Assembly (NCBI GenBank): GCA_947473125.1
Contig: CANJDH010000007.1
Coordinates: forward strand, 15,598 to 79,597
From: Burkholderiales bacterium
GTDB taxonomy: Bacteria > Pseudomonadota > Gammaproteobacteria > Burkholderiales > JAEUOS01
Length of the DNA stretch: 64,000 nucleotides
Direction: 5' to 3'
Position numbers and translations under genes: made by a program. Shown in pieces: positions 1 through 64,000 of the stretch. Every line of letters starts with the position of its first letter. Within the stretch, counting starts at the first letter, position 1. The notes under the pieces are model-generated. The model searched no databases. It was not told the origin of the DNA and worked only from the letters and a program-made list of their open reading frames with translations.

Positions 1-87
1 AAAGGATGCGGTTGCCCCGATGTGCCAGGCCGACCGCATTTTTATTGCCCTCGAATCCGCCTGCCGCCTCCTTCCCGGACGACACCC

Positions 88-1332
88 ATGACACGCTTCT
101 CCCCGTTTAGCCATGCCCTGGTCCTTGCTGCGGCGGCCGTACTGGCCGCCTCCAACAACCCCGAGCCGCCGCCAGCGCCGCCGCCGGTACCAGTGACCAT
201 TCTCGAGGTCATGCCGCGCCCAACCCCGATCCTGGTCGAGGCGGTCGGGCGCACCGAAGGCTCGAAAGAAGTCGAGGTGCGGGCGCGTGTCTCCGGCATC
301 CTCGACAAGGTCCTGTATGCCGAGGGCACCTCGGTACGCGCCGGCGCGCCCTTGTTCCAGATCGACCGTGCGCCCTTTGAAATCGCCCTGTCCCAGGCGC
401 GTGCCGCGCTCGCGCAGGAACGCTCGCGCAATGAACAGACCTCGCGTGAAGCCGAGCGCCTCAAGGATCTGGTGGCCAAGCGCGCCATCAGCCAGCGCGA
501 AGCCGACGATGCCGGCTCCAATTTCAAGACATCGAACGCCTCGCTGCAGGCGGCCGATGCAAAAATCCGCGAGGCCGAACTCAATCTGTCGTATACGCAC
601 GTGGCGGCGCCGATCGCCGGTGTGACGGGGCGTGCGCTGCGCTCGCAAGGCAGCCTGGTGACGGCCGGCGGCGATTCGAGCCTGCTCACCACGGTGTCGC
701 AGACCGATCCGATCTGGGTGCGCTTTGCCCTGGCCGAATCCGAGCAACAGATCCTGCGCGAAGCGGCCGGCAACGCGCCCGGTCGCGCCGGCGGCAAAGG
801 CAACGAAGTGCGCCTGGTGCTACCCGACGGCAAGGTCCATGCGGTAAGCGGGCGCCTCAATTTTGCCGGCTCCACCGTTGACACACGCCTGGGCACGGTC
901 CAGCTGCGCGCCGAGTTTCCGAATCCCGACCTTTCCATCCTGCCCGGGCAGTTCGTGCGCGCGCAGGTGGTGGCCGGCATGCAGGAAGCGATTGTCGTGC
1001 CGCAGACGGCCGTCCTGCAGGGCGACCAGGGCCGCTTCGTGTGGACCCTGGGCGCCGACAACAAGGCAGCGCCGCGCGTGGTCGACACCGGCGCCTGGAT
1101 CGGGCCGGACTGGATCATCACCAAAGGGCTCAAGGGCGGCGACAAGGTGATCCTCGACAACCTGCTCAAGCTGCGCCCGGGTACCGCCGTGCAAGTGCAG
1201 GCCGCGGGTGCCGCCCCGGGTGCAGCCCCGGGCGCGGCCAGGCCACCCGCCGACGTGAAGGGCAATGACAAGGCCCCGCCCAAGACCGGCACCCCGGCCG
1301 ACACCCCGGCCGACGCCAAGAAGCCCGGGTAA
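88..1332 (+). CDS. RND efflux periplasmic adaptor (membrane fusion protein, AcrA/MexA family)
   Basis: Motifs EVEVRARVSGIL, LNLSYTHVAAPIAG and GTVQLRAEFPNP; precedes an RND permease. Start moved to ATG at 88. Low-complexity Ala/Pro C-terminal tail. Confidence 0.95.
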   Translation: MTRFSPFSHALVLAAAAVLAASNNPEPPPAPPPVPVTILEVMPRPTPILVEAVGRTEGSKEVEVRARVSGILDKVLYAEGTSVRAGAPLFQIDRAPFEIALSQARAALAQERSRNEQTSREAERLKDLVAKRAISQREADDAGSNFKTSNASLQAADAKIREAELNLSYTHVAAPIAGVTGRALRSQGSLVTAGGDSSLLTTVSQTDPIWVRFALAESEQQILREAAGNAPGRAGGKGNEVRLVLPDGKVHAVSGRLNFAGSTVDTRLGTVQLRAEFPNPDLSILPGQFVRAQVVAGMQEAIVVPQTAVLQGDQGRFVWTLGADNKAAPRVVDTGAWIGPDWIITKGLKGGDKVILDNLLKLRPGTAVQVQAAGAAPGAAPGAARPPADVKGNDKAPPKTGTPADTPADAKKPG

Positions 1333-1338
1333 GCGCAT

Positions 1339-4300
1339 ATGTCGAAATTCTTCATCTATCGGCCGGTATTTGCCGGCGTGATCGCGATCCTGATCGTGAT
1401 CGCAGGCCTGGTGGCCTCGTTCGTCCTGCCGGTGGCGCAGTACCCGGAGATCGCACCGCCCACCGTCACCATCACCACCGCCTACCCGGGGGCCAGCGCC
1501 GAAACCCTGGCGCGCACCGTGGCCGCCCCCATCGAGGAGCAGTTGTCCGGGGTCGAGCGCCTGTCGTTCTTCAACTCGAGCTCGTCTTCCAACGGATCCG
1601 TCACCATCACGGCCACGTTCGAGCCCGGCACCAATGTCGACCAGGCGGTGTTCAACGTCAACAACCGCGTACAACTGGCCTTGCCGCGCCTGCCGGACGA
1701 CGTCCGCCGCAACGGCGTGACGGTGCAGAAGCGCTCCACCGACATCCTGCTGGTGGTATCGCTGATTTCGCCCAAGGCGAAATTCGGCACCCTGTACCTG
1801 TCGAATTACGCGTCGCTGTCGGTGGTCGACGAACTCAAGCGCGTGCCGGGCATTTCCGACGTAACGGTATTCGGCGCGCGCGACTACTCGATGCGCGTCT
1901 GGTTGCGCCCCGACCGCATGGCGATGCTGGGGGTCACGCCGAGCGACGTGGCCAGCGCGCTGCGTGCGCAAAACGCCCAGTTCGCCGCCGGCAAGATCGG
2001 TGCCGAGCCGGCGGTGCCCGGGCAAAACCTGGTTTACACGGTTACCGCCACCGGGCGCCTGATCGACCCCGAGCAGTTCGGCGACGTCGTGATTCGCGGT
2101 GACGGCCCGGGCGGCGTACTGCGGCTCAAGGACATCGCGCGCCTCGAACTGGGCGCGCAGAACTACGACACCTTCAACACCCTCGACGGCAAGCCGACCA
2201 TCGGCATTGCCACCTACCTGCAGCCCGGATCGAATGCGCTCGACGTCGCCAAATCGGTAAAGAAGCGCATGCTTGAGCTCAAGGCCAACTTCCCCGAAGA
2301 CGTCGATTACGTGGTCCCGTTCGACACCACGCGCTTTGTCGACGCCTCGATCAACGAAGTGGTGAAAACCATTTTTGAAGCCGCAATCCTGGTGATCCTG
2401 GTGGTGTACCTGTTCCTGCAGACCTGGCGCGCCACGCTGATCCCGGTGATCGCCGTGCCGGTGTCGCTGATCGGCACCTTCGCCGGGTTGTGGATCGTCG
2501 GCTTCTCGATCAACACGCTCACCCTGTTTGCCATGGTGCTGGCGATCGGCATCGTGGTCGATGACGCGATCGTGGTACTCGAAAACGTCGAGCGCCTGAT
2601 GCGCGAAGACAAGATGAAGCCTTTCGAAGCGTCGCTGCAGGCGATGCGCGAAGTGTCGGGTGCGGTGGTGGCGATCGTGTTGGTGTTGTGCGCGGTGTTC
2701 GTGCCGGTGGCTTTCCTGGGCGGCATTGCCGGCCAGCTCTACCGCCAGTTCGCCGTGACCGTCGCAATCGCGGTGGTGATCTCGGGCTTCACCGCCCTCA
2801 CGCTCACGCCGGCGCTGTGCGCGATTCTGATGAAGGCCGGCGAACACCACGAGTCGAAGTGGTTCCATCCGTTCAACGTCGGCTTCGACTGGGTCACGAA
2901 GCGCTTCCTCGGCCTGGTCGGGGCGGCGCTGCGCCATCGCTTCGTGTCGCTGCTGATCTTTATCGGCGTGGTCGCGGCCACCGTCACCATGTTCGTCCGC
3001 GTACCCGGCAGCTTCGTGCCGCCCGAAGACCAGGGCTACGTATTCGGCCTGGTGCAATTGCCCGACGGTGCGACCCTGGAGCGCACCGGCAAGCTCTCGG
3101 CCAAGATGCAGGAGCTGGTGTCGGCCAACCCCGCGGTGCAAAACGTGCTCGCCATCAACGGCTTCGACCTGATCGGCGGCGGCAACAAGACCAATGCCGC
3201 CACCATGTTCATCCCCTTGATCGAGTGGGACAAGCGCAGCGCCAACGCGCAGCAGGTGGCCGGCGACATCATTCGCAAGGGGTCGGGATTCCGCGAGGGC
3301 CTGGCGCTGGCGTTCCCGCCGCCGGCGATTCGCGGCCTGGGCACGGCAGGCGGCCTCGAGGTCTACCTGCAGGCACGTACCAACGCCGATCCGAAAGCGC
3401 TGTTCACCGTGCTGCAGGATTTCCTGACGGCACTGCGCGCCCATCCGCAACTGACCGGCGTGAATTCGTTTTTTCGTCCGACCGTGCCGCAGCTGCGGGT
3501 CGAGGTCGATCGTGAAAAGGCGCTTGCCCTGGGTGTGCCGATCACCGACGTATTCGATGCCCTGCAAAGCACCATGGGGGCGTTGTACGTCAACGATTTC
3601 AACAAGTTCGGCCGCACCTATCGCGTCCAGCTCCAGGCCGATGCACCGTATCGCGCGCGGCCCGAAGACCTCGGCAACGTGTTTGTACGTTCCACCGCGT
3701 CGGCCGAAATGATTCCCCTCAAGGCGCTGCTGCGGGTGTCGAACGTGGTCGGGCCCGAGCAGCTGGAGCGCTTCAACGGCTTCCTCGCCGCCAAGGCGCT
3801 CGCCTCGGGCAAGCCTGGGGTCTCCTCGGGCGAAGCGATTCGCGCCGTCGAAGAAGTGGCTGCCAGAACCCTGCCCGAAGGCTATCAGGTGGCCTGGACC
3901 GGCCAGGCGTTTCAGGAAAAACGCACCGGCAACGCCTCGGCCCTCGCGTTTGGGCTGGCGCTGGTGATGGTGTTCCTGATCCTCGCGGCCCTGTATGAGC
4001 GCTGGAAGCTGCCCTGGGCAGTTTTGCTGTCGGTGCCGTTTGCGGTCGGCGGCGCCCTTACTTTCGTGATGCTGCGCGGCATGGAAAACGACATTTACTT
4101 CCAGATCGGGCTGGTGGTGTTGATCGGCCTTGCGGCCAAAAATGCCATCCTGATCGTCGAGTTCGCCCAGCAGGGCTTTCTTGAAGGCATGACGCCGATT
4201 GACGCCGCCATGAAGGCTGCGCGCCTGCGCTTCCGGCCGATCGTGATGACCTCGCTGGCGTTCGTGCTCGGGGTCGCGCCGCTGGTGATTTCGACCGGCG

Positions 4301-4506
4301 CCGGCGCGGCGGCACGGCGCTCGATGGGTACCGGCGTGTTCGGCGGCATGCTCGCTGCCACCTTCATCGCGACGATCTTTGTGCCGCTGTTTTTCACCCT
4401 CACGGCCACGCGCCGCAAGCCGCGCGACATCGAAGAGCATGCCAGCCCGGCCACGCCGGCCGCGACGCCTGCGGCAACGCCTGCCCCATCCGGAGAGGCT
4501 CCATGA
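1339..4506 (+). CDS. RND efflux permease (HAE1, AcrB/MexB family)
   Basis: 1055 aa; N-terminal SKFFIYRPVFA; proton-relay motifs IVVDDAIVVLEN, GLAAKNAILIVEF and RFRPIVMTS intact. Confidence 0.97.
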   Translation: MSKFFIYRPVFAGVIAILIVIAGLVASFVLPVAQYPEIAPPTVTITTAYPGASAETLARTVAAPIEEQLSGVERLSFFNSSSSSNGSVTITATFEPGTNVDQAVFNVNNRVQLALPRLPDDVRRNGVTVQKRSTDILLVVSLISPKAKFGTLYLSNYASLSVVDELKRVPGISDVTVFGARDYSMRVWLRPDRMAMLGVTPSDVASALRAQNAQFAAGKIGAEPAVPGQNLVYTVTATGRLIDPEQFGDVVIRGDGPGGVLRLKDIARLELGAQNYDTFNTLDGKPTIGIATYLQPGSNALDVAKSVKKRMLELKANFPEDVDYVVPFDTTRFVDASINEVVKTIFEAAILVILVVYLFLQTWRATLIPVIAVPVSLIGTFAGLWIVGFSINTLTLFAMVLAIGIVVDDAIVVLENVERLMREDKMKPFEASLQAMREVSGAVVAIVLVLCAVFVPVAFLGGIAGQLYRQFAVTVAIAVVISGFTALTLTPALCAILMKAGEHHESKWFHPFNVGFDWVTKRFLGLVGAALRHRFVSLLIFIGVVAATVTMFVRVPGSFVPPEDQGYVFGLVQLPDGATLERTGKLSAKMQELVSANPAVQNVLAINGFDLIGGGNKTNAATMFIPLIEWDKRSANAQQVAGDIIRKGSGFREGLALAFPPPAIRGLGTAGGLEVYLQARTNADPKALFTVLQDFLTALRAHPQLTGVNSFFRPTVPQLRVEVDREKALALGVPITDVFDALQSTMGALYVNDFNKFGRTYRVQLQADAPYRARPEDLGNVFVRSTASAEMIPLKALLRVSNVVGPEQLERFNGFLAAKALASGKPGVSSGEAIRAVEEVAARTLPEGYQVAWTGQAFQEKRTGNASALAFGLALVMVFLILAALYERWKLPWAVLLSVPFAVGGALTFVMLRGMENDIYFQIGLVVLIGLAAKNAILIVEFAQQGFLEGMTPIDAAMKAARLRFRPIVMTSLAFVLGVAPLVISTGAGAAARRSMGTGVFGGMLAATFIATIFVPLFFTLTATRRKPRDIEEHASPATPAATPAATPAPSGEAP

Positions 4507-5954
4507 CTACCCGCCCGACCTTGACCAGACCGACAATGCGTCTGATCACCCTGCTTGCGCCACTGCTGACTCCCTGGCTGGCCGCCCTGCTAAGCGCCGG
4601 CTGCGCCCCGCTGGGGCCCGACTATCAGCGCCCGACGCTCGACCTGCCGGCGGATTACCCTGACAACAGCGCCGCCGTCACGGCGGCACAATTGCGCGCC
4701 GACTGGTGGGCCCTGTATCAGGATGCCACGCTCACCACCCTGGTCGGCGCCGCGCAGAGCCGCAACGCCGACATGCGCCTGGCGAGCGCGCAACTTGACG
4801 AAGCCGAAGCGGCGCTGCGCGAAGTCGATGCCAACTTTTTTCCGCAGGTCGACGGCAACTTCGCCAACAGCCGATCGCAGGTGAGCCGCCTGACGGCCCT
4901 GCCCAACGTGCAACCGCTGATTCGCCCCGAGCGGCGCCTGGCGGCGTCGACGTCATTTGAAATCGACTTCTGGGGCCGCCTGCGGCGCACCACCGAAGCT
5001 GCGCGCGCGCAGGCGCTGTCGAGCCGCTACGCGCGCGATGTCGTGGCCCTGACCCTGGCCGGCACCACGGCGCAGGTGTATTTCGCGCTGCGCTCGACCG
5101 ATGCGCAACTGGCGGTGTCACGCACCACCTACAAGGCGCGCGAAGAGTCCTTGCAGCTGACGCGCGCACGCGTGGGCGGCGGCATTGCCTCGCCGCTCGA
5201 AACCGCCCAGGCCCAGGGCGCCCTCGCAGACGTATCGATTCAGGTCAAGGAGCTCGAACGCCAGCGCCGGCTGCTGGAACACCAGTTGGGTCAGCTGACC
5301 GGCCAGCTCAGCCTCAAGCTCGCGCCCGGCAGCCTCGACACGCTGCCGGTGCCGCCGGTGCCGCCGGCCGGGCTGCCCTCGGCGCTGCTCGAGCGTCGCC
5401 CCGACGTGCAGGTGGCCGAACAAAACCTGGTGGCGAACAATGCGCGCATCGGCGTGGCCAAGGCGGCGATGTTTCCGTCCATCTCGCTCACCGGCAGCCT
5501 CGGCAGCCAGAGCGGTGCGTTCTCCAACCTGCTGCTCGCTGGGTCGAGCATCTGGACGCTCGGCTTCGGGCTGGCACTGCCGATCTTTGATGCCGGGCGC
5601 CTGGCGGCACGCGCCGAGCAGGCCGAGGCACGCCAGCGCCAGTCGCTGGCCGGTTACCAGAAAGCCGTCGAGAACGCGTTTCGCGAAACCGCCGATGCTC
5701 TGAGCAACCTCGACCTGACCACGGCCACCGAAACCGACCTGCAGGTGCGCGTCGCCGCAGCGCGCGATGCTCTGGACATTGCGCGCACGCGCTTTGGCGC
5801 CGGTTACTCGGGCTTTCTCGAAGTGCTCGACGCGCAGCGCAGCACCAACGATGCCGAGCTCGCGCTGGTGCGCAACCGCCAGGCGCGCCTCGCCTACAGC
5901 GTCGATTTGATGAAGGCCCTGGGCGGCGGGTGGGTGCCGCAGGCAAAGCCATGA
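4503..5954 (+). CDS. Outer membrane efflux factor lipoprotein (NodT/OprM family)
   Basis: Lipobox LSAGC then PDYQRP; WWxxYxDxxL, FEIDFWGRLRR, LLERRPDV, KALGGGW. ATGA overlap with the permease; true start may be ATG 4536. Confidence 0.95.
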   Translation: MTTRPTLTRPTMRLITLLAPLLTPWLAALLSAGCAPLGPDYQRPTLDLPADYPDNSAAVTAAQLRADWWALYQDATLTTLVGAAQSRNADMRLASAQLDEAEAALREVDANFFPQVDGNFANSRSQVSRLTALPNVQPLIRPERRLAASTSFEIDFWGRLRRTTEAARAQALSSRYARDVVALTLAGTTAQVYFALRSTDAQLAVSRTTYKAREESLQLTRARVGGGIASPLETAQAQGALADVSIQVKELERQRRLLEHQLGQLTGQLSLKLAPGSLDTLPVPPVPPAGLPSALLERRPDVQVAEQNLVANNARIGVAKAAMFPSISLTGSLGSQSGAFSNLLLAGSSIWTLGFGLALPIFDAGRLAARAEQAEARQRQSLAGYQKAVENAFRETADALSNLDLTTATETDLQVRVAAARDALDIARTRFGAGYSGFLEVLDAQRSTNDAELALVRNRQARLAYSVDLMKALGGGWVPQAKP

Positions 5955-6616
5955 GCGCCGCGGCCCCGCGGCCGGCGAAAGCCGCCAACCAGCGCAGCCA
6001 GCAACGCGACGAACGGCGCCAGAAAATCATCGCGGCCGCCGAAAGCCTGTTCCTGGCGCACGGTTACGCCGGTGCCAGCGTGAACCAGATCATGCGTGTC
6101 GCCGGCGGCTCGCTTGCGACCCTTTATGCCGAATTCGGCACCAAGGAAAAATTGTTTGAAGCGGTGATGACGCGCCGCGTGCGCGCCGCCTTTGACGGCG
6201 CCCAGCAGACCATGCAGGGCGCGCCGAGCGTGAGCGCCGAGTTGCAAGCCCTGGCGGCGCGCATCCAGGAGCGCACGCTGTCCGTCGATGGCCTGGCCAT
6301 CTACCGGCTCGCCGTGTCCGAGGGACCGCGCTTCGCCGATCTGCGCAAGGCCGTGCTGACCTCGGGCATGCGGGGCTTCCTGACGCGTCTGGCCGACTAC
6401 TTCGGCCAGCTCGCAGCGGCGGGCCGCATGCGTATCGACCAACCGCAGCTGGCAGCGGAGCGCTTTCTGGCGCTGGTCCAGGGGCAACGCCAATTCATCG
6501 CCGGCTGCGGCGACGTCAAGCGCTACACCGCCCGGCTGCGCGCGCAGCATGTCGCCGAGGCGGTGGAGGCGTTTATGTGCATTTACCCGGCAGGGCGCCG
6601 TACCGCACGCCGCTAG
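5951..6616 (+). CDS. TetR/AcrR family transcriptional regulator
   Basis: HTH IIAAAESLFLAHGYAGASVNQIMRVAGGSLATLYAEFGTKEKLF; ATG at 5951 overlaps the OMF stop. Confidence 0.92.
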   Translation: MSAAAPRPAKAANQRSQQRDERRQKIIAAAESLFLAHGYAGASVNQIMRVAGGSLATLYAEFGTKEKLFEAVMTRRVRAAFDGAQQTMQGAPSVSAELQALAARIQERTLSVDGLAIYRLAVSEGPRFADLRKAVLTSGMRGFLTRLADYFGQLAAAGRMRIDQPQLAAERFLALVQGQRQFIAGCGDVKRYTARLRAQHVAEAVEAFMCIYPAGRRTARR

Positions 6617-6640
6617 GGCGGCAGCCGCGGTGGCGCCATC

Positions 6641-7615
6641 TCAATCGAGCTTGGCGCCCGACTCCTTGACGATCCTGGCCCACTTGGGCAGCTCGTCCTT
6701 CACCATGTTGCCGAACTGCACCGGCGTGCCCTTGAGGATTTCGCAGCCTTGTGCGGCCAGCTTGTCCTGCACGTCCCTGGTGTCGAGCGCCTTGTCGACG
6801 GCGGCATGCAGGGTCGCAATCACGTCTTTGGGCGTGCCGGCCGGCGCGAAAATGCCGTACCAGGGGGTCGAGCCAAAACCCTTGATGGTCTCGCCAATGG
6901 TCGGCGTGTTGGGCATGTTGGCGAGGCGCTTCTCGTTGACCACGCCGAGCACCTTGAGGCGCCCGGCGTTGATGAAGGCCAGCGACGACGGCACACTTTG
7001 CACCGATATCGGCACCTGACCCGAGACCACGTCGGTCGCTGCGGCAGCCGCGCCCTTGTAGGGCACGTGCACGAGTTCGATGCCGGCGGCCTTTTGCAGC
7101 ATTTCGCCGATCAGGTGATTGAGGGTGCCGTTGCCGGCAGAAGCGATCGTGATCGCACCCGGCTTGGCCTTGGCCGCTTCGATCAGCTCTGCAATGTTCT
7201 TGGCCGGGAACGCCGGATTTGCCACCAGCACGTAACCGGCGGTGGCCACCGGGCTGACCGGTTCGAAATCCTTGACCGGATCAAAGCCGGTGCTCTTGTA
7301 CAACCAGGGGTTGATCACCTGCACGCTGTTGGTGGTGAGCATCAGCGTGTAGCCATCGGGCTTGGCCCGCGCCGCGGCAACGGTGCCAATATTGCCGCCG
7401 GCACCGGCGCGGTTTTCAATATTGAATTGCTGCCCGAGCAGTTCGCCGACCTTTTGCGCAACGATGCGTGCGATGGCGTCGTTGGCGCCGCCCGGCGCCT
7501 GCGGCACGATCACCGTCACCGGGCGCGACGGATATTTTTCCTGGGCGAATGAGACAGGCGCAACGGCAGCAAGGCTGGCACCGGCGATCAGTTTGCGGCG
7601 GATATGGTTGGTCAT
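6641..7615 (-). CDS. Tripartite tricarboxylate transporter substrate-binding protein (Bug/TctC family)
   Basis: YPSRPVTVIVPQAPGGANDAIAR, ENRAGAGGNIG, HVPYKG; RRKL signal peptide. Confidence 0.95.
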   Translation of the reverse strand: MTNHIRRKLIAGASLAAVAPVSFAQEKYPSRPVTVIVPQAPGGANDAIARIVAQKVGELLGQQFNIENRAGAGGNIGTVAAARAKPDGYTLMLTTNSVQVINPWLYKSTGFDPVKDFEPVSPVATAGYVLVANPAFPAKNIAELIEAAKAKPGAITIASAGNGTLNHLIGEMLQKAAGIELVHVPYKGAAAAATDVVSGQVPISVQSVPSSLAFINAGRLKVLGVVNEKRLANMPNTPTIGETIKGFGSTPWYGIFAPAGTPKDVIATLHAAVDKALDTRDVQDKLAAQGCEILKGTPVQFGNMVKDELPKWARIVKESGAKLD

Positions 7616-7647
7616 GTTCTTGTCTCCTTGAAATCATTCACGCGGGC

Positions 7648-9789
7648 TCAGCCCATCAGTTCGTTCCTGGCCGCCTTGTCGCGCAGCAGTTGCGGCACGG
7701 CGAAGCGCTCGCCATATTTGGCGGCCAGCGCGTCGGCGTTCTTCACAAACGCGGCCGCGCCTTCATTGTTGATGTACTGCAGCGCGCCGCCGGTCCAGGC
7801 CGGAAAGCCGATGCCGAAGATCGAGCCGATATTGGCGTCGTGGAATGTCGTCAGCACACCTTCGGCGAGGCAACGCGCGGTCTCGATGGATTGGCGGTAC
7901 AGGAAGCGGCGCTTGAGTTCGGCGACGTCGTAGGCAACATCAGGCTTCTCGAACTGCTTGAGGCCCGCCCACAGATGCTTTTTCGCATCCTTGGGATACT
8001 CGTAAAAGCCGCCACCGGCCGCACGGCCGGGGCGCTTGAGGTCGCGGACCATCTTGTAGAACATCGATTCGCCGGGTTGCGCGGTATAGGGTTTGCCTTC
8101 TGCTTCGAGGTCTGCGCGCGCCTGGTCCATTACGCTGACGGAGAGGCTCATCGAGGTCTCATCAATCACCGCAAGCGGCCCGACCGGCATGCCGCACTGG
8201 CGCGCGGCGTTTTCGATCACCGCTGCGGGAATGCCCTCTTCAAGCATGCACATGCCTTCGCGCACGAAGGTGCCAAAGGTGCGGCTGGTGTAGAAGCCGC
8301 GCGAATCATTGACCACGATCGGCGTCTTGCCGATCTGCAGCACGTAGTCGTAGGCCTTTGCCAGGGTATCGGCATCGGTCTTCTCGCCCTTGATGATCTC
8401 GACCAGCGCCATCTTGTCGACCGGCGAGAAGAAATGCAGTCCGATGAATTTTTCCGGATGGGCCGACGCCTTGGCAAGGCCCGAGATCGGCAGCGTCGAG
8501 GTGTTGGAAGCGTAGATGCCGCCGGCTTTCAGCAGCGGCTCGCTCTCCTTGGTTACCGCGGCCTTGAGGTCGCGTTTTTCGAACACGGCTTCGATGATCA
8601 GGTCGCAATCCTTGATCTCCATCATGTTCGCCGTCGGCGTGATCAGGTTCAGGGTCAGCGCCGCACGCGTCGGGTCCATGCGCCCCTGCTTGATGCGTTT
8701 TTCCAGCAACGCGGCGCTGTAGGCCTTGCCCTTGTCGGCAGCCTCCTGCGAAACGTCCTTGAGCACGCAAGGCACACCGCGATTCGCGTTGGCCCAGGCA
8801 ATGCCGGAGCCCATCATGCCGGCGCCGAGGATGCCGACCTTGGTGGCCTTCCATTTCGGAATTTCTTTCGGCCCGCGGGATGCACCGGACTTGATCGCGT
8901 TCTGGTTGAAAAACAGCGTGATCAGGTTCTTCGCTACCTGGCTCACCATCAACTCGGCCAGATAGCGGCTTTCGATGCGCAAGGCGGTGTCCATGTCGAC
9001 CTGCGCGCCCTCGACGATGCAGGCCATGATGGCCTCGGGCGCCGGCAGCAGGCCGCGGGTTTTCTCGATGGTGATCGCCGGGGCAATGGCGAGCATTTGC
9101 GCGATTTTCGGGTTGGACGGCCCGCCACCAGGCATGCGGTATTTAGGGTCGTCATAGGGCTGCACCGGCGCCGGGTTGGCGGCGATCCAGGTGCGCGCCT
9201 TGGCGAACATCTCTTCCGGCGTGGCCGCGATCTCGTCGATCAGCCCGGCGTCGAGTGCCGTGGCGGGCGAAAAGGTCTTGCCTTCCATCAGGATCGGAAA
9301 CGCCGCTTCAAGGCCGAGCAGGCGCACCAGCTTGGTCAGGCCCGAGGCGCCGGGCAACAGGCCCAACGTGACCTCGGGCAGGCCCAGCAGGGTCTTGGGG
9401 TTGTCGAGCGCAATGCGATGATGCGCAGCCAGCGTGATCTCGAAGCCGCCGCCGAGGGCCGCGCCGTTGATGCACGCGACCACCGGTTTGCCGAGCTTGT
9501 CGAGGGCGCGCAACTGGCTCTTGACGCGCTCGACGAACTCAAAACAATGCGGCGCATCGGACGCCTGGTACTCGAGCACGCCCTTCAACTCGGCGCCGGC
9601 AAAAAAGGTGCTCTTGGCCGACGCCAGGATTACACCCTTGATGCTGTCGTTTTGCGCCACCACCTGCGCCACCGCTTCGCCGAATTCGCGCCGCCAGGTG
9701 TCGGACATGGTGTTGACCGGCGCGCCGGGCGCATCAAAGGTTATGGTCAGGATGCCTTCGGCATCCTTCTCGAGTCGAATCGTCTCCAT
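7648..9789 (-). CDS. Multifunctional enoyl-CoA hydratase / 3-hydroxyacyl-CoA dehydrogenase (FadB/FadJ-like)
   Basis: Crotonase motifs (GAALGGGFE, GLPEVTLGLLPG) followed by GILGAGMMGSG, IEAVFE, ASNTSTL and GLHFFSP. Start moved to ATG 9789 (METIRLEKD). Confidence 0.95.
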   Translation of the reverse strand: METIRLEKDAEGILTITFDAPGAPVNTMSDTWRREFGEAVAQVVAQNDSIKGVILASAKSTFFAGAELKGVLEYQASDAPHCFEFVERVKSQLRALDKLGKPVVACINGAALGGGFEITLAAHHRIALDNPKTLLGLPEVTLGLLPGASGLTKLVRLLGLEAAFPILMEGKTFSPATALDAGLIDEIAATPEEMFAKARTWIAANPAPVQPYDDPKYRMPGGGPSNPKIAQMLAIAPAITIEKTRGLLPAPEAIMACIVEGAQVDMDTALRIESRYLAELMVSQVAKNLITLFFNQNAIKSGASRGPKEIPKWKATKVGILGAGMMGSGIAWANANRGVPCVLKDVSQEAADKGKAYSAALLEKRIKQGRMDPTRAALTLNLITPTANMMEIKDCDLIIEAVFEKRDLKAAVTKESEPLLKAGGIYASNTSTLPISGLAKASAHPEKFIGLHFFSPVDKMALVEIIKGEKTDADTLAKAYDYVLQIGKTPIVVNDSRGFYTSRTFGTFVREGMCMLEEGIPAAVIENAARQCGMPVGPLAVIDETSMSLSVSVMDQARADLEAEGKPYTAQPGESMFYKMVRDLKRPGRAAGGGFYEYPKDAKKHLWAGLKQFEKPDVAYDVAELKRRFLYRQSIETARCLAEGVLTTFHDANIGSIFGIGFPAWTGGALQYINNEGAAAFVKNADALAAKYGERFAVPQLLRDKAARNELMG

Positions 9790-9803
9790 TATTTTCCCTG
9801 TAT

Positions 9804-9833
9804 GAAAAGAAACGCCGCTCGTTCCAAGCGGCG
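9804..9833 (-). terminator. Intrinsic terminator-like hairpin between desaturase and FadB-like gene
   Basis: Minus strand: CGCCGCT-7nt-AGCGGCG followed by TTTCTTTTC. Confidence 0.45.
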
Positions 9834-9856
9834 CTGCGGTATCGAGTGCAAAGAGT

Positions 9857-10960
9857 TTACGCCGCCTGCGCCGCCATCTTGGCCGCATCGGGCGCAGACC
9901 CGCGCGCGCCAAATACCCGATGCATGGTGTCACGGAACGTGCGCACCTCGGCCCCCTCGAAGATGCCGCGTTCCTTGAGCAACACATGCAGTTCGGCGAG
10001 CCGGTAGTGCGGCACGGCAGGGTAAAGGTGGTGTTCGAGGTGATAGTTGACGCAGTGCGGAAACAGCGCCATGCGCACCAGCGCCGGAATCTCGACATTG
10101 GTACGCGCCGCGCCCAGGGCAGTGCGCGTATCCGACGGCGCGCCATGCTCGGCCACCGCACGCAGCCGCAAGATGAAGGCCTGCACCGTGATGGCCGGCA
10201 GCACCCACAACACCAGGTATTCGACACCGTAGCCGCGCACAAACATCACCAGCGGCATCGCCACGTGAAACGCGACCACGACCCAGCGGTCTGACAGGGC
10301 GAGCTTGCGCAGGTGCGCCGTGGTGTCGGCGAGCGGATCCTGCTTTTGCCCGGTGGCGGCATTGGCCGCAGGCGCACCGAAAAAATACAGGTAGTTGCGC
10401 CAGGCCGTGAAGCCGGCGATGTCCTTGAGCAGCTTCTTCCACAGATACCCCTTGCCGCGCGGATAGCCCGCCATCAACGCCATGTCCGGGTCGATCTCTT
10501 CGTACAGGTGGTTGTGGTGCAAGCGGTGCACGATGCGATAGGCAAACGTCGAGACGCCGATCGACATGCCGGCAATGCGCCCGACCCAGTCGTTGGCGGC
10601 GCGCGATTCGAACAGGCGATAGTGCGTGGATTCATGCGAAATGATCGCCAGCCAATGCTGCCAGCAACCCATCAACACGACGGCAATCACGAGGAGAGGC
10701 GCTCCCACCAAGGGTTTCGGGCCGATGATCGAGAACGCGTAGAGGCCTAGCGCCGTGGTAAGAGCCAGCAGCCCGGCGGTCTGCGCGAGACTCCACGTGC
10801 TTTGCAAGAACGAGAGCTTGGTGAAGTACGCCAGCTCGTCGCGCGTCAGCGCCTTGCGCGCGCCCTGGGTGGTGAGCTTGTCGCGAAATTCCTCACCGCG
10901 CTCGACCGGCGCTTCAAGCGCGGTTTCCGTCGTGGGGATGGCGTTGGCTGGTACCGACAT
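9857..10960 (-). CDS. Membrane fatty acid desaturase family protein
   Basis: Three His boxes (HESTH, HRLHHNH, HLEHH) plus hydrophobic helices. Confidence 0.9.
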   Translation of the reverse strand: MSVPANAIPTTETALEAPVERGEEFRDKLTTQGARKALTRDELAYFTKLSFLQSTWSLAQTAGLLALTTALGLYAFSIIGPKPLVGAPLLVIAVVLMGCWQHWLAIISHESTHYRLFESRAANDWVGRIAGMSIGVSTFAYRIVHRLHHNHLYEEIDPDMALMAGYPRGKGYLWKKLLKDIAGFTAWRNYLYFFGAPAANAATGQKQDPLADTTAHLRKLALSDRWVVVAFHVAMPLVMFVRGYGVEYLVLWVLPAITVQAFILRLRAVAEHGAPSDTRTALGAARTNVEIPALVRMALFPHCVNYHLEHHLYPAVPHYRLAELHVLLKERGIFEGAEVRTFRDTMHRVFGARGSAPDAAKMAAQAA

Positions 10961-11015
10961 GACAGCTAGGATGGGGAATGGCCGAAAAAGCGATGATTTA
11001 TCGTATCACGCAAGA

Positions 11016-11432
11016 CTATGCGTCACGCGCCAATTCCGCAAGGAAGGCGGCGATCATCAAGACCCGGACGCCACCCGTCTTGCCTGGCAAATCCAGCCAA
11101 GGGCCGAAATCGCGTTTGTCGCCTGTCAGCAATATCTGGCAGCGAGCAGCAACCGCGGAAGCCAGAATCGGACGATCTTTTTCGCGCAGCGGTATCGGGC
11201 AGTGTTGCGGGTCGGCCGTTTCCACGACAGTGATGCTGCTCAATAACCGATCAAGTGCAGGCAGACGGTTGGGCACTTTGGCTTCGATATTTCGATGCGC
11301 TTCGCCCGCCGCATAAGCACAGGTCAGGAGGGAGAGCTTCCACGCGGGCGCCACTTCAATGAGCAGGTCAACATTGCTGCCTGAGCGGTAGGCTCCTGCG
11401 AACAGCAAGTTGGCGTCGAGAAAAACCCGCAC
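11016..11432 (-). CDS. PIN-domain toxin (VapC-like ribonuclease)
   Basis: Acidic PIN residues in VFLDAN, AGEAHRN, EKDRPILASA and LLTGDKRDF; GTG start 3 nt after the antitoxin stop. Confidence 0.88.
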   Translation of the reverse strand: MRVFLDANLLFAGAYRSGSNVDLLIEVAPAWKLSLLTCAYAAGEAHRNIEAKVPNRLPALDRLLSSITVVETADPQHCPIPLREKDRPILASAVAARCQILLTGDKRDFGPWLDLPGKTGGVRVLMIAAFLAELARDA

Positions 11433-11435
11433 AAA

Positions 11436-11693
11436 TCAGGCTGCGCGCTTGCGGCTTTTCGCCTTCTTGCGCAACGTGGCGGCAAGAGATGGGTCGGGCT
11501 CAGTTGCAGCGAGCACCCGCTTGACCTTCGCCTCATCGTAGACCGTGTAACGCACCACTTGAGCGGGATGCAGAATCAGCATTCCGTCACGTGCTTCCGC
11601 CTGTAACAGACTGCCAGACTTGAGCCCCAGCGCCTTGCGCAGCTTGGCCGGCACAGTCAACGTGCCGCGATCAGAAAGAATCAGAGCATCCAT
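11436..11693 (-). CDS. AbrB/MazE/SpoVT-family antitoxin (VapB-like)
   Basis: LSDRGTLTVPAKLRKALGLKSGSLLQAEARDGMLILHP; 85 aa from ATG 11693 with GGAG RBS. Confidence 0.88.
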   Translation of the reverse strand: MDALILSDRGTLTVPAKLRKALGLKSGSLLQAEARDGMLILHPAQVVRYTVYDEAKVKRVLAATEPDPSLAATLRKKAKSRKRAA

Positions 11694-11701
11694 GGTTTTC
11701 T

Positions 11702-11736
11702 CCGTATTGCTGCAATCCTGCAATACGGCAATTATA
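11702..11736 (-). promoter_or_regulatory. Toxin-antitoxin promoter and operator
   Basis: Perfect 9-bp inverted repeat CCGTATTGC-N9-GCAATACGG (11702-11728) just downstream of a perfect minus-strand -10 TATAAT (11736-11731). Confidence 0.7.
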
Positions 11737-11753
11737 AGCAATCCTGCCTGCCA

Positions 11754-12476
11754 TCACCACTTTTCCATATAGGGCCGCAGGTCCAGCTCGAAGGTCCAGG
11801 CGTCGCGCGGCTGGCTATGCAGCATCCAGTAATTCTCGGCAATGTGGTCCGGATTGAGGATGCCGTCCTGCGCCTTGAGTGCATAACGCTCCGGAAAGGT
11901 CTCGCGAATGAATTCGGTATCGATGGCACCATCGATGATGACGTGCCCAACGTGAATGCCCTGCGGCCCGAGCTCGCGCGCCATGCTCTGCGCCAGTGCA
12001 CGCAGCGCATGCTTGCCGCCCGCGAACGACGCAAACCCGGCCCCGCCGCGCAAACTGGCAGTCGCGCCTGTGAACAGGATCGTGCCCTTCTTGCGCGGCA
12101 ACATCATGCGCGCCGCCTCCCGGCCAGCGAGAAACCCGCCGAATGCGCACATCTCCCACACCTTGCGATACACCCGCGCGGTGGTCTCGGTGATGCCGAA
12201 GCGCACGTTGCCGCCGATGTTGAACACGCACACCTCGATCGGGCCGATGTTGGCTTCGATGTGGGCGAAGAGCTTGATGACTTCCTCTTCCTCGCGTGCG
12301 TCCGAGCCGAAGGCGTGGCAGGTGCCGCCGGCGGATTCGACCTCGGTCTTGAGGGCATCGAGCTTGTCGGCGTGGCGGCGCGTCACGCAGGTGGTGAAGC
12401 CTTCGCGGGCGAAACGTTTGGCGATGGCGCCGCCGAGGGCGTCGCCTGCGCCGATTACGAGGGCAACTGGTTTCAT
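11754..12476 (-). CDS. Short-chain dehydrogenase/reductase (SDR)
   Basis: VALVIGAGDALGGAIAKRF, VFNIG, LFTGATAS, FAGGKHALRALAQSMARE. Start at ATG 12476 overlaps the upstream stop. Confidence 0.9.
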   Translation of the reverse strand: MKPVALVIGAGDALGGAIAKRFAREGFTTCVTRRHADKLDALKTEVESAGGTCHAFGSDAREEEEVIKLFAHIEANIGPIEVCVFNIGGNVRFGITETTARVYRKVWEMCAFGGFLAGREAARMMLPRKKGTILFTGATASLRGGAGFASFAGGKHALRALAQSMARELGPQGIHVGHVIIDGAIDTEFIRETFPERYALKAQDGILNPDHIAENYWMLHSQPRDAWTFELDLRPYMEKW

Positions 12477-14032
12477 GGTCTCATCCCGAAAGTACTTGGC
12501 CCGACGACTCGCAACGGCGCCGCCAGATTCGCAAACTCGCACAACAACTCACGCGTCTCGCGCGGATCGATGATTTCTTCCACGAGAAATTGCTCCGCTG
12601 TTCTGAAAGGTGACGTGAATTGCTTCAATCTCGTTTCGATCTCGGCTAGCTTGGCGGCCGGGTCGGCTGATGCTTCAAGTTCCCCCTTGTACGCCGCTTC
12701 CAAGCCGCCGGCTATTGGCAACGATCCCCACTCACCCGATGGCCAGGCGTAGCGAATGTTGAAGCGCCCGGTGCTCTGGTGCGCGGCACCCGCCACGCCG
12801 AACACGCGGCGCACGAGGATCGAACACCACGGTACCGTCGCCTGATACACCGCCGCCATGGCGCGCGCACCGTAGCGAATCGTCGCGGCCTCTTCGGCTT
12901 CGACGCCGATCTGGAAACCCGGAATGTCGACCAGATGCACCACCGGCAAATGGAAGGTCTGCACCATGTCAACGAAGCGCACCAGCTTTTCGGAGGCGCG
13001 TGCAGTCCAGCCGCCGCCGTAGTGATATGGGTCGCTTGCCACCACTGCGACGGGCCAGCCGTCGAGCCGGGCAAAGCCGGTGATGATGGCGCGGCCCCAC
13101 ATCTTGCCGATTTCAAAGAAGGAATCCTGGTCGACCAGTGCGTTGACGATCGGGCGCATCTGGTAGACCTTCTTCGGGTCGCGCGGTACGGCGGAGAGCA
13201 GTTTTTCTTCGCGGCGCTTGGGGTCGTCGGTGGGTGTGGTCCGGGCAGGTAGCTCGTACACCGAAGACGGCAGGTAGGAGAGGAAGCGACGGGTGCGCGC
13301 GAATGCCTCAGTCTCACTCTCGACGACGTCATCGACGGTACCGTTACGGCCATGGATGTCGCTGCCGCCCAGTTCTTCCTTGGTGACGTTCTGGCCGGGT
13401 TTGGCAAATGCGCGCGCAACCACCGGCGGGCCGGCAGCAAAAATCTGCGAGGTACCTTGGACCATCAGCGAGTAATGGCTGCTGGCTACGCGCGCCGCAC
13501 CGAGGCCGGCGACTGAGCCCAGCGCCAGGCCCACCACCGGTACGGTGGCGAGATTCATCACCGCGTATTCCCAGCCATGCACTTCGGGCACGTAGGCGCG
13601 GCCGATCACCTCGATGGTCTTGACCGAGCCGCCACCGCCGGTGCCGTCGACCAGGCGCACCAGGGGGATGCGCAACTGGAGGGCCATCTTTTCGACGTAG
13701 ACAAGTTTTTCGCGCACGCCGCCATCGTTGGCGCCGCCACGTACGGTGAAGTCGTCGGCGGAGACCGCCACGGTGCGCCCTTCAATGGTGCCGCGGCCGA
13801 TGAGCTGGTTGGTGGGGGTAAAGGAGGTCAGGCTGTTGTCTACGTCATAGGCCGCAAAGCCGCTCGCAGAGCCGATCTCCCGGAAGCTGCCTGCATCAAG
13901 CAGGGCGGCGATGCGCTCGCGCACCGGTAATTTGCCGTTGGCGACGTGGCGCGCCACCTTCTCGGGCCCACCCATCTGCCGGGCCAGTTGCTGGCGCTTC
14001 TTGAGTTCGTCGAGCTCGGGTTGCCAGGTCAT
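12473..14032 (-). CDS. Acyl-CoA carboxylase carboxyltransferase subunit
   Basis: GKLPVRERIAALLD, DFTVRGGA, duplicated carboxyltransferase domains, VDIPGF, EEIIDPRETR. Confidence 0.9.
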   Translation of the reverse strand: MTWQPELDELKKRQQLARQMGGPEKVARHVANGKLPVRERIAALLDAGSFREIGSASGFAAYDVDNSLTSFTPTNQLIGRGTIEGRTVAVSADDFTVRGGANDGGVREKLVYVEKMALQLRIPLVRLVDGTGGGGSVKTIEVIGRAYVPEVHGWEYAVMNLATVPVVGLALGSVAGLGAARVASSHYSLMVQGTSQIFAAGPPVVARAFAKPGQNVTKEELGGSDIHGRNGTVDDVVESETEAFARTRRFLSYLPSSVYELPARTTPTDDPKRREEKLLSAVPRDPKKVYQMRPIVNALVDQDSFFEIGKMWGRAIITGFARLDGWPVAVVASDPYHYGGGWTARASEKLVRFVDMVQTFHLPVVHLVDIPGFQIGVEAEEAATIRYGARAMAAVYQATVPWCSILVRRVFGVAGAAHQSTGRFNIRYAWPSGEWGSLPIAGGLEAAYKGELEASADPAAKLAEIETRLKQFTSPFRTAEQFLVEEIIDPRETRELLCEFANLAAPLRVVGPSTFGMRP

Positions 14033-14196
14033 GTTGCCTCCTTGGCGACGATGCTAGCGCATTTGCTGCGCTGCCTGCCCGCCGCATTCTTTTTGCTGCA
14101 CTGCCTGATTGACGCGCCCTGCCATGCCCGGTAGGCTTCGCGTCTGCTGCCCCGTCGCACCACACCGAACACATAAAGAGAGGCAGAGGAGACAAT

Positions 14197-15075
14197 TTGG
14201 CGCAGTTCCTGCAATTGACGTTCAGCGGCATCGCGATCGGCTGTGTTTACGCACTGGTTGCGCTCGGCTTCGTGCTGATCTACAAGGCCACCGAGACCGT
14301 CAATTTCGCCCAGGGCGACCTGATGATGCTGGGCGGGTTTTTCGCCTACACCGCCACCACGCTGATCGGCCTGCCCTACTGGGTCGGCATCATCCTCGCG
14401 CTGATTGCCATGGCGCTATTCGGCATGCTCACCGAGCGCATCGTGCTGCGCCCGGTGCTGGGCCAGGCGCAGTTCACCGTGGTGATGGTGACCATCGGCG
14501 TGGGCTACGTGGCGCGCGGCGTCGTGACCATGATGCCCGGCTGGGGCACCGACACCTTCAAGATCGTGACGCCGTTCGCCGAGCAGGTGGTGCACATCGG
14601 CGGCGCAGCGCTGGCGCTGGACCAGTTGATGATCATCGTCGACACCGCCGTACTGTGCCTGATCCTGTTCCTGTTTTTCCGCTACAGCCGCATCGGCATC
14701 GCGATGCAGGCAACCTCGCAAAACCAGCTCGCGGCCTATTACATGGGCATTCCGGTGCGGCGCATCAACACCCTGATCTGGGGCCTGTCGGCGGCGGTGG
14801 CGGCGTTTGCCGGCATCCTGCTCGCGCCGATCACCTTCGTACACGCCAACATGGGTTTCATCGGGCTCAAAGCCTTTCCGGCTGCGGTGGTGGGCGGCTT
14901 TGGCAGCATCCCCGGGGCGATTGTCGGCGGCCTGATCATCGGGCTGGTCGAGTCGTTTGCGGGTTTCTACCTGCCGGAAGGCTTCAAGGACATCGCGGCC
15001 TACATCGTGGTGCTGCTGGTGCTGATGTTCAAACCTTCCGGCTTGTTCGGCGAGAAGCTGCGGAAGAAGGTGTAG
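14197..15075 (+). CDS. Branched-chain amino acid-type ABC transporter permease (LivH-like)
   Basis: GIAIGCVYALVALGFVLIY, NFAQG, GGFGSIPGAIVGG; TTG start. Confidence 0.92.
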   Translation: MAQFLQLTFSGIAIGCVYALVALGFVLIYKATETVNFAQGDLMMLGGFFAYTATTLIGLPYWVGIILALIAMALFGMLTERIVLRPVLGQAQFTVVMVTIGVGYVARGVVTMMPGWGTDTFKIVTPFAEQVVHIGGAALALDQLMIIVDTAVLCLILFLFFRYSRIGIAMQATSQNQLAAYYMGIPVRRINTLIWGLSAAVAAFAGILLAPITFVHANMGFIGLKAFPAAVVGGFGSIPGAIVGGLIIGLVESFAGFYLPEGFKDIAAYIVVLLVLMFKPSGLFGEKLRKKV

Positions 15076-15079
15076 CCAC

Positions 15080-16156
15080 ATGCGCTTTTTGTTCAAGACC
15101 GATTACGACCAGGACATTCGCCTCTTCAAGGACGGCGTGCAGATGTTCTGGTACGCGCTGCTAGGCATCGTGCTGCTGGCGCTGCCCGCCGTGCTGCCCG
15201 AGTATCTGATGGGGCAGATGGTGTTCATCCTGATCTACGCCATCATCGGCCTGGGGCTGATGTTGCTGATCGGCTTCACCGGGCAGATCTCGCTGGGCCA
15301 TGCGGCCTTCCTCGCGGTGGGCGCCTATACCGAGGCGATCATGCAGGCCAAGGGCATGCCGTTTGTGGTGTCGATCGTGCTGTCGGCGGTATTTGCCGGT
15401 GCTGCCGGGCTGATCGTCGGGCTGCCGGCGCTGCGCCTCAAGGGCATTTACCTGGCGATCGCCACGATGGCGTTTGGCTTCATCGCCGAAGAGGTGATCA
15501 CCCGTTGGGAGCATGTGACCGGCGGCAACTCGGGCAAGCAACTCAAGCAGATCGACTTTTTCGGCATCATCATCGACAACGACACCAAGTTTTACTACCT
15601 GGCACTGGGGCTGGTGGTGATCATCCTGCTCGGCATGATCAACCTGATGCGCAGCCCCACCGGCCGCGCGTTTGTGGCGATCCGCGATTCCGAGATTTCG
15701 GCGCAGAGCATGGGCATTCACCTGGCCAAATACAAGACCATTGCCTTTACCTTCTCGGCGGCGCTCACCGGCGTGGCCGGCGCTCTGTACGGCCACAAGC
15801 TGCAGTTCATCTCGCCCGAGCAGTTCAACCTTTTGGTGTCGATCGAAATGACGACGCTGGTGTTCATCGGGGGTTTGGGCTCATTCCATGGCGCAATTTT
15901 CGGCGCGGCTTTCATCATCGCGCTGCCGCAACTGATCGTGTTTGCCAAAGATGTGCTGCCGCCGGCGATCGGCCAGCAGACCGGATTGCAGCCGACTGTC
16001 TTTGGGCTGATCCTGATCGGCTTTTTGATTTTTGAACCCCTCGGCATCTACGGGCGCTGGGTCAAGATTCGTACCTATTTCTCGCTCTTCCCGTTTTACC
16101 GGCGCGGCATGTTCAAGCGACAAAAGTCCTACATGAAGTCGGACCGGCTGAAATGA
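15080..16156 (+). CDS. Branched-chain amino acid-type ABC transporter permease (LivM-like)
   Basis: GFTGQISLGHAAF, LRLKGIYLAIAT, GRAFVAIRDSE. Confidence 0.92.
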   Translation: MRFLFKTDYDQDIRLFKDGVQMFWYALLGIVLLALPAVLPEYLMGQMVFILIYAIIGLGLMLLIGFTGQISLGHAAFLAVGAYTEAIMQAKGMPFVVSIVLSAVFAGAAGLIVGLPALRLKGIYLAIATMAFGFIAEEVITRWEHVTGGNSGKQLKQIDFFGIIIDNDTKFYYLALGLVVIILLGMINLMRSPTGRAFVAIRDSEISAQSMGIHLAKYKTIAFTFSAALTGVAGALYGHKLQFISPEQFNLLVSIEMTTLVFIGGLGSFHGAIFGAAFIIALPQLIVFAKDVLPPAIGQQTGLQPTVFGLILIGFLIFEPLGIYGRWVKIRTYFSLFPFYRRGMFKRQKSYMKSDRLK

Positions 16157-16166
16157 CGGGGATGCG

Positions 16167-16249
16167 ATGAGTTTTTTCAAAGCCACGTTTGGGCAATCCC
16201 CCCCGCCCCCCTTTGGAAGAGGGGGCAACTTATGAGCTTTTTCAAAGCC
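16167..16249 (+). repeat. Duplicated gene start (18 bp, 17/18 identical) flanking a 47-bp GC-rich palindromic insert
   Basis: ATGAGTTTTTTCAAAGCC (16167-16184) and ATGAGCTTTTTCAAAGCC (16232-16249); between them the hairpin GCCCCCC-TTTGGAAGA-GGGGGC (16205-16226). Confidence 0.85.
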
Positions 16250-16996
16250 GAGAACCTTTCGATCCAGTTCGGCGGCGTAAAGGCCGTCACCAACGTCTCG
16301 TTCGAGGTGCAGCAGGGCGAGGTGTTCACCATCATCGGCCCGAACGGCGCGGGCAAGACCACGATTTTCAATTTGATCAGCCTGATCTACCCGCCCACCT
16401 CGGGCCGCATCACCTTCGAGGGTCGCGAGATCACCGGCATGACGCCGCACAGGGTGGCCAACCTCGGCATTGCGCGCACTTTCCAGAACATCGAGCTGTT
16501 CGAGCATGCGTCGGTGTTGCAAAACCTGCTCATCGGCCGGCACAACCACACCGCCACCAGGCTGTGGCAGGAATTGCTGTTCATGCCGTCGGTGCGCCGC
16601 GCCGAGATCGAGCATCGCGAGGCGGTGGAAAAGGTGATCGACTTCCTCGACCTGCAACACCATCGCGACAGCATGGTGGCAGGTCTGCCCTACGGCGTGC
16701 GCAAGGTGGTCGAGCTTGGGCGCGCCCTGTGCATCGGCCCGAAATTGCTGCTGCTCGACGAGCCCTCGTCCGGGCTCAACCCGGAAGAAACCGACGACAT
16801 GGCCTTCTGGATCGAAGACATCAAGAAAGACCTAGGCGTCACCGTGCTGATGGTCGAACACGACATGAGCCTGGTATCGCGCGTGTCGGACCGAGTGCTA
16901 GCCCTGGCACAGGGTGAAATGCTGTCGATCGGCACCTCGCGCGAAGTGCAGAGCGATCCGAAGGTGATTGAAGCGTATCTGGGGAAGCCGGAATGA
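16232..16996 (+). CDS. ABC transporter ATP-binding protein (LivG-like)
   Basis: Walker A GPNGAGKTT, ARTFQN, LLLLDEP, VEHDM. Confidence 0.95.
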   Translation: MSFFKAENLSIQFGGVKAVTNVSFEVQQGEVFTIIGPNGAGKTTIFNLISLIYPPTSGRITFEGREITGMTPHRVANLGIARTFQNIELFEHASVLQNLLIGRHNHTATRLWQELLFMPSVRRAEIEHREAVEKVIDFLDLQHHRDSMVAGLPYGVRKVVELGRALCIGPKLLLLDEPSSGLNPEETDDMAFWIEDIKKDLGVTVLMVEHDMSLVSRVSDRVLALAQGEMLSIGTSREVQSDPKVIEAYLGKPE

Positions 16997-17784
16997 GCAT
17001 CGAGACCCTCACCCCCACACCGATCCTGGAACTCCTGAACGTCGAGAGCAGCTACGGCCCGGTACAGGCCCTGCGCGGCGTCAGCCTCACGGTGATGGAA
17101 GGCAAGATCGCCACCGTGCTGGGCGGCAATGGCGCCGGCAAAAGCACCATCCTCAAGACCATCTCGGGCATCATCGACCCCTCGAAAGGGCAAATCAGGT
17201 TCAACGGCGCCGAGATCGGCGGCTGGGAGCCGGATCGCATCGTGCGCGCCGGCATCAGCCACGTGCCGGAAGGGCGCGAGGTGTTCCCCCTGCTCTCGGT
17301 CGAAGACAACCTCAAGATGGGCGCCTACACGCGTGCCGATCGCGATGGCGTGGCGCGCGACACAGAAACGGTCTACAACTACTTCCCGATCCTGCGCGAG
17401 CGCGCCAAACAGGATGCCGGCCTGCTCTCGGGCGGCCAGCAGCAGATGCTCGCCATCGCGCGCGCGCTGCTCTCGTCGCCCAAGGTGATGCTGCTCGACG
17501 AGCCCTCGCTAGGGCTCTCGCCGCTGCTCACCAAGGAAATCTTCGAGATCATCGTGCGCATCAACCGCGAACGCGGCACAACGATTCTGCTGGTCGAGCA
17601 AAACGCGCAAATGGCCCTGAAGACGGCCGACTTCGGCTACGTCCTCGAAGTCGGCCGCATCGTCATGGAAGATACCTGTGCCGCCCTGATGGAAAAGGAA
17701 GACATCAAGGAGTTTTACCTCGGCATCAAGGAAGAAGGCGCGCGCGGCCACCGGCGCTGGAAGAAGAAGAAAACCTGGCGCTGA
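16993..17784 (+). CDS. ABC transporter ATP-binding protein (LivF-like)
   Basis: GGNGAGKST, HVPEGR, LSGGQQQMLAIAR, LLDEPSLGL, VEQNA; basic C-terminal tail RRWKKKKTWR. Confidence 0.95.
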   Translation: MSIETLTPTPILELLNVESSYGPVQALRGVSLTVMEGKIATVLGGNGAGKSTILKTISGIIDPSKGQIRFNGAEIGGWEPDRIVRAGISHVPEGREVFPLLSVEDNLKMGAYTRADRDGVARDTETVYNYFPILRERAKQDAGLLSGGQQQMLAIARALLSSPKVMLLDEPSLGLSPLLTKEIFEIIVRINRERGTTILLVEQNAQMALKTADFGYVLEVGRIVMEDTCAALMEKEDIKEFYLGIKEEGARGHRRWKKKKTWR

Positions 17785-17818
17785 CCGCCTGGTTGGCGCT
17801 GCGGCAGATCGGCGCCGT

Positions 17819-18736
17819 CTACATCATCGCGCCCTTGGCTGCCTGCGCATTCTCTTCCTGCTGCAGCGAAAAAATCGAGGTGTAACCGCCCGACCAATCG
17901 GGCGGGATCAGGCAGGGGCGCGGATCGTGATGGGCGAATGATGCGCGCTTGCCGCGCAGGATCATCTGGTCGTGCTTGGGCTTGATCGGGTTGACGGTGT
18001 AGGGGAATGCATCGGCCGACGTCAACGTGTACAGCAGCAAGGGGCGCCCGAGGTCGGAGTCGTTGCGCGGCGAGCCGTGCACGGTGCGGCAGTTGTGCAG
18101 GGTAAGCGAACCGGCCGGGCCGGTCAGGTAGACCGCGCGCGCAGTGTCGAGGCGTGCCACGTCGCGCTCGGAGAGGCAGCCGACCCATTTGCCATCGTCG
18201 TCGTACTGGCTGAGCATCGGATCGTCGAGCAGGTGGCTCTTGGGAATCACCCCCAGCGGCCCCTGCTCCATGGTGCAGTCGTAGATGTAGGTGCCGACGG
18301 TGAGCGGTGAATAGTTGGTATGCGGCCAGAATGAAATGTCGTAATGCCATTTCACCTCTTCACCACCCTGCTTCCACTTGAAGTTGAGTTTGGAGTGATG
18401 GAATTTCACATCCGGCCCGACCAGGTCGGCCACTGCGTCGGGCATCACCGATTTGTTGACGTATTCCCAGAACACCGGGTGGTGCTCGGTCGGGTTGGAC
18501 ACGCGGCGCAGGCGCGGGCTATCGGGGCGGTGGTCCGGCTCCAAGTCGAATATGGTGTCCGACTTGCTGACCTTGCGGCTGCGCTCGACCATTTCTTCGG
18601 TGGCGTCGCGCAGCTTTTTGATCCATTCGTCGCCAATGATTTTTTCGAGCAGGATGTAGCCTTCGGAAAAATAGAACTCGCGCTGTGCCTGGGTCAGCAC
18701 GCGCGGCGGGATGGCGAGAATCTGGTCGGGCGTCAT
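17819..18736 (-). CDS. Phytanoyl-CoA dioxygenase (PhyH)-family Fe(II)/2-oxoglutarate dioxygenase
   Basis: F..EGYILLE, HSKLNFK, facial triad WHYD...VHGS, distal Arg in SDLGR. Confidence 0.88.
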   Translation of the reverse strand: MTPDQILAIPPRVLTQAQREFYFSEGYILLEKIIGDEWIKKLRDATEEMVERSRKVSKSDTIFDLEPDHRPDSPRLRRVSNPTEHHPVFWEYVNKSVMPDAVADLVGPDVKFHHSKLNFKWKQGGEEVKWHYDISFWPHTNYSPLTVGTYIYDCTMEQGPLGVIPKSHLLDDPMLSQYDDDGKWVGCLSERDVARLDTARAVYLTGPAGSLTLHNCRTVHGSPRNDSDLGRPLLLYTLTSADAFPYTVNPIKPKHDQMILRGKRASFAHHDPRPCLIPPDWSGGYTSIFSLQQEENAQAAKGAMM

Positions 18737-18749
18737 GGCGACTTCTCCT

Positions 18750-20072
18750 TCACTTGAAATTGAGCATCACGCTCGGCAGCCAGGTCACCAGTTGCGGAAA
18801 CACCATGGCAATCACCAGCGTCACGCACTGCAAGATGATGAACGGCACCACACCTTTGTACATGTGGCTGATGGTGATGTCGATCGGCGCCACTGCGCGC
18901 AGATAGAAGATGGCCGGCGCCATTGGTGGCGTGAGGTACGAGGTCTGGATCATGATCAGGAACAGGATGCAGAACCATACCGGGTCGAACCCGGCGGCCT
19001 TGATCAGCGGCGTGAACAACGGCACGAAGATCAGCACAATCGAGATCCAGTCAAGGAAGAAGCCGGCAATGAAGATGATGAACATCATCAGTCCGAGCAG
19101 CATCCACGGCGACAGCGCCATCTTGTTGATCAGGATGCTCGCGGTGTTGATGCCGCCGCCGCCGATGAAGACGCCGGTGAACAGGGTGCCAGCCAGCAGC
19201 ACCGTCATGATCATGGTGGTGATCTTGAGGGTCTTGATCAGCGCGTCGTACATGCCGGCCCATTTGAAGCGGCCATAGAGAATCGTCAAGCCGACCGACG
19301 CGAGCGCGCCGATGGCGGCGGCTTCGGTGGGCGAAGCCCAGCCGAACAGAATCGAGCCGAGCACTGCAAAGATCATGAACAGTGGCGGTACCAGATTGCG
19401 GGTGCTGATCCAGAGTTTTTCGGTGAAGCTCGGGTCGCCCGGCTCCGGTGGTATGCGCGGCCCCATCTCGGGTTTGATGGTGCAGAGCACGAAGATGTAG
19501 ATCAGATACAGACCCGCCATGATGAGGCCGGGGAACACCATGCCGTAGAGCAGGTCGCCGACCGACACGTTGGCGAGCGGCCCCATCACTACCGCGACCA
19601 CCGAGGGCGGGATGATGGTGCCCAGGGAACCGCCAGCGCAAATGGACCCCGAGATCAAGGGCTTGTCATACTTGTAACGCAGCATGATGGGAATGGTGAG
19701 CAACCCCACCACCGACTCGGTCGCGCCGATCACGCCGCTGGATGCCGCGAAAATGATGCACATGCAGATGGTCGCGAGCGCGAGGCCGCCGGGCAGGCGC
19801 CGGGTCCAAATGTGGATCGCCTCAAACAGTTTGTCGGCAATGCCCGATTTCTCCAGCATCGACCCCATGAACACAAACAGGGGCACCGCGGCGAACACGA
19901 AGTTGGACGAGATGTCTTCGATCTTCTCGATGAACTGGAAGATCACCTTGTCACCGAAGATGACGAGGCCAAACAGCACGGCCGTCATCATCATCGCGAA
20001 GGCGACGTGAATGCCGAGGAACATCAACGTGAACGCGACCGGCAGCATGAAAAAGGGCAGGATGTCGATCAT
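18750..20072 (-). CDS. TRAP transporter large permease (DctM)
   Basis: AVPLFVFMG, GGSLGTIIPPS, SYLTPP; about 12 TM helices. Start at ATG 20072. Confidence 0.93.
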   Translation of the reverse strand: MIDILPFFMLPVAFTLMFLGIHVAFAMMMTAVLFGLVIFGDKVIFQFIEKIEDISSNFVFAAVPLFVFMGSMLEKSGIADKLFEAIHIWTRRLPGGLALATICMCIIFAASSGVIGATESVVGLLTIPIMLRYKYDKPLISGSICAGGSLGTIIPPSVVAVVMGPLANVSVGDLLYGMVFPGLIMAGLYLIYIFVLCTIKPEMGPRIPPEPGDPSFTEKLWISTRNLVPPLFMIFAVLGSILFGWASPTEAAAIGALASVGLTILYGRFKWAGMYDALIKTLKITTMIMTVLLAGTLFTGVFIGGGGINTASILINKMALSPWMLLGLMMFIIFIAGFFLDWISIVLIFVPLFTPLIKAAGFDPVWFCILFLIMIQTSYLTPPMAPAIFYLRAVAPIDITISHMYKGVVPFIILQCVTLVIAMVFPQLVTWLPSVMLNFK

Positions 20073-20626
20073 GCCGTTCCCCCGCCGGCGTTGGACACTT
20101 TCTGGCTGGCAGATGCATCCGACCCGCCCGTCGTCTCGCCACGAATCTTGCGAATGGTCTTGATGATCTCGGCCACGATCTGCAACGCCAGCAGCGTGAA
20201 CGCCACCAGAAACACAATGCGAAACGGCCACACCGGCAGATTCATCGCCGACTGGCCACTGTGTTCATTGCGTGTGTAGCCGGTGACCAGATGTCCGAAC
20301 AAGGCATAGGTGAGCCACAGCATCAGCGGCAGAATGATGGTGTAGGCCGCCAGATCAATGATCGCGCGCGTGCGCCCGGAGAACTTGGCGCTGAAGATGT
20401 CAATACGGATGTGCTCGCCGCATTGCAGGGTGTAAGCCATGCCAAGCAGGAAGTGCGAACCGGTCAGGATGTAACCCACCTCATAGGCCCAGATGGTGGG
20501 CGCGTCCATGACGTAACGCGCGACCACTTCGTAGCAGGTAGCCAGCACCAGCGGTACGAGTGCGAACGACGCCAGAATGCCGAGGCTGCCGGTGACCCGT
20601 TCGATGTTTTTGATGAAGCCGTCCAA
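20069..20626 (-). CDS. TRAP transporter small permease (DctQ)
   Basis: YEVVARY...PTIWAYE, HIRIDIF; 4 TM helices; TTG start. Confidence 0.92.
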   Translation of the reverse strand: MDGFIKNIERVTGSLGILASFALVPLVLATCYEVVARYVMDAPTIWAYEVGYILTGSHFLLGMAYTLQCGEHIRIDIFSAKFSGRTRAIIDLAAYTIILPLMLWLTYALFGHLVTGYTRNEHSGQSAMNLPVWPFRIVFLVAFTLLALQIVAEIIKTIRKIRGETTGGSDASASQKVSNAGGGTA

Positions 20627-20658
20627 GGTGCTTGTCTCCGGTGATGGCTACGCAGGCC

Positions 20659-20693
20659 AAAAAAGAAGATGGGACGCGCAAGCGCCCCATCTT
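20659..20693 (-). terminator. Hairpin plus U-tract after dctP (terminator or mRNA-stabilising stem)
   Basis: Minus strand AAGATGGGGCGC-TTGC-GCGTCCCATCTT followed by CTTTTTT. Confidence 0.7.
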
Positions 20694-20708
20694 GGGTCAT
20701 TGCCGGGG

Positions 20709-21776
20709 TCAGGATTTGATTTTGACAGTGCGCCAGCCTGATGCGCCCTTCCACAGCGCGTCCAGTTCCTTCTGGCTTTCGAACACCTTGGCAAAGTGCG
20801 GGTACTTGCCCTCCTTGGCCGTCTTTTCGGCCCAGTCGAGCCCGATCTTGCGGCCCGCGTACTGCACTTCGGGCGCCAGCTCGATGATGGTATTGCCGGC
20901 CTTGCGATAGAACTCGAGGGCCTTGGCGTCTTCCTGCCCGACCTTGAGCCAGCTTTCGAACGTGACCAGCTTGGCCACCGTCTCCATGAGCTTCTTGTCG
21001 GCATCGGAGAGCTTGGCCCACGCATCCTTGTTGACGCATAGCTCGAACGGCGCGGTCGGCTGGTGCACGCCGGGGTAGATGATGTACTTGGCGACCTTGT
21101 GGAAGCCCATCGAGATGTTTTCGTAGAGCGTGCCCCACTCGGTGGCATCGATCGCGCCGCGCTCGAGCATCGGGTAAACGTCGCCGCCGGCGGTGGTGAC
21201 CGGCGCCGCGCCCAGGCCCTTGGCCATCTCCAGCCAGGCGCCTGCAGTGCGCAGCTTGAGGCCCTTCAGGTCGGCCAGGGTCTTGACCGGCTTGCGCGAG
21301 TGAAGGAAGGCTTCCGCAGTGCGAATGAACAGCGGCAGAGAGACAATGCCTTCGGTTTCATCGCGAAACTTGCGCTGCATGTCCATGCCGCCGGCTTCGT
21401 AAATCCAGTGCAGCATGCGCTCGGTGTCGAACGAGCCAGCATAGCCTCCGAACAGCACGGTGGTCGGGTCCTTGCCCCAGTCGTAACCCATCCAGGTGTG
21501 GCCCAGTTCGGCAACGCCGTTCTTGACCGTTTCGGGCACCTTGAGCGCGTTGCCCAGCGCCCCTCCCGGAAACACCTGGATCTTGATGCGCCCGCCGGAA
21601 AACTGCTCCATTTTTTCGGCGAAGGCCTTCGAGCCGATGTCCATCAGCGGCCCGCCGCCCCACCCGGTAGCCATCTTCCAGTTGACGCTGGCGCCCTGCG
21701 CGTTGGCGGCCGCCGGCACCGCGAGCGCCGCGGCTGCGGCACTGATCTTGAGGAAGTCTCGTTTTTGCATGGTCAT
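20709..21776 (-). CDS. TRAP transporter substrate-binding protein (DctP/TakP-like)
   Basis: Tat-like MQKRDFLK leader, WKMATGW, SGGRIKIQVFPGG, DLKGLKLRTAG, LERGAIDATEW. Confidence 0.92.
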   Translation of the reverse strand: MTMQKRDFLKISAAAAALAVPAAANAQGASVNWKMATGWGGGPLMDIGSKAFAEKMEQFSGGRIKIQVFPGGALGNALKVPETVKNGVAELGHTWMGYDWGKDPTTVLFGGYAGSFDTERMLHWIYEAGGMDMQRKFRDETEGIVSLPLFIRTAEAFLHSRKPVKTLADLKGLKLRTAGAWLEMAKGLGAAPVTTAGGDVYPMLERGAIDATEWGTLYENISMGFHKVAKYIIYPGVHQPTAPFELCVNKDAWAKLSDADKKLMETVAKLVTFESWLKVGQEDAKALEFYRKAGNTIIELAPEVQYAGRKIGLDWAEKTAKEGKYPHFAKVFESQKELDALWKGASGWRTVKIKS

Positions 21777-21837
21777 TGTCTGGTCTCCTGGGTCCTTGGG
21801 TGGGAATACCTTTTTGGTCCGGCTGCTTTTTGTGCTT

Positions 21838-22605
21838 TCAGGCCGGCTGCTGGCCAAGCTGCAGTTCTTTTTCCGAGTGTCGTGCGATGGCCTCTTTGAG
21901 TTCGGGCTTGATGAATTTTTCGCTGTAGCCGTTGAACACGTGCCCGAGCAGCCCGCGATTGAGGTCGCTGGTGCCCATCACCCAGTCGGCGATCGGGAAG
22001 GTCAGGTTCATGTTGATGTCCATCATGATGCCCTTGTTGTGGTGGGCGGTATGGTGGCGCCGGATCGTGTTGACGAAGGGCAGGTTGCGCACAAACCAGT
22101 TTTCATGGACGTGACAGCAGTAATGGAAGGTTTCGTAGATCAGGTACTGCCCGACCATCGTTACGAGCAGGATGTAGCCGGCGTTCGGGTTGACAAGCTG
22201 GGCGAGAATCAGGCCGAAGGGGATGCCCATGCCGATGAAGGTGAACAGCGCGCGCCAGGGAAAAAAGATGATGCGAAATTCGCGCGAGGAATCGACCGTC
22301 ATCACCCCGTCGGTGAAATACTGGTGGTGCTGGCGGGTGTGCCTGTCGTAGATCGCGCGCAGGGCCCAGACGTCAATCAGGCGGTGCATCACATATTTGT
22401 GGATCCACCATTCAAACAGGTTGGAGACGAAAAACACCGGGATGACCAGCAGCCACTCCCAGCTGGCGCCCTGCAACTGCGAGACGCAAAAGGCAATCGT
22501 CGCCAGACCGACCGCGTAGATCACGCCGATATGGACAAACCCGTTGTAGAGCGGGTGGATTTGCGCCTGGTAGTCGGCGCGAAACTGGCGTTGCCGTTCC
22601 TGCAT
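21838..22605 (-). CDS. Fatty acid hydroxylase / sterol desaturase family protein
   Basis: His motifs HKYVMH, HTRQHH, HYCCH, RHHTAHH; hydrophobic helices. Start at ATG 22605. Confidence 0.85.
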   Translation of the reverse strand: MQERQRQFRADYQAQIHPLYNGFVHIGVIYAVGLATIAFCVSQLQGASWEWLLVIPVFFVSNLFEWWIHKYVMHRLIDVWALRAIYDRHTRQHHQYFTDGVMTVDSSREFRIIFFPWRALFTFIGMGIPFGLILAQLVNPNAGYILLVTMVGQYLIYETFHYCCHVHENWFVRNLPFVNTIRRHHTAHHNKGIMMDINMNLTFPIADWVMGTSDLNRGLLGHVFNGYSEKFIKPELKEAIARHSEKELQLGQQPA

Positions 22606-22671
22606 GTGAGTCCTCCTGTCAAGCCCACGGGTTGCGCACGGCAGCGGCAGCCGGTACCAACCGAATAGGGG

Positions 22672-22701
22672 ATTCTGATATATCAACAGTATATTTGTCA
22701 A
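22672..22701 (-). promoter_or_regulatory. Sigma70-type promoter overlapped by a putative GntR operator
   Basis: Minus strand TTGACA (22701-22696), 18 nt, CAGAAT (22677-22672); palindrome TGATATATCA at 22676-22685. Confidence 0.65.
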
Positions 22702-22748
22702 GGCAACCCTGTGCCGCACGGCACAAGAAAGGGCGCGGGCCGGCGCCG

Positions 22749-23444
22749 CTAAAAATCGGTGCTGACGGTGGCGCGCGTAAACGCCTCGATGTTGTCGAGC
22801 AAGCGGTCCATGGCGGCGGCGGCGGCGGCTTCATCGCCGCCCGCAATGGCGCGCGCAATGTCGGCATGCAACTTGGCGGTCTGCGGCATGTCGGCCGCCT
22901 GCTTGTAGTGCAGGTACCAGAAGCGGCGCGACAACGCGTGCATCAGGCCCATTGCGCCCGCGGCAAACTCGTTGTGCGCCGCTTCGGCCGACAACTCGTT
23001 GAATTCACGATCGACGCGGATGAACGCTACCTCGTCGTTGCCGCGCGCGCTCTTGACGAAATCGCGTGCGATGCCGGCGAAACGTTCGCGTTCCTCAGGG
23101 GTGGCACGTCGCGCCGCGCTGCGCGCCACCAGCCGCTCCACCTCGCGGCGCACCTCGAGCAGGCGCAGCTGCCCCTTGACGTTGATCTCGGAGACGATGA
23201 TGCCGCGCCGCGGCAATATGGTGACCAGCCGTTCGCGCGCAAGGCGCTGCAAGGCTTCGCGGATCGGCGTGCGGCCAATGTCGAGGCGTTGCGACAACTC
23301 GGCTTCCGATACGGCGCTCCCCGGTTTGAGGCGCAGCGTGACGATCAGCTCTTCGAGTTCGCCATAGGCGCGGTCGGTCAGGCTTGGAGCGGTTGGCGCG
23401 AGGGCCGGTTGGCTGCGGCGTTCCTTGGCTGGCTTTGAAGGCAT
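22749..23444 (-). CDS. GntR-family regulator (FCD domain)
   Basis: SLTDRAYGELEELIVTLRLKPG, SRTPIREAL-like GRTPIREALQRL, FCD-type C-terminus. Start moved to ATG 23444. Confidence 0.93.
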   Translation of the reverse strand: MPSKPAKERRSQPALAPTAPSLTDRAYGELEELIVTLRLKPGSAVSEAELSQRLDIGRTPIREALQRLARERLVTILPRRGIIVSEINVKGQLRLLEVRREVERLVARSAARRATPEERERFAGIARDFVKSARGNDEVAFIRVDREFNELSAEAAHNEFAAGAMGLMHALSRRFWYLHYKQAADMPQTAKLHADIARAIAGGDEAAAAAAMDRLLDNIEAFTRATVSTDF

Positions 23445-23510
23445 AGGTTGTTGTCGCGCGATGCAGTGCGCAAACATCAAATGGGCTGATGGGTCCGTTG
23501 ATCGCCAAAC

Positions 23511-23531
23511 TGATATGCAATTAGTATATCA
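23511..23531 (-). promoter_or_regulatory. Putative GntR autoregulatory operator
   Basis: TGATAT-N9-ATATCA; 14/20 identical to the site at 22676-22695. Confidence 0.55.
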
Positions 23532-23601
23532 ATGGCCCCACGCTTTTCGCGCACCGCATCCAGCGGCCGGGGCGCGCGGGGCGGGGCGCAAGAATCGCAC
23601 T

Positions 23602-23631
23602 TGCTACAATTGACGTTAACGTAAACGTCAA
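23602..23631 (+). promoter_or_regulatory. Extended -10 promoter followed by a LiuR-type operator
   Basis: TGCTACAAT (23602-23610), then palindrome TTGACGTT-AACGTA-AACGTCAA (23610-23631) with ACGT at 6-bp spacing, matching the LiuR motif type found upstream of liu operons. Confidence 0.8.
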
Positions 23632-23657
23632 CCAACATCACGCCTGCAGGCATCGCC

Positions 23658-25277
<1,620 letters not shown>

Positions 25278-25285
25278 GGCCGGGC

Positions 25286-26212
25286 ATGCTGCGTTTGCTC
25301 GTCCTGATGTCAATGGCCGCTGCCGCCTGTAGCATGGCTTTTGCGGCATCGCAGGACATCGTGGTTGACGCCGTCGACGCCAACGGCGCCGCCGTCAACG
25401 AAGCCGTGTGCGACATCGTCAACCGCGGCGGCACCTGGCGCATCGTCACCCCGGCTGTCGCGCAGATCATCCCGACCGGAGACTGGCTGCAGGTCAAGTG
25501 CGCGAAGGGTTTTGAGCTCGCCGGCACCTCGACTACGATCGACACCAACGGGCTTGCGCCGCGCCGCGCTGCGGCGCCCGGTTTCGCTCGAGAGGTGGGT
25601 GGTGCGCCGCAGGCGGCAAGGGTGCGCGTGGTTCTGCGCGACATGACCGGCGCGCCGCCCAAGCCGGCGGCGCAGACCCAGATTGCGCAGGCAGCGGCCC
25701 TGCCCGCATTCGTGCCCAAACCGCAGGTACGCGCAGAACCACTCGCGCCGGTCGCCGAGCCCGTCGTCATCGCAGTCAAACCGGCCGATGCTCCGGCCAA
25801 GGCCGCCGCGTCGCCTGCGCTGGTTGCCGGGGCAGCCGCACCACTGACACCACTGACACCACTGACACCACCAACACCACCGGCGTCGCCAGTGCCAACA
25901 GTGGCGGCAATCTCCGTGGTTGCTGCACTCGCGCCAGCGCGCGAGCAGACTGTCGTTGTCGCCACAACCGCCAGAGACTTCTACGATGTCAAGGCGGTCC
26001 CGTTCCTGGGAGCGGAAGGGCGTACCGCCTACGCCAACTTTCTCGTCTATCCGTTGCCGCGCGCGTTCGCCATTTCAAGGGCAGGCGGATGGGGCTGGGG
26101 AGTGCGCGGCGCCGACGCGCGCAGGCTCGCGCTCGACAATTGCGAACGGCGCGGCGGCCCGTGCGAAATTTATGCCGCAGACAAGCTCGTTGTCTGGGCT
26201 GGCAGCCCCTGA
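25286..26212 (+). CDS. Hypothetical secreted protein (signal peptide, Cys-pair N-domain, Pro/Ala linker, Cys-pair C-domain)
   Basis: 308-aa ORF fills the gap between liuB and liuC on the same strand (8-nt and 21-nt gaps); hydrophobic leader ending AFA. Confidence 0.75.
   Translation: MLRLLVLMSMAAAACSMAFAASQDIVVDAVDANGAAVNEAVCDIVNRGGTWRIVTPAVAQIIPTGDWLQVKCAKGFELAGTSTTIDTNGLAPRRAAAPGFAREVGGAPQAARVRVVLRDMTGAPPKPAAQTQIAQAAALPAFVPKPQVRAEPLAPVAEPVVIAVKPADAPAKAAASPALVAGAAAPLTPLTPLTPPTPPASPVPTVAAISVVAALAPAREQTVVVATTARDFYDVKAVPFLGAEGRTAYANFLVYPLPRAFAISRAGGWGWGVRGADARRLALDNCERRGGPCEIYAADKLVVWAGSP
25841..25876 (+). repeat. 9-bp tandem repeat CCACTGACA x3 plus a degenerate copy (PLT-PLT-PLT-PPT)
   Basis: Seen directly at 25841-25867, then CCACCAACA. 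Confidence 0.9.
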
Positions 26213-26233
26213 ACGCCAACACTGGAGACCACC

Positions 26234-27043
26234 ATGAAATACCAGACCCTTGAACTCGAAGTCATGAACCATGTGGGCATCATCTGGTTCAACCGGCCGG
26301 AAATCCGCAATGCGCTCAACGACACCGTCCTCAAGGAAATCAGCATCGCGCTCAAGGCGATGGAAAAGGATGCCGGCGTGCGCGCCGTCTGTCTGGCCGG
26401 GCGCGGCCCGGCCTTCTGCGCCGGCGCCGACCTCAACTGGATGAAAAAGGCGTCCGGCTACTCGAAGGCGCAAAACCTGAAAGATGCCAAGGTGGGCCTC
26501 GCCGACATGCTGTACCAGCTGCACACCTTGAAGAAACCCACTGTTGCGCGCATCCACGGCCCGGCCTATGCGGGCGGCATGGGCTTTGTCGCGGCATGCG
26601 ACATCGCGGTTGCCTCGATGGATGCAAGCTTTTGCCTCTCCGAGACCAAACTTGGCCTGATCCCGGCGACCATCAGCCCCTATGTGATCCGTGCCATGGG
26701 TGAGCGCATGGCATCGCGCTACTTCCTGACGGCAGAACGCTTCGATGCCGCCGAGGCTTACCGCATCGGCTTCGTCCACGAACTGGTTCCGCCGGTCGAA
26801 CTTGATGCCAAGGTCAACGAAATACTTGGCTACCTGATCCAGGCCGGCCCGCGCGCGCTGGCGGAATCGAAGAAGCTCATCACCTTGTCGGGCGGCACCA
26901 AACTCACGCCGGCGGTGCGCACCGAAACCGCCAAGCGCATCGCCGAGACGCGCGCCTCGGCCGAAGGCCGCGAAGGCATCGCGTCGTTTCTGGAAAAGCG
27001 CAAGCCGAAATGGGTCACCGACCTGAAACTGGACCAGACCTGA
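26234..27043 (+). CDS. liuC: Methylglutaconyl-CoA hydratase (crotonase family)
   Basis: NRPEIRNALN, FCAGADLNWM, GGMGFVAACD, LSETKLGLIPATISPYV; liu operon context. Confidence 0.9.
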   Translation: MKYQTLELEVMNHVGIIWFNRPEIRNALNDTVLKEISIALKAMEKDAGVRAVCLAGRGPAFCAGADLNWMKKASGYSKAQNLKDAKVGLADMLYQLHTLKKPTVARIHGPAYAGGMGFVAACDIAVASMDASFCLSETKLGLIPATISPYVIRAMGERMASRYFLTAERFDAAEAYRIGFVHELVPPVELDAKVNEILGYLIQAGPRALAESKKLITLSGGTKLTPAVRTETAKRIAETRASAEGREGIASFLEKRKPKWVTDLKLDQT

Positions 27044-27056
27044 AGGTTGACAAACC

Positions 27057-29071
<2,015 letters not shown>

Positions 29072-29075
<4 letters not shown>

Positions 29076-30010
29076 ACATCCTGTTCTATACGATCGACCC
29101 CGACCCGCCGCGCTGGGTCGAAGTGCTGCAGCAGGCCTTGCCCGGCGCGACCATTGCCACTTACCCGGACGGTGCCGGCATGCAGGCCGATTACGCGGTG
29201 TGCTGGAAACCGCCGGCCGATTTTTTCAACGGGCAGCAACGCATCAGGGCCGTCTTCAATGTTGCGGCGGGCGTGGATTTCATTCTGGCGCACCCGGCGC
29301 TGCAGCAAGGCTACTTGCGCGACGTGCCGATCAGTCGCCTGGGCGACGCCGGCATGGCGGCGCAAATGGAGGAATATGTGCTGGCGGCCGCGTTGCGCTG
29401 GCAGCGCAAGCTTGACACCTACGCGACGCAGCAATGCAACGGCGTCTGGAAGATGTTGGGCCCGAAGAAGCGGGACCGCGTCACCGTCGGCGTGCTCGGG
29501 CTCGGCGTGCTCGGCACCCATGTGGCCCAGGGCATGCATCGTTTTGGCTACCGGGCCGCGGGCTGGAGCCGCAGCGCCAGGCTGGTCGACGGAGTCGATT
29601 GCCATCACGGCGCCCAGGGCCTGCGCGATTTCCTGGCAGGCACCGATGTACTGGTGTGCCTGCTACCCCTGACCGAGGACACGCGCGGCATCCTCAATCG
29701 CACCAACCTCACACAATTGCCGCAGGGCGCCCACGTGGTCAACATCGGCCGTGGCGCACACTTGGTCGAGGCGGATTTGCTGGCCCTGCTGGACGCAGGC
29801 CATCTCGGCGGCGCCACGCTCGACGTCTTTCCGGAGGAGCCCTTGCCGGCGACGAGCGCGCTGTGGGCGCATCCGCGCGTGCTGATCACCCCGCATGTGT
29901 CGGCCAGCACGCTGCGCGAGGAATCGATGCTGCAAATCGCCGAGAAGATCCGCGCCTTCGAGCGCGGTGCGGCGCTGACCGATCTGGTTGATCGCCAGCG
30001 CGGCTATTGA
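29072..30010 (+). CDS. D-2-hydroxyacid dehydrogenase (GhrA-like)
   Basis: AAGVD, VGVLGLGVLG, LLPLT, NIGRG, LDVFPEEP, TPHVS; GTG start overlaps the liuD stop. Confidence 0.9.
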
Positions 30011-30020
30011 GGAGCAGGCC

Positions 30021-30959
30021 ATGACACTCCCATCCAAAGTGCGCATTGTCGATGTCGGCCCGCGCGACGGGCTGCAAAACGAAGCCCTGGTCGGCGGCGT
30101 ACCGGTTGCCACGGCGGTCAAGATCGAGCTGATCGAGCGTCTTGCCGCCGCCGGCTTGCCGGCGGTCGAGGCGACCGCTTTCGTGAGCCCGAAGTGGATC
30201 CCGCAGATGGCCGACCAGAGCGAGGTACTCAAGGGCATCCGCCGCAGGGCCGGCACGCGCTACCCGGTGCTGACGCCGAACCTCAAGGGCCTCGAAGCCG
30301 CGCTTGAGGCCGGCGCCGACGAGGTGGCGGTGTTCGGCGCGGCGTCGGAATCGTTTTCCCAACGCAATATCAACTGCTCGATCGCCGAAAGCCTGGAGCG
30401 CTTTGCGCCGGTGGTGCGGATGGCACAGCGCCACAACGTGGCAGTGCGCGGCTATGTGTCCTGCGTGGTCGCCTGCCCCTACGAAGGGGCGATCGCGCCG
30501 GCAGCCGTGGCAACGGTGGCCAGGGCCCTGTACGACCTGGGTTGCTATGAAGTATCCCTCGGCGACACCATTGGCGCGGGTACGCCGGGCAATGTGGCGC
30601 GCATGTTCGAAGCGGTGGCACGAGAGGTGCCGGTGCGACATCTGGCCGGGCACTTTCACGACACCTTCGGGATGGCGATCGCCAACATCCACGCATCGCT
30701 CGAGTTGGGCGTGGCGACCTTTGATGCGTCGGTGGCGGGCCTGGGCGGCTGCCCCTACGCCAAAGGCGCATCGGGCAACGTTGCCACCGAGGACGTGCTG
30801 TACCTCCTGCACGGGCTCGGCATCGACACCGGCGTAGACCTCGACATGGTGGTCGACGCGGGCCAGTTCATCTGCAAGGTCCTCGGCAAACTGCCGCAAT
30901 CGAAAGTCGCTTTGGCCACGCTCGCCAAACGACCGCCCATCGAGGTACACGGCGCATGA
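30021..30959 (+). CDS. liuE: Hydroxymethylglutaryl-CoA lyase
   Basis: VGPRDGLQNE, SLGDTIG, HFHDT, GLGGCPYAKGASGNVATED. Start at ATG 30021. Confidence 0.95.
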   Translation: MTLPSKVRIVDVGPRDGLQNEALVGGVPVATAVKIELIERLAAAGLPAVEATAFVSPKWIPQMADQSEVLKGIRRRAGTRYPVLTPNLKGLEAALEAGADEVAVFGAASESFSQRNINCSIAESLERFAPVVRMAQRHNVAVRGYVSCVVACPYEGAIAPAAVATVARALYDLGCYEVSLGDTIGAGTPGNVARMFEAVAREVPVRHLAGHFHDTFGMAIANIHASLELGVATFDASVAGLGGCPYAKGASGNVATEDVLYLLHGLGIDTGVDLDMVVDAGQFICKVLGKLPQSKVALATLAKRPPIEVHGA

Positions 30960-31192
30960 CCCAGCGCGATGCCCAGGCCTGGATCGACGTCGCCGCGCAG
31001 GCCAAAGTCGAGGACCCGACCCTGTCGCCGTGCATCGGCGTGTGTGCCATGGATGCCGCATCCGGCCTGTGCAAGGGTTGCCTGCGCTCGCTCGACGAGA
31101 TCGCCGCCTGGTCGTCTGCGAGCGAAACGCAACGACGCGCCATCAAGGCCACGCTGCCGCAGCGCCGCAGCCTGATCCTTGACGTCCCATGA
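30956..31192 (+). CDS. DUF1289-family small Cys-rich protein
   Basis: SPCIGVC...CKGCLRSLDEIAAW. Confidence 0.88.
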   Translation: MTQRDAQAWIDVAAQAKVEDPTLSPCIGVCAMDAASGLCKGCLRSLDEIAAWSSASETQRRAIKATLPQRRSLILDVP

Positions 31193-32142
31193 GCGTTGCC
31201 GAGCTACCCGCTACGCTCAAGGTGCTCGAGCGCGGCTGGGTTTCGTCCAACAACATCGTGTTCCTGGGCCGCGAGCAGAGCGCCGTGGTCGACACCGGCT
31301 ATGGCCGCCACGCCGCGCAAACCGTCGACCTGGTTGGCCGCATGCTGGCGGGGCGTTCGCTTGATCGCATCGTCAACACTCATACCCATTCGGACCACAT
31401 CGGCGGCAATGCCGCCCTGCGGCGCGCCCACCCCGGGGTGCAGATCGCGATTCCGGAGGGCGACCGCGGGGTGATCGGCGCCTGGGATGAAGCGGCCCTG
31501 CACCTCTCCACCATGGGCCAGGAGTGCGAGCGCTTCGACTTCGACGCCAGCTTCACGGCCGGGGATACGCTGGTGCTGGGCGAGATGGCGTGGCGCGTGG
31601 TGGCGTCGCCCGGACACCACATGGCTTCGCTGATGCTGTATTGCGACCAGGCGCGCATCCTGATCTCGGCAGACGCACTCTGGGAGAACGGTTTTGGCGT
31701 GATCTTCCCCGAGGTGGACGGCGATCACGTTTCCCAGGGGGAAGCGTTCGCGGCGCAACAGGCGACGCTCGAGACGATCGCCGCACTCGATATCGCTACC
31801 GTGATTCCCGGACATGGCGCGCCGTTTGGCGGCGTCGATGCGGCGCTTGAGCGCGCCTTTGGCCGCCTCCGTTACTTCATGACGCAGCCGGAGCGCCACG
31901 CGCGCAACGGCCTCAAGGTGGCGCTGGCGTTTCTGCTGATGATCGAAGGCCGGATCGAACTTGCGCGCCTGCCGCAACGCCTTGCGGCGCTGCCGCTTGC
32001 AGCACGCATCAACGAACAGTACTACCAGCTCGACCCGGCTGCGCTGGCGGCATTCGTGGTAGCTGAGCTCGAAAAAGGGGCGGCGGCACACTGCCGCGAA
32101 GGTTGGCTGGTCTCCGGAAAACAAACGGCCGCACCCGATTGA
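31189..32142 (+). CDS. Metallo-beta-lactamase-fold hydrolase
   Basis: VVDTG, THTHSDHIGG (HxHxDH), SPGH, SADAL, IPGHG. Confidence 0.9.
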   Translation: MSVAELPATLKVLERGWVSSNNIVFLGREQSAVVDTGYGRHAAQTVDLVGRMLAGRSLDRIVNTHTHSDHIGGNAALRRAHPGVQIAIPEGDRGVIGAWDEAALHLSTMGQECERFDFDASFTAGDTLVLGEMAWRVVASPGHHMASLMLYCDQARILISADALWENGFGVIFPEVDGDHVSQGEAFAAQQATLETIAALDIATVIPGHGAPFGGVDAALERAFGRLRYFMTQPERHARNGLKVALAFLLMIEGRIELARLPQRLAALPLAARINEQYYQLDPAALAAFVVAELEKGAAAHCREGWLVSGKQTAAPD

Positions 32143-32199
32143 ACCGGTTGCGGCCGCAGGTTTCTGCCCGGCTGCAGAGGATGGCCCTGCAGGGCTGGC

Positions 32200-32853
32200 T
32201 CAGGCCTTCTTGCCCTTGCGTTCCTGGTCAATCAGGAAATCCATGACGGCGAGGCATTTTTCCTGGCCGCTGGCAATCGACGGCGAGGTGACGAATTTGC
32301 CGTTGACCGCAAGCGTCGGCACCCCTTCGACCTTGTAGTTCGCCACGACCTGGCGCGCACGCTGCAGCTTGCCCGCCACGCCGAACGACTTGAACGCGTC
32401 TGAGAATTTCGCCTTGTCGACGCCGTTTTGTGCGGCCCATTCGATCATCTCCGCATCCTTGAGCAGGTCGCGGCGTTCGCCATGAATCGTATCAAAGGCC
32501 TTGCGATGCAGGCGCTCGACTTCGCCGAGCGCCTCGATCGTATAGAACAGCTTGGCGTGCTGCACCCATTGCGGGGTGAACTGTGCGTGCACGCGACGGA
32601 ACAGCACATCGGACGGCAGCTTCTTGGTCCAGGCGTTGAGCGAAGGCTCGAAGGCGTAGCAATGCGGACAGCCGTACCAGAAAAATTCGAGCACCTCGAT
32701 CTTGCCGCCACCTTCGGTGGGTTGCGGCGGCGTCACTTCCTTGTAGTCAATTCCGGCATCAAATCCTTTGGGCTGCGCGGCACTTTTGCCGGCCGAAAGG
32801 GCTAGGCCGGATGCAGCAAAGGCACCAAGGAGGGTTCTGCGCGTTGTATTCAT
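32200..32853 (-). CDS. dsbA: Thiol:disulfide oxidoreductase, DsbA family
   Basis: EFFWYGCPHC, cis-Pro loop GVPT; N-terminus TRRTLL. Confidence 0.9.
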   Translation of the reverse strand: MNTTRRTLLGAFAASGLALSAGKSAAQPKGFDAGIDYKEVTPPQPTEGGGKIEVLEFFWYGCPHCYAFEPSLNAWTKKLPSDVLFRRVHAQFTPQWVQHAKLFYTIEALGEVERLHRKAFDTIHGERRDLLKDAEMIEWAAQNGVDKAKFSDAFKSFGVAGKLQRARQVVANYKVEGVPTLAVNGKFVTSPSIASGQEKCLAVMDFLIDQERKGKKA

Positions 32854-32977
32854 TCCATCTCCCGATCATTGTGTTGCCGCTGGTCACGCCAACGGACGGT
32901 TTGCTTGATATGTAACGCAGCTCGCTTCGGTTTGGCTGACCGGCGCTGCTAACGCTATCCCACCTGCCCTACCGGTC

Positions 32978-33637
32978 CTATTTTTGCCCTGCACGAATCT
33001 GGCCGACAAACTGGTTGACCATGCGGATCGCCTCGTAGTGACTGCCGGCCGATCCGCTGGACACGGCAAACCGGCCGCCCACCACCAGGGTCGGCGTGGC
33101 GCGAATCGCATAGGCCGCCGTCAGTTTGCGCGCCTCGTCGACCTTGGCCTTGATGTCGTCCGAGTTGTAGACCTCCATGAATCGATTGCGTTCCACGCCG
33201 TTACGCGCCAGCCAGTCGATCAATTTGGCTTCCTCGGACAATTGCACACCGTCAAAATTGATCACGTCGTAAATCGGCCGATGCAGGCGACCGCCCTCAC
33301 CGAGCTTGTCGAGGGCGAAATAGGTCTTGGTCAAGGGTGCCCATTTTTCGTCGCGCAACGCCGGGATGTAACGAAACGAAACATCGTCGGGCTTGCGCGC
33401 CAGCCAGTCGTCAATCAGCGGTTGCTGGTCGAAGCAATGCGGGCAGCCATAATAGAAAAACTGGATCACTTCGATCTTGCCCTTGGGGCTGTCGCCCAGC
33501 AGGCCCGAGACCGGCGGCAGCGCCGGGTCGATGGTGCGGAACGGCAGGGTCGTGCGCACCTGGGCAAACGCGCTGCCGACGACCAACGTCAGAAGCAAAG
33601 CGCCTGCCCACTTCACGATCGAACCAGGATCTCGCAT
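32978..33637 (-). CDS. Second DsbA-family oxidoreductase
   Basis: QFFYYGCPHC, cis-Pro loop ATPT; Sec-type signal peptide. Confidence 0.88.
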   Translation of the reverse strand: MRDPGSIVKWAGALLLTLVVGSAFAQVRTTLPFRTIDPALPPVSGLLGDSPKGKIEVIQFFYYGCPHCFDQQPLIDDWLARKPDDVSFRYIPALRDEKWAPLTKTYFALDKLGEGGRLHRPIYDVINFDGVQLSEEAKLIDWLARNGVERNRFMEVYNSDDIKAKVDEARKLTAAYAIRATPTLVVGGRFAVSSGSAGSHYEAIRMVNQFVGQIRAGQK

Positions 33638-33737
33638 GGTGTACCCCTGCTAAAAACCGGATGCCCCGGCGATGCCATTTCCGACTGCTGCCAGCCGCTA
33701 CCTGTTTGTGCCTGCCACGCCCTGCCGCCCCGGCCCG

Positions 33738-34415
33738 TTATTTCTGACCATCCTTGATGCGAATCAGCGCCGCGTCAATGCCGTTGGTCGCCAACGTCGA
33801 GCGCACCCGGTTGATGTCATCGAGCCGACCGTATGGACCGAGCCGCACCCGGTGCATGGTGCCCTTGCCCTCGACATCGACGGTTTCGACCTTGGCCTCA
33901 AAGCCGAGCAGCGCCAGCTTGGCCTTCTGGTTATCGGCGTCGCCGGCCGAGCCAAAAGCGCCGGCCTGCAGGAAATACTGTTCTTTCGAGACCGACTTGG
34001 CGTCATCGGGCTTGGGCGACCCCTTCGGGTCGGCCTTTGGGTCGGCTTTGGCATCCGCCTTGGCCACTTCCTGGGCCTTGCGCGCGTCCACCACCTCTTC
34101 CTTGCCGGGCAGGATTTCGTAAAACGAGAAGCGCTTTTCTTCCGTGGGCACCGCAGCCTTAGACGGGTCGCCCGCCTTGGCATCCTTGCCGTACAGCGGT
34201 TTGTTGGGGTCGGACGAATCCGCCGCACCCTTGCTGGGCACCTTCGCGGCGCCACTGCCGGTCTTGTCGGCGAACGGCTTGGGACCCTTGTTGAGGTAGA
34301 AGGCCACGGCAACCGCGATCACCAGACCCAGCACCAGCCCGATCACGATGCCAAGGAAAGTGCCGCCGCCGCTTTTGGCTTTGGGAGGAGTATTTTTGAA
34401 TTCGCGTTTGGCCAT
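33738..34415 (-). CDS. SPOR-domain cell division protein (FtsN-like)
   Basis: N-terminal TM helix, FSFYEIL, C-terminal SPOR FLQAGAF...HRVRLGPY; conserved argS-SPOR-dsbA context. Confidence 0.88.
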   Translation of the reverse strand: MAKREFKNTPPKAKSGGGTFLGIVIGLVLGLVIAVAVAFYLNKGPKPFADKTGSGAAKVPSKGAADSSDPNKPLYGKDAKAGDPSKAAVPTEEKRFSFYEILPGKEEVVDARKAQEVAKADAKADPKADPKGSPKPDDAKSVSKEQYFLQAGAFGSAGDADNQKAKLALLGFEAKVETVDVEGKGTMHRVRLGPYGRLDDINRVRSTLATNGIDAALIRIKDGQK

Positions 34416-34450
34416 GGTGTCAGGCGGGATGATCCTGGAAGCGTGCTCTG

Positions 34451-36241
34451 TTACATCGAGTCCGGTGCCGATACGCCGATCAGGGCAAGCGCATTTTCGA
34501 TCACCTGCGCGGTCGCCGCATAGAGGGCGAGACGCGCCATTTTAACCGGTTCGGCCGCGCTCAAAACCCGCAACTCGCGCTCGTTGTACAGCGAATGGAA
34601 CTCACTGGCCAGGTCGCGCAGGTAGAAGGCCAGGTCGTGCGGCGCCAGGTCGCGGGCGGCGTTCTGCAGCAACTCCGGGTATTCGGCAAGTTTCTGCATC
34701 AAGGCCAGTTCGCGAACGTGGGACAAGGCCGCCAGATCGGCTCGCGCCATGGCCTGGCGGCCAAAAAACTCGGCCGACGGGCCGCCTGCGGCAGCGCCCG
34801 CCGCTTGCCCACCCAACCCTTCGCGCAGGACACTGCAAATGCGTGCGTGTGCGTACTGGACGTAATACACCGGGTTTTCGTCGGTGGTCTTTTGTGCGAG
34901 ATCGATGTCGAAGACAAACTCGGTGTCGGCCTTGCGCGAGATCAGGAAAAACCTGACGGCATCGCGCCCCTTGACGATCGCGGCCGCATCCGTACCACCA
35001 CCCGACATCTCGATCAGGTCGCGCAGGGTCACGTAGGAGCCGGCGCGTTTCGAAATCTTGACCTCTTCGCCGCCCTTCATCACCGTGACCATCTTGTGCA
35101 GCACGTAATCCGGATAAGCCGCCGGGATGCCGACGTTGGCCGCCTGCAGGCCGGCGCGCACCCGCGCAATCGTGCCGTGGTGGTCGGAGCCCTGCACGTT
35201 GACCACCTTGGCAAAGCCGCGCTGCCATTTGCTGATGTGGTAGGCCACGTCCGGCACGAAGTAGGTGTAGGTACCGTCGGACTTTTTCATCACGCGGTCC
35301 TTGTCGTCACCGTAATCGGTACTCCTCAACCACAGCGCACCACCCTCTTCGTAGGTCTTGCCCGCAGCCTTCAGGGCGGTGACGGTGGCATCAACCTTGC
35401 CATCCTGGTACAGCGACGACTCGAGGTAGTAATTGTCGAAACGCACGCCGAACAGCTTGAGGTCAAGATCCTGCTCGCCACGCAGGTAGGCGACGGCGAA
35501 ACGGCGAATCGAATCAAGGTCGGTCAGGTCGCCCGAGGCAGTGACGTCCCGGTCGGCCGCCTTGACCGATTTCTTCGCCAGGAAATCGGCCGCGATGTCG
35601 GCAATGTAGCTCCCGTTGTAGGCTGCCTCCGGCCAGGCCGCGTCACCGGGCGCCAAGCCCTTGCAGCGCGCCTGCACCGAAATGGCCAGGTTGGCAATCT
35701 GCGCCCCGGCATCGTTGTAGTAGAACTCACGCGTCACCGCGAAGCCTTGCGTGTCGAACAGGTTGCACAGCGCGTCGCCCAGCGCCGCCTGGCGCCCGTG
35801 GCCGACGTGCAGGGGCCCGGTGGGGTTGGCAGACACGAATTCAACCAGCAGGCGGCCGGCACTGCCGGCTGCGTCGGCGCTGCGGCCAAACGTCACAGCC
35901 TGCGCCATGATGTCGTCCAAGACCCGGCGCTTTGCCCGCGGCGCAATACGCAAATTGATGAAGCCGGGCCCGGCAATCTCGGCCGCCGCGATCACCCGCC
36001 CTGCAGCGGCGTCGGCACCCAGGGCGGCAACGATCGCCTCGGCGAGCGCGCGCGGGTTCTTTTTGAGCGCCTTCGCCAGTTGCATGGCCACATTGCAGGC
36101 CAGATCACCGTGCGCCGCCGCCTTGGGGCGCTCCAGGAGGATCGTTGCAGTAGCTGCGGCGTCGCCGGCATCCGCCCCGAGAGCGTTGGTGAGAGCTGTT
36201 CTCAGGGCCGCGACCACTTCTTGTTTGACTGCAGGGAGCAT
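34451..36241 (-). CDS. argS: Arginine--tRNA ligase
   Basis: [25 protein letters not shown] (HIGH), [15 protein letters not shown]. Start moved to ATG 36241. Confidence 0.97.
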
Positions 36242-36320
36242 GGGGAAGGCTCGCGCGCGATGGCGCGCGTTGGACAATCGCGAATTATAGCCAACGCGCC
36301 CCACGCGCCGCCCAGTGCAG

Positions 36321-36346
36321 CGCAGGTCTAGTACGCAGGTCTAGTA
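36321..36346. repeat. 13-bp perfect tandem duplication CGCAGGTCTAGTA x2 spanning the PCuAC stop codon
   Basis: Copies at 36321-36333 and 36334-36346. Confidence 0.9.
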
Positions 36347-36817
36347 CTTGTGCTGCCTGTCGTCCTTGGCGGCGGCCTTCGGCGCCGCGCCGGTCAGCGA
36401 GCGTGCCGCGGCCTTGATTTCCACGGTTTCTCGCTTCTTGTCGCGGCCTTCGAACACCAGCGTCAGCGGCACGCGGTCGTCCGCTTTGACCTGGCCTTTG
36501 AGATCCATCAGCATCACGTGGTAGCCACCCGGCTTGAGCTCGACGGCCTTGCCGGCCGGCAGGACAACGCCCTCGACGGCACGCATCTTCATCACGTTGT
36601 TCTCCATCTTCATTTCATGGATCTCGACGATGCCGGCGATCGACGATTTGGCTTCGATCAGCTTTGAATCTGCCGGCGCGGTCAGCTGCATGAAGGCGCC
36701 GGTGGCGGTCTGCTGCGGCACGGTGGCGCGCACCCAGGCGTCCTTGACGGCGACTTGTGCAAAAGCGGAAGTGCTGCAAACGGTGGCGATGAGAGTGGCG
36801 AGAACTGTGTGTTTCAT
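36341..36817 (-). CDS. Periplasmic copper chaperone PCu(A)C
   Basis: Signal peptide; AWVRAT, GAFM, EIHEMKMENNVMKMR...LKPGGYHVMLM (H-x-M...H-x-M Cu motif). Start at ATG 36817. Confidence 0.93.
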   Translation of the reverse strand: MKHTVLATLIATVCSTSAFAQVAVKDAWVRATVPQQTATGAFMQLTAPADSKLIEAKSSIAGIVEIHEMKMENNVMKMRAVEGVVLPAGKAVELKPGGYHVMLMDLKGQVKADDRVPLTLVFEGRDKKRETVEIKAAARSLTGAAPKAAAKDDRQHKY

Positions 36818-36973
36818 GATGACTCCTTGGCTGAAATGGATGAAGCGGATTCTAGAAGCGTGCGCGGGTCGTCGGCGACCTGGTCCGCTGGGTGCTCGTG
36901 GCATCGCACCCACAAGCGGCCTGAAAACCGTTAGCGGGCGCGGCTTTGGAGCCGAACCCGCAGCAAGGCTGGG

Positions 36974-37351
36974 TCAGGCGCGCGCTGGTGGCCCGGTCGC
37001 GGGAGGCGTGTGGTGCGTCAGGCCCGCTTCCGCGCGGGCAAGATGCGTGTTGCTGCCAGCGCGACCGCCCGCAGGGTTTGGCGTGCGCGGCGTTGAAGCT
37101 GCGGGCGTGGCCGACCCCGAGCACAGCGGGCAATGCAAACCATGCTGTTCACCGGCATTGGCGGGCGCCTCGACCGGCACTCCATCAGCGCCGAGACTGA
37201 CGCGCTTGATGCCGCCGCCCGAGAGGCACATCTCGACCAACAGGCCGACGCCACCGGTCGGCTGCGCATACGCGGCGAGCGGCATGGCCGCCTGCGGCAG
37301 CGCCAGAAGCAGCGCGAGCCAGACAAAACGGAGGCGGTTGAAGAGGTGCAT
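36974..37351 (-). CDS. DUF2946-family (CruR/CutF-like) leader protein, C-terminal TGPP
   Basis: N-terminal hydrophobic helix, VEMC, HCPLC (CxxC), Pro-rich end PPATGPPARA. Confidence 0.75.
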   Translation of the reverse strand: MHLFNRLRFVWLALLLALPQAAMPLAAYAQPTGGVGLLVEMCLSGGGIKRVSLGADGVPVEAPANAGEQHGLHCPLCSGSATPAASTPRTPNPAGGRAGSNTHLARAEAGLTHHTPPATGPPARA

Positions 37352-37360
37352 GGCGGCGCC

Positions 37361-37425
37361 ATTCTAGCGCCAAGCCGCGCGCCTGCGCCATCCAATTGAT
37401 GCGAAGCGGCAGCCGATGCTACAAT
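37361..37425. promoter_or_regulatory. Divergent -10 elements of the two DUF2946 genes
   Basis: Minus strand TAGAAT (37366-37361) lies 9 nt before ATG 37351; plus strand TGCTACAAT (37417-37425) lies 6 nt before ATG 37432; no SD before either start. Confidence 0.55.
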
Positions 37426-37431
37426 TCGCCG

Positions 37432-37833
37432 ATGCACCAGTTCGCAAAATCAAGACGAGTCGCCGCCTGGATCGCCGCTTTGGCGATTATGCTGTCTGCG
37501 CTCGCACCGTCGATTTCGCATGCCCTGGTTGCCTACGCGGGCGGACCGGCCGACTCCGTGCTGGTATGTACCTCCGCCGGCTACAAGTGGGTCAATGTAT
37601 CGACCGGCGAGCAGCCCAATGCGCCGGCTGAAACCGAAAAGGCCGGGAACCACTTCGAGCGTTGCGCGTTTTGCGGCACCCACGCCGACACTTTTGCACT
37701 CGCTCCGCTCGATGGCATCACCGCTCCGGTGATCGACGCGGTCCATCTCGCGCCATCCCTGTTCCATCACTCGCCACGCCCGCTGTTCGTGTGGTCCGCA
37801 TCGCGCTCGCGCGCCCCTCCCGCCCTCTCCTGA
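37432..37833 (+). CDS. DUF2946-family (CruR/CutF-like) leader protein with RAPP arrest motif
   Basis: WIAALAIMLSALAPSIS helix, LVCTSAG, RCAFC (CxxC), C-terminal SRSRAPPALS; upstream of a TonB-dependent uptake operon. Confidence 0.88.
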   Translation: MHQFAKSRRVAAWIAALAIMLSALAPSISHALVAYAGGPADSVLVCTSAGYKWVNVSTGEQPNAPAETEKAGNHFERCAFCGTHADTFALAPLDGITAPVIDAVHLAPSLFHHSPRPLFVWSASRSRAPPALS

Positions 37834-37898
37834 TCCTCGCAAGAGCGCCCACCTGACTTGTTCGGGCAGGCTTTCGTGTTGCATCCGGAAGGGACGTC

Positions 37899-38666
37899 AT
37901 GTCCGACGCTGTTGCCCCGCGCAGCCACGCTGCCAACGGGCATCTCGACAATCAGTCAAGCCTGCCAGGTTCGCTTAGCGCGAATCTGGTTGGTGGCTTT
38001 GACGCATTCGACGCGCGCGAATCGCTGGCCGCACGCCTGGCCAAGCTCGCCGGCGTGGTGGCATTGCACGCCGCATTGATTGCGTTGGCCCTGACGATCC
38101 AGCCGCGCCTGCTGGACGAACTGTTGCCGAAGCCACTGAATGTGCGCACGATTGTTGAAGAGGTCAAGCCGCCGGAGCCGCGCAAGCCCGAGGTGATTCC
38201 GCCGAAACCACTGCCGCAGGCCAGGCAGGTGGCACGGCCGCCGCAGCCGGCGCCGCCGGTGATGACCGGGGCATCAAACGCGGATTCCGCGCCCGCGACA
38301 TTTGCCGTGACGCCACAACCTGCGCCGGTGCCGCTTGCGCCTCCTGCACCGCCGGCACCCGTCGCCGCTCCGGCTCCGGCGCAGGTCACGGCAGCGCGCT
38401 TTGACGCCGACTACCTGAAAAATCCGCCGCCCGCCTACCCCTCGCTGTCGCGCCGCCTGCGCGAGGAAGGTCGCGTGCTGCTGCTGGTGCGCGTTTCCGC
38501 GCAGGGCGCGGCCGACAGCGTGCAGTTGCGCCAGAGCAGCGGGTTCTCCCGCCTCGACGAGGCTGCAATCGAGGCGGTCAGGCAATGGCGCTTTATCCCT
38601 GCGAAACGCGGTGACGAGGCGATTGCCGCATCCGTCATCGTACCCATCGTTTTTCGTATCGAATAA
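37899..38666 (+). CDS. TonB energy transducer
   Basis: TM anchor with conserved His (VVALHAALI), Pro-rich spacer, C-domain NPPPAYP...GRVLLLV...SSGFSRLDEAA. Confidence 0.93.
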   Translation: MSDAVAPRSHAANGHLDNQSSLPGSLSANLVGGFDAFDARESLAARLAKLAGVVALHAALIALALTIQPRLLDELLPKPLNVRTIVEEVKPPEPRKPEVIPPKPLPQARQVARPPQPAPPVMTGASNADSAPATFAVTPQPAPVPLAPPAPPAPVAAPAPAQVTAARFDADYLKNPPPAYPSLSRRLREEGRVLLLVRVSAQGAADSVQLRQSSGFSRLDEAAIEAVRQWRFIPAKRGDEAIAASVIVPIVFRIE

Positions 38667-38686
38667 ATCCCAATCTAGGAATTTCC

Positions 38687-40999
38687 ATGAATCGCCACAT
38701 CAACAAGACACACGCGACAGTACTGCTGGCTGCTTTCGCCGCTCCCGCATTCCCCCAACAAGCTGCAGAACAAACCCTTGCGCCGGTGGTCGTCAGGGAA
38801 GCCCCGTCTGCCGCCGACAAGGTACAGAGCCCGGCCACCACCGAGAGCATCACGCGCGAACGCATCAACGACACCACCAACGTGATGAACGCGGAAGACG
38901 CCTTCCGGTATATGCCCAGCACGGTCGTTCGCAAGCGGCACATCGGCGACACCCAGGCACCAATATCGACCCGCACCTCCGGCCTCGGCGCCAGCGCGCG
39001 CAGCCTGATCTTTGCCGATGGCATGCTGCTCTCGGCGCTGATTGCAAATGACAACAACAACGGCGGCCCGAAGTTCGGCATGATCAATCCCGAAGAGATC
39101 GAGCGCATTGACCTGATGTACGGCCCGTTCTCGGCCGCCTATGCCGGCAATTCGATCGGTACAGTTGCCGAGATCACGACACGCATGCCGGACAAGTTCG
39201 AGGCGACAGCGAAGTTCTCGGAAAACTGGCAAAACTACAAGCAATACAGCACCAGCGACACCTATGTGTCGAAACAGGGCAGCGCCCTGATCGGCAGCAA
39301 GGTCGGGGATTTGTCATTCTGGCTTGGCGCCAACCACCTCGACAGCAACAGCCAGCCCCTCACTTACGTGACCACGCCGGTACGGCCCGCGGCAGCCGCC
39401 GGTACCACGGCCACCGGGGCGATCCTCGATGCCAACCGCAACGGCAACCAGATTTTCATTCTCGGTGAGAGCGGCCTCGAACACCATATCCAGGACAACT
39501 TCAAGATCAAGGTGGCCTACGACTTCACGCCGACGCTGCGCGCCACCTATACCGGCGGTATTTTCCAGAACAACACCACGTCGTCGGTCAAGACCTACCT
39601 GACGGATGCAGCCGGCCGGCCGTTTTACGGCAACGGCACCGTGCTCAATCTCGGCGGCTACAACTCGGCCAACGCCGGCCAGACGGCGAACGCCACGGTG
39701 GCCAACACCGCGTTCTCCAGCGGCATGTACAAGTTCATAGAAGAACACACCATGCACAACGTCTCGATCAAGTCGAACACCAGGGGCATCTGGGACTGGG
39801 AAGCGACCGCCACCAGCTACAACTACGGCAAGTCCGAAAAACGCACGCCGACCAGCGCGATGCCCAATGCGATGAGCGGCGGCGCCGGCACCATCCTCGA
39901 CATGGCCGGCACCGGTTGGGGTGCAGCCGATGTGAAGGGTTTCTGGCGGCCGCTGGGCATCAACGGCGCGCACAGCGTGAGCTTTGGCGCGCACTATGAC
40001 CGGTCGATACTGGACCAGCCGACCTGGAACACCACCTACTGGCTCAGTGGCGACAAGACCACGCTCAATTCCGACTCGCGCGGCAAGACCGAGACCCGCG
40101 CGGTGTGGGGCCAGGACGTGTGGAAATTTGCACCCGGCTGGAAAGCCACCCTCGGCGCGCGGGTCGAGCGCTGGCGTGCGTTTGACGGCCGCAACCTCTC
40201 CGCCGGCATCAACTCCGTGCAGCCGGGCCTCAATGCCGCGGGCTTTTCGCCCAAGGCATCCGTGTCGTGGGAAGTCAGCAAAGATTGGCTCGTGACCGGC
40301 TCGGTCGGGCGCGCCTACCGCTTTCCGACCGTGACCGAGCTGTACAAGGCGGCCACAGTAGGCGGCGTGACCAGCTTCCCCAATCCCAACCTGCAACCTG
40401 AACACGCCTTGTCCAGTGAACTGTCGTTCGAGCGCGCCCTCGCCGACGGCCGCTTGCGCGTATCGCTGTTTCAGGAATACGTGCGCGACGCACTGATCTC
40501 GCAGAGCACCCTGATCGCGGGCGGGGTAACCAATACCGTCGTGAATGTGGACCAGACGCGTGGACGCGGCGTCGAAGTGGTTTATCAGCAGAACAACGTC
40601 TTCATGCGCGGCCTCGAACTGATGGGCAGCGTGACCTACTCGGATACCCGTGTCATCGCCGACACTGCCTACCCGACAGCCGTGGGCAAACAAATACCCA
40701 ACGTGCCGATGTGGCGTGCCACCGCGACGGCAACTTATCGTCCGAATGACCAGCTGGCCGCAACGCTGGCGGTGCGCTACCTGGGCAAGCAATACGGGAC
40801 GATTGAAAACTGGGACGGCTACGGGCATACCTACCAGGGATGGGAAGGTTTTTTTGTTGCCGACGTGCGCGTGCGCTACAAGATCGACAGGAACTGGACC
40901 GCCTCGGTCGGCATCGACAACCTGAACAACTACAACTACATCATGTTCCACCCGTTCCCGCAACGTTCGCTGAGTGCGGAATTGAAATACACCTACTGA
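38687..40999 (+). CDS. TonB-dependent outer membrane receptor (probable metal or metallophore uptake)
   Basis: Signal peptide, TonB-box-like TLAPVVV, plug motif IERIDLMYGPFSAAY, NPNLQPE, GIDNLNN, aromatic C-terminus. Confidence 0.95.
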   Translation: MNRHINKTHATVLLAAFAAPAFPQQAAEQTLAPVVVREAPSAADKVQSPATTESITRERINDTTNVMNAEDAFRYMPSTVVRKRHIGDTQAPISTRTSGLGASARSLIFADGMLLSALIANDNNNGGPKFGMINPEEIERIDLMYGPFSAAYAGNSIGTVAEITTRMPDKFEATAKFSENWQNYKQYSTSDTYVSKQGSALIGSKVGDLSFWLGANHLDSNSQPLTYVTTPVRPAAAAGTTATGAILDANRNGNQIFILGESGLEHHIQDNFKIKVAYDFTPTLRATYTGGIFQNNTTSSVKTYLTDAAGRPFYGNGTVLNLGGYNSANAGQTANATVANTAFSSGMYKFIEEHTMHNVSIKSNTRGIWDWEATATSYNYGKSEKRTPTSAMPNAMSGGAGTILDMAGTGWGAADVKGFWRPLGINGAHSVSFGAHYDRSILDQPTWNTTYWLSGDKTTLNSDSRGKTETRAVWGQDVWKFAPGWKATLGARVERWRAFDGRNLSAGINSVQPGLNAAGFSPKASVSWEVSKDWLVTGSVGRAYRFPTVTELYKAATVGGVTSFPNPNLQPEHALSSELSFERALADGRLRVSLFQEYVRDALISQSTLIAGGVTNTVVNVDQTRGRGVEVVYQQNNVFMRGLELMGSVTYSDTRVIADTAYPTAVGKQIPNVPMWRATATATYRPNDQLAATLAVRYLGKQYGTIENWDGYGHTYQGWEGFFVADVRVRYKIDRNWTASVGIDNLNNYNYIMFHPFPQRSLSAELKYTY

Positions 41000-41027
41000 T
41001 GCGGCAATCCAACGTGAAGGAAGCAAC

Positions 41028-41756
41028 ATGAACCAACCCATGGGCCTGGCCCACTTCTGGGCACAGGGCGACGCCGTCACCCACGGCGTTGCCATCATGC
41101 TACTGATCATGTCGGCGGCGAGCTGGTACATCACGCTCGGCAAGCTGGTGGCGCACCTGCGTTACAGCGCGTCGATCGACAAGGCGCTGGCGGCATTTTG
41201 GGGTGCCGAGTCCCGTCCACTGGCACTCGAGGCAATCCGCAGCGAGGACAAATCCGGAGCCTTCACACGCGTCGCGACCGACGCGCTGCTGGCCGCCGAG
41301 ACCTACGAACAGCATGCGGCCAAAGGCATCGGCGCCGGCGTCGACAAGAGCGACTTCGTGGCGCGCGTGCTGCAGCAGTCGATCGTGGTGGCGCAGGCGC
41401 GCATCGAGCGCGGGTTGACCTTTCTCGCTTCGGTCGGATCGACAGCGCCTTTTGTGGGCCTGTTCGGTACGGTGTGGGGCATCTATCACGCGCTCGTCGG
41501 CCTGTCGGGCGCCTCGCAGGTGGTGCTCGACAAGGTAGCAGGGCCGGTGGGCGAGGCGCTGATCATGACCGCGGTGGGATTGTTTGTGGCGATTCCCGCC
41601 GTGCTCGCCTACAACGCCTGTGCGCGCGCCAACCGGCTGGTGCTGGCGCGCATCGAAGGCTTTGCGCACAGCCTGCATGCCTATGTGGTTGGCGGCATGC
41701 GCATGGGTGGCGAGCGTGGTGCCGCGCCTACCCTGCGCGCGGTCAACGGCAAATAA
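41028..41756 (+). CDS. exbB: ExbB (MotA/TolQ/ExbB proton channel)
   Basis: LASVGSTAPFVGLFGTVWGI, GEALIMTAVGLFVAIPAV. Confidence 0.93.
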   Translation: MNQPMGLAHFWAQGDAVTHGVAIMLLIMSAASWYITLGKLVAHLRYSASIDKALAAFWGAESRPLALEAIRSEDKSGAFTRVATDALLAAETYEQHAAKGIGAGVDKSDFVARVLQQSIVVAQARIERGLTFLASVGSTAPFVGLFGTVWGIYHALVGLSGASQVVLDKVAGPVGEALIMTAVGLFVAIPAVLAYNACARANRLVLARIEGFAHSLHAYVVGGMRMGGERGAAPTLRAVNGK

Positions 41757-41767
41757 GGCGGCACATC

Positions 41768-42199
41768 ATGGCATTCACTTCCTTTGACACCCATCGTTCG
41801 ATGCAGCCGATGGCCGAGATCAATACCACACCGCTGGTCGACGTGATGCTGGTACTGCTGGTGATATTCATCATCACCGCGCCGCTGTTCCATCAGGCGG
41901 TGCCGGTGGACCTGCCCAAGGTGGACAGCAGCAAGCTCGACGACAAATCCAAGGTGGTGCAACTGGCGATCGACGGCAGCGGGGGCGTCTTTGTCGACGG
42001 CGTTGCCACCCCGCACGAAACGCTTGGTGCAGCGCTCAGGCAACGTGTCATCGCTGGCCAACCCGCGCCGGAGCTGCATTTGCGCGGCGACCGGGCGACG
42101 CGCTATGAGCGGGTTACCGAAGTCATGGCCGCCGCGCAAAAGGCCGGCATCACCAAGATTGCCTTCGTGACAGACGGAACCGGGGACCAGAAAAAATAG
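41768..42199 (+). CDS. exbD: ExbD/TolR family protein
   Basis: EINTTPLVDVMLVLLVIFIITAP, LRGD...Y..V..VM. Start at ATG 41768. Confidence 0.93.
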   Translation: MAFTSFDTHRSMQPMAEINTTPLVDVMLVLLVIFIITAPLFHQAVPVDLPKVDSSKLDDKSKVVQLAIDGSGGVFVDGVATPHETLGAALRQRVIAGQPAPELHLRGDRATRYERVTEVMAAAQKAGITKIAFVTDGTGDQKK

Positions 42200-42243
42200 A
42201 GAGTGCCGGCTGAAACCATTGTTTACCAACGGTTTCCGAAGGG

Positions 42244-43575
42244 TTACAACACGTAACGCGCCAGATCCTCGGATTGCGACAACTCGCCAAGGCGCTCGTC
42301 CACATAGACCGCATCGATGCGCAGGGTCTGCCCCGACTGCTTCGACGCGTCGAACGAAACGTCTTCGAGCAGCTTTTCCATCACCGTGTAAAGGCGCCGC
42401 GCACCGATGTTTTCGGTTTTTTCGTTGACCGCGAACGCGATCTGGGCGAGCCGGCTGATGCCATCCGGCAGGAATTCGAGCTGCACCTGCTCGGTGTCGA
42501 GCAGCGCGTGGTACTGCTTGGTCAACGCGGCGTCGGTCGAGACCAGGATTTTCTCGAAGTCACCCACCGACAGCGAGTCGAGCTCGACCCGGATCGGAAA
42601 GCGCCCCTGCAGTTCGGGGATCAGGTCCGAGGGTTTCGAGAAATGGAACGCGCCCGAGCCGATGAACAGGATATGGTCGGTCTTGATCATGCCGTACTTG
42701 GTGGTCACCGTGGTGCCTTCGACCAGCGGCAACAGGTCGCGCTGCACGCCCTGGCGCGACACGTCGGCGCCCTGTGATTCCGAGCGGCTCGCGATCTTGT
42801 CGATCTCGTCAAGGAACACGATGCCGTTCTGCTCGACATTGCGGATCGCCTGGGTCTTGAGCTCGTCGTCATTGACCAGCTTCGCCGCCTCTTCGTCGCC
42901 GAGCAGCTTGAACGCTTCCCTGACCTTGAGCTTCTTCGTCTTCCTGCGCCCGGAGCCGAGGTTCTGGAACATGCCCTGGATCTGCTGGGTCAACTCTTCC
43001 ATGCCGGGTGGCGCCATCACTTCCATTTGCGCCGCCGGCAGCGCCACCTCGATCTCGATGTCCTTGTCGTCGAGCGCGCCCTCGCGCAGCTTCTTGCGAA
43101 ATTTCTGGCGCGTGGCGTTCTCGGCTTCCGACGCACCGGCCGGAAAGCCGATGTCGCCCGAAGGCGGCAGCAGCACGTCGAGGATGCGTTCCTCGGCAGC
43201 GTCGTCCGCTGCGAGTCGCACGCGCTTGACCGCGGCCTCGCGCGCTTCCTTGACGGCGATCTCGGCGAGGTCGCGGATGATGGTGTCGACATCGCGCCCG
43301 ACGTAGCCGACTTCGGTGAACTTGGTGGCCTCGACCTTGATGAAGGGCGCATCGGCGAGGCGCGCCAGGCGCCGCGCGATCTCGGTCTTGCCGACACCGG
43401 TCGGCCCGATCATGAGAATGTTCTTCGGCGTAATTTCGGTACGCAACGGGTCAGCCACCTGGCTGCGGCGCCAGCGATTGCGCAAGGCAATGGCGACGGC
43501 ACGCTTGGCACGCGTCTGGCCAACGATGTGTTTGTCGAGCTCGTGGACGATTTCTTGAGGGGTCATTGCGGACAT
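42244..43575 (-). CDS. hslU: ATP-dependent protease ATPase subunit HslU
   Basis: [54 protein letters not shown]. Confidence 0.97.
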
Positions 43576-43615
43576 GGCGGGGCGGCACCACCCGCAAGCG
43601 GGCGGCGCAATGGCG

Positions 43616-44152
43616 TTAGGCGAGGGTTTCGATCGTATGGTTTTGATTGGTGTAAATGCAAATCTCACCGGCGATTTCAAGTGCCTTCTTGACCACCTCG
43701 GGCGCCGTGAGCTGCGTGTTGTCGAGCAGCGCCCTGGCAGCGGCCTGCGCATACGCGCCGCCGGAGCCGATGGCAACCAGGCCACCCTCGGGCTCAAGCA
43801 CATCGCCGTTGCCGGTGATGATCAGGGAGTGGTCGCGATCCGCCACGGCGAGCATCGCTTCGAGGCGGCGCAGGATGCGGTCGGTACGCCAGTCCTTGGC
43901 GAGCTCGACAGCGGAGCGCATCAGGTTGCCCTGGTGTTTTTCAAGCTTGGCTTCGAAGCGCTCGAACAGCGTAAAAGCATCGGCGGTGCCGCCGGCAAAC
44001 CCGGCGAGGATCTTCTCGTGGTACAGGCGCCGCACCTTGCGCGCCGACGACTTGACGATGATCTGGCCGAGCGTGACCTGGCCGTCGCCGCCGATCGCAA
44101 CCGAGGTGCCGCGACGCGCAGAAATGATGGTGGTGCCGTGGTACTGTTCCAT
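43616..44152 (-). CDS. hslV: ATP-dependent protease peptidase subunit HslV
   Basis: HGTTI catalytic Thr, [17 protein letters not shown]. Confidence 0.97.
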
Positions 44153-44161
44153 AGATTTTCC

Positions 44162-44192
44162 AGTTGGGGCACGCAAGCGCGATATTCAAGAG
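44162..44192 (-). promoter_or_regulatory. Sigma32 (RpoH)-type promoter of hslVU
   Basis: Minus strand CTTGAA-N15-CCCCAACT matches the CTTGAA...CCCCATnT consensus. Confidence 0.75.
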
Positions 44193-44249
44193 TGCGGCGC
44201 GAGCAGCGTGCCGCAGCGGCGGCAGCTCACCCGGTGCACAAACCGGACT

Positions 44250-45794
44250 TCATGCCGCGCGCTGGGTAAAACGCGCCTGCTCGGTAAATCCCAGCGATAT
44301 CAGCAGCGTGGCAATCAAGGGGCTCGGGCTGCGCAACTCGAGCTCCCTGCCCTGTACGTAGAGAGCCGAGAGCACGTTGATGAATTCGCTCGCCGCCGAC
44401 GGATCAACCCGGCGCAGGTCGAACATGTCAATCACGACCAGCTTGCGCTTCGCGGCGTAACTGTCGATCGCCGCGAAGCGCGGGTCGACACCTCCTTGCA
44501 GCGTACCTTTGAGATAAAACGCGTCCTGCGGCAGTGCGTCCGCTTGCGCAGCGGCGATCCGGGATGGCGGCGGCGATCGGGCCGGTGCCACCCACTGCGG
44601 CGGAGAAACCTCATAGGTGATGCAGTAGTTGAGCGCGGCTTCTTCGAAAATGTCCTGCCGCCCCTCAAATTGGTACAGCTCGAGCAGCAGCAGCCAAAAC
44701 ACTTCGGGGTCGCCGCGGCGCTCGGTCTCGACTGATGCTTCGAGCAGCCCGGTCAGATGCGCCGTGTTGGAAAACATCAGTTCGATCCCGGCCTTCCTGA
44801 ATGTGCGCAGGCGATCGAGGAGTAACGCGCAACCCGCTTCGCCAACCGACTCGATCTTGCGAAACTCGATGCGCATGATCGCGCTGCTCGCCGCAATCGT
44901 GGAGAGCCTGTCGAGCTGCTGCGCGATGCTTGCGTCGAGCACCCCATTGATTGCGTAATATTGCCCACCGCCGGTTTTGAGCATGGGATCGATTGGCGTG
45001 GCGCCCGAGCGGTCCGTAAACGCCGGGGGCGACGTCTCGAACGCCACCGCAAAATCAATCGCAGCGGCTTCGAAGGCTGCAGCCGCGCCGAGAATTTCGA
45101 GCACATCGAAAAGGAGCAGCCACGCCTGATGGGCAGCCGCCTGCTCCATGCGGCCCAGCTTGAGAGCGGCCTCGAGCGCCGCGCGCGCTTCGGTCGATTT
45201 CCCTTTTGCATGGAGCAACGCCGCCTGTTCGAGCACCGGCGCGGATTCGAACGGACTCAATGCCAACTCGCGCATCAGCACCGAGCTGACGCCGAGTGCG
45301 GTCAGCGCCGGATCTGCTCGTGATGCCGATTTTGACGCGGGTGCCGGTGCCGCAGCGCGCGGCTCGGATTTGGCCGCCTGCAGCGCCTGCGGGTGCACGG
45401 GTGCCGCAGCGACTTGCTCTGGCGCGGGAGACGCGGGCCCGGCAGGGTCGAGAGCAAGAACGGGCGTCGGCCGGGCGTACGCCTCGGCCACCGTATGCTC
45501 TGCGGCGACAGTCGCCCGCAGGTCCGGGGGTGGAAGGGGTCCCGCCGAGGCCGGCATTTTGGCAAGCGCGGAGAAATCAAGATCGTCCATCTCCGCTTCG
45601 ATTTTATTGATCTTGCTCGACAGGCCATCAGGCGCGAGAGCAGCGGGCTTGGGCGCCGACGGCACGGCACGTCCCGGCACGGCAGTGCCGTTGACTGCCG
45701 CTCCGCCAGGGCTTGCTTGTTTGGCGGATTTGACCGGCGCCGCAGCTGGCTTGGCCGGCGCGCCGTCCTTTTTGCCGAAAATTGAAAATGCCAC
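44250..45794 (-). CDS. Conserved hypothetical protein with duplicated helical + STAS-like modules
   Basis: Two internal repeats (WLLLFD..FEAAAIDFAVAFETSPP and WLLLLE..FEEAALNYCITYEVSPP), each followed by a STAS-like beta-alpha unit. Confidence 0.75.
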   Translation of the reverse strand: MAFSIFGKKDGAPAKPAAAPVKSAKQASPGGAAVNGTAVPGRAVPSAPKPAALAPDGLSSKINKIEAEMDDLDFSALAKMPASAGPLPPPDLRATVAAEHTVAEAYARPTPVLALDPAGPASPAPEQVAAAPVHPQALQAAKSEPRAAAPAPASKSASRADPALTALGVSSVLMRELALSPFESAPVLEQAALLHAKGKSTEARAALEAALKLGRMEQAAAHQAWLLLFDVLEILGAAAAFEAAAIDFAVAFETSPPAFTDRSGATPIDPMLKTGGGQYYAINGVLDASIAQQLDRLSTIAASSAIMRIEFRKIESVGEAGCALLLDRLRTFRKAGIELMFSNTAHLTGLLEASVETERRGDPEVFWLLLLELYQFEGRQDIFEEAALNYCITYEVSPPQWVAPARSPPPSRIAAAQADALPQDAFYLKGTLQGGVDPRFAAIDSYAAKRKLVVIDMFDLRRVDPSAASEFINVLSALYVQGRELELRSPSPLIATLLISLGFTEQARFTQRAA

Positions 45795-45920
45795 GTTGGT
45801 GAGCGTCTTGTAATGGTTCGAAGGTCAGGTGGTTCGACGAGCCCGTTCCCGGCGAGGCTGCCTTCGTATGCCAGTTAGTTTACCGCGTTGGCAGTGCCCC
45901 AAAACCGCGAGCAACCTGCC

Positions 45921-47555
45921 TTAGGGCGCCTTGATCGGCGCTGCCGCAGGCAACGCCACAAGCTGCGCCTGCCCGGTACCGGGCAGGGGAAATTCCACCG
46001 AAAACACAGTGCCCCTGACCAGGGCTGCATCGCGGACCCGCACCTGCGCGCGATGCTGGTAGGCGATCTCGCGCACGATCGCCAGCCCGAGACCGGAGCC
46101 ATCAAGCGCTTCGCCGTCGGGCCCGCTGCCGAGAACCCGGTAAAAACGCTCGAACACCAGCTCGCGCTCTTCGGGAACGATGCCAATGCCGTTGTCTTCC
46201 ACCTCCAAGATCACCACGCTGCCGGTGAGCAGGCGTACCGTGATCTCCCCCCCTTGCGGCGTGTAGCGAATCGCGTTGTCGACCAGGTTGTTGACCAGCT
46301 CAGAGAGCAACGGTGCGTTGCCTTCGATCATGAGCGGCGTGGCCACGCCCTCGACACCCAGATCAATGCGGCGCGCGCGCGCCTGCGGCACCCATCCGCG
46401 CACGCGCTCGCACACCAGCCCGCCGAGGTCGAGCATCGTGAGGCGCGGCCCGGCTGCGTCAACCTGCGCGCCCTTTTCGGCGCGCGTCAAAGCCAATAGC
46501 TGGTTCACCATGCGCACCAGTCGCCGGGTGGCGATCGCCATCTGCTCCAGGCTCTGGCGCAACTCCGGCCCTTCGGCCACCGCCGCCTGGCGCAACGCCA
46601 GTTCGGTCTGCATCTTGATGCCGGCCAGCGGTGTGCGCAATTGATGGGCCGCATTCGCGATGAAGCGCTGCTGGCCCTTGAGACTGCCGTCGAGTTGCCG
46701 CATCAGGTCGTTGATGGAAGTGATCAGCGGCTCGACCTCGCTCGGCACTTCACCGGACGGGATCGGGCTCAGGTCGCCTGGCCGGCGCCGATGGATGCGG
46801 TCGACCAGACTCGACAAGGGCACCAGGCCCCGTGCCAGGCCAAACCAGACCAGGACCGCGGCAAACGGCAGGATGATGAATTGCGGCAGGATCACTCCCT
46901 TGACGATTTCGTCGGCCAGCTGCGCGCGTTTGTCGAGTGTTTCCGCCACCTGCACCAGCGCCGGACGCGCCGCCACGTCGGCGCCGCGCGCCTTTGAAGG
47001 CGGTGGCTGAACCGGCGGGAACTCGACCCAGGTATAGGCGACACGCAACTCGACGCCGTTCAATTCGTCGTTGCGGAACAGGACGCGACCCGGCGCCGGC
47101 ACTTCATCGTCGGCAGGCAGGGGCAGATCGCGGTCGCCCGAGACAAACTCGCCGCGTTGCCCGACCACCTGAAAGTACACGGTGTCGGTATCGTCGGCCC
47201 GGAGGATTTCGCGCGCCGGCAACGGCAGATCCGCCACGACCCGCCCGCCGCGCACCTTTACCTGCTCGGCCAGGATCGAGACGCTGTCGGAGAGCGCACG
47301 GTCGAACGGCGCATGCGACAGCGATTTGGCGGCCGCAAACGTGAGCAGCAGCGACACCGGCATCAGCAGCATTACCGGCACCCAGAGCCAATCGAGAATT
47401 TCACCGAACAGCGAACTGTTCGGGCGCGCACCTTCCGACATGAAGCCGGTGAGGCCGTACCAGCGGCCGCGTCGAAGCGTCGTCGCCGGTGCGGACTCCC
47501 GGGCGGGGGCATCGTCGGGCGGCCGGACCAGCGGTGCGGGCGAATCAGGAACCAT
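45921..47555 (-). CDS. Sensor histidine kinase (TctE-like)
   Basis: SLFGEILDWL N-terminus, H-box AHQLRTPL, N-box LVDNAIRY, DNGIGI, GSGLGLAIV. Start may be ATG 47441. Confidence 0.92.
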   Translation of the reverse strand: MVPDSPAPLVRPPDDAPARESAPATTLRRGRWYGLTGFMSEGARPNSSLFGEILDWLWVPVMLLMPVSLLLTFAAAKSLSHAPFDRALSDSVSILAEQVKVRGGRVVADLPLPAREILRADDTDTVYFQVVGQRGEFVSGDRDLPLPADDEVPAPGRVLFRNDELNGVELRVAYTWVEFPPVQPPPSKARGADVAARPALVQVAETLDKRAQLADEIVKGVILPQFIILPFAAVLVWFGLARGLVPLSSLVDRIHRRRPGDLSPIPSGEVPSEVEPLITSINDLMRQLDGSLKGQQRFIANAAHQLRTPLAGIKMQTELALRQAAVAEGPELRQSLEQMAIATRRLVRMVNQLLALTRAEKGAQVDAAGPRLTMLDLGGLVCERVRGWVPQARARRIDLGVEGVATPLMIEGNAPLLSELVNNLVDNAIRYTPQGGEITVRLLTGSVVILEVEDNGIGIVPEERELVFERFYRVLGSGPDGEALDGSGLGLAIVREIAYQHRAQVRVRDAALVRGTVFSVEFPLPGTGQAQLVALPAAAPIKAP

Positions 47556-47609
47556 GGAAGCGTGAATCAGAAACGGTGCGGCACGACGGCGGGCAGGCGG
47601 CGCGCACGC

Positions 47610-48302
47610 CTAGGCCGGTGCGCCTGCCGAGGCTTTCTCGAGGCAATAGCCCAAGCCACGCACCGTCGAAATCGACGCGGCAGGCTCGATTTTCTTGCGC
47701 AGGCGGTGCACGTAAACCTCGATCGCATTGGTGGACAGTTCCTCGCCCCACTCGCACAGATGTTCGACCAGCTGATCTTTGCTAACCAGTCGGCCGGTGC
47801 GTTGCAGAAAGATTTCGAGCAGACCCAGTTCGCGCGCAGATAGTTCCAGCGGCTGGTCGTTGAGGTAGGCCACCCGCCCGGACAGGTCATAGCTCAAGGC
47901 GCCGTTCTGAATCAAGGTCGGGGCGCCGCACATGCCGCGCCGTGTCAGCGCCCGCGCGCGTGCTTCGAGCTCGGCGAGGTCAAACGGTTTGGCCATGTAG
48001 TCGTCGGCGCCCAGATCGAGACCCTTGACCCGGTCTTCGACGCCGTCGGCGGCCGTCAGGATCAACACCGGCATGCGCGCGTTGGTGCCGTTGGCCTTGG
48101 CGCGCAGGCGTCGCAGTACTTCCAGGCCGGGCATTTTCGGCAGGCCGAGGTCGAGGATCATCAGGTCGTATCCCTGGGTGCTCGCGGCAGCATCTGCCTC
48201 GGCGCCGTTTTGCGCATGGTCCACAGCAAATCCGGCGCGCCGCAGGCTTCGGCACAAACCATCCGCCAGAACAGAATCATCTTCTGCCAGCAAAATCCGC
48301 AT
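47610..48302 (-). CDS. OmpR-family response regulator (TctD-like)
   Basis: MRILLAEDD, ILDLGLP, GADDYMAKPF, IEVYVHRLRKK, TVRGLGY. Confidence 0.95.
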   Translation of the reverse strand: MRILLAEDDSVLADGLCRSLRRAGFAVDHAQNGAEADAAASTQGYDLMILDLGLPKMPGLEVLRRLRAKANGTNARMPVLILTAADGVEDRVKGLDLGADDYMAKPFDLAELEARARALTRRGMCGAPTLIQNGALSYDLSGRVAYLNDQPLELSARELGLLEIFLQRTGRLVSKDQLVEHLCEWGEELSTNAIEVYVHRLRKKIEPAASISTVRGLGYCLEKASAGAPA

Positions 48303-48481
48303 GGGTCCGCCCTCCTTTAAGGTGTCACCCGGAGTCTCGTATTGTTGTTGTTTTGGCAAGTGTACACCGGGGGGAAATCGATCCCTGCCTTGTGTCCGCC
48401 CCTGCGACGGCCCGGCGGACCGGGCCACGCGCGCATCCCCTGACGGGAAAGCTGCAGGGCGGCCGACGTTACGTCGTCACA

Positions 48482-50629
48482 CTACTTCAATATCTGGAAC
48501 AGGTTGTTGAAGTCGTCGGTCCAGGGGCGCATGCCCGGGATCGGCTCGATCGGCACGCGCTTGGCCTTGACATCTTCGTCATCGATGAAATTGCGGTTTC
48601 TGGTCACGATCACCCAGTCGGTGCGCGACAGGTATTTGTCGTCCTCGGCGTCGTCGGTGATGAGGACCGCTTCGTAGCCGATTTCATCCGCAAGCTGCTT
48701 GACCACGGGTGCCAGGCGCAGGTAGCGATTGGTGACGTGGAATGCCACCGCGCCGTCCGGCTTGATGTGCTTCAAATAGACCTGCAGCGCTTCACGTGTA
48801 ATCAGGTGCACCGGGATCGCGTCACTCGAAAACGCATCGACCGCAAGCACGTCGAATTTTTGCGACGGCTCGCGCTCCAGCACCAGGCGTGCGTCGCCGA
48901 GCGCGGTATCGACCCTGGCTTTGCTCTCGGTCAGGTAATAAAAGTAATAGGTCGCAATGTCGATGACCTTGGGGTTGATCTCGTAGAGCCGGAAATAGTC
49001 GCCCTTCTGGCCGTAGCCGGCAAGCGTGCCGGCGCCCAGGCCGATCACGCCGACGCGTTGCTCCTCCGGGTGGAAGCGCGACAGCGCCATGCCGACGCCC
49101 GAGGTGTCGCCGTAATAGCTGGTGATGATATGGCGGTGCGCCGGATGGATGTATTGCTCGCCATGCATGATCACGCCATGCACCAGGCGCCGGTTCGCGT
49201 CGACGTCGGTATCGGGCAAAGTCTGCTTGACGCGCAGAGAGCCATAAAAATTGCGCGACGCGTGGATCGTGTTTTCCTTGAGGAACTCGTCGTACTTCCA
49301 GCCGTAATAGGTGCAGGCGCCGGCTGCCACCAGTGCGGCCAGGGGCGCCCAGACGGTCAGCGGCTTGGCAAACAGGCCGCGCGTGACCACCACCGCCATC
49401 AGTGCGCAGGCCACCAGGCCAAGCGGCATTTCGAGATAGCCGGTAAACAGCTTGGGCGCCGCGAGACCGACGAACATGCCGCCGGCGGCACCGCCGACCG
49501 ATAGCATCAAGTAAAAGCGCGTCAGGTAGCGCGGCGACGGTTTTGCCGCCGCCAGCTCGCCGTGGCAAAACATGCAGGTCAGGAACAGGCCGACGCAATA
49601 CAGCGGAATCGCCTCGTTGATGTTGAGTACGCCGCGATCGGCCGTCAGGCCCCAGGCCATGGCGCCAAGCACCACCAGCGTCGGCCCGAGCCAGATCTGG
49701 CGAATGTAAAAACCGCGTCCGCCGCGCCCCTCGAACACCAGCACGAAGGTCAGCAAATAGAGCGTGAGCGGCAGCACCCACAGGAATGGAATCGAGGCCA
49801 CGTTTTGCGTGATGTGGTTCGAGATCGCGAGCAGCATCAGCGAAGCCAACGCGCTGAGCGTGAACCACAAGCCGTAGTCACCGGCAGTCGGGGCTGACTC
49901 GGGCGTGATCGGTTCCGCGGCGGCAACGCGTTGCGCGCCACCCGAATGATTCTCGCCACCCTGATCCATTGAAACCGTTGGTGCAGGCGGCTTTTGGGCC
50001 ATAGATGCCGCAACAACCGCTCCCACCAAGGGTTCTGGCGGTTCACGCCGGGCACGCAACGCGCTGCCGATGCAAAACACCACAAACAATCCGTAACCGA
50101 CGCTCCAGCCGACCGCCTGGACCCGTGTCGGCACCCACATTTCGATGGCGAACGGGTAGGCCAGCAGCCCGACCAGGGAGCCCAGGTTGGACAAGGCAAA
50201 AAACCGGTAGACGCGCTTTGCCGTGGCCGGATCGGCATGCTCGCGCGCCACCCACGATTGCACCAGCGGACCGGTGGTCGAGAGCATGAAGTAAGGCAGC
50301 CCGATGGTGGCCACGAGCAGGCCGAGGATGCGCCACAGCGGATCTTCGTCGCCGGCCGGCTTCCAGCCCGTGCCCGCCACGATCGGCAGCGACGCCAGGC
50401 TGACGAGCAACAGCACGATATGAATCGTGGTTTGCGTTTTCGGCTTCAGTCGATTGGAGATGTCCGAATAGGTGTAGCCGGCGAGCAGCGCCAGTTGAAA
50501 AAATACCAGGCAGGTGGTCCACACTGCGGCGGTGCCGCCAAACCACGGCAGGATCTGCTTGGCGATGATCGGCTGGACCAGGAACAGCAGGAAGCTGGAG
50601 ACGAGGATCGTCGCGGCGTAGAGAATCAT
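48482..50629 (-). CDS. Fused membrane domain / spermidine synthase-like SAM-dependent transferase
   Basis: About 13 TM helices followed by VIGLGAGTL, YEINP, GDAR, AVDAFSSDAIP. Start at ATG 50629. Confidence 0.85.
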   Translation of the reverse strand: MILYAATILVSSFLLFLVQPIIAKQILPWFGGTAAVWTTCLVFFQLALLAGYTYSDISNRLKPKTQTTIHIVLLLVSLASLPIVAGTGWKPAGDEDPLWRILGLLVATIGLPYFMLSTTGPLVQSWVAREHADPATAKRVYRFFALSNLGSLVGLLAYPFAIEMWVPTRVQAVGWSVGYGLFVVFCIGSALRARREPPEPLVGAVVAASMAQKPPAPTVSMDQGGENHSGGAQRVAAAEPITPESAPTAGDYGLWFTLSALASLMLLAISNHITQNVASIPFLWVLPLTLYLLTFVLVFEGRGGRGFYIRQIWLGPTLVVLGAMAWGLTADRGVLNINEAIPLYCVGLFLTCMFCHGELAAAKPSPRYLTRFYLMLSVGGAAGGMFVGLAAPKLFTGYLEMPLGLVACALMAVVVTRGLFAKPLTVWAPLAALVAAGACTYYGWKYDEFLKENTIHASRNFYGSLRVKQTLPDTDVDANRRLVHGVIMHGEQYIHPAHRHIITSYYGDTSGVGMALSRFHPEEQRVGVIGLGAGTLAGYGQKGDYFRLYEINPKVIDIATYYFYYLTESKARVDTALGDARLVLEREPSQKFDVLAVDAFSSDAIPVHLITREALQVYLKHIKPDGAVAFHVTNRYLRLAPVVKQLADEIGYEAVLITDDAEDDKYLSRTDWVIVTRNRNFIDDEDVKAKRVPIEPIPGMRPWTDDFNNLFQILK

Positions 50630-50652
50630 GGAGGGGATGTTTTGGTAAGAGA

Positions 50653-51615
50653 TCAGGCGATGAAGCGCGCCAGCGCCGCCGGGTCGACGTTGCCGCCCGA
50701 GAGGATCACGCCGACGCGCTTGCCGGCGAGGTCGATTTGCTTGCCGAACACCGCCGCAGCCGCGAGGCAACCGGTCGGCTCGACCACGATCTTCATGCGC
50801 GACACAAAAAAGCGCATGGCTTCAATCAGTTCGGCGTCGCTGACGGTGAGGACATCGGACACCAGCGCCCGCATGATGGGGAAGGTCAGCTTGCCCGGGA
50901 AGGTGGTCTGCGCGCCATCGGCAATCGTCTTGGGTACCGGGATGGTGACGATCTCGCCCTTGCGCAAGGATTGCTGCACGTCATTGCCGGCTTCAGGCTC
51001 GACGCCGATCAACATGCAACCCGGTGAGAGCGCGTGTGCCGCCAGCGCGCAACCCGAGATAAGGCCGCCGCCACCTACGCAGACGAACAGATAGTCCAGC
51101 TCGCCGGCGTCTTCAATCAGCTCTTTGGCCGCCGTGCCCTGACCGGCGATCACGTCAGCATGGTCGTACGGCGGGATCAGCGCCAGGCCGCGTTCGGCGG
51201 CGATCCGCTTCGCGAGCGCCTCGCGATCTTCCGTCATTCGGTCATAGGTGATGACTTCCGCGCCATAGCCGCGCGTCGCCGCAAGCTTGATGGCCGGCGC
51301 GTCCGAGGGCATCACAATGGTGGCGGCCACGCCCTGCAGGCGCCCGGCGAGGGCAATCGCCTGCGCGTGGTTGCCTGATGAAAAAGCCAGCACGCCACGC
51401 TTGCGCGCATCGCCCTCCAGTTTGGCAATGGCGTTGTAGGCGCCGCGAAACTTGAAGGCGCCCATGCGCTGCAGGTTTTCCGGCTTGAAAAAAAGCTGCG
51501 CGCCGGTCATCCCGTCGGCGGTGGCCGAGGTCAGCACCGGCGTACGATGGGCCGCACCCTCAATCCGTTTGGCAGCGGCAGCGACATCCGCATAGGTGAC
51601 GGGAAGCGTCGTCAT
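50653..51615 (-). CDS. PLP-dependent serine/threonine dehydratase family (threo-3-hydroxy-L-aspartate ammonia-lyase-like)
   Basis: KPENLQRMGAFKFRGA, SSGNHAQ, VGGGGL, VEPTG, SGGN. Confidence 0.9.
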   Translation of the reverse strand: MTTLPVTYADVAAAAKRIEGAAHRTPVLTSATADGMTGAQLFFKPENLQRMGAFKFRGAYNAIAKLEGDARKRGVLAFSSGNHAQAIALAGRLQGVAATIVMPSDAPAIKLAATRGYGAEVITYDRMTEDREALAKRIAAERGLALIPPYDHADVIAGQGTAAKELIEDAGELDYLFVCVGGGGLISGCALAAHALSPGCMLIGVEPEAGNDVQQSLRKGEIVTIPVPKTIADGAQTTFPGKLTFPIMRALVSDVLTVSDAELIEAMRFFVSRMKIVVEPTGCLAAAAVFGKQIDLAGKRVGVILSGGNVDPAALARFIA

Positions 51616-51639
51616 CTGTTCTCTTGTGCCTGGCGTTGA

Positions 51640-52605
51640 TCAGTCGGCACGTGCACCGGAGGCCTTGACCACCGGCGCCCACTTGGCCAGTTCCTGCCCG
51701 GTGAAGGCATTGAGTTCGGCGGCCGTCATCTCCTTGGTCTCGACGCCCTGCCCGGCCAGGCGCTCCTGATATTCGGGAAGGGCAATGATTTTTGCGGTCT
51801 CGGCGCGCAAGCGCGCCAGCACCGGCGCGGGCGTCCCCGCAGGTGCGTAGAGAATCCACCAAGGGTTCACTTCAAAACCGGGAAAGCCCTGCTCCGCCAC
51901 CGGCACCGCCTGCGGCATCGCCGGGCTGCGCTTGATACTCGCCAATGCCAGCGCCTTGAGGCGCCCGGATTTGACGTGCTGCCCGACGGCAGGGATGTGA
52001 TAGAACATGAACGACACCTGCCCGGACGCCACATCTGTGACCGCCTGGGCGCCGCTCTTGTAGGGGACGTGCGTCATCTCGACTTTCGCCAGGGTCTTGA
52101 GCAACTCGCCCGCCAGGTGGTTGCCGGTACCGCTGCCTGACGATGCGAAGCTGACCTTGCCCGGCTGCGCCCTGGCCAGCGCCACCACATCGCCGATGTT
52201 GTTGGCCGGCGAATTGGGCGCAGTCACCAGCAGCATCGGCGTGTAGCCGATGAAGCCGAGCGGCGCGAATTCCTTTACCGAGTCGTAGCCGAGCTTGCTG
52301 TAGATGCTCGGGTTGATCGAATGCGTGCCGATGGTACCGAGCACCAGCGTGTAGCCGTCGGCCGGGCTTTTCGCCGCGCGTTCGGTGCCGACCGCGCCGC
52401 CGGCGCCGGCAATGTCTTCCACGATCACCGTTTGCCCGAGTGCCTGGCCCAGACGCTGGCCGAGTTCCCGCGCAATGATGTCGGTCGAGGTGCCGGCGGC
52501 TGCGGGCACGATCAGTTTGATCGGCTTGTCGGGATAGGTCTGCGAGACAGCACCCAAAGAGGTACAGGCAACCACAGCGGCAGCGAGAAGGCGAAGCAGG
52601 GTCAT
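51640..52605 (-). CDS. Bug/TctC-family substrate-binding protein
   Basis: YPDKPIKLIVP, GAGGAVG, HVPYKSG. Confidence 0.93.
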   Translation of the reverse strand: MTLLRLLAAAVVACTSLGAVSQTYPDKPIKLIVPAAAGTSTDIIARELGQRLGQALGQTVIVEDIAGAGGAVGTERAAKSPADGYTLVLGTIGTHSINPSIYSKLGYDSVKEFAPLGFIGYTPMLLVTAPNSPANNIGDVVALARAQPGKVSFASSGSGTGNHLAGELLKTLAKVEMTHVPYKSGAQAVTDVASGQVSFMFYHIPAVGQHVKSGRLKALALASIKRSPAMPQAVPVAEQGFPGFEVNPWWILYAPAGTPAPVLARLRAETAKIIALPEYQERLAGQGVETKEMTAAELNAFTGQELAKWAPVVKASGARAD

Positions 52606-52675
52606 GGCAGGCGGTACAGAACGAATCGGAGCGGCATTGTTTCACGCCGACGCATTTTGCGGAAGCGGCGTACCC

Positions 52676-52714
52676 AAAAAGAAAAAGGCCCGCGATTTCT
52701 CGCGGGCCCTTCTT
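52676..52714 (-). terminator. Intrinsic terminator of groESL
   Basis: GGCCCGCGA-4nt-TCGCGGGCC stem followed on the minus strand by TTTTTCTTTTT. Confidence 0.85.
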
Positions 52715-52809
52715 GTAGCTGTTTGGACTGAAAAATCGTCCGGCTTCGCCGGCAATTTTTCACATTCCAATCCGGTGAAAAGTAGGTTTGTACTTTTCGC
52801 CGAATCGAA

Positions 52810-54483
<1,674 letters not shown>

Positions 54484-54556
54484 CTAAGATCGAATTCGAG
54501 GGTTGGGTCGGCTCAAGCCTGTGCAACAGAACCTGAGTCCGCCTGGCTTGGCCGGA

Positions 54557-54847
54557 TTACTTGGTGACCACGCCCATGATGTCTTCCTCGCGCATCACGA
54601 GGAGCTCGTCGCCGTCGACCTTGACGGTCGAACCGGCGTATTTGCCGAACAGCACTTTGTCGCCGACTTTGACGTCAGGCGCGATCAGCTTGCCGTCGTC
54701 GCCACGCTTGCCGGGGCCGACAGCCATGACTTCACCCTGGTCGGGCTTCTCGGCGGCAGAATCAGGGATCACGATGCCGGATGCGGTTTTGCGCTCATCT
54801 TCGATACGCTTAACAATCACGCGATCGTGCAGGGGACGAATTTTCAT
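54557..54847 (-). CDS. groS: Co-chaperonin GroES
   Basis: [35 protein letters not shown]. Confidence 0.99.
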
Positions 54848-54971
54848 ATCTAAATCTCCTTTTTAAACAATGGCTTGTTTACATTTGGCCGGATTGGCCA
54901 ATCTCTTGACGAGTTTGCCGTGATGTGGTGTCGGCCGATCGGCCAAGCATGCAACCAGCTGGGGCGGATTG

Positions 54972-54998
54972 TTAGCACTCAACATCAACGAGTGCTAA
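54972..54998 (-). promoter_or_regulatory. CIRCE element (HrcA operator)
   Basis: Perfect TTAGCACTC-N9-GAGTGCTAA. Confidence 0.97.
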
Positions 54999-55026
54999 TT
55001 ATAGGGTCTTTCAACCGGATTGCAAG
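54999..55026 (-). promoter_or_regulatory. Sigma32-type promoter of groESL
   Basis: Minus strand CTTGCA-N14-CCCTATAA, abutting CIRCE. Confidence 0.7.
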
Positions 55027-55140
55027 GGCTGCCCTTACGGTTTTTGGGCTAAATGACAGGCACCTGCCAGGATCATTGGTGGGGGCGGTCTTTCATGGCA
55101 CATGCTCGAAACCTGTTGCCTAGCAACGGCTTTCGGGTGG

Positions 55141-55917
55141 CTATCTATGGAGAAACGGCTCGATGGACGCGATCGCGTCGCCGCGCAAGTAGCGACTATG
55201 CAGGAACGCCGACTGGACGCCGGCCAGCTCAATCAAGGCGCCACCCCGGTTCGCGCCGATTTTCCAGATCGCGGCTCCACTCATGCCCTCGAGGGCCGGG
55301 GTGTGGATCATCCGGCCATCGCCGCGTTCGGCCACCCGGCCATAGACGCAACGCAGATCCTCAGCAGGGTCGTCGTGTTGCCGTGTGGTAATGGTCAGGC
55401 GCTTGGCGGCCAGAAACCCGCGTTCAAAACGTGACCAGACCGCAGGAAACCCGGCGAGGCAGAAAGTGGCCGACCGATCGGTAGCGCGATGCTTGCGCCG
55501 CCGCAAGACTCGTTGCAGCGGCATGGCAACACGCCCGGTGAGCAGTCGCGACAGTTCGCGGGTCCGCGCCAGATCGACCATAGCGATGTCCGCACCGCCC
55601 AGCACGCGCACTTGCGCGCCTTCGAGCGACAGCAATTGCCCCGACCCGCGCTCCGGCACGAGCCAGTTGCCACTGGTGGTGGCCGCGTCGAACAGATGGG
55701 CTGCAGTGAGCAGCGTGTAATGCCCGTCACACGCTAGAAGGGTGCCCGTACCCAGAATGGCGGCGCGTGCGTGGTCGTGCACCGCTATCGGCACGGTACA
55801 CGCTTCGAGCAGGCCGGCAAGGCCCGAATTTGCCCAACCGGTGCCAGACACGCCGCGCTGCGGCTCGGCGCGATCAAAACGGATGCGCGTCTCGCCGACA
55901 TCGTCCCACAGGAACAA
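55141..55917 (-). CDS. Trypsin-like (chymotrypsin-fold) serine protease, no signal peptide
   Basis: GTGTLL, LTAAH (H74), DIA (D110), LAGFP, GMSG (S213), LAGV; TTG start with AAGAGG RBS, 26 nt after the AAA gene stop. Confidence 0.75.
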   Translation of the reverse strand: MFLWDDVGETRIRFDRAEPQRGVSGTGWANSGLAGLLEACTVPIAVHDHARAAILGTGTLLACDGHYTLLTAAHLFDAATTSGNWLVPERGSGQLLSLEGAQVRVLGGADIAMVDLARTRELSRLLTGRVAMPLQRVLRRRKHRATDRSATFCLAGFPAVWSRFERGFLAAKRLTITTRQHDDPAEDLRCVYGRVAERGDGRMIHTPALEGMSGAAIWKIGANRGGALIELAGVQSAFLHSRYLRGDAIASIEPFLHR

Positions 55918-55943
55918 GGCAGCGCCTCTTTTGTGTGAGAGCC

Positions 55944-56930
55944 TTAAAAACCGATGCTGCGCCGCTTTGCATGCGCGTCGCGAATGTCGTCCACCGACAA
56001 CTCGGATCGGCCCGAGAGCTTGGCGCTACCGAACGCCTGCCCCAGCAAGCGTCGCATTTCGCGCGGCCCGTTAGCGGCGAGTTTGTCCTGGACGGCCGAA
56101 CCGAGCTCAGACGGGAACTGCGCACCCCACTCATGGCTGTCGCGGATTTCCTTGTAAATCGAGCGTGCAATGCGACATGCCGCGTCGTGGTCGGGCGCTT
56201 CGATGTGATACACGTTCATGCGATTGAGCAGCGGCTCGGGGATGCGCGCTTCGTCATTCGCGGTGGCCATCCAAACCACGTCGGCAGCATCGATCGGCAG
56301 CTCGATGAATTCGTCGATGAACTCGGCGGCAGTGTCGTGTTCAAGCAGGCTGTAGAGCGCGCCGAGCGGGTCGTAGGCCCCGTCTCCCGAGGCCTTGTCG
56401 ATCTCGTCGACCACCATCACCGGGTTGGCGTATTCGCCGTGCAGGAACTGCTCGAACACCTTACCCGGTTTGGCGTTTTTCCACTGCGATGATGCGCCGC
56501 CGATGATCCAGCCGGCCGTGAGCGAACTCATCGAGATAAAACCGAAACCGGTACCGAGCAGTTTGGAAATGCGTTTGGCGAAGTGGGTCTTGCCGATGCC
56601 CGGGTCGCCGAGCAGCAGCATGGGTGTGAGTTCGAGGCGATCGCGGCTGTCGACGCACAGCGCAAGCTGGCGCTTGATGTCGTCGAGCACGTCGCCGAAG
56701 TTGGGCAGGTCTTCGTACAGATCATTCATCTCGGGCAGGCCCGAAGGCTTGACGGCGAAGCGCTCGCCTCCGGCACGCAACATCTTTTGGTACGTGTCGC
56801 GCAGCGCATCGTTTTGCCCGGCGACTTCGCCTAGTGCGCGATCCACCTTCTTGACGTCGTAAACCTGTTTCATGCCCGCAATCGGTATGTTGACCGACTT
56901 GTAGGGGACGGGAAGGGCAATCTCGCTCAT
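55944..56930 (-). CDS. Stand-alone Lon-like AAA+ ATPase (no Lon N-domain or protease domain)
   Basis: Walker A GDPGIGKT, Walker B VVDEIDK, DPLGALYSLLE, sensor-1 TAN, Arg finger LLNRM; 328 aa from ATG 56930 with AGGTGAGG RBS. Confidence 0.88.
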   Translation of the reverse strand: MSEIALPVPYKSVNIPIAGMKQVYDVKKVDRALGEVAGQNDALRDTYQKMLRAGGERFAVKPSGLPEMNDLYEDLPNFGDVLDDIKRQLALCVDSRDRLELTPMLLLGDPGIGKTHFAKRISKLLGTGFGFISMSSLTAGWIIGGASSQWKNAKPGKVFEQFLHGEYANPVMVVDEIDKASGDGAYDPLGALYSLLEHDTAAEFIDEFIELPIDAADVVWMATANDEARIPEPLLNRMNVYHIEAPDHDAACRIARSIYKEIRDSHEWGAQFPSELGSAVQDKLAANGPREMRRLLGQAFGSAKLSGRSELSVDDIRDAHAKRRSIGF

Positions 56931-56945
56931 GGCGGCCTCACCTTT

Positions 56946-56984
56946 CTGGTTACTGCGCTGCTGGTTACTGCGCTGGTTACTGCG
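56946..56984. repeat. Three copies of the 12-mer CTGGTTACTGCG in the AAA ATPase leader
   Basis: Copies at 56946-56957, 56961-56972 and 56973-56984 (3-bp spacer after the first). Confidence 0.92.
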
Positions 56985-57178
56985 TTGACAAGTATGCGGG
57001 ATCAACGACAATTCATTTAACTCCGCTGACACATAAGCGTTGACGGGAAAAGATAGACAAATATCCCGCATTAAGCAAACCAGCACTCACGCTTGTTCGC
57101 TGCCAGTCGCACATGCACGTGATGCGGCGCGCACCAATGGGGGTCAGATAATCGCGCATCGCATGGGATAATCAGTGC

Positions 57179-58666
57179 ATGGTTTCATCACGGACACGCT
57201 CGTACTCTGCAAAGCCTTGGTGGGCAATGGTCCTGGCGGTGTGGCTCAGCGCATTGCCGGGTGTCATTCCTGGTGCATCCGCCCAGCAAGCCGCACCAGA
57301 AACGGAAAGCGCACTCCCCGCCGGTTTTCCTGCGAGTGTTGCAAACGCGCTGCGTGCCGCCAAACTGCCCGCCTCGGCCATCGGCTTTTTTGTGCAGGAC
57401 GTAACGGCAACCAAGCCGGCATTGGCGCTCAATGCGGAGCGCGCCATGAACCCTGCATCGGTGATGAAGCTCGTTACCACCTACTCGGCGCTCGAGTTGC
57501 TCGGCCCGAGCTTCGTCTGGAAGACCGGTTTTTACGCCGCCGGTACGCTGCGCGGCGATGTACTCGACGGCCACCTGGCAATCAAAGGCTCGGGTGACCC
57601 CAAGTTTTCCCAGGAACAATTGTGGCTCGCGCTCAAGGCGGTACGCGCGCGCGGCGTGCGCGAGATTCGCGGCAACATCCTGCTCGACCGGTCCGGCTTT
57701 GAAGCCAACGGCTATGACCCGTCCAAATTTGACGGCGATCCTCTGCGGGCCTACAACGCCGGGCCCGATGCCCTGCTGATCAATTTCAAGGCGCTTGCCC
57801 TGACGTTTGTGCCGGACGAGGCCGGCACTGCGGTCACGGTCAGCGCCGAGCCGCGCGGCCTGCCGATGCGCTCCAGCGTCAAGCTGGGTCAGGGCGCCTG
57901 CGCGGAATTTCGCAGCTACCCGGTGAGGGCCAAAGTGGACGCGACCGGCATCGAGCTGACCGGCAGCTATGCCGCATCCTGTGGCGTCAAGACCTGGTGG
58001 CTGCATCCCTTCGAGTTGACGCACCAGCAATACGCGGCCGCGGTGATTCGCCAGTTGTGGGTGGATCTGGGAGGCGTACTTAGCGGAGAAGTGCGTGATG
58101 GCGCGTTGCCCGCAGGCAGCCGCCAGCTCTTCGAAGCGGAGTCTCTGAGCCTCGCCGAGGTGACGCGCGACATCAACAAATTTTCCAACAACGTGATGGC
58201 GCGCCAGCTGTTTCTCACCCTTGGCGCCGAAACGCTGAAATTGCCGGGCAGCGCGGAGCGTTCAGCGCGCGCCATCAGGACGTGGCTGATCGACAAAAAA
58301 GTCGGCGGCGACGAACTGGTGATGGAAAATGGCTCGGGGCTGTCGCGCATCGAGCGCATCTCGGCAGGCACATTGGGCCGCATGCTGGTGGCGGCGTTTC
58401 GCAGCCCGGTCATGCCCGAATTCATGTCGTCGATGCCGCTGGTGGCCTATGACGGCACCATGCGGCGACGCCTCAAGACACGCGACATTGCCGGGCAGGC
58501 CCACATCAAGACCGGCTCCCTCAATGACGTGCGTGCCATCGGTGGATACGTGCTGGCCGCGTCGGGCCGGCGTTATGCGGTGGTGTTCATGGTCAACCAT
58601 GGCAGTGCCGGCGCGTCGCAGGGGGCGCAGGACGCCTTGCTGCAATGGGTGCACGGCGAAGGTTGA
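57179..58666 (+). CDS. dacB: D-alanyl-D-alanine carboxypeptidase/endopeptidase (PBP4, peptidase S13)
   Basis: PASVMK (SxxK), GSGDP, FSNN (SxN), NGSGLSR, KTGS. Confidence 0.95.
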   Translation: MVSSRTRSYSAKPWWAMVLAVWLSALPGVIPGASAQQAAPETESALPAGFPASVANALRAAKLPASAIGFFVQDVTATKPALALNAERAMNPASVMKLVTTYSALELLGPSFVWKTGFYAAGTLRGDVLDGHLAIKGSGDPKFSQEQLWLALKAVRARGVREIRGNILLDRSGFEANGYDPSKFDGDPLRAYNAGPDALLINFKALALTFVPDEAGTAVTVSAEPRGLPMRSSVKLGQGACAEFRSYPVRAKVDATGIELTGSYAASCGVKTWWLHPFELTHQQYAAAVIRQLWVDLGGVLSGEVRDGALPAGSRQLFEAESLSLAEVTRDINKFSNNVMARQLFLTLGAETLKLPGSAERSARAIRTWLIDKKVGGDELVMENGSGLSRIERISAGTLGRMLVAAFRSPVMPEFMSSMPLVAYDGTMRRRLKTRDIAGQAHIKTGSLNDVRAIGGYVLAASGRRYAVVFMVNHGSAGASQGAQDALLQWVHGEG

Positions 58667-58766
58667 GCGGGTGTGGCAAACGCCGCTGCGCCAGCGGCAG
58701 GTCTGGCTGTGTGTCGGCCGGTTGGCCTGAAACCCTCATCCAGCGCGGCTCTTCGGAGGCCGGCCA

Positions 58767-59867
58767 ATGACAAGGCGCATCGCACATCTCGACATGGATG
58801 CGTTTTATGCGTCGGTCGAATTGCTGCGCCGCCCTGACCTTGCCGGCCAGCCGGTGGCAATCGGCGGCCGTGGTGACCCGACACGACGCGGCGTGGTCAC
58901 GACCGCCACTTACGCGGCGCGCGCCTACGGCATTCACTCCGGCATGGCGCTGAAGATCGCGGTTCAGCTCTGCCCGCATTGCGTCTTTCTGCCGGTGGAC
59001 TTCGACGAATACCGAAAGTACTCGCGGCTGTTCAAAGCGGCCATCGCCGGGGTTGCCCCGGTGATTGAGGACCGCGGCATCGATGAGGTCTACATTGACC
59101 TCACCGACGCGATCGAGGATTCGATTTCAATCGCGCAGGCGATCAAGGCATCCGTGGTGGAGGCAACCGGGCTGACCTGCTCGATTGCCGTCGCGCCGAA
59201 CAAGCTGCTGGCAAAGATTGGCTCGGAGCTCGACAAACCCGACGGGCTCACCATTCTGGAAATGGCCGACCTCGATTCGCGCATCTGGCCACTTCCGGCC
59301 AAGCGCATCAATGGTGTGGGCCCAAAGGCCAGCGAGAAATTGGCGCGCCTCAATATCCATACCATCGGCGATATGGCTAGGGAAACCCCGGCGTTCCTCG
59401 TAAAGCACTTTGGCAAGACCTACGGTACGTGGCTGCATGAATGCGCCTATGGGCGCGACGAGCGCCCGGTAGTGACACATCAGGAGCCCAAATCGCGCTC
59501 GCGCGAAACCACATTTCAGGATGACACTCGCGACTGGAACAAAATTGCCGGGGTTCTGGTGCAGCTGTGCAAGCAAGTAGCGGAAGACCTCCAACGCCGC
59601 GAGTACCGGGGCCGCACCATCGGCGTCAAGCTGCGCTACAACAGTTTTCAGATTGTCACGCGTGATCGGACGCTCGATGCGGCGACCAGCGACGAGCTGG
59701 TCATCCGCAAGGCTGCATTCGACGCGCTTGGCCGGGTTGCGCCGAATCGCCTGCTGGAACGGCCGATCCGCCTGATCGGCGTGCGCGTCGGGTCTCTGGT
59801 CCGGGAGGGACCTGAGAAGTTGCCGGGCTTCGACGCGGCGCGCGGGACCTCCCTGCCCTTGTTTTAG
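58767..59867 (+). CDS. dinB: DNA polymerase IV
   Basis: HLDMDAFYASVE, YAARAYGIHSGM, GIDEVY, APNKLLAKI, IRLIGV. Confidence 0.95.
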   Translation: MTRRIAHLDMDAFYASVELLRRPDLAGQPVAIGGRGDPTRRGVVTTATYAARAYGIHSGMALKIAVQLCPHCVFLPVDFDEYRKYSRLFKAAIAGVAPVIEDRGIDEVYIDLTDAIEDSISIAQAIKASVVEATGLTCSIAVAPNKLLAKIGSELDKPDGLTILEMADLDSRIWPLPAKRINGVGPKASEKLARLNIHTIGDMARETPAFLVKHFGKTYGTWLHECAYGRDERPVVTHQEPKSRSRETTFQDDTRDWNKIAGVLVQLCKQVAEDLQRREYRGRTIGVKLRYNSFQIVTRDRTLDAATSDELVIRKAAFDALGRVAPNRLLERPIRLIGVRVGSLVREGPEKLPGFDAARGTSLPLF

Positions 59868-59868
59868 A

Positions 59869-60189
59869 TCATGTGAGCGAGGGACGGCTGCGGTTTTCCA
59901 TCAATTCAATGCCCTTGAGGCTAATGGCCGCACCGAGCCGATTGAGCTTGACAATGCCCAGCGCCGCCATGCGCCGCAGGCGTGGCTGCAGGAAGCCGCG
60001 CAACTCGCCATCGCGATACGCCGCAGCCCCGGGAAACACCTCGCGCGCCAGTTCATTGGGCTCACGCCAGCGTTCGGAGCGTTCGTACAGCGACTCAAGG
60101 ATCCGCCCCTGGATCGTATCGAGGCGAATCGCGGCGATAGAAAGCGATTCCTGCAGCATGTGCGGTGGTTGAACCATGGACCAGGACAT
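59869..60189 (-). CDS. Small hypothetical protein, possible winged helix-turn-helix
   Basis: RILESL...NELAREV...LRRMAALGIV...AISLKGIEL pattern; fills the gap between dinB and DUF1415. Confidence 0.45.
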   Translation of the reverse strand: MSWSMVQPPHMLQESLSIAAIRLDTIQGRILESLYERSERWREPNELAREVFPGAAAYRDGELRGFLQPRLRRMAALGIVKLNRLGAAISLKGIELMENRSRPSLT

Positions 60190-60338
60190 GCCAAGCGTAG
60201 CAAACCCAGCCTATGGCCATGCGTGGAACTGGCTACGAAAACCAGCTCAGCTCAAGCCCCGCCGCTCTTTCTCGCGGCTCGGATAGGCAAGGCGCATGGT
60301 GGGATCGACGGTCGTGCTTCAGGCATACTTCCGCCCTG

Positions 60339-60899
60339 ATGAACACGATCGACAACGACTCCATCATTGCCGCAACCCGCGACTGGGTTGAAAGGGCTGT
60401 CATCGGCCTCAATTTGTGCCCGTTTGCCAAGGCGGTGCAAGTCAAGGACCAGATTCGCTATGTGGTCAGCGCAGCACGGGATGCCGACACCCTGCTGCAG
60501 GATCTTTCGAACGAGCTCAGGCATCTTGCCGCAACCAGCGCATCGGAAACCGACACGACACTGTTGATTCACCCGTGGGCGCTCAACGATTTTCTTGACT
60601 ACAACGAGTTTCTGGAGATCGCCGATGCCGCCATTGAGGCGCTGGATCTGACCGGCGAACTGCAGGTGGCGAGCTTCCACCCCGACTACCAGTTTGCCGA
60701 CAGCGCGCCCGACGATATCGAAAACTGCACCAATCGCTCACCCTACCCGACCCTGCACCTGCTGCGCGAAGAGAGCATCGACCGGGCGGTGGCGGCCTTT
60801 CCCGATGCAGCGGACATCTACGCAGCCAACATCCGCACGCTGCGCACATTGGGATGGGCGGGTTGGAATGCACTGAACTTGCAGGCACCTGAAACATAA
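60339..60899 (+). CDS. DUF1415-family protein
   Basis: WVERAVIGLNLCPFAK, TTLLIHP, QVASFHPDYQF, NRSPYPTLHLLRE. Start at ATG 60339. Confidence 0.9.
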   Translation: MNTIDNDSIIAATRDWVERAVIGLNLCPFAKAVQVKDQIRYVVSAARDADTLLQDLSNELRHLAATSASETDTTLLIHPWALNDFLDYNEFLEIADAAIEALDLTGELQVASFHPDYQFADSAPDDIENCTNRSPYPTLHLLREESIDRAVAAFPDAADIYAANIRTLRTLGWAGWNALNLQAPET

Positions 60900-60982
60900 C
60901 CGACGTCATCACCAGACAAGCCCGGGCGCGGTGCTCTTCACCGAACCGCGGCGAAGCCAACCGCCATGAAACAGGAGAAATC

Positions 60983-61966
60983 ATGCAACCGATAAGAACC
61001 GTTTGGGCAAGCGCATTGGTATTGACGGCCAGCGTGATGCTGATGGCCAGCGCAGGACAGGCGCAGGACTATCCCAACAAGCCGATCCGCCTGATCGTAC
61101 CGTTCGCCACGGGCGGTGTCACTGACACCTCGGCGCGCGTACTGGCCGACAAGCTGTCACGCCAGATCGGCCAGCAGGTCATCGTCGAAAACCGCCCCGG
61201 GGGATCGGGCAACCCCGGCACCCAGTATGTGGCGCAATCAGCGCCGGACGGCTACACGCTGCTGCTTGCCTTCGACGGCACGATGGTCATCAACCCTTTC
61301 GTGTTCCCGAAAATTCCGTTCGACACGGTGAAAGACTTCCAGCCGATCACCAAACTGGGCGACGCCGCGCTGGTGCTGGTGGCGCACCCGGCGGTGCCCG
61401 CAAAGACGTTTGCCGAGTTGATGGCGTATTCGAAGGCGAATCCCGGCAAGCTCTCCTTCGGGCACTCGGGTACCGGCGGTACGACCCATGTGGCCGGCGA
61501 ACTGCTCAAGCAGCGCACCGGGCTCGACATGACGCACATTCCCTACAAGAGCGGCGGCCAGGCAGTGATTGATGCGATCGGCGGGCAGGTGCCGCTGGCC
61601 TACTCGGCCGTGGCCGGCGCTCAGGCTCACATCAAATCGGGCAAGCTGGTGGCGTTGGGCGTGTCATCCCAGAAACGCATCGCGTCGCTGCCGGATGTGC
61701 CGACCTTCATCGAACAAGGAGTGGCGGGGTTCGAGGCAGTGTCATGGGTGGGCATCATGGTTCCGGCGAAGACGCCGAGGACCGTGGTGGACCGGCTGCA
61801 TCGCGACATTAGCGCCGCCCTGAAAGAACCGGACCTGCGCGAGCGCTTTTCAACCCTCGGCATCGATCCGGTCGGCAACACGCCCGAACAATTCGCCGAG
61901 CAGATCAAGGCGGACCTTGCCCGCTGGGGCAAGGTCGTGGAGCAGGCGAAGATCAGGCTCGAGTGA
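60983..61966 (+). CDS. Bug/TctC-family substrate-binding protein
   Basis: YPNKPIRLIVPFATGG, ENRPGGSG, HIPYKSG. Confidence 0.93.
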   Translation: MQPIRTVWASALVLTASVMLMASAGQAQDYPNKPIRLIVPFATGGVTDTSARVLADKLSRQIGQQVIVENRPGGSGNPGTQYVAQSAPDGYTLLLAFDGTMVINPFVFPKIPFDTVKDFQPITKLGDAALVLVAHPAVPAKTFAELMAYSKANPGKLSFGHSGTGGTTHVAGELLKQRTGLDMTHIPYKSGGQAVIDAIGGQVPLAYSAVAGAQAHIKSGKLVALGVSSQKRIASLPDVPTFIEQGVAGFEAVSWVGIMVPAKTPRTVVDRLHRDISAALKEPDLRERFSTLGIDPVGNTPEQFAEQIKADLARWGKVVEQAKIRLE

Positions 61967-62042
61967 GCTTGGCCGTCTGTGGCGCGGCTCGCGGATGCCG
62001 CGCCGCGAACGGGAAGCGTCTCCCCTAGGCCAGAACCATCGC

Positions 62043-63170
62043 CTAAATCTCTTCGACGGCGAACAGGCGGCGATGCTCACGCATCGCGTAACGGTCGGTC
62101 ATGCCCGAAATGTAGTCTGCCACCGCGCGCGCGCGGTCGGCTTCTGCCTTGGCCTGGTATTGCGGCGGCATCAGGCGCGCATCCGCGATAAATGCCTGAA
62201 ACAGTTCGCGCACGATGCGGCGCCCCTTGGTGCTCATGCGCTGGACCCGGTAGTGCTGGTACAAGGCATCGCGCAAAAAACGTTTGAGCGCCAGCGATTC
62301 GGCTTCTATTTCCGGGCTGAAGGCGATCATGGCGGGCAGGCGCCGCACCGCATCCGGTGAAGCCGGAGCGTGCCGATCGATGTTCGCCTGACTCGCGCCC
62401 ACCAGGTCAAGCACCAGGGTGTTGATCATGCGCCGCACCGTTTCGTTTATGCGGCGCCGCTCCGATGCGGCCGGGTACAGGGCCTGCGCAATGTCCCAGT
62501 GGCGCCTGAACAGGGGCACCTCGAGCAATTGCTCCGGCAGAATCAGCCCGGACCGCAGGCCATCATCCACATCATGGTTGTTGTAGGCGATCTCATCGGC
62601 AAAATTGGCCAGTTGCGCCTCGAGGGAAGGCTGTGTTCCGTCGAGGAAGCGCTCGCCGACATCCCCCAAGCCGGCGGCCACGTCCGTTGCACAATGCTTG
62701 AGGATCCCTTCCCGCGTCTCAAAAGTGAGGTTGAGGCCATCGAACGCCCCATAACGCTCCTCAAGCAGATCGACCACGCGCAGCGACTGAAGGTTGTGTT
62801 CGAACCCGCCAAAGCTGCGCATGCAGTCGTTGAGCGCGTCCTGTCCGGCGTGGCCGAACGGGGTGTGGCCCAGATCGTGGGCCAGGGAAATCGCCTCAAC
62901 CAGCTCTTCGTGAAGGCGCAATTGCCGCGCAATCGAACGCGCCAGTTGCGCCACCTCGATCGAATGCGTCAGCCGCGTACGAAACAGGTCGCCTTCGTGA
63001 TTGACGAATACTTGCGTCTTGTACTCCAGACGGCGAAATGCATTGGCGTGGACGATACGATCGCGGTCGCGCCCGTACTCCGAACGGCCGGTGGCCGGCT
63101 CCTCCGGCAACCGGCGACCACGGGATCGCTGCGGGTCGGCGGCATACAGGGCGAGTTGGATGCCGTTCAC
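62043..63170 (-). CDS. dgt: Deoxyguanosinetriphosphate triphosphohydrolase (HD-domain dGTPase)
   Basis: [46 protein letters not shown]. Confidence 0.95.
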
Positions 63171-64000
63171 GACGAGGTCTGCTCCATGTGCGCTTCGAGT
63201 ACCGAAACCACTTGTTGGTCCGGCACCGCCGTGACGAAGGCCTCCCCGAGCGCCTTGAGCAACACATAACGTATCGCGCCGGCCTGCGCTTTCTTGTCAA
63301 CGCGCATCAACTCCAGGTAACGGTCTGCGCCCAGAGCCGGTGCTCTGACCGGCAGTCCGGCACGCTTTACCAGTGTGGCAACGCGTGCCGCATCGGCCTC
63401 GCTGATATGACCCAGGGAGGCCGACAGACCGGCTGCGATCACCATCCCGGTTGCAACGGCCTCGCCATGCAACCACGTCCCGTAACCCATTCCGGCCTCG
63501 ATCGCATGGCCAAACGTGTGCCCCAGGTTCAGCCAGGCTCGAATGCCGGTTTCGCGTTCATCCTGCGCGACAATTTCGGCCTTGATTTCGCAAGATCGCC
63601 GGATTGCATGCTCCAGGACCTGCAGGTCACGCCCCAGCAAGTGGTCGAGATTGTCTTCAAGCCAAGCCAGAAATGCGGCGTCGTAGATGAATCCGTACTT
63701 GATCACTTCGGCCATGCCGGAACGCAATTCACGCTCCGGCAAGGATCCCAACACCGCAGCGTCAATCACGACCATGCGCGGCTGGTAGAACGCACCGATC
63801 ATGTTTTTACCGAGTGGGTGATTGATCGCCGTCTTGCCCCCAACGGACGAATCGACCTGCGCCAGCAAGGTCGTGGGGATCTGGACAAACGGTACACCAC
63901 GCTGGTAGGTGGCGGCGGCAAACCCGGTCATGTCGCCAATCACGCCGCCGCCGAGTGCAATCAGCGTAGTCTTGCGGTCGCAATGTGCCGTCAGCAACGC
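63167..64000 (-). CDS. aroB: 3-dehydroquinate synthase (5' part lies outside the window)
   Basis: [47 protein letters not shown]. Confidence 0.97.

Follow-up and report, generated by a model that had tools for sequence, protein, structure and literature searches.

Bacterial copper acquisition is poorly understood, and the DUF2946 leaders are, to our knowledge, the only sensors of a transition metal that act as nascent peptides. In Bordetella pertussis, CruR (Bp2923) is the leader of cruR-crtA(bfrG)-bp2921 (Roy 2022, PMC9426467; Hachmi 2026, PMC12914433) and mediates post-transcriptional copper control through its CxxC and RAPP motifs (Roy 2022, PMC9426467). [quoted passage not shown] CruR arrests the ribosome in vitro with two Pro codons in the P and A sites, and mutagenesis found the Arg to be irreplaceable for RAPP-class arrest (Fujiwara 2025, PMC12992588). 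Uptake-type genes are copper-repressed in the case that has been studied (PMC9426467; PMC12914433). A second member, CutF of Rhodobacter capsulatus, is the leader of cutFOG (Ozturk 2023; bioRxiv 10.1101/2025.02.05.636593). The products of both leaders are undetectable or quickly degraded, and each acts only in cis (Roy 2022, PMC9426467; Ozturk 2023). Downstream or neighbouring genes have been listed as TBDT, PCuAC and ScoC (Roy 2022, PMC9426467), as TonB-like and PCuAC (Ozturk 2023), and as including TonB/ExbBD and PCuAC (Hachmi 2026, PMC12914433). The account of CruR and CutF given in an earlier note on this DNA agrees with these papers, which also catalogue both halves of the locus described here (Roy 2022; Ozturk 2023; Hachmi 2026), leaving neither half new in itself.

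The window, the whole 64,000-nt stretch that was analysed, contains two PF11162 (DUF2946) genes head to head, at 36974-37351 on the minus strand and 37432-37833 on the plus strand, as found by Pfam profile search. The source genome is an uncultured lake-water MAG. Family membership, motifs, geometry, synteny, rarity of the layout and conservation of promoters and helices were computed in silico. The features are as follows.

36341-36820, minus strand: PCuAC periplasmic copper chaperone gene, 159 aa, ATG at 36820 (PF04314, 130.9 bits)
36821-36973, minus strand: intergenic region of 153 nt from the TGPP leader to pcuAC, structured and C-rich
36974-37351, minus strand: DUF2946 leader of the TGPP clade, 125 aa (PF11162, 30.3 bits)
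37352-37431, no strand: divergent control region with back-to-back promoters (promoter scan)
37432-37833, plus strand: DUF2946 leader of the CruR type, 133 aa (PF11162, 60.2 bits)
37823-37893, plus strand: predicted stem-loop of the leader tail with the tonB Shine-Dalgarno region (folds)
37899-38666, plus strand: tonB, TonB_C (PF03544, 75.6 bits)
38687-40999, plus strand: TonB-dependent receptor (TBDR), 770 aa, Plug and TBDR barrel (Pfam)
41028-41756, plus strand: exbB (PF01618, 106.8 bits)
41783-42199, plus strand: exbD (PF02472, 100.3 bits)

Both leader ORFs exceed the curated PF11162 gathering score of 23.7 bits and have conserved homologues, so the pair, judged by its sequence, is not a product of chance. 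The two start codons are separated by exactly 80 nt (37352-37431), and each ORF combines a signal peptide, a CxxC and a Pro-Pro end. The earlier note had reported two DUF2946 ORFs 80 bp apart, each with a hydrophobic N-helix, a CxxC and a Pro-rich end, one leading PCuAC and the other tonB-TBDR-exbB-exbD; all of these elements were found where it had placed them. The reading we favour, and hold as a whole to be fairly probable, is that hslU and argS flank a copper-acquisition island containing two DUF2946 upstream-ORF units, whose head-to-head layout stems from a rearrangement that left the RAPP cassette in the opposite orientation, not from a dedicated bidirectional switch. The component parts are already described and the locus adds no new principle; novelty lies in the rare arrangement and in a single variant of the stalling motif.

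The plus leader covers the full length of the PF11162 profile (1-117). Its N-terminal segment is VAAWIAALAIMLSAL; KSRR precedes a hydrophobic 15-mer (KD 2.37), after which comes SHA followed by L, an export signal judged by inspection and hydropathy only. CAFC occupies residues 78-81 (nt 37663-37674) and RAPP residues 127-130 (nt 37810-37821), followed by ALS and the stop codon. The order CAFC, 45 residues, RAPP, 3 residues, stop reproduces the CruR geometry of Roy 2022 exactly, and at the sequence level RAPP matches the R-(A/G)-P-P core of RAPP-class arrest peptides. Among the homologues, RAPP is present in 90/90, the 45-residue spacing in 81/90 and three residues past the motif in 75/90. The 3' third of the gene contains a C>G bubble, in which C exceeds G by 9 to 15 per 40 nt over the last 160 nt. 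An alternative start at TTG 37396 (145 aa, with positions numerically the same as in Bp2923) was dropped: homologues begin at ATG 37432, and the conserved -10 box falls inside the TTG extension. The plus unit is an orthodox CruR-type unit, in which arrest is expected by analogy with CruR.

This unit shares with CruR the PF11162 domain, export signal, CxxC, 45-residue spacing, RAPP three residues from the end, C>G bubble and first position in an operon with a TonB-dependent receptor; the copper-repressed logic of CruR would likewise be expected of it. It differs in its cargo of tonB-TBDR-exbB-exbD, with a non-CrtA receptor and without a PepSY_TM gene, in an intergenic region of 65 nt versus 162 nt in B. 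pertussis, in a leader tail that is predicted to pair with the Shine-Dalgarno sequence of the next gene, and in its probably leaderless mRNA. The core motif is also common to the RAPP/RGPP arrest peptides ApdA, ApdP and SecM (RAGP) (Sakiyama 2021; Morici 2024; Fujiwara 2024/2025), which it resembles further in lying near the C-terminus of a small exported protein encoded upstream of a regulated gene. However, ApdA, ApdP and SecM monitor Sec/YidC activity, unlike the DUF2946 leaders.

The tail of the plus leader is predicted to form a helix with the beginning of the next gene. The outer helix joins the last leader codons and the stop codon (37823-37834) to the tonB Shine-Dalgarno region (37883-37893; the Shine-Dalgarno sequence itself is GGAAGGGA at 37887-37894) and encloses an inner hairpin at about 37839-37879. 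The probability that the Shine-Dalgarno sequence pairs with the tail is 0.86, a value reached by 0/200 shuffles of the intergenic region. In relative L006 the outer helix is kept and the inner hairpin is retained with a different sequence. The pairing is a general feature of 36 loci (mean 0.70 vs 0.36, p = 4.6e-7). Taken as a whole, the plus intergenic region folds no more stably than its shuffled versions, and since this result (z +1.3) is not significant, overall stability was dropped as evidence; only the specific pairing of tail and Shine-Dalgarno sequence stands out. The leader spacers have no Rfam match at E<=1, and a riboswitch or other known RNA there was rejected on this ground.

These features bear on the view that DUF2946 products are stable periplasmic copper-binding chaperones or adaptors that work with PCuAC and the receptor, and are not cis-acting leaders. 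A signal peptide, a CxxC and a position that always adjoins copper-handling genes are what such a protein would be expected to have. However, conservation is confined to the N-terminal signal, the CxxC, the C-terminal motif and their spacing, with a free linker; the gene is always first in its operon; the tail helix is a feature of the mRNA; and the described members act in cis through products that hardly accumulate. A stable protein is thus highly improbable.

The genes that follow the plus leader form an outer-membrane uptake operon. TonB is 61% identical to that of L006 and 49-52% to those of Noviherbaspirillum and L036, which have the same operon frame, and ExbB is ~70% identical to that of the cruR-tonB-TBDR-exbBD loci L017 and L045. 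Orthologues of the receptor after cruR in Oxalobacteraceae show 42-46% identity. A tblastn search with the receptor against the loci of the nearest relatives gave no match, because the receptor downstream of their tonB is a different cassette. The 18 NCBIfam hits for the receptor include none above cut-off, and TIGR01778 (OprC/NosA) is not among them; a phmmer search of the PDB at E<=1 returned only PhuR and PirA, and not the CrtA structure 9RVQ. A CrtA-type or OprC-type receptor was rejected on these two non-matches, and the gene that follows is exbB, not the PepSY_TM gene that usually follows CrtA. By these comparisons the receptor is of an uncharacterised class, neither CrtA nor OprC, and its copper specificity therefore rests on its gene neighbourhood, as that of the whole plus-strand cargo comes from association only.

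Several unstudied loci contain similar cargo. The cruR-tonB-TBDR-exbB-exbD operons of Noviherbaspirillum and relatives (L017, L045, L019, L071, L059) have the operon frame of the window, with ExbB ~70% and TonB ~50% identical. The tandem cruR-PCuAC-cruR-TBDR loci of Herminiimonas and Oxalicibacterium (L032, L040, L078) contain the same two cargo types, each with its own leader. Both kinds differ from the window in being co-directional or single operons and in having only RAPP leaders, and the receptor cassette varies between loci.

The minus leader is less conventional. Its N-terminal segment is hydrophobic, FVWLALLLALPQAAM, and is followed by AYA and Q. CPLC spans residues 74-77 (nt 37132-37121) and TGPP at residues 119-122 (nt 36997-36986), followed by ARA and the stop codon. 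RAPP at the CruR spacing of 45 ± 2 is absent, TGPP being 41 residues from CPLC, and the Arg that is irreplaceable in the RAPP-class core (PMC12992588) is replaced by Thr, so that by the published rule this copy falls outside the RAPP class. Only the plus copy fits the CruR/RAPP definition; the minus copy carries TGPP, as the 'RAPP/TGPP' of the earlier note reflects, and is further removed from CruR in motif and spacing. PATGPP does not vary in five close homologues. In the tree the minus leader falls into a separate clade marked by PPATGPP and a three-residue end, comprising 26 TGPP rows (support 97/92) with an invariant PATGPP, a spacing of 41-44 residues from the CxxC and three nested RGPP members. 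The cargo of this clade consists of TBDR/PepSY/PCuAC, SCO1 or MbnPH-PCuAC. A QAPP leader in G086 together with the TGPP leader of the window prompted the idea that PCuAC-leading leaders lack the Arg in general, which was rejected because RAPP is present in 14/16 PCuAC-leading leaders of the locus set. A sizeable clade of PPATGPP-ending leaders tests the published rule of the indispensable Arg.

PCuAC itself is 90% identical to that of L006, and an AAGGAG Shine-Dalgarno sequence lies upstream of pcuAC. The 153-nt spacer has a predicted fold of -74 kcal/mol (z -1.9) and contains C>G stretches. In four relatives with TGPP leaders (L094, L097, L102, L104) the helix between tail and Shine-Dalgarno sequence is predicted with P = 0.85-0.93, and TGPP relatives that end in CUCCUGA mask their own Shine-Dalgarno sequence. 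The helix is absent before pcuAC in the window (P = 0.001), where the last three codons have changed from S-x-S (CUCCUGA) to A-R-A. Because the irreplaceable Arg is missing and the tail does not mask the pcuAC Shine-Dalgarno sequence, the predicted regulatory link of the minus leader to pcuAC is weak.

The same observations could be read to mean that the minus DUF2946 gene is a non-working passenger, in which TGPP causes no stall or a stall of no consequence, so that the locus has one real CruR-type switch. The rearrangement would then have deleted the gene or genes that once followed the minus leader, and pcuAC would simply be expressed from the shared promoter region. The lost Arg, the spacing of 41 and not 45 residues, the altered codons and the missing helix are in keeping with this. 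However, the ORF is intact and its -10 box is kept; PATGPP and its distances to the CxxC and the stop codon are invariant in the window, L003 and the clade (50%-identity clusters) while the linker is free; and the C-rich stretches and 153-nt spacer recall the Rho-type design of CruR. On balance a passenger is rather unlikely.

A different possibility is that one or both leaders follow the polarity of CutF, with copper, bound to the exported nascent chain, inducing and not relieving an EF-P-sensitive pause, so that high copper would turn on the genes that follow; in that case the two units could even respond in opposite directions. CutF, too, is an exported, DUF2946-like leader that carries a Cys motif and, at the C-terminal end, a proline motif, and its paused ribosome opens a stem-loop that otherwise hides the ribosome-binding site of the next gene. 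Both window leaders have Sec-type signal peptides, shielding of the next ribosome-binding site by a stem-loop is the CutF design, and the PPATGPP(P) end, as the GPP(P) end of the TGPP clade generally, is closer to the EGPPPRL of CutF than to RAPP. Both leaders in the window have CxxC where CutF has CxxxC, neither has PPP, and shielding is predicted for the plus unit only, the helix being missing from the minus unit. CutF precedes a copper-induced detoxifying multicopper oxidase, whereas the cargo here and in the clade (TonB receptor, PCuAC, SCO1, MbnPH) serves acquisition and assembly, not detoxification, and such genes are copper-repressed in the case studied. In CxxC, spacing and RAPP the plus copy fits CruR and not CutF. 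CutF polarity is accordingly judged quite improbable.

The 80-nt control region contains a promoter for each leader. On the minus side the -10 box is TAGAAT (37366-37361), 9 nt ahead of ATG 37351. The plus side has a -35 box TTGATG (37396-37401) and an extended -10 box TGcTACAAT (37417-37425), 6 nt ahead of ATG 37432. Both -10 boxes are kept in L003, L006 and L009, and a Shine-Dalgarno sequence was not found on either side of the region. The same promoter signature occurs in 51/77 RAPP leaders and also in TGPP leaders, and a Shine-Dalgarno sequence in 0/77 RAPP leaders. The proximity of the -10 boxes to the ATGs together with the missing Shine-Dalgarno sequences suggests that the leader mRNAs are leaderless on both sides. 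This is no rule of the family, since cruR of B. pertussis has a 45-nt leader. A search of RNA runs for transcript starts gave none that contains the stretch; runs for a Janthinobacterium homologue match at most 11% of the words and are stored only as contigs, a form of no use for 5' ends. Leaders in this branch seem to begin at the mRNA 5' end and to hide the next ribosome-binding site with their last codons, a design that would unite the CruR (Rho) and CutF (stem-loop) models.

From these elements we infer a copper response, its polarity, ribosome arrest, leaderless initiation and an involvement of Rho, along the following lines. Transcription of the plus unit would start at, or a few nucleotides from, the leader ATG and give a probably leaderless mRNA, on which the first ribosome would closely trail RNA polymerase. 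While translating the exported CxxC peptide this ribosome would, as in CruR, arrest at RAPP once Pro129 occupies the P site and Pro130 the A site. It would then sit on the last leader codons, which are otherwise paired with the tonB Shine-Dalgarno sequence, and also shield the C-rich stretch at the leader's 3' end, where Rho would be likely to enter; through this cover tonB-TBDR-exbB-exbD would be transcribed and translated. Copper on the nascent CxxC would free the arrest, the helix would re-form, Rho could act, and uptake would thereby be turned off. The minus leader, already resident in the island, would most likely cause a proline-dependent ribosome pause as well, probably a weaker or EF-P-sensitive one, and would couple pcuAC to copper by transcriptional polarity over the structured 153-nt spacer. 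A stronger version, in which the pair constitutes two mechanistically different nascent-chain metal sensors, an EF-P-refractory RAPP and an undescribed PPATGPP pausing motif with Thr in place of the Arg, setting uptake and chaperoning at two copper thresholds or in two directions from leaderless mRNAs that start at the back-to-back promoters of the single 80-bp control region, is possible but doubtful. Stalling at TGPP, if it occurs, would broaden the range of sequences that count as arrest motifs of this class.

The order hslV-hslU-TGPP leader-...-PCuAC-argS-SPOR is found in genomes of the same genus and the same family, and the genome of the window has the RAPP cassette in the opposite orientation inside this conserved hslU-argS copper island of its relatives. 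The bidirectional twin-sensor switch proposed by the earlier note does not follow from the locus: nothing shows coordination of the two units, synteny points to the opposite-oriented cassette, and the units differ in mRNA design (tail pairing of 0.86 vs 0.001). Each module retains its own sensor however the island is rearranged, which suggests that separate tuning of chaperoning and uptake matters.

Among ~800 genomes and ~190 loci sampled, adjacent divergent pairs occur in 2/139 and 2/116 DUF2946-bearing genomes (two samples, the genome of the window included) and in 1/80 named loci. The layout, which the earlier note had not seen described, is rare but not unique, and recurs in unrelated lineages with similar cargo (L003, L094, G086, L028, G655). 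Tandem pairs and single operons are commoner than divergent pairs.

The locus is formed by two units arranged head to head, each beginning with a small DUF2946 ORF (window coordinates).

36341–36820, minus strand, PCuAC
36974–37351, minus strand, DUF2946, 125 aa, the minus leader (PF11162, 30.3 bits against a cut-off of 23.7)
37432–37833, plus strand, DUF2946, 133 aa, the plus leader (PF11162, 60.2 bits against a cut-off of 23.7)
37899–38666, plus strand, tonB
38687–40999, plus strand, TonB-dependent receptor (TBDR)
41028–41756, plus strand, exbB
41783–42199, plus strand, exbD

Both small ORFs exceed the curated Pfam cut-off for PF11162. Their N-termini are basic, then hydrophobic, and end in an AxA-like site; both contain a CxxC and a near-terminal Pro-Pro, and 80 nt separate their ATGs. 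The Pfam scores, these features and the spacing therefore confirm the pair described in the earlier note, namely two DUF2946 ORFs 80 bp apart, each with a hydrophobic N-helix, a CxxC and a Pro-rich end. A TTG at 37396, which would lengthen the plus leader, was rejected as its start because the extension would take in a conserved −10 box and homologues start at the ATG.

The plus leader is, by its motifs, a textbook CruR-type leader. Its C-terminus consists of CAFC, 45 residues, RAPP, ALS and the stop. RAPP is present in all 90 full-length homologues drawn from a 5.8-billion-protein collection, the spacing of 45 in 81 of them and three trailing residues in 75. Arrest of CruR at RAPP has been demonstrated in vitro, the ribosome holding one Pro codon in the P site and the other in the A site (PMC12992588). 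The ORF is C-rich over its last 160 nt (C minus G up to +15 per 40 nt), resembling the C>G 'bubble' that contains the Rho entry site of cruR. In the predicted fold, the last leader codons and stop (37823–37834) pair with the tonB Shine-Dalgarno region (37883–37893), and in the thermodynamic ensemble this pairing has P = 0.86, a value reached by 0 of 200 shuffles of the intergenic region and by 4% of tail shuffles. The homologous locus L006 retains the outer helix with a different inner hairpin sequence. Across 36 distinct RAPP/RGPP leaders with a Shine-Dalgarno-led gene within 140 nt, mean P for tail pairing is 0.70 versus 0.36 when shuffled, and is higher in 34 loci (Wilcoxon p = 4.6e-7). By covering the leader tail, a ribosome stalled at RAPP would free the tonB Shine-Dalgarno, as also happens in SecM and CutF.

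The minus leader ends in CPLC, 41 residues, TGPP, ARA and the stop. Five close homologues share PATGPP without change and at identical spacing, whereas their linkers are free to vary. Searching 1.84 billion cluster representatives with a profile recovered 73 relatives, among which the rows ending (PP)ATGPP(P) form a single clade (support 97/92) of 26 TGPP rows, three nested RGPP and one TDPP. Conservation of the motif columns is P 93%, P 85%, A 81%, and 100% for each of T, G, P and P, and the CxxC-to-motif distance is 41–44. Selection acting on a nascent chain would be expected to leave just this pattern, with conservation confined to the motif and its distances from the CxxC and the stop. When RAPP peptides were mutated systematically, the Arg proved 'irreplaceable' (PMC12992588); the minus copy, with Thr in that position, thus falls outside the RAPP class of arrest peptides by the published rule. 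Its sequence places it instead in a separate, undescribed DUF2946 clade, and no mention of TGPP in this context was found in the literature searched.

No tail pairing precedes pcuAC in the minus unit (P = 0.001). TGPP relatives ending ...CUCCUGA do pair the tail with the Shine-Dalgarno (P = 0.73–0.93); the window's final leader codons have become Ala-Arg-Ala, and a structured, C-rich spacer of 153 nt follows. Of the whole model, the coupling of pcuAC to the minus leader is for these reasons the least secure element. The spacers match no Rfam family. A block (..AAAGCCGCgCCCnCYAACGGkTTTCAGGC..) is conserved after the TGPP leader stop in the window (36914–36973) and in the homologous loci L003, L005 and L006, despite different next genes (PCuAC in the window, a 98-aa ORF and SCO1 in L006). 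Many Herminiimonas-type loci (L016–L041, ~84 nt after the leader stop) carry a strong GC-rich hairpin 10–20 nt past that stop, followed by a Shine-Dalgarno-led small ORF beginning MSTRR or MSTRL, before PCuAC or a receptor. The motif GCATCC often follows this hairpin, and occurs likewise in the window at 37876–37884.

The 80-bp region contains a promoter-like element for the plus leader (TTGATG-18-TGcTACAAT) with 6 nt between the end of its −10 and ATG 37432; on the opposite strand, 9 nt separate TAGAAT from ATG 37351. The homologous loci L003, L006 and L009 conserve both −10 boxes, the latter two despite a different neighbouring minus-strand gene. Neither window leader is preceded by a Shine-Dalgarno, nor is any of 77 distinct RAPP leaders, 51 of which have a good −10 ending 4–9 nt (mostly 6) before the ATG (42 of the 51 TG-extended). 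TGPP leaders show the same pattern. We infer that the leader mRNAs are leaderless or near-leaderless. Such a start would couple the leading ribosome to the transcribing polymerase, which makes sense for a leader that antagonises Rho. In B. pertussis the cruR transcript carries a 45-nt leader, so the trait would characterise the clade rather than the whole family; leaderless starts were not found mentioned in the CruR or CutF papers searched. The apparent leaderless starts, the PPATGPP clade and the apparently general masking of the Shine-Dalgarno by the leader's own tail might be unexpected to a specialist and need confirmation at the bench. The conserved −10 box ~6 nt before the ATG, often TG-extended, together with the lack of a Shine-Dalgarno, is a trait of DUF2946 leaders in this beta-proteobacterial branch (80 named loci, L014–L093; window 37417–37431 and 37352–37366). 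In several relatives (L104:1760–1800, L106:7140–7178, L095:560–594) the −10 hexamer of the TGPP leader includes the TAG or TAA that terminates hslU; the leader starts 6–7 nt further on, so its promoter overlaps the 3′ end of hslU.

Divergent pairs were counted in three samples. Of 401 genomes of the same order, 139 carry DUF2946 (37 with two or more copies), and adjacent divergent pairs occur in the window's own genome and G086. In the phylum sample (401 genomes, 116 with DUF2946) they occur in the window's own genome and G655, while co-directional pairs less than ~5 kb apart occur in at least eleven genomes. All 80 named Oxalobacteraceae-type loci carry DUF2946, five as co-directional doubles and one, L028 from Rugamonas fusca, as an adjacent divergent pair. 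A further divergent pair lies on the metagenome contig L094, where the left copy, resembling the RAPP type, ends at the contig edge before the motif. The arrangement is thus rare (~1–2% of DUF2946-bearing genomes), yet recurrent in unrelated lineages. The cargo is PCuAC and TBDR-PepSY_TM-TonB in G086, TBDR and ExbB-ExbD in G655, and an AhpC-type redoxin and ThiF-ThiS-CoA-transferase-AMP-ligase in L028. The G655 pair (L107:4170–9912), from another class of the phylum, places receptor and energiser each behind its own leader; the ExbB-ExbD side also has a 237-aa ORF with no Pfam match. In L028 (5300–14100, NZ_JACEZS010000001.1) one side encodes a 346-aa protein of no assigned function and the AhpC/TSA redoxin; the other, with ThiF-rhodanese, ThiS, CoA-transferase and AMP-ligase, resembles a pathway for a thiocarboxylate-type metallophore placed behind a copper-type leader.

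TGPP-clade leaders in other loci head TBDR-PepSY_TM-PCuAC, small ORFs-SCO1-PCuAC or MbnP-MbnH-PCuAC. Genomes of the same genus and family have the order hslV-hslU-TGPP leader-(receptor and/or chaperones)-PCuAC-argS-SPOR. The window's minus strand has the same hslV-hslU...argS-SPOR frame, but pcuAC directly follows the TGPP leader, and the RAPP cassette (leader-tonB-TBDR-exbB-exbD) sits in opposite orientation between hslU and that leader. Noviherbaspirillum and further genomes have the same cassette frame (ExbB ~70% and TonB ~50% identical, receptors different), and L003 keeps the same 80-bp head-to-head pair, with leader proteins 78% and 83% identical to those of the window. The layout is therefore best described, from gene order, as a lineage-specific rearrangement of a modular island. 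The pair reported in the earlier note is real and was interpreted correctly in outline, but it combines parts already known in a variant way rather than forming a new type of switch. The layout, which that note had not seen described, recurs in G086, G655, L028 and L094, and each half is already in published surveys (Roy 2022, PMC9426467; Ozturk 2023; Hachmi 2026, PMC12914433); no paper discussing divergent DUF2946 pairs as such was found in the literature searched. In the closest metagenomic relatives a gene for an NF033672 'copper uptake system-associated protein' lies between the two leaders, with or without a second receptor. This protein (161 aa, exported, His-rich, no Pfam family; L006:4303–4788, L009:1181–1666, L103:8036–8554) is absent from the window.

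From its gene neighbourhood, copper is a putative substrate of the window receptor. The receptor has neither an NCBIfam equivalog nor a TIGR01778 signature, and at E ≤ 1 it does not match the structure of CrtA (9RVQ); among solved structures PhuR comes closest (E = 7e-11). Its class has no characterised or solved member, and a tblastn search with it (E ≤ 10) drew no hit in the loci belonging to the relative at 78% identity. Receptors are swapped between unrelated classes within an otherwise conserved leader-tonB-[receptor]-exbB-exbD frame (window 38687–40999; L008:1896–4121; L045:9246–11372).

Follow-up and report, generated by a model that had tools for sequence, protein, structure and literature searches.

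In the window, i.e., the whole 64,000-nt stretch of Burkholderiales DNA analysed here, a gene for a Lon-clade AAA+ ATPase is directly followed by a gene for a cytoplasmic serine protease of the chymotrypsin fold, which raises the question whether the two products act together in proteolysis or simply share a locus. To our knowledge, characterised energy-dependent proteases all rely on one of a small set of peptidase folds (ClpP, Ntn hydrolase/proteasome, Lon S16 and FtsH metalloprotease). A Lon-type motor and a trypsin-fold protease in a conserved operon would, if true, represent a new combination of parts and imply that AAA+ motors can acquire peptidase partners through gene capture. In a full-text search of the literature, neither the pair nor the stand-alone ATPase family to which its first member belongs was found to be described. 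The pair is a testable lead drawn from the order and joint occurrence of two genes within a single uncultured lineage; it may represent an undescribed ATP-assisted protease, and it provides a first functional handle on the very large and strongly conserved family of stand-alone Lon-like ATPases of Burkholderiales.

Products of the two adjacent genes

The ATPase (328 aa; 55944..56930, minus strand, as for all features of the pair) is read from an ATG start codon with the ribosome-binding site AAAGGTGAGG upstream; a longer reading frame (GTG start, to 57086) was rejected, since homologues comprise only 328-333 aa. It was delineated from the list of open reading frames and described by means of Pfam, TIGR00763, PDB and homologue searches as well as the family alignment. 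An N-terminal region of ~100 aa, to which no domain could be assigned, precedes the large and small AAA+ subdomains. The Lon-like motifs named in a first-pass annotation all occur in the sequence, and the family alignment shows no variation in them, i.e., in GDPGIGKT (Walker A; aa 108-115, 56586..56609), VVDEIDK (aa 173-179) within Walker B (VMVVDEIDK; aa 171-179, 56394..56420), DPLGAL (aa 187-192), TAN (aa 223-225) and LLNRM (aa 234-238). Walker A, Walker B, sensor 1 and arginine finger are all intact. The pore-loop-1 equivalent SSQWK (aa 147-151, 56478..56492) was located by the family alignment and by alignment to 3m6a, in which Trp150 pairs with the pore-loop Tyr of Lon; W150 and K151 are invariant in the family. 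PDB Lon chains (3m6a, 7fd4) match the ATPase with E about 1e-22. The match to TIGR00763 (E=1.4e-29) is confined to the Lon AAA+ module (positions 355-509 of 795) and scores 103 bits vs. a cut-off of 608. In agreement with the earlier claim that the Lon N-domain and the Ser-Lys protease domain are missing, Pfam searches yielded no match to PF02190 at E<=1 and none to the S16 peptidase domain (Lon_C). The chain stops about 70 aa past the arginine finger and ends with Ile-Gly-Phe-COOH (aa 326-328, 55947..55955; family alignment), preceded by basic residues.

Judged from the intact motifs, the aromatic pore loop (Trp150) and the basic Ile-Gly-Phe tail, the ATPase is most likely a ring-shaped protein unfoldase or remodeller. 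Its AlphaFold2 model was poor (pLDDT 59) and was left out of the analysis. The IGF loop of ClpX docks on ClpP, and the Ile-Gly-Phe end of the ATPase is a candidate docking tail. This tail is invariant in protease-linked and stand-alone family members alike and was thus presumably not built for this protease; a feature specific to the ATPases of the protease-linked clade was not found.

The protease (258 aa; 55141..55917, TTG start codon at 55915-55917) was classified as a cytoplasmic chymotrypsin-fold serine protease (PA clan, Trypsin_2-like) by means of its homologues, an AlphaFold2 model, Foldseek and profile comparisons. His74 (TAAH; 55696..55698), Asp110 (DIA; 55588..55590) and Ser213 (EGMSGA; 55279..55281) are invariant across 22 homologues and form a predicted catalytic triad in canonical His-Asp-Ser order and motifs, with Gly211 as the oxyanion-hole glycine. 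Comparison of the family profile with chymotrypsin aligns TAAH with His57 and D(V/I)A with Asp102. Foldseek searches with the AlphaFold2 model (pLDDT 86, pTM 0.87) retrieved S1 chymotrypsin-fold proteases, among them kallikrein, uPA and FXIa (E=3e-8, probability 1.0, TM 0.55-0.6, about 250 columns), which confirmed at model level the double beta-barrel chymotrypsin fold. The trypsin fold and triad first proposed from the translation are therefore borne out by model and alignment. Pfam Trypsin_2 is matched by the window protease with 16.5 bits (gathering threshold 27.6) and at E<=0.01 by 17 of the 22 family members (best 1.3e-7). The N-terminus (MFLWDDVGETRIRFDRAEPQR) appears acidic and hydrophilic by eye, so that, as previously noted, neither a signal peptide nor a transmembrane helix is predicted; likewise, Pfam searches revealed no PDZ, oligomerisation or other domain. 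There is no obvious way for a monomeric trypsin fold without oligomerisation domain to form a degradation chamber. Searched against 1.84 billion representatives, the protease profile retrieved little other than single-domain proteins of 250-290 aa.

The ATPase stop codon (TAA, 55944-55946) and the protease gene are separated by 26 nt (55918..55943), and the protease has its own ribosome-binding site in this spacer (AAGAGG, 55925-55930), both as initially described. No terminator or promoter match was found inside the spacer, and no intrinsic terminator 3' of the protease gene, where the predicted fold was no better than that of shuffled sequence. Both genes are considered real, since they have strong homologues (E=1e-97 to 1e-206) and purifying selection acts on both (dN/dS about 0.06 in the ATPase and about 0.2 in the protease). 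An assembly artefact was ruled out by contigs of separate lake metagenome samples, which span the junction without mismatch.

Distribution and inheritance of the pair

The pair was found solely in one uncultured freshwater Burkholderiales family. Here, 18 species genomes carry the protease gene, and in 14 of them, spread across three genera, it adjoins the ATPase gene with spacers of 13-26 nt; the same order is found on metagenome contigs P0004, P0027 and P0048; the flanks vary (dacB, Bug/TctC, TonB receptor, groESL, 2OG oxygenase). Among the genomes of the family, there is no case of a protease without ATPase. Three genomes contain neither gene (two of these just about 70 % complete), and one (G012) has kept the ATPase, with the protease absent. 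In the genus of the window, the pair is split in three of six relatives (G002, G005 and G006), where transporter and sulfatase genes separate the two intact genes by at least 9 kb; the protease at the split locus is still under purifying selection (G005 vs. G006, dN/dS 0.20). The sole candidate for an ATPase-protease fusion protein, found in G016 (L056 4741-6336), was rejected as the remnant of a deletion: the ATPase lid is followed there by only the C-terminal half of the protease, and the N-terminal barrel, along with His74 and Asp110, is missing. Inheritance of the pair is vertical, at a housekeeping locus and in nearly all family members; a partnership of the two proteins is suggested by gene order alone.

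Sequence change has been much faster in the protease than in the ATPase, with within-genus identities of 54-76 % vs. 92-95 %. Few genes at the locus are as conserved as that of the ATPase (94 % identity vs. 76-87 % for dacB, dinB and threonine dehydratase).

Outside the family, the association expected from the first-pass annotation does not hold: three ATPase orthologues (65-69 % identity), drawn as a sample from over 7,000 family matches, are monocistronic between aroG and alaS and lack the protease. Lon-like ATPases thus also stand alone, as the initial caveat had stated, and the ATPase can do without this protease. Since the window genome has a single copy of this ATPase and orthologues elsewhere lack such a partner, a partner-independent function is probably retained. 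In genus g4, the ancestral alaS locus carries an ATPase copy in addition to the linked one; therefore, the linked ATPase represents a distinct, relocated copy. In the ATPase tree, the family's own copies (linked, split and protease-less) form a group apart (support 89/95), with the stand-alone copies of other lineages and the second copy of g4 on the other side. Protease relatives at 25-35 % identity adjoin no ATPase, even those sharing the N-terminal strand. This strand (MFRWDxVGxT) was discarded as a mark of the ATPase-linked clade, since a wider unlinked subfamily shares it. A proteasome-like (BPH/Anbu) partner for the Ile-Gly-Phe tail was also considered and rejected, since the occurrence of second PF00227 genes does not follow that of the ATPase.

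Possible functions of the pair

The leading, if tentative, explanation is an accessory module peculiar to this lineage: a captured portable protease would be fed or gated by an ATPase copy. A copy of the widespread, strongly conserved stand-alone Lon-clade ATPase would have been the first gene, 3' of which a small portable gene for a cytoplasmic chymotrypsin-fold protease would have been captured in the ancestor of the freshwater family, followed by joint inheritance. The two genes may be co-transcribed, and the ATPase may unfold or remodel substrates for the protease or gate its activity; the outcome would be ATP-assisted proteolysis directed at specific targets, the set of which changes fast. 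Such a module is suggested by the adjacency in three genera despite changed flanks, the lack of protease-only genomes in the family and the selection acting on both genes. Counted against it are the stand-alone orthologues, the split pairs, the protease-less genome G012, the remnant in G016, the unlinked protease relatives, the lack of a clade-specific ATPase feature and that of an evident route from a monomeric trypsin fold to a chamber.

Several of these observations would suit a less probable but serious alternative, namely that the portable protease landed 3' of a housekeeping ATPase and borrows its transcription, while acting on unrelated targets without mechanistic coupling. Relatives of both partners work alone, the pair is split with both genes intact in half of the six genus relatives, and the two proteins evolve at very unequal rates. 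However, mere neighbourhood would less readily explain why the adjacency lasts across three genera while both flanks change, why the spacer is tight (13-26 nt) and why the family has no protease-only genome.

Compared to the accessory module, a defence system and a strictly split Lon are both less likely. In the former, the ATPase would sense an infection cue and free or activate the protease as a toxic effector, serving anti-phage defence, abortive infection or a toxin-antitoxin system. The fast evolution of the protease and an insertion hot spot between ATPase and groESL within the genus are consistent with this, as are the settings of distant protease relatives, which adjoin AbiEi-like, methyltransferase-recombinase and DUF4145 genes, are found in one case on a conjugative Burkholderia plasmid, and show weak matches to the Lamassu LmuA model. 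The two-gene layout of ATPase and cytoplasmic serine protease also resembles IetAS, but IetS is a subtilase (S8) as opposed to the trypsin fold of the window protease, and the IetA models match the ATPase over only 24 residues around the P-loop (E=0.003-0.026). PADLOC v2 yielded no match for six clade proteases, that of the window included, and P-loop-level matches only for the ATPase. Phage database searches provided no match to the pair and PHROGs no specific one, while plasmid searches retrieved a single weak match to the protease (27.7 % identity, E=2e-9) and distant paralogues of the ATPase (31-40 % identity). On account of these searches, the pair was rejected as a known defence system. 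Moreover, it differs from IetAS and other defence pairs in being vertically inherited and located outside any defence island; it occupies a fixed site among housekeeping genes in nearly every family member, base composition is native, and the ATPase is highly conserved (94 %). A defence or toxin-antitoxin module, as put forward initially, is thus improbable.

With LonA (MEROPS S16), the ATPase shares the Walker motifs, aromatic pore loop, sensor 1, arginine finger and lid domain, and the gene order (AAA+, then peptidase) equals the domain order of Lon. However, LonA possesses an N-domain and a Ser-Lys S16 domain, both absent from the window ATPase, and the peptidase studied here is a polypeptide in its own right, with an unrelated fold and a His-Asp-Ser triad. 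As in ClpXP, ClpAP and HslUV, two adjacent genes encode ATPase and peptidase as separate chains (here within one family only), and the hydrophobic-Gly-Phe element recalls the IGF loop of ClpX. Unlike in these systems, the ATPase belongs to the Lon clade and carries the IGF at its extreme C-terminus, and the peptidase, which is not ClpP or an Ntn hydrolase, displays no evident ring-forming element. HtrA/DegP (S1C), which functions in protein quality control, is likewise a bacterial PA-clan serine protease, but it is ATP-independent, exported and forms cages by means of PDZ domains, whereas the window protease is cytoplasmic and single-domain, with generic S1 folds as structural matches. The ATPase itself is a member of the orphan stand-alone Lon-like AAA+ ATPases of Burkholderiales (annotated as 'AAA family ATPase' or 'ATP-dependent Lon protease'), with which it has length, N-terminal region, pore loop and IGF end in common. 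In contrast to their location between aroG and alaS, the window member has moved beside dacB and gained a downstream protease.

One may speculate that a Lon-clade AAA+ ring drives a chymotrypsin-fold peptidase docked by the invariant C-terminal basic-Ile-Gly-Phe tail, which would make the pair the first ATP-dependent protease of this design and, by extension, the orphan ATPase family a general tail-docking unfoldase for interchangeable peptidase partners; this is unlikely. A strictly split Lon, i.e., a stoichiometric chambered protease with an IGF-docked trypsin-fold ring under the AAA+ hexamer replacing the S16 ring, is likewise unlikely, since gene order, the ClpX-like tail and the exit of this tail where the peptidase domain of Lon would attach are outweighed by the equal invariance of the tail in thousands of ATPase members without such a protease, the lack of an oligomerisation or PDZ-type domain in the protease, the separability of the pair and the remnant nature of the only fused form, which is devoid of His74 and Asp110.

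Neighbouring groESL and dacB genes

The first-pass annotation had placed the pair directly upstream of groESL. This location is correct, with groES (54557-54847) and groEL (52810-54471; together 52810..54847, minus strand) lying 293 nt beyond the protease gene in the same orientation; coupling to the pair, however, was rejected. The 293-nt spacer contains a sigma-70-like groESL promoter (TTGCAA-16-TATAAT; 54972..55025, minus strand) overlapping a perfect CIRCE operator (TTAGCACTC-N9-GAGTGCTAA; 54972-54998, minus strand), and linkage of groESL to the pair is restricted to the genus of the window. Thus, groESL is an independent CIRCE-controlled operon and its link to the pair is incidental. On the other side, dacB (PBP4, Peptidase_S13; 57179..58666, plus strand) is oriented divergently from the ATPase gene and has been kept as its neighbour in genera g1 and g2.

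Arrangement of the ATPase–protease locus

Four genes follow one another on the minus strand of the window, encoding (i) a Lon-clade AAA+ ATPase (328 aa; 55944-56930), (ii) a protease (258 aa, TTG start; 55141-55917), (iii) GroES (54557-54847) and (iv) GroEL (52810-54471); dacB (PBP4) and dinB lie divergently upstream of the ATPase gene. The ATPase ATG is preceded by a ribosome-binding site (AAAGGTGAGG), and a longer ORF with GTG start was rejected as the gene, since ATPase homologues have lengths of 328-333 aa. The ATPase stop codon (TAA, 55944-55946) is separated by 26 nt from the TTG of the protease (55915-55917), which has a ribosome-binding sequence (AAGAGG) 7 nt 5' of its start; no promoter or terminator matches were found in this spacer. 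The order, sizes and gap proposed in the first-pass annotation are confirmed by the gene calls, and contigs of separate lake-water metagenome samples span the junction without mismatch. The base composition of the locus is native.

The adjacency to groESL, also pointed out previously, applies to the window, where groESL is located downstream on the same strand, but not outside the window's genus. Moreover, the 293-nt spacer 5' of groES contains a promoter-like site (TTGCAA-16-TATAAT), the -10 element of which is overlapped by a perfect CIRCE (HrcA) operator (TTAGCACTC-N9-GAGTGCTAA; 54972-54998, minus strand). The linkage of groESL to the pair is incidental.

The 5' leader of the ATPase gene carries a tandem repeat with a period of 12/15 nt (CTGGTTACTGCG, 3 copies; 56946-56984) just 5' of the ribosome-binding site. 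A sigma-54-like -24/-12 element (TGGCAGCGAACAAGC; 57091-57105, minus strand) is present 140-290 nt 5' of the ATPase start in the window and in 7 of 24 related loci (among those named are L015, L008, L014, L016, L041 and L068), with ~0.3 loci expected by chance; it reads TGGTACAGCCGTTGC in genus g2 of the same family, is found at -48 in the stand-alone locus L023, and is patchily distributed. An hslV gene (PF00227) is located at ~43625-44140 (minus strand), ~11 kb from the pair, and contig C17 of the same genome yields a second, weak proteasome-like match.

Predicted properties of the two proteins

The ATPase matches Pfam AAA (3.8e-13), and among solved structures it is closest to the AAA+ modules of Lon (3m6a, 3e-22). 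As claimed before, neither a Lon N-domain nor an S16 peptidase domain was found: only the AAA+ part of the NCBIfam Lon equivalog (positions 355-509 of 795) is matched (E=1.4e-29; 103 bits vs a cut-off of 608). The family is extremely well conserved (73 % mean column identity over 24 aligned sequences), including Walker A and B, sensor 1 (TAN), the arginine finger (LLNRM), the lid motif PREMRR and the pore-loop equivalent SSQWKNAKPGK, with Trp150 aligned to the pore tyrosine of Lon. A basic stretch followed by (I/V/M)-G-F-COOH terminates all 22 genome-derived copies in any gene context (window 55947-55955, minus strand; also L023, L027, L029 and L037-L040) as well as 24/24 aligned database ATPases, linked or stand-alone; distant plasmid paralogues (~40 % identity) have MGF or VGF only a few positions before the C-terminus. 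This candidate docking motif resembles the IGF loop of ClpX, and by analogy to AAA+ biology the ATPase may be an active, ring-forming unfoldase or remodeller whose tail serves for docking.

For the window's protease, sequence comparison by itself gives only weak evidence (Trypsin_2, E=0.015; no match to PDB sequences); 17 of 22 family members match Trypsin_2 (best 1.3e-7). The trypsin fold postulated initially is borne out by structure search, as S1 chymotrypsin-fold proteases match the full length of the confident AlphaFold2 model (pLDDT 86, pTM 0.87) with E=3e-8, probability 1.0 and TM 0.55-0.6. The proposed triad (His74, Asp110, Ser213) is invariant, as is Gly211, and the family profile aligns TAAH to chymotrypsin His57 and D(V/I)A to Asp102. 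No signal peptide, TM segment or PDZ domain was found, likewise as predicted.

Within the genus, identities amount to 92-95 % for the ATPase and 54-76 % for the protease, with dN/dS values of 0.06 and 0.20-0.22, respectively, in the closest pairs. Between the window and G005, a genome of the same genus, the same locus displays 76 % (dacB), 82 % (dinB), 87 % (threonine dehydratase), 93 % (GroES) and 99 % (GroEL) identity. By these comparisons, the ATPase is one of the genes under strongest constraint at the locus. The protease evolves unusually fast yet appears to be functional, since its dN/dS is 0.20-0.22 and one close pair (G005/G006) comprises genomes with separated genes.

Distribution and linkage of the gene pair

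Close homologues of the protease form a very small family (53 clusters among 5.8 billion proteins; 16 loci among 185,579 species genomes, every one an uncultured Burkholderiales MAG). Among 22 species genomes of the window's GTDB family, 14 harbour the ATPase followed by the protease at a gap of 13-26 nt. Three, all of the window's genus (G002, G005, G006), carry intact copies of the two genes, but with an intervening stretch of at least 9 kb that contains MFS transporter and alkyl sulfatase genes. One (G012) has the ATPase without protease, one (G016) only a deletion remnant, and three lack both genes (two incomplete; G008 97 % complete); a protease without ATPase occurs in none. Further metagenome contigs carry the same pair with differing flanks: the upstream neighbour is dacB or a TonB receptor gene, and downstream lies groESL or a gene for either an AAA_16 protein or a 2OG oxygenase. 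Retained order, tight spacing, changing flanks and the absence of proteases without ATPase are features typically seen in functional gene pairs.

In G016, a single 532-codon frame (L056, 4741-6336) directly joins the ATPase lid (ILNRMNVY onwards) to the C-terminal half of the protease; it was rejected as a functional fusion and regarded as deletion remnant or pseudogene. When 1.84 billion representatives were searched with a profile, 2,759 protease relatives were retrieved; nearly all consist of a single domain (250-290 aa), and a genuine fusion with an ATPase was not among them.

The ATPase family is huge (>7,000 matches, the best 120 all of ~330 aa and at least 65 % identity). Three members examined (65-69 % identity) are monocistronic without protease, divergent from a DAHP synthase gene (aroG-type) and near alaS. 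Genomes of genus g4 contain two copies, one protease-linked and one more divergent and convergent with alaS (L037, 7425-8369 in G011; equivalents in G009, G014, G016 and G019). The latter copy, at the ancestral alaS locus, is faster-evolving (~60 % identity); the window's genome has lost it and retains only the linked copy. In a poorly rooted tree, the family's own ATPases, irrespective of whether the protease is linked, separated or missing, are set apart (support 89/95) from the second g4 copy and the stand-alone ATPases of other lineages.

Possible coupling of ATPase and protease

The initial observation is confirmed, with order and tight spacing retained in 14/22 family genomes, and the suggested two-gene proteolytic system is supported in part. 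ATPase orthologues stand alone elsewhere, three genomes of the window's genus have the two genes separated, the IGF tail is found throughout the ATPase family, and the protease lacks any ring-forming element. These four facts show that the pair is a lineage-specific, accessory addition to an ATPase that has an older role of its own, and not an obligate split enzyme.

The tentatively favoured reading is a functional protease that the ATPase assists or gates, and if functional, the pair would represent a new form of the two-component AAA+ protease theme. No description of the pair or the stand-alone ATPase family was found in full-text literature; the combination is undescribed, its basis here being comparative genomics of uncultured organisms only. 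That both are neighbours without coupling is only somewhat less probable, despite the conserved spacing: the protease relatives at 25-35 % identity, including the subfamily with the same N-terminal strand, do not adjoin an ATPase.

The defence or toxin-type module suggested at first is unlikely, since no known defence family was matched and the phage search yielded no matches. Several distant protease relatives (25-30 % identity; L063, 4001-6144; L058, 5135-6774; L061) do reside in mobile or defence-like surroundings, next to a methyltransferase-recombinase block, a DUF4145 gene (on a conjugative Burkholderia anthina plasmid) or an AbiEi_3_N gene, and weakly match the Lamassu LmuA model; the wider protease family may therefore include defence effectors. 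A strict chambered 'split Lon' is likewise unlikely.

In the window's genus, the stretch between ATPase, protease and groESL is a hot spot for insertions, occupied depending on the genome by MFS transporters, an alkyl sulfatase or the gene for a 410-aa AAA_16-type ATPase (e.g., L032, 7700-14001; L020, 7093-9809; L065, 5866-7098).
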